A stretch of DNA of 15,540 bases, from positions 1 to 15,540 of the forward strand of contig NW_021825410.1 of NCBI RefSeq assembly GCF_006345805.1, written 5' to 3'. The first letter of the stretch is position 1. Each line of letters starts with the position of its first letter. This document shows positions 1 to 15,540 of this stretch, piece by piece. The translations under genes and the position numbers were made by a program. The notes beneath the pieces are model-generated. The model was not told the origin of the DNA and made no database searches. It saw only the letters and a program-made list of their open reading frames with translations. This DNA is from Octopus sinensis. Its lineage: Eukaryota.

Positions 1-11
1 TGTGGTATAGG

Positions 12-20
12 TGTGTGTGC

Positions 21-52
<32 letters not shown>

Positions 53-61
53 GTATGTGTG
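12..61. repeat. (TG)n/(CG)n microsatellite
   Basis: Direct reading. Confidence 0.95.
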
Positions 62-130
62 AGTAAGCACTTTTCCACACATTAGGATGAAACAGCGTGA
101 CTGTTCACTGGAGGATATCAGAGAACGACT

Positions 131-162
131 TCTCTCTCTCTCTCCCTCTCTCTCTCCCTCTC

Positions 163-206
<44 letters not shown>
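131..206. repeat. (TC)n microsatellite
   Basis: Direct reading. Confidence 0.95.
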
Positions 207-208
<2 letters not shown>

Positions 209-264
209 TTCCTAGTGACAATGTTCGGGAACAACATATTTGCTCCAACGGATAAAATTAGATT

Positions 265-540
265 TTATGGGTTTGTCAACGGAAACTCAGAAGGACTTCG
301 CAACACTCGAAAAGGAACTCTAAATTTTCAGTGATTCAGCAAGATCTTCTGCGACACCAGCAGCGCCACCATTGCTTGTTTTTCGAGTTTAGTCATGCGG
401 TCATGCAACTTCGATGGCCTCAGATCTGCGCCGGGAAAGACAGCATCACAAAATATACAGCGGAGGGGTTTTGCAAAATCATTGTTACCCGTGCAAGTGA
501 AATCGAAGGACGCGCAGTCATCGTGATGAAGGTTTTGATA
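265..540 (-). pseudogene. Degenerate hAT-superfamily (Buster/Charlie, ZBED5/8-like) transposase N-terminal fragment
   Basis: Minus frame 540->328 (not in the ORF track) reads YQNLHHDDCASFDFTCTGNNDFAKPLRCIFCDAVFPGADLRPSKLHDRMTKL. This resembles the Buster-type zinc-finger start Y..FGFT..G....P.C..C......L/M.PSKL..H. After a frameshift and stops it reads ..ESLKI*..VSVDKP. Homology judged from memory. Confidence 0.65.
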
Positions 541-572
541 ATCTGCGAAACAAATAGAAAATACAACTGGAA

Positions 573-1030
573 TGGTAAGAAGGGCGGCGAGCTGGCAGAG
601 TGGTTAGCAGGCCGGGCGAAATGCTCAGCGGTATTTCGTCTGCCGCTACGTTCTGAGTTCAAATTCCACCGAGGTCCACTTTGCCTTTCATCCTTTCGGG
701 GTCGATAAATTAAGTACCAGTTACGCACTGGGGTCGATGTAATCGACTTAATCCGTTTGTCTGTCCTTGTTTGTCCCCTCTGTGTTTAGCCCCTTGTGGG
801 TAATAAAGAAAATAAGAAGCTTGCTTCCCTACCTCATGGTTCCAGGTTCAGTCTCACTGCGCGGTACTTTGGCCAGCCTCGAGCTGACCAAAGCATTGTG
901 AGTGGATTTGGTAGATGGAAACTAAAAGAAGCCCGTCGAATATATATATATATATATACTGTGTATATATATATATATATATATACGGGAGCATGGCCGC
1001 AGTCACACGACCGAAACAAAGAAAACAAAA
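573..1030 (+). mobile_element. Second tRNA-derived SINE (family B), split by the family A insertion and internally deleted
   Basis: TGGTAAGAAG|CTTGCTTCCC head, B-box-like GGTTCAGTCTC (845-855), body GACCAAAGCATTGTGAGTGGATTTGGTAGATGGAAACT, (TA)n 940-985, tail AGCATGGCCGCAGTCA..GAAACAA (990-1030). Body is similar to 1985-2032 and 10335-10470. Confidence 0.75.
583..812 (+). mobile_element. Full-length tRNA-derived SINE (family A, Octopus-type) with 7-bp TSD TAAGAAG
   Basis: A box TGGCAGAGTGG (593-603), B box GTTCAAATTCC (657-667), core GCCTTTCATCCTTTCGGGGTCGATAAATTAAGTACCAG, A-rich tail TAATAAAGAAAA. TAAGAAG occurs at 576-582 and 813-819. Homologous copies lie at 4032-4457, 7584-8033 and 8929-9340. 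Confidence 0.92.
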
Positions 1031-1107
1031 ACCAAAAAAACAATGCCATTTTAATCCCGAGCAAGCCGGGGGTATCTTTGTATATCATATATATATATAT
1101 ATATATA

Positions 1108-1331
1108 CCGGAGAGTAGAACCCCATAAATGTGACAAGTGGAAAAAAAAGTACTCAAATACCAGTGGTAGAGTAATATGCTTTATTTAAAAAGCAGCCAG
1201 AAAAATTCAACAAAACCTGTTACTCTGAGTTTTCACGTTGCCGTTCATCGGACAGCAAAAACTGCTAGCAACGGGAAACTCAGAAGTAACAGGTTTTGTT
1301 GAATTTTCTGCTGCTTTAAATAAAAGTATAT
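1108..1331. mobile_element. Foldback non-autonomous element flanked by (TA)n, resembling an inverted Penelope-like pseudo-LTR
   Basis: About 65-bp inverted arms (1175-1241 and 1268-1331). (TA)n lies at 1086-1107 and 1332-1353. Contains a hammerhead motif. Confidence 0.65.
1217..1255 (-). ncRNA. Minimal type I hammerhead ribozyme (predicted)
   Basis: Minus strand: CTGT-CCGATGA-ACG(GCAA)CGT-GAAAA-CTC A GAG-TA-ACAG. Stem I is CTGT/ACAG, stem II is 3 bp with a GNRA loop, stem III is self-complementary, cleavage triplet GUA. Deviations are U4->C and one extra A. Confidence 0.7.
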
Positions 1332-1389
1332 CTATATATATATATATATATATAGGTCCGCCATATATAATGAATGAGGGAATCGAAGT

Positions 1390-1414
1390 ATATATAAATA
1401 ATATAATATAAATA

Positions 1415-1445
<31 letters not shown>

Positions 1446-1557
1446 CACACACACACACACATCTACATATATTTATGTATGTGATATATGTTTTATATAA
1501 GCACACACACACAACACACAAAATACACCACATATACATATATATGTTAGTGTACAT

Positions 1558-1598
<41 letters not shown>
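1390..1598. repeat. Compound (TA)n/(CA)n/(TG)n microsatellite
   Basis: Direct reading. Confidence 0.9.
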
Positions 1599-1600
<2 letters not shown>

Positions 1601-1625
1601 CTCGTATGAATACAAAGAAGTTCAG

Positions 1626-1910
1626 AGCGGTGAGATAGAGGTCAGGGATATTTGGTGAGTCAGTTCGGCAGTCGGGTGTATTACGGGTAGAGGGAAGAAA
1701 ATAATCCGAGTATATCAAGTTCAACGAAAGCAGACGCCTCGACCTCTGCGTCAGCAGTGACGATGCCGGGTGGATGGGAGGAAAGGTGGGGCGGGCAATG
1801 AGGGTGGCGGGAGGCACCATGAGAACAAGGTTTATAAAAAGAATAAGGTTTATAAAAGGCATTATGATGACGTCAGAGGGTAACCAGTTAAAAGAGAGAT
1901 TTCCTCGAGT
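1626..1910 (-). pseudogene. LINE apurinic-type endonuclease remnant (CR1/L2/Jockey group)
   Basis: Minus STRNTPDCRTDSPNIPDLYLT (1691->1629) resembles the endonuclease motif PTRIPD...D.PNILDLFLT. Upstream EEISLL (about 1906->1889) resembles EISILGDFN. Frameshifted. Confidence 0.5.
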
Positions 1911-1962
1911 TTGGGGTCAAGATGTTTGCTTGATAATCGAAAGGTTTCATTCCCTCTGCGTA

Positions 1963-2032
1963 GCCGACCAAAGTCAGTTCGGTCCCTCGAAGCCGACCAA
2001 AGTTTGGTGAGAGGATTTGTGAGACGGAAACT
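1963..2032 (+). mobile_element. Family B SINE body fragment with duplicated GCCGACCAAAGT
   Basis: GCCGACCAAAGT at 1963 and 1992, then GTGAGAGGATTTGTGAGACGGAAACT as in 885-922. Confidence 0.7.
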
Positions 2033-2041
2033 CATCGCACG

Positions 2042-2478
2042 TACATACATACATACATACATGCATACATAAATACATACACACATACATACATACATAC
2101 ATACATACATACATACATACATACATACATACATGCATACATACAAACATACATACAAACATACATACATAAAACATACAAACACACATACATACATACA
2201 TGCATTCATACATACATACATACATATACACACACATACATACATACATACATACATACATGCATTCATACATACATACATACATACATGCATTCATACA
2301 TACATACATGCATACATACATACATACATACACACACACACATACATACATACATACATGCATACATACATACATACATGCATACATACATACATGCATA
2401 CATACGTACATACATACATAAATACATACATTCATACATTCATTCATACATACATACACACATACATACATACATACG

Positions 2479-2507
<29 letters not shown>
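2042..2507. repeat. (TACA)n tetranucleotide array with CA/TGCA/TTCA variants
   Basis: Direct reading; source of the MYVC/HTYI ORFs. Confidence 0.97.
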
Positions 2508-2509
<2 letters not shown>

Positions 2510-2607
2510 CCTGTTGTTGATGTTGAAATTCTAATGAAGGAGTCTGAGATCTGGGTTAGAAACTGGTTCTTTCTCTATTGGCAAGAAATTTTGAAATTTG
2601 AACAAGG
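2508..2607. repeat. ~100-bp non-repetitive island inside TACA repeats, probable interspersed repeat
   Basis: Flanked by CATA repeats on both sides; sequence recalled as an octopus repeat (not verified). Confidence 0.4.
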
Positions 2608-2788
2608 ACATACATACATTCATACATACATACACGCGCGTATATGTATATGCATATAAAGATAGATAGACAGAGAGATAGATATGTGTGTGTGTTGTGT
2701 GTGTGTGTATTATGTAAACATATATGTATGCATAAACCCACTTCTGTATACTTGTACGCACACACACAACACACACACACACACACAT
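2608..2788. repeat. Mixed TACA/GATA/TG/CA microsatellites
   Basis: Direct reading. Confidence 0.85.
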
Positions 2789-2945
2789 AGCAAATGATTT
2801 TTAAAAATTCCGGCTGAAGGTTGTTTTAGTCCTATTGGGCATAGAATTACAGAAAATTCTCAGAAAACTTGCTAATTTGCATTTCCATGGCATAAAACAC
2901 AAAAATAAAGCGAAATAAAATTTCAAAACGGAGACAGTTTTAATG

Positions 2946-2948
<3 letters not shown>

Positions 2949-3028
<80 letters not shown>

Positions 3029-3060
3029 TGTGTGTATGTGTGTGTGTGTGTGCGTGTGTG
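2949..3060. repeat. (TG)n microsatellite
   Basis: Direct reading. Confidence 0.97.
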
Positions 3061-4031
3061 TTTATTTATGTATATTTATATGAAATGATTTATATAAAGA
3101 TATCTGCTTTTCAAAGTAGTTTGTGAGAATATAGAGGAAAAAATGTCTTTGGGAAAAAAGTAAACTGATAAATTTAAGGCTATTTTGATCAGACCCCACT
3201 TTGTTGCTACCTTCTTAAATTACAGGCTTATCTGAATGCTTATGACAAATAAACAAAGCTTCAGTTGTCAAGTTTTAAAACTTATTTACTGCAGTTTGAG
3301 ATTTTTGTGTCTCGCCATCTTGTGTGTGAGTCGTCAGGAAATCTGGCAGACGTGTTCATCAAAGTTGTAGATCCGTGGAATAATTGTAAGAATCGGTTGC
3401 TGCTTTCGACTTGGCAGACTTCATAACTGGCTTCAGGGTCTCCTATAAATATGGTGTGTGGAAAATCGAGGTGAAAGTGGGAAAATAAGTTTGTTGTTAG
3501 TTAAGAAAAGCGGGTGGAATGAACAGACCTTTCAAAAGCTTATGATCTATGGAAGAAATTCGTTCAAGTAAAAGGGAGTTCTAGTTTGTGAAAAATTTCG
3601 TAGTTACTACGCTAAACCCACCTTTTATCACAAACATCAATTTGGGAGTCAATTTGGGGGTTGTTTTGACCCTAAAATTACTATAATTCTTTAGTTTTGT
3701 GAGTTTACTTCAGTTCATAGGGTTTTTTTTTCTTTTATATTCTGAAACTTGTTTCCTTAATCGAATTGCAGATCAGAATTTGTTGATTATCCTTAAACTA
3801 AGATCCTCCTCCAATTTCAGTAGTTCTGTTGTGACGGTTGTAAGGGATCTTGATCGAGTGGTTAAGATCTTGCAGCCCCTATTGTGAGTTTAATATTGTC
3901 TGGCATGGAACCGGTCAATAGTGCCAAAACAAAACTGGGGATCGATATTGTAAATCATTCCTCACGTTATTCGTTTGGATCATCGGGTCTTGCATCTTTT
4001 CCGTGTTTTACTTTGAGGAAAGGATCTATTC

Positions 4032-4217
4032 TTATTTCTTTATTGCCCAACAAGGGGCTAAACATATAGGGGACAAACAAGGACAGACAAACGGATTAAG
4101 TCGATTACATCGACCTCAGTGCGTAACTGGTACTTATTTAATCGACCCCGAAAGGATGAAAGGCAAAGTCGACCTCGGCGGAATTTGAACTAAGAACGTA
4201 ATGGCAGACGAAAAACC
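4032..4217 (-). mobile_element. Family A SINE lacking the first ~46 nt (right monomer of a dimer)
   Basis: Reverse complement of 629-812. Confidence 0.88.
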
Positions 4218-4457
4218 TATTTCTTTATTACCTACAAGGAGCTAAACACAGAGAGGACAAACAAGGACAGACATACTTGATTGTGTTTTTAAACCGGAAT
4301 AAATTTCATAATTATTTAAGAGATGTAACCAGAGATCCTACCCACCAACTGAATAAAAGTCGACCTCGGCGGAATTTGAACTCAGAACATAGCGGCAGAC
4401 GAAATACCGCTAAGAATTTTGCCCGGCATGCTAACGATTCTGCCAGCTCGCCGCCTT
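4218..4457 (-). mobile_element. Family A SINE (left monomer) with its middle replaced by an 82-bp inverted copy of flanking DNA
   Basis: Tail at 4218-4273 and head at 4359-4457 match the reverse complement of 583-812; 4278-4359 is foreign to the SINE. Confidence 0.85.
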
Positions 4458-4577
4458 TTAAATATTTCTATTTACCATGAATTGTTAAACTTAAAGTTTT
4501 ATTCAGTTGGTGGGTGAGATCTCTGGTTACATCTCATAAATAATAATGAAATTTATTCCGGTTAAAAACACAATCAA
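4278..4577. repeat. Inverted repeat, ~82-bp arms (4278-4359 / 4497-4577)
   Basis: TTGATTGTGTTTTTAAACCGGAATAAATTTC...CCACCAACTGAATAAAA versus TTTTATTCAGTTGGTGG...GAAATTTATTCCGGTTAAAAACACAATCAA, with only a few mismatches. Confidence 0.95.
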
Positions 4578-5131
4578 TTTATACAGATAAATGTCATGGA
4601 AGCCCTTCAAATTCATCATTTCGCACAATATCTCCTTCGTTGTATTTATTTATTTATTATTCTTCATCCGTGACCGACTTCCGGTTTTTATCTTTCAAAT
4701 TATAAAAACGTTTTGTTTTTCTTGTATTGTTCTCTCATTACAAAGACATGGTAACTTAATTAAGCTTCACAAATAAGTGTGTTAATCAACATAATTTGCA
4801 AAACCAGTTCTCATTATGAAAGAATTTTATTACAAAAACAAAATGACATCCTCTTCGGCTTATTTCTTTTTTAAATTCTCGACAGCTAGTTAACAGTTAC
4901 TATTAGTTACTGGTCATTACTAGCTGTCTCCAAACCCATCCCTATGACAGTCATTAAACTTTTAAATACACTGGAAGTAGGGCACATTAAAGCAGTATTG
5001 AAACATTAAAATGAGTTCAAAAATGTTTGGGATATGTTTGATCTGTACTAAAATCCAATTTTCACAGCAATTTGCCACGGAAAAAATTCTCGCTTTAGGC
5101 GATAAGTGTCAAAACACCAATAGACATCTTA

Positions 5132-5148
5132 TGGCGCCCTCTGGTGGA
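5132..5148 (-). promoter_or_regulatory. CTCF-binding motif
   Basis: Minus strand TCCACCAGAGGGCGCCA matches the CTCF core CCACCAG(G/A)GGGCGC. Confidence 0.5.
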
Positions 5149-6565
5149 ACGATGAATGCATTTCAAGCTAATTGGCTATCGTCAGCAGTGTGTTCCACAT
5201 GGGAGACAATCCTGAAATGATTCTCTAAGTCATAGTTTCCTTATAAACAATCAGTAAAAACTACGAATTGATTACGTATGACGCCAGCGAGGCTATTTTT
5301 GTTCGACTCGGATTTCGTACCCTGACACAGATTTGTGAGCAGACGATCATTCAGTGAACGATTTTAAATGGAGTTGATAATATTAGCTCTGTCTTCTATT
5401 GCCGTATTTAACGTATATATATATCGTCTGCATCCGTCTTTCTGTGAATAATTTGGGTGATTTTTCCTGCATCGGATAAGACAGGTTCTGCGCCAATCAC
5501 GAACGGTTTCTTTGATAGAATTTTGTCAAATTTCTTCCTACCACTCGACGTTTCTCAAATTTTCATCAGACTATTTTCAAAACTATGGAATAGATGTAGT
5601 TTTCCATGCTGACGACAAAAGTTGCATTCATTTCTTTTTCTAGAAGTCAACAATCAAAAGTTACATGCACGATATTTCATCCCTTTTGTTTTAGTTTGTT
5701 TTATTTTGTTTAAAGTAGTTATAGTATATTTTAATAAGATTTGGCAACTATTTCTAGGAAGTCGAGAGACTACATAGTTCGTGTTTGCTGTTGCCATGAA
5801 GCAAACAGTCACGACTTCTGCTATGTCTGGCAATGGCGGCTACCGATTGGCTAAAATTATATAACTTTAAATGCATTGCTGTGAAAAACGTTATATATTA
5901 TTTGCAAGGGGACTCCTTCATCGAAGACTGGTGCTTACCATGCGTTGACGAGAGGCAATTACCTTGAAACTATAGTCCGTATGTAGTACTTAGGTCTTCG
6001 AGGGAGGATGACCTCCCTTTTCAAATAACACAAGGGCACTGAGATAGTGTCTAAAGTCCATCTGGTGACGTTGATCGCCTGGGGCTAAATGCATCAGTAA
6101 CACCCCACCCCCAGTGGCTAGCCACATTCAGATGGCTAGTACACCTTACGTTTTTTATTATTAATTTCTAGAAAAAACAAAAAAAGATGAAAGCAATATT
6201 CATTATCAGAATGCTAAAACTACATTTTCTAAAATTTAATCTGGTTAAAATTTGAAAAACTTCAAGCGGATGAGAGAAATTTAACAAGATCCCTTAGTTT
6301 TAATATTGCGTTCCAAATAATTTTTCCGAAAACTTTAATTGCGAAATTAATCATGTTAAATTTCTAAAGAAAAAAAAAATAATAATAAATAAATTTGTAT
6401 TTTCTACAAGTCCCGTTACCTCAGTAAACTTGAAATATCTCAACAGAAAATAGTTTCAAACGTGACATTCCTTAACAAAAGATTGATTGCTCTATGAAAC
6501 TGCTTTCTGCAGTAAAGGGTAATAAATTTTTGAGTAATATATATATGTTCTCTGAAGTAGAAAGA

Positions 6566-6605
6566 ATTATTATTATTATTATTGTTGTTGTTGTTATTAT
6601 TGTTG

Positions 6606-6656
<51 letters not shown>

Positions 6657-6686
6657 ATTAGCATCATCATCATCATAATCATCATT

Positions 6687-6779
<93 letters not shown>

Positions 6780-6782
6780 TTA
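6566..6782. repeat. Compound (ATT)n/(GTT)n/(ATC)n trinucleotide array
   Basis: Direct reading. Confidence 0.97.
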
Positions 6783-6980
6783 TTTTTATAGCGTGCTTTC
6801 ACTTCACTACCGAGCGCAGCTCTGTGTGCCTTGGGTATGTGCTGTGATTTGTTGTGATGCTCTGATGGTTATTGTATGGAAAGTGTTCTGCGTAGGATGT
6901 GTGCAGTGCCTAGTAGTGCAATTTTCTGTATGTTATATGTGTTTGTAAGTCCTGGTGTTTTTGTTATGTATTTGTCTGAA
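6783..6980 (-). mobile_element. 5'-truncated 3' end of an R4/Dong-like (RLE-type) non-LTR retrotransposon with (TAA)n tail
   Basis: Minus 6979->6869 reads SDKYITKTPGLTNTYNIQKIALLGTAHILRRTLSIQ*. The QK..LLGTAHILR motif is typical of R4-clade C-termini. An ~85-nt UTR runs into AATAATAAT. Confidence 0.75.
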
Positions 6981-6990
6981 TATTATTATT

Positions 6991-7464
6991 GAGTGACACT
7001 GGGGTAAAATATACGAAGCCCAGTTTACCCATCATGACTACCCGTCTGATAAGGGTACACCAAGCACATGCACCACAACCATATGGTCGCAACATGGTGA
7101 TCTCATATCTAGATAAACAGCACCTAACCTTGGAAGTGGGGCCCAGTTAGAATTTTCTTCTGGTCGAGTAACACATCCTGCTCAAAAGGTCCCTGAATTA
7201 TTCAAACCCAAAGAATCCCTCTCAACACATGGCTATGATACCCCACCCACTACTGCTCGTGATCAGAGATGCACATATCGTCAGCCACTAAGGGACATGC
7301 TCAACTGGTTAAGGTCAAACAACTGACAAGCAAATCTGTGGTATTGAGCAGAATATTTGCTGTAGCCCATCTTTTATACCAAGACAAAACAATGAACATG
7401 ATGACACTTCCAATCAGTTAAGATGAGAAGCCATGAGAGCCACTGCCTGGTACTGCATCAGGGT
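6991..7464. mobile_element. 474-bp non-coding interspersed element flanked by (ATT)n on both sides
   Basis: Sharp boundaries with ATT repeats at 6981-6990 and 7465-7570; no ORF; recalled as a common octopus repeat (not verified). Confidence 0.55.
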
Positions 7465-7480
7465 AATTATTATTATTATA

Positions 7481-7552
<72 letters not shown>

Positions 7553-7570
7553 CATTATTATTATTATTAT
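7465..7570. repeat. (ATT)n microsatellite
   Basis: Direct reading. Confidence 0.97.
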
Positions 7571-7583
7571 CAAGGCGGTGAAA

Positions 7584-7793
7584 GGCGGCGAGCAGACAGA
7601 ATCGTTAGCATGCTGGGCAAAATGCTTTTCAGCATTTCGTCTGTCTCACGTTCTGAGTTCAAATTCCGCTGAGGTCGACTTTGCCTCTTATCATTTCCGA
7701 GTGATAAATTAAGTACCAGTAGAACACTGGGGTTAATATGATCGACAATCCTCCCTCCCCTGAAATTTCAGTCCTCGTAGAAAGGGTTATTAT
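7584..7793 (+). mobile_element. Diverged family A-related SINE (alternative tail)
   Basis: GGCGGCGAGC head, GAGTTCAAATTCC B box, GATAAATTAAGTACCAG core, tail GAAATTTCAG..GTAGAAAGGGTTATTAT. Confidence 0.85.
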
Positions 7794-7796
7794 AAA

Positions 7797-8033
7797 GGTG
7801 GCGAGCGGGCAAAATCGTTAGCAAACCGGACAAATTGCTTGGCGACATTTCGTTCAGCTCTTTACTTCCTAAGTTCAAATTCCGCCGAGGTCGACTTTGC
7901 TTCTTCAGCCTTTCCGGGGTCGATAAAATGCACACCAGTTTGAGCCCTGGTGTCGATTTAATCGACTAGATACCCCCACCACCAACACCACCACAAAATT
8001 TCAGACTTCATACCTTTAGTAAAACGATTTATT
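7797..8033 (+). mobile_element. Second diverged family A-related SINE, head-to-tail with the previous copy
   Basis: GGTGGCGAGC head, AGTTCAAATTCCGCCGAGGTCGACTTTGC, tail AAAATTTCAG..TAGTAAAACGATTTATTAT. Confidence 0.82.
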
Positions 8034-8121
8034 ATATACAATTTTTGACATCCGTCCTGTTAATAAATAGCTTTGGTTTTAAAAACGAATTATTTTCGTT
8101 AATTATATTTACCAAATAAAA

Positions 8122-8227
8122 ACTGTCGGCATTTTGAATGTCAACAATGTAATTATCAACATTTAACTGTCGGCGTTTTAAATGTCGACGATATATGGCT
8201 GCCAGCATTTTGATTTTCGGCATATTG
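8122..8227. repeat. Degenerate ~15-bp minisatellite, 7 units
   Basis: actgtcggcattttg / aatgtcaacaatgta / attatcaacattta / actgtcggcgtttta / aatgtcgacgatatatg / gctgccagcattttg / attttcggcatattg. Confidence 0.75.
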
Positions 8228-8394
8228 TTTGTACACGGTTAATTAACTGGACCTAATTCCAGCAGATTCTTTTCCTGAGACTGCGCTGTGTTTATAATTA
8301 GTATGTAGAACGGGTCCCTTGAGGTGTAATTCTACACTCTGTCCTCCAGCTCCACCTTCCATCTCCACTCAACACACACAATCATATATTGGCG

Positions 8395-8427
<33 letters not shown>

Positions 8428-8431
<4 letters not shown>

Positions 8432-8641
8432 TCGCCATGTTGATTCGCTAGCTTCTGCACGCATTTTTTTTCTCTCCTTGTTTCACTCCGTGTTTCTTTT
8501 CTGTGTATCTTTCTGTTGAAGAGCGTAGGCTCGAAACGTAAAAGACTTGTTTTATTTATATTCCTGAGCGCCATACTAATACAATTGTTTGTTTGTATTC
8601 CACCTGCCTTCGTCTTTTGTTTATTTTCATAAAGCTTCCCG

Positions 8642-8642
<1 letters not shown>
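8428..8642 (+). mobile_element. ~215-bp non-autonomous element flanked by (TA)n, resembling a Penelope-like pseudo-LTR
   Basis: (TA)n at 8398-8427 and 8643-8672; central hammerhead motif. Confidence 0.6.
8508..8545 (+). ncRNA. Minimal type I hammerhead ribozyme variant (predicted)
   Basis: TCTTT-CTGTTGA-A-GAGC(GTAG)GCTC-GAAA-CG-TA-AAAGA: 5-bp stem I, 4-bp stem II, loopless palindromic ACGT stem III, GUA site. Deviations are A6->U and one inserted A. Confidence 0.65.
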
Positions 8643-8674
<32 letters not shown>

Positions 8675-8700
8675 TGATTTTGATTGATTTTTGATTGATT

Positions 8701-8743
8701 TTTAGTTTCAGCTCATGAGCTGTGGCCATGCTGGGGCACCGCC
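8701..8743 (-). mobile_element. Isolated SINE/LINE 3' tail (GGCGGTGCCCCAGCATGGCCACAGCTCATGAGCTGAAACT)
   Basis: Homologous to the tails at 990-1020 (+) and 9361-9399 (-). Confidence 0.65.
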
Positions 8744-8796
8744 ATTTATACATTCAATATCAACTTTACTATATTCCTTCTTGTTTCTTGTCCCCC

Positions 8797-8797
8797 C

Positions 8798-8828
<31 letters not shown>

Positions 8829-8925
8829 GGCTCATATACACATACACACATATATACACAAGTACATGCACACACACACACATATATACATACATGTGTG
8901 TGTATTTGTGTGTATGTATATTTGT
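8797..8925. repeat. Mixed (CT)n/(CA)n/(TA)n/(TG)n microsatellite
   Basis: Direct reading. Confidence 0.85.
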
Positions 8926-8928
8926 ATA

Positions 8929-9098
8929 TACTTTTCTACTCGAGGCACAAGGCTGAAAATTTTCAGGGAGGGGTGGGGCAGTCGATTAGATCGGCCCCAG
9001 TACGCAACTGATAATTAATTTATCGACCCCGAAATTATGAAAGGTAAAGTCGACCTCGGCGGAATTTGAACTCAGAATGTAAAGACAGATAAAATACA
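8929..9098 (-). mobile_element. Family A-related SINE lacking the first ~46 nt, alternative tail (right monomer)
   Basis: Shares the B box and core with family A; tail resembles 7755-7793 and 7995-8033. Confidence 0.85.
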
Positions 9099-9340
9099 TA
9101 TTTCTTTACTACCCACAAGGGGCTAAACACAGAGAGGACAAACAAGGACAGACAAACGGATTAAGTGGAATATATCGATCACCAGTGCATTAAATTAAAT
9201 AACTAGTACTTAATTTATCGACCCCGAAAGGATGAAAGGCGAGGTCGACCTCGGCGGAATTTGAACTCAGAACGTAGCGGCAGACGAAATACCGCTAAGC
9301 ATTTCGCCCGGCGTGCTAACCACTCTGCCAGTTCGCTGCC
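9099..9340 (-). mobile_element. Full-length family A SINE (left monomer)
   Basis: Reverse complement of 583-812 with a ~10-bp AT-rich insertion near 9190. Confidence 0.92.
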
Positions 9341-9360
9341 TTGCAAATGTGTATATATAT

Positions 9361-9399
9361 TCTTTTATTCTTTGACTGCGGCCATGCTGGAACACCGCC
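9361..9399 (-). mobile_element. SINE/LINE 3' tail GGCGGTGTTCCAGCATGGCCGCAGTCAAAGAATAAAAGA
   Basis: Homologous to 990-1020 and 8701-8743. Confidence 0.7.
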
Positions 9400-9413
9400 T
9401 TTTATTTATATTC

Positions 9414-9449
9414 TGGCAGCGGTGGGATCCGAACCCACGCCTCCGAAGA
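9414..9449 (-). pseudogene. 3' half of tRNA-Leu (AAG/TAG type): variable arm, T arm and acceptor 3' strand
   Basis: Minus TCTTCGGAGGCGTGGGTTCGGATCCCACCGCTGCCA differs from the metazoan tRNA-Leu 3' half as I recall it (..TTCGAATCCC..) at one base. The GTGGG/CCCAC T stem is intact; no CCA follows. Confidence 0.85.
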
Positions 9450-9508
9450 TATATACACACACATAAATATAAAATTCTCTCTCTCTCTCTCGCTCGCTCT
9501 GTGCGTGT

Positions 9509-10058
9509 ATACATACATGCATCATGCGTACATACATACATACATACATTCATACATACGTACATACATACATACATGCATACATACATGCACGCATACA
9601 TACATACATACATACATTACATACATACATACATACATACACACCACCCTACCATACACCACCAACACATACATACATACACACACATACCATACACACA
9701 TACACACAAACATACATACATACAACATACATACACACACACACATACATACATACATACATACATACATACACCACACACATAACATACATACATACTA
9801 CATACATACACACACAATACATACATACATACATACATACATACATACATACATTCATACATACATTCATACATACATACATACATACATTCATACATTC
9901 ATTCATACATACATACATACATGCATACATACATACACACACACACACATACATACATTCAAACATACATACATACATACACACATACATACATACATAC
10001 ATACATACATACACACATACATACATACATACATACATACATACGTACATACATACAT
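9509..10058. repeat. (TACA)n array with degenerate CA-rich segment
   Basis: Direct reading. Confidence 0.95.
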
Positions 10059-10334
10059 ATATTGCTCATTCTTGGTCTCATCACCGAAGCAAATCTAATT
10101 CGCTGGCTGAGATCATCGAATAATCCCACAGCATGATCGATATCCTTTTACCATTTACCCCCAAAGACAAGTTCCACTCCTCTAACCTCATTTCTATATT
10201 CCACACCTCAAACCACCCGCCACCGCATCACCCTTCCACATGCCCCCCAAACCCCAGTTGATTAAATTAATTGGAGTTATCTCCCTTGTTTGTCAAGAAT
10301 TTTTTTTTTCTCTTTGTTAAAGATAGATGTCGTT

Positions 10335-11040
10335 GTAGTTGTGTGGCTCCCCCAGCAATGTGGTCTTGGGTTCAGTCCCCCTGTGAGGCACCTTGGGCAA
10401 GTGTCTTCTACTGTGGCCCCCAAACCACGTGGCTAGGTTTGAGAGACGGAAACTGAAAGGAAGCCAGTCGTGTGTATGTGTGTGTTGTATATAAATATAT
10501 ACGTATGTATGTATATCAATATGCATATATATATGTGTGGTGTTTTGTGTGTGTGTGTGTGTATGTTGTTGTGTGCGTGCGTGTATAGTGTATATATATA
10601 TATATAATATTATATATAATATATATATATTATATATATATATATATTATATATATATATGTATATATGATATATATATTACATAGATATGCGTTTATAT
10701 ATGTGATGTGTGGAGCGTATTTGTATGTGTGTATATATATGTATATTATATATATTTATATATCTACACGTGTGTGTGTGTGTGTATACTTACTTATGTG
10801 CGTATGTATATACGTGTGTGCCGTTGTGTTTGTAGCGCGATCATCGCTTGACAAACTTGTGTCGGTTTGTTTACGCCCCTGTAAACTTAACATTTCCCCC
10901 CACCCCACCCCACCCCACCCCACCCCACCCAAGAGATCGACGACAGAATAAGTACTGAGTGGGGTGGGGTGTTGGGTGTCAGTGTCGGGGGTAGGTGGGG
11001 GCCGATTCATTCAACAAAAACCCTTCGAGGCGGCTTACCC
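10335..11040 (+). mobile_element. Diverged family B SINE with expanded internal microsatellite (10471-10820)
   Basis: GGGTTCAGTCCCCCTGTGAGGCACCTTGGGCAAGTGTCTTCTACT ... GAGACGGAAACTGAAAGGAAGCC. The 3' half (CATCGCTTGACAA...AGAATAAGTACT...GGCGG) is assigned partly from a recalled consensus. Confidence 0.6.
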
Positions 11041-11474
11041 CCGCCCCAATATACCCCGCAATGAAACGAGTAACAGAGCAAAACTAAAAGCTAAAAAAAA
11101 ATAGACAGGAGAGATATAACCCAAAGGAAGTTTTCGTTTACTAATTACTCGCATGAATTTCAGCAAATCGAATCCTTTCGGCTCATGTACAGGTGATGTG
11201 GGACCCTAAGGTATTTCCTTCCTCCCACATTTAACCAATCTGCGAGAGACTACCCGCCCACGCCGCCCTAATCATCCTCATATGTTTGTATGTTGTTCGT
11301 CTGTTTTTGTCCAATGGTTTGGCAGACGACCAACTTAACACTCGTATTAACATATGGTTTCTGCTTTGTGGTTTCTGCTTCCACCCACACCTTTTCTTCT
11401 TCTTCTATTTTCATCTGTCTTCATCATCTTTAATCTATTTGGGGTATCTTTTCTTTTATTTTTTCTCGTTTGAA

Positions 11475-11619
11475 TCATCGTCGTCGTCGTCGCCGTCGCC
11501 ACTATCAACGCCATCGTCTTCATCTAGATCATCATCATAACCATCATCGTCATCATCTTAACCATTATTATCATCATCATAACTATCATCATCATAGCCA
11601 TCATCATTATCATCATAAC

Positions 11620-11692
<73 letters not shown>

Positions 11693-12010
11693 GTCACCAG
11701 CGTCATCGTCGTCGTCGTCATCATCACCATCATCGCTGTCACCGTCACCACCACCACCACAGCTGCCGTCTCTTCAGCAACGCCACCATTACAACACTCG
11801 CCCATACTATTATCATCCACACAGCCATCACTACCACCACCACCGCCACAACCACCTCTATTACCAGCACTCCCTTCTCAACCACCACCAACACTACCAC
11901 CACCATCATCACCACCACTACCACCACCACCACCATCACATCAAATACCAGCACCACCGCCGTCAGACCCCTCCACTACCTCTCCCACTACGACCACCAC
12001 TACTAACCAC
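11475..12010. repeat. (CAT)n/(CGT)n/(CAC)n trinucleotide array
   Basis: Direct reading; source of the poly-His ORF. Confidence 0.95.
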
Positions 12011-12131
12011 AATACCATAACCTACACCACAATTAGAACTAAACAGAAATCGCAGTCAAGTTCTCCTCCCTCGCATCACAGTTTCAAAAATAAAGAAGAC
12101 AAGGAAAGAACGGATCTGGAATAAGAAGTTT

Positions 12132-12838
12132 GGCTTAGAAGGATGGCTACGGTTGGAACGTCATTGACCAGGGGGGGGGTGATCTGGAGTAAACAATAAC
12201 GCCAAATATATCATCATCATCATCATCATCATAACATCACCACCAATACCATCGCCGCCATCTTCACCACCACCACCACCACAAACGTTACAATTGTAGC
12301 CCCCCCTACCTCCTCCCTTCCCTCGGCTTCCATCTCTTCTCCTCCTCCTCCTCCACCACCACCTCCTCCCTTTCATAAACTATATTTTAACTTGAAGGTC
12401 ATGTGACACATATATACAGTACAACTCTTTCTTTCTTTTCTTCTCTCTGTCAACATTTGGGACACGTCTCCAATCCCCCCCTCCACCCTCACCTCTCCAC
12501 ACCAACACTCGCCAACCTCCCACCACCAATCCCCCCATCCCTCGACACCAACACTATTATCACACCTGCTACTACTACTCGTAAAGTTTAGATGGCCATG
12601 GTCGGAACGCCATTGACCACAGGTCTGCCTGACCGGGCTAAACAACAATAATACCGAAATCACCACCACCACCACCGTTTCACCACCACCATCACATCCA
12701 TCACTATCACCATCATTATCATCATCACAACCACCACCACCACCGCCATCACCACCACCACTACCACCACCACCACCGTACCACCACCATTACTACTACT
12801 ACTACTACTACCAATACTATAACTACTACTACCCCTAT

Positions 12839-12871
<33 letters not shown>

Positions 12872-13520
12872 CACTACTACTACTATTACTACTACTCGCA
12901 AGTTTAGGTGGCCATGGTTGGAACGCCATTGACTATAGGTCTTCTTGACCGCGCTTGACAGCAATAACACACAAACCATCACCACCCCCACCATCATCAC
13001 CCCCCCCCACCACCATCACCGTCACCACCACTACTGCTACTACTGGTCGCAACTGTTGTCCAAACACTGCAACACTAACACCAACTTCAACGCGATTAGT
13101 ACCACTACTATAGTCACAACAACTACTACTATCGCATGTACCACCACCACTGTTACTACTACTACTACTATTACTACTACTACTACTACCACTACTACTA
13201 CCACTACTATTACTACCACTACTACACCAGCACTAACTACAAAATGACCACTACTTTAGCTGTAACGCCACTACCAGTACTACTACACAAAACACACCAC
13301 TACATACAATACCAATACTAGTATTACCAATATTAGTATTACAGTAGTAACACCATAACAGTACAAATGCTGCTGTATCAACACCAGCACCACTACCACA
13401 ACTGCAAGACACATACCACTACGACAACACCCGTTACTACATTACAAGAGCCATGGCGCACCGTCGCCGTCGCCGTCGCCGCATCTGGCTTCGAGAAGAT
13501 GGCCGTCGGAACGCGTCATC
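12132..13520 (+). repeat. Three to four copies of a ~70-bp core separated by (CAC)n/(CAT)n/(CTA)n arrays
   Basis: Cores at 12132-12200, 12579-12652, 12895-12967 and partially 13487-13520 share GATGGCCATGGT(C/T)GGAACGCCATTGAC..AGGTCT....GACC...CTAAACAACAATAA. Confidence 0.8.
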
Positions 13521-13559
13521 GCCGTGAAATATCGTTGGAAGGACCGCAACGCCTACTGA

Positions 13560-14599
13560 ATGAGAGGAGATTGGAGGAGTTGTGTAGGGGGGATTGGGTA
13601 GAGGAGAAGGAATAGAGAGGGAATGATGGAAAGTGAGAGGGGAGGAGAGAGAGAGATGAGAGTGTGAGGGAGAGAGATGGAGATGGAGAGAGAAAGAAAT
13701 AGCGGGAGAGAGAAGTAGCAGGAAAGAGTGTGAACGAGTGAGAGGGAAAGAGAGAGAGCGAGAGAAAGAAATAGCGGGAAAGAGAGTAAGGTAGAGAGAT
13801 GGAAAGAGAAATAGTGGGGGAAAGAGTGTGTGAGAGAGAGAGAGAGAGAAGTAGAGAGAAAGAGTGTGAATGGATAAGAGGGAAAGAGAAAGAGCGAGAG
13901 AAAGAAGTAGCGGGAAAGAGAGTGTGTGAACGAGTGAGAGGGAGAGAGAGAAAGAGAGTAAGGAGAGAGATGGAAAGAGAAATAGCGGGGGAGAGAGTGT
14001 GAGAGAGAGAGAGAGAGAGAAGTAGAAAGAAAGGGAGTGAGGGAGAAAAGAGTGAATGAGAGAGATGGAGAGATACAGAGGGAGAGAGAGAGAAAGAAAA
14101 GGTGTGAATGAGAGAGATGGAGAGAGAAATAATGGCAGAAAGAGGGAGAAAGTGAGCAAGAAAGATGGAGAGAGAAATAGAGCGAGGTAGAGTGAACGAA
14201 AGAGAGGGAGAGACAGATGGAAATAAAGGAAGTGAGAGAGGGAGTAAATGGGAGGGGGAGACTGTGTGGGAAGAAATGCAACAGTAAGTGTTAGTGAAAG
14301 CAAACAGAAGCAAGTGTTAAGAGGGAGGCAGAGGGAGAAAGAGCGTAAGGCAGAGTGGATTATTCGATAGAAACAGGGTGAAAGAGAGAGGGTGAGGGAG
14401 AAAAGGAGAAAGAAAGAAATAGAGATAGAGAGGTAAGAGGAAGGCACGGAGGATGATGAAAGACATGTGTGAGAGAGGGAGGAGGTTGAATAGTAATAGT
14501 GGGAGTTGGTGAAAAAGAGAGAGAAACAGAATAAATTGGAAGAGAGAGTGTTCAATGGATACAATGAGAAAGACAGACTGAAAGATAGAGGGGAAGGAG

Positions 14600-14650
<51 letters not shown>

Positions 14651-14868
14651 CAGACGACAGATAGATATTAGATAGAGAGAGAAAAGGAGAGAGTAATATG
14701 TGAGAGGCAGTGAGAGACAGAAATAGCAGAAGCCGAGAGAGATTATGGAAGCAGAGAAGGGATAGAAAATAGTAATATATGAAAGGATGAAATAGATATA
14801 ATATAGCGAGGCAAAAGATGGATGGAGAGAGGAGGGGGAGAAACGAGTAAAAACAGAGGCAGAGGGAA

Positions 14869-14911
<43 letters not shown>

Positions 14912-14920
14912 GAGGCACTG
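13560..14920. repeat. ~1.35-kb GA-rich polypurine tract with an internal ~172-bp higher-order repeat
   Basis: GAGAGTAAGG..AGAGATGGAAAGAGAAATAG recurs at 13782 and 13954. Confidence 0.9.
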
Positions 14921-15204
14921 AGTCACATAATAAGAATAGAATGAGAGGGAGTCGGGTTGTGCATGTTGTGTGGATAGAAATTAAAGAAAAATATAAAAAA
15001 GAATAAGAAATTGTTGGTGTTGCTGTTGTTGTTGTTGTTCTTTATAAACCTTCAGTAGGTCATCTTTAATTGACCAGACAGACCCATCTATCTATAGATA
15101 TATATATAGTACTTACGTACTATGTATATTCGTATAGATAGACAGGTCTATCAGACAGACTATAGGATATCTATACATCTATGGTTTAGAATTAGAATAG
15201 TAAG

Positions 15205-15540
<336 letters not shown>

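What the first reader, a model, noticed from the sequence alone, without database searches (positions are those of the whole stretch)
1108..1331. Hammerhead ribozyme inside a (TA)n-embedded foldback element
Seen: the minus strand 1255->1217 folds as a type I hammerhead: stem I CTGT/ACAG, core CCGATGA...GAAAA, stem II ACG-GCAA-CGT, stem III CTC-A-GAG (1-nt loop, needs a dimer), GUA site between 1221 and 1220. The opposite arm (1268-1293, +) carries the 3' half GCAACGGGAAACTCAGAAGTAACAG, so combining the arms gives canonical GAAACTCAGAGTA. Known: Penelope-like elements carry minimal hammerheads with palindromic stem III that cleave as dimers, and often have inverted pseudo-LTRs. Inference: a short non-autonomous ribozyme-bearing retroelement (retrozyme-like); a transcript would also form a ~65-bp hairpin.
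Basis: partly seen in the sequence, partly recalled or inferred. Interest (0 to 1): 0.85.

Follow-up and report, generated by a model that had tools for sequence, protein, structure and literature searches.

The report
Decayed hammerhead-like retroelement stub in (TA)n
The foldback is real, but it is most likely the dead remnant of a Penelope-like retroelement insertion (two truncated tail copies joined head to head inside a TA microsatellite) carrying a damaged hammerhead-like motif, which is an ordinary kind of genomic debris in invertebrates.

Summary
The sequence facts hold. A 157-bp foldback (arms 1175-1241 and 1268-1331) sits between two (TA)n arrays, and the minus strand 1255->1217 can be drawn as a type I hammerhead. 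The motif is degenerate: C replaces U4 (CCGAUGA) and there is an extra A after GAA. It is not the predicted fold, and the long hairpin beats it by about 35 kcal/mol. Rfam finds no hammerhead, though it also misses better motifs in the window. Alone the motif is marginal (about 0.05-0.075 chance hits per shuffled window).

Context makes an origin from a real ribozyme plausible. The descriptor built for it found two cleaner minimal-hammerhead motifs elsewhere (expected 0.025), and a related exact-core one lies nearby. Two of three loci lie between TA arrays (P about 8e-4).

Both arms are the same 3'-terminal segment, truncated at different points and joined head to head, with a one-sided extension. 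That matches published Penelope-like element (PLE) insertions. There are no tandem repeats and only one complete motif, so it is not a retrozyme. No family copies, RT or endonuclease were found, so the PLE assignment is inferred (about 0.6). A SINE-like repeat points to an octopus-like cephalopod. Interest is low.

The parts
1087..1107 (.). Left (TA)n array, the presumed half of the target microsatellite
   Evidence: Sequence; perfect TA run found.
1108..1174 (-). 67-bp unique stretch between the left (TA)n and the left arm. It has no counterpart beyond the right arm. It may be a one-sided 3' extension ('tail') of the minus-strand copy, or pre-existing DNA.
   Evidence: Not included in the gapped arm alignment. 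No other copy in the window. Published PLE tails are 30-40 bp, so the fit is only partial.
1175..1267 (-). Longer 5'-truncated copy (93 nt, read on the minus strand). Its 3' end faces left and ends in AAATAAAGCATAT. It contains the only complete hammerhead-like motif.
   Evidence: Arm alignment. The central 26 nt (1242-1267) continue this copy beyond the point where the other copy stops.
1217..1255 (-). Degenerate type I hammerhead-like motif: helix I CUGU/ACAG, core CCGAUGA (C at U4), helix II ACG-GCAA-CGU, GAA plus an extra A, near-palindromic helix III ACUC-A-GAGU, and the putative site after GUA (1221|1220).
   Evidence: the only hit on this strand, 1 mismatch plus 1 insertion. Chance estimate. 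Energetics. Rfam negative.
1268..1331 (+). Shorter 5'-truncated copy (64 nt, plus strand). It starts inside helix II loop/3' strand (GCAACGG), carries GAAAC but has an extra A in helix III (CTCAGAAGTA), and ends in AAATAAAAGTATAT directly against (TA)n.
   Evidence: It differs from the other copy by 2 substitutions and 6 homopolymer-run indels.
1333..1354 (.). Right (TA)n array

Best explanation
This is a dead insertion remnant of a Penelope-like retroelement (PLE), or of an RNA mobilised by one.

Inferred mechanism:
1. A GIY-YIG endonuclease cut both strands of an AT-rich (TA)n target.
2. Reverse transcription was primed on both 3'-OH ends from the 3' region of the element RNA.
3. Both cDNAs stopped early, after about 93 and 64 nt.
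4. The two stubs were joined head to head, giving a foldback whose 3' ends face outward into the microsatellite. One side possibly carries the optional tail.

The 3' region of such elements carries a minimal hammerhead with a palindromic helix III. The copy here retains that motif in damaged form (C at U4, GAAAA for GAAA) and is very unlikely to self-cleave. The locus has no present function beyond being a hairpin-forming repeat.

Shown: the foldback, its asymmetry, the TA flanks, the motif and its defects, and the enrichment of similar motifs in the window.

Inferred: PLE parentage, the dual-strand priming event, and that the ancestral motif was a working ribozyme.
For: 1. Both arms are the same segment with different inner end points and outward-facing ends that share AAATAAA(G/A). 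The junction is at 1267/1268.
2. The insert lies between TA arrays.
3. [quoted passage not shown]
4. A purified PLE protein cleaves and extends both DNA strands at AT-rich sites with internal RT initiation (PMC11167929).
5. Minimal PLE hammerheads have a short helix I and a palindromic helix III. They occur mostly as single truncated copies or as pairs on opposite strands 100-700 bp apart (PMC4209133).
6. The descriptor written for this motif also found plus 5941-5981 and plus 8509-8544, each with only one core mismatch. The expectation was 0.025, and none of 200 shuffles had two or more hits.
7. A related exact-core motif lies at minus 5198->5140, with a compensatory G-C/C-G change in helix II relative to 5941-5981. 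A second descriptor gave P(>=3 hits) = 0.003.
8. Two of the three motif loci sit between TA arrays (P about 8e-4).
9. The other arm has canonical GAAAC, so the extra A is a change in one copy or an assembly error.
10. The window is probably cephalopod. PLEs are an annotated TE order in Octopus vulgaris (PMC13282606).
Against: - No RT or GIY-YIG coding remnant is in the window: no convincing ORFs and no Pfam hit in the ten most complex stop-free segments.
- No other copy of the family could be retrieved, so consensus, covariation and a link to an autonomous parent are all untested.
- The motif is marginal on its own. It lacks two traits reported for PLE minimal hammerheads: an unpaired base after A9 and a G10.1-C11.1 pair.
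- The one-sided extension is 67 bp, not 30-40.
- The clade for which (TA)n targeting is best documented (Naiad) lacks canonical hammerheads.
- TA arrays are frequent in this neighbourhood.
Confidence: 0.6

Rival explanations
1. A miniature foldback DNA transposon (MITE-like, for example Tc1/mariner-derived with TA target duplication). Its long terminal inverted repeats make up almost the whole element. The hammerhead resemblance is coincidental.
For: - The near-complete palindrome is 157 bp, AT-rich and TA-flanked.
- The motif alone is near chance level.
- MITEs and Tc1-Mariner elements are annotated in octopus genomes.
Against: - The arm termini (ATATGCTTTATTT...) are not, to my knowledge, Tc1/mariner-like, and no clear duplication can be read in TA-rich flanks.
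- There is no second copy in the window.
- It does not explain the enrichment of hammerhead-like motifs or their association with TA arrays.
- It does not explain why both arms end in an AATAAA-containing tail facing outward.
Confidence: 0.15
2. A local inverted duplication of ordinary intergenic sequence, made by fold-back template switching or repair at an unstable microsatellite. No mobile element is involved and the hammerhead resemblance is chance.
For: - The region 940-1445 is a patchwork of TA arrays and short unique pieces.
- There is a single copy in the window and no copies elsewhere.
Against: - Same as for the MITE rival: the motif enrichment and TA association.
- The close match to published PLE insertion anatomy.
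Confidence: 0.1
3. One reading: a discrete, short, non-autonomous ribozyme-bearing retroelement (retrozyme-like). Its hammerhead is active as a dimer and processes its transcripts.
For: - Palindrome-like helix III. Two copies of the 53-nt RNA are predicted to pair through ACUCAGAGU.
- Animal retrozymes are proposed to be non-autonomous PLE derivatives (bioRxiv 10.64898/2026.07.22.740005).
- If the homopolymer indels are assembly errors, only the U4-to-C change remains.
Against: - There are no tandem direct repeats and only one complete motif, so no unit-length RNA can be released. Metazoan retrozymes are 170-400-bp tandem units each carrying a hammerhead (PMC7229834).
- U4 is part of the invariant core (my knowledge of hammerhead mutagenesis).
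- The hammerhead conformer is about 35 kcal/mol less stable than the hairpin.
- Rfam is negative.
Confidence: 0.07

Closest known systems
Minimal hammerheads in pseudo-LTRs and truncated copies of Penelope-like elements (Cervera and de la Pena 2014, PMC4209133)
   Same: Type I layout, a short helix I (4 bp), a palindromic helix III that implies dimer action, a position near the element's 3' end, occurrence as isolated truncated copies or as pairs on opposite strands, and high sequence heterogeneity.
   Different: - The core has C at U4 and an extra A before A15.1.
- Helix II is only 3 bp (published: 6-8 bp).
- There is no unpaired base after A9.
- 10.1-11.1 is A-U, not G-C.
- No family consensus or covariation is available.
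PLE insertion architecture: 5'-truncated copies, adjacent inverted copy, one-sided tail, microsatellite targets (Craig et al. 2021, PMC8557442; PAc in vitro study 2024, PMC11167929)
   Same: Head-to-head inverted copies of the same 3' segment, strong 5' truncation, a (TA)n target, and an extension on one side only. Dual-strand cleavage and extension give a mechanism for the foldback.
   Different: - Both copies are extremely short (93 and 64 nt), with no ORF-bearing copy between or beside them.
- The extension is 67 bp rather than 30-40.
- (TA)n bias is documented mainly for Naiads, which lack canonical hammerheads, and was hypothesised for Neptune.
Metazoan non-LTR retrozymes (Cervera and de la Pena 2020, PMC7229834; Li et al. 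2026 preprint)
   Same: AT-rich, short, hammerhead-bearing, and probably PLE-related.
   Different: Retrozymes are tandem direct repeats of 170-400 bp with a hammerhead in every unit, and they give circular RNAs. Here there is an inverted pair with one complete motif and no tandem unit.
LINE-1 twin priming (my knowledge)
   Same: Two cDNAs primed from both target strands and joined, giving an inversion.
   Different: Twin priming joins different, adjacent parts of the RNA. Here both arms are the same 3'-terminal part, which gives a palindrome.
MITEs / foldback DNA transposons
   Same: A small AT-rich palindromic unit with TA at the borders and a stable hairpin.
   Different: No recognisable transposase-family termini, no readable target duplication, an asymmetric centre that continues one arm, and a hammerhead-like motif.

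Membership tests
Hammerhead ribozyme, type I (Rfam Hammerhead_1 and relatives; PLE minimal variant) | Invariant 5' core C3-U4-G5-A6-N7-G8-A9 | tested here: not met
   The sequence is CCGAUGA, with C at position 4.
Hammerhead ribozyme, type I (Rfam Hammerhead_1 and relatives; PLE minimal variant) | G12-A13-A14 directly followed by the A15.1-U16.1 pair, then H17 | tested here: inconclusive
   The left arm has GAAAA-CUC, one extra A. The right arm has GAAA-CUC. The difference is a homopolymer length, which may be an assembly error. H17 = A is met.
Hammerhead ribozyme, type I (Rfam Hammerhead_1 and relatives; PLE minimal variant) | Three helices around the core, adopted by the RNA | tested here: not met
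   The helices can be drawn (4, 3 and 4 bp) but are not predicted. The isolated MFE is a different hairpin. The drawn fold is -1.0 versus -4.2 kcal/mol. In the foldback transcript the hammerhead conformer is -39.2 versus -74.7.
Hammerhead ribozyme, type I (Rfam Hammerhead_1 and relatives; PLE minimal variant) | Match to a curated covariance model | tested here: not met
   No hammerhead family at gathering score or at E <= 10. Control: the cleaner motifs at 5140-5198, 5939-5983 and 8508-8545 are also missed, so this test has little power for minimal variants.
Hammerhead ribozyme, type I (Rfam Hammerhead_1 and relatives; PLE minimal variant) | Conservation and compensatory changes across copies; self-cleavage | not testable with these tools
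   No copies were retrieved from any collection.
Penelope-like element insertion | RT plus GIY-YIG endonuclease ORF in the element or in a family member | tested here: not met
   No such ORF in the window. No Pfam hits for the ten most complex stop-free segments. A parent elsewhere in the genome could not be searched.
Penelope-like element insertion | 5'-truncated copies with an adjacent inverted 5'-truncated copy (inverted pseudo-LTR structure) | tested here: met
   Two copies of the same 3' segment lie head to head, with inner ends at 1267 and 1268 and outer ends at 1175 and 1331. Compared with the description in PMC8557442.
Penelope-like element insertion | Insertion bias for microsatellites such as (TA)n | tested here: met
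   TA arrays abut the insert. A second hammerhead-like locus (8430-8642) is also between TA arrays, P about 8e-4.
Penelope-like element insertion | Optional 30-40-bp tail at one end | tested here: inconclusive
   A one-sided 67-bp stretch (1108-1174) exists, but it is longer than published tails and cannot be shown to belong to the element.
Metazoan non-LTR retrozyme | Tandem direct repeats of about 170-400 bp, each with a type I hammerhead | tested here: not met
   No direct repeat of the unit. One complete motif only.
MITE / foldback DNA transposon | Constant termini with target-site duplication and many uniform copies | tested here: inconclusive
   A duplication is unreadable in TA-rich flanks. 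No second copy in the window. The source genome is not searchable.

The most novel reading that the evidence does not exclude
The locus belongs to an undescribed cephalopod family of very short, (TA)n-targeting elements mobilised by PLE machinery. Its hammerhead tolerates C at position 4 and works only as a trans-dimer or with protein assistance. The foldback would then be a functional form, for example a hairpin RNA source, rather than debris.
Probability: 0.05. Interest if true: 0.5.

Novelty: new member of a known kind. Interest (0 to 1): 0.2.

Why it matters
If the reading is right, this is one more fossil of a well-described process: PLE insertions with minimal hammerheads littering invertebrate genomes. 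It has little consequence by itself.

Its modest value is as a compact example of dual-strand priming. Both cDNAs aborted within 100 nt inside a palindromic (TA)n target. It also hints that cephalopod genomes carry several minimal-hammerhead families associated with TA microsatellites. That could be surveyed genome-wide to ask whether hammerhead-bearing PLE clades, and not only Naiads, target (TA)n.

Tried and rejected
1. Rfam at gathering score and at E <= 10 found no hammerhead. The only hits were hairpin-shaped chance matches (Plastid-psbJ-4, Phe_leader, miRNAs). I rejected Rfam as a decisive test after it also missed the cleaner motifs.
2. Family copies:
   - The 22-mer and a gapped core pattern gave 0 hits in viral contigs.
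   - A 20-mer in JGI metagenomes gave 12 hits, all with unrelated flanks.
   - A 19-mer in GTDB genomes gave 25 prokaryotic hits with flank identity at background level.
   - Translations of both arms against the 5.8-billion protein set gave no candidate.
   - Sampling of this genome's non-coding DNA there is sparse. Even the abundant SINE-like repeat gave only 8 hits, so absence says little about copy number.
3. Exact look-up of ten window ORFs: none is in the collection.
4. My first guess of a penaeid shrimp source, made from microsatellite richness, was dropped. The SINE-like repeat matched an Octopus bimaculoides protein.
5. A long inverted repeat between the 5140-5198 and 5939-5983 loci: only about 24 nt around the motif are similar, and the low-stringency alignment of the flanks was noise.
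6. tRNA scan of the window: nothing.
7. Pre-miRNA reading of the hairpin: only weak sub-threshold Rfam matches, 18-21 bits against gathering scores of 50 to 55.4 bits.
8. I ran no further search on a vertebrate PLE ORF. Octopus hits would be buried under vertebrate ones.

Full report
**What is in the sequence**

- On the minus strand, 1255->1217 reads CTGT CCGATGA ACG GCAA CGT GAAAA CTC A GAG TA ACAG. GUA ends at 1221.
- On the plus strand the other arm reads GCAACGGGAAACTCAGAAGTAACAG.
- Perfect TA runs lie at 1087-1107 and 1333-1354.
- A gapped alignment puts the arms at 1175-1241 and 1268-1331 with 26 nt between them.
- As RNA the region folds into one long hairpin: -74.7 kcal/mol, z = -10.8, and none of 200 shuffles fold as well.
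- The 67 bp at 1108-1174 are not part of the inverted repeat and have no counterpart on the right.

**Is it a hammerhead?**

Only on paper, and imperfectly.
- The core reads CCGAUGA where CUGANGA is invariant.
- An extra A separates G12-A13-A14 from the A15.1-U16.1 pair.
- Helix II has 3 bp closed by A-U rather than G-C. Helix I has 4 bp. Helix III closes on a single base, so it could only exist between two molecules.
- The drawn structure is worth -1.0 kcal/mol, against -4.2 for a competing fold.
- The isolated RNA folds no better than shuffles and prefers a UGCUGU/ACGGCA hairpin.
- Within a transcript of the whole locus, the hammerhead conformer is 35.5 kcal/mol less stable than the hairpin, which sequesters its 3' half.
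- Rfam reports no hammerhead at gathering score or at E <= 10. It also misses the cleaner motifs described below, so that negative carries little weight for minimal variants.

Taken alone, the motif is marginal.

**What the context adds**

The descriptor written for this motif returned two further loci I had not looked for:
- Plus 5941-5981 has U for C3 and a palindromic helix III, ACUAUAGU.
- Plus 8509-8544 has U for A6, an unpaired A after A9, G10.1-C11.1 and a palindromic ACGU.

Each has one core mismatch. The expectation was 0.025, and no shuffle in 200 had two hits.

The first of these shares 24 nt at 87.5% identity with an inverted partner about 750 bp away.
- That partner (minus 5198->5140) has an exact CUGACGA...GAAA core, a palindromic AUGCAU and a 2+7-bp helix I.
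- It carries a compensatory G-C to C-G change in helix II.
- Its U.U at the base of helix II has a published precedent in axolotl.
- A second, looser descriptor gave one exact-core and two one-mismatch hits, with P(>=3) = 0.003. That descriptor was tuned after I had seen the partner.

For these three motifs the predicted fold keeps helices I and II.

The 8508-8545 motif also sits in a roughly 213-bp insert between two TA arrays. Two of three independent loci being so flanked has P about 8e-4.

**Anatomy of the foldback**

- Read outward from the centre, both arms are the same sequence. Each ends in AAATAAA(G/A)(C)ATAT.
- The minus-strand copy runs 93 nt (1267->1175) and contains the whole motif.
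- The plus-strand copy runs 64 nt (1268->1331) and starts inside helix II.
- So these are two copies of one 3'-terminal segment, truncated at different 5' points and joined head to head.
- The copies differ by 2 substitutions and 6 indel events, every one a homopolymer-length change.
- That ratio is unlike neutral decay and suggests residual long-read assembly errors. The extra A in GAAAA, absent from the other arm, may not be real. The C at U4 lies in the part only one copy retains and cannot be cross-checked.

**Source organism and surroundings**

- The window is microsatellite-rich non-coding DNA with no credible ORF or Pfam domain.
- A roughly 240-bp SINE-like repeat occurs at least seven times.
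- Its translation matches an annotated Octopus bimaculoides protein at 78% identity, plus a few Logan and ENA ORFs.
- I infer a cephalopod, probably an octopus relative. This is a single named hit, not proof.
- PLEs are an annotated TE order in Octopus vulgaris (PMC13282606).

**Comparison with what is known**

- PLE insertions are strongly 5'-truncated.
  - They often have an inverted 5'-truncated copy adjacent, forming inverted repeats.
  - They may carry a 30-40-bp tail at one end only.
  - They prefer microsatellites such as (TA)n.
  - They carry hammerhead motifs near their 3' ends (PMC8557442).
- Their minimal hammerheads have a short helix I and a palindromic helix III. They are thought to act as dimers and cleave poorly in vitro. 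They are found mostly as isolated truncated copies or as pairs on opposite strands (PMC4209133).
- A purified PLE protein cleaves and extends both strands at AT-rich DNA and starts reverse transcription internally. That explains the tail (PMC11167929).
- Metazoan retrozymes, by contrast, are tandem 170-400-bp units with a hammerhead in each (PMC7229834). A 2026 preprint argues they are non-autonomous PLE derivatives.

**Most likely mechanism (inferred)**

1. A PLE endonuclease nicked both strands of the palindromic (TA)n target.
2. Each 3'-OH primed cDNA synthesis on the 3' region of an element RNA.
3. Both syntheses aborted within 100 nt, and repair joined the two stubs head to head.
4. One side may have started at the downstream initiation site and so kept an extension. 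At 67 bp that stretch is longer than published tails, and it may instead be older DNA.

The hammerhead came along as part of the 3' region and has no role at this locus. With C at U4, one complete copy and the hairpin competing, self-cleavage is very unlikely. I put this reading at about 0.6.

**Rivals**

- A MITE-like foldback transposon (0.15).
- A local inverted duplication at an unstable microsatellite (0.1).

The first two do not explain the enrichment of hammerhead-like motifs and their TA association. The third fails the tandem-repeat test and the core test.

**Limits**

- No other copy of the arm sequence could be retrieved from viral, metagenomic, prokaryotic or protein collections.
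- Consensus, covariation and a physical link to an RT/GIY-YIG parent therefore remain untested.
- No eukaryotic genome collection was searchable by DNA.

**Verdict**

The feature is a new member of a known kind (PLE-type hammerhead-bearing insertion debris) and of low interest. A genome-wide survey of the source species would settle it quickly.

Noticed in passing
window 5140-5198 (minus strand): The best hammerhead-like motif in the window. It has an exact core CUGACGA...GAAA, U.U at the base of a 3-bp helix II, a palindromic helix III (AUGCAU), U17, and helix I of 2 bp plus an internal loop plus 7 bp (GUGGAAC/GUUCCAC). The predicted fold keeps helices I and II. Rfam does not detect it.
   Followed up: partly
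window 5939-5983 (plus strand): A hammerhead-like motif with U at C3, helix II GAGG/CCUU, a palindromic helix III (ACUAUAGU), a 6-bp helix I and C17. It shares 24 nt (87.5%) with the inverted motif at 5161-5184, including a compensatory G-C/C-G change. The two face away from each other about 750 bp apart, like published dual PLE hammerheads.
   Followed up: partly
window 8430-8642, motif at 8508-8545 (plus strand): A roughly 213-bp insert between (AT)n 8399-8427 and (TA)n 8643-8671. It carries a minimal-hammerhead layout (unpaired A after A9, G10.1-C11.1, GUAG loop, palindromic ACGU, 5-bp helix I) but has U at A6. It looks like a second, unrelated truncated PLE-type tail in a TA microsatellite.
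   Followed up: partly
window 579-818, 4029-4273, 4356-4457, 7579-7746, 7794-7967, 8980-9154, 9099-9345: A dispersed, partly tandem SINE-like repeat of about 240 bp with 77-94% identity between copies. No tRNA-like head was found by ARAGORN. Its translation matches an Octopus bimaculoides annotated protein and Logan/ENA ORFs, suggesting a cephalopod source.
   Followed up: partly
window 1175-1331: All six indel differences between the two arms are homopolymer-length changes, against only two substitutions. This may reflect uncorrected long-read homopolymer errors in the assembly, which would affect any base-level reading in this window.
   Followed up: no
window 2042-2508, 9509-10059, 6566-6789, 7466-7570, 13600-14920, 15203-15540: Very long microsatellite and low-complexity arrays: (TACA)n and (ATAC)n of about 470-550 bp, (ATT)n, a roughly 1.3-kb GA-rich block with 52-56-bp higher-order periodicity, and (AGAT)n running off the end.
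   Followed up: no
window 11000-13500: A strongly strand-asymmetric block (GC skew down to -0.6) of CAT/CAC/TAC triplet arrays. It gives long His/Thr-rich pseudo-ORFs and shows no sign of coding.
   Followed up: no
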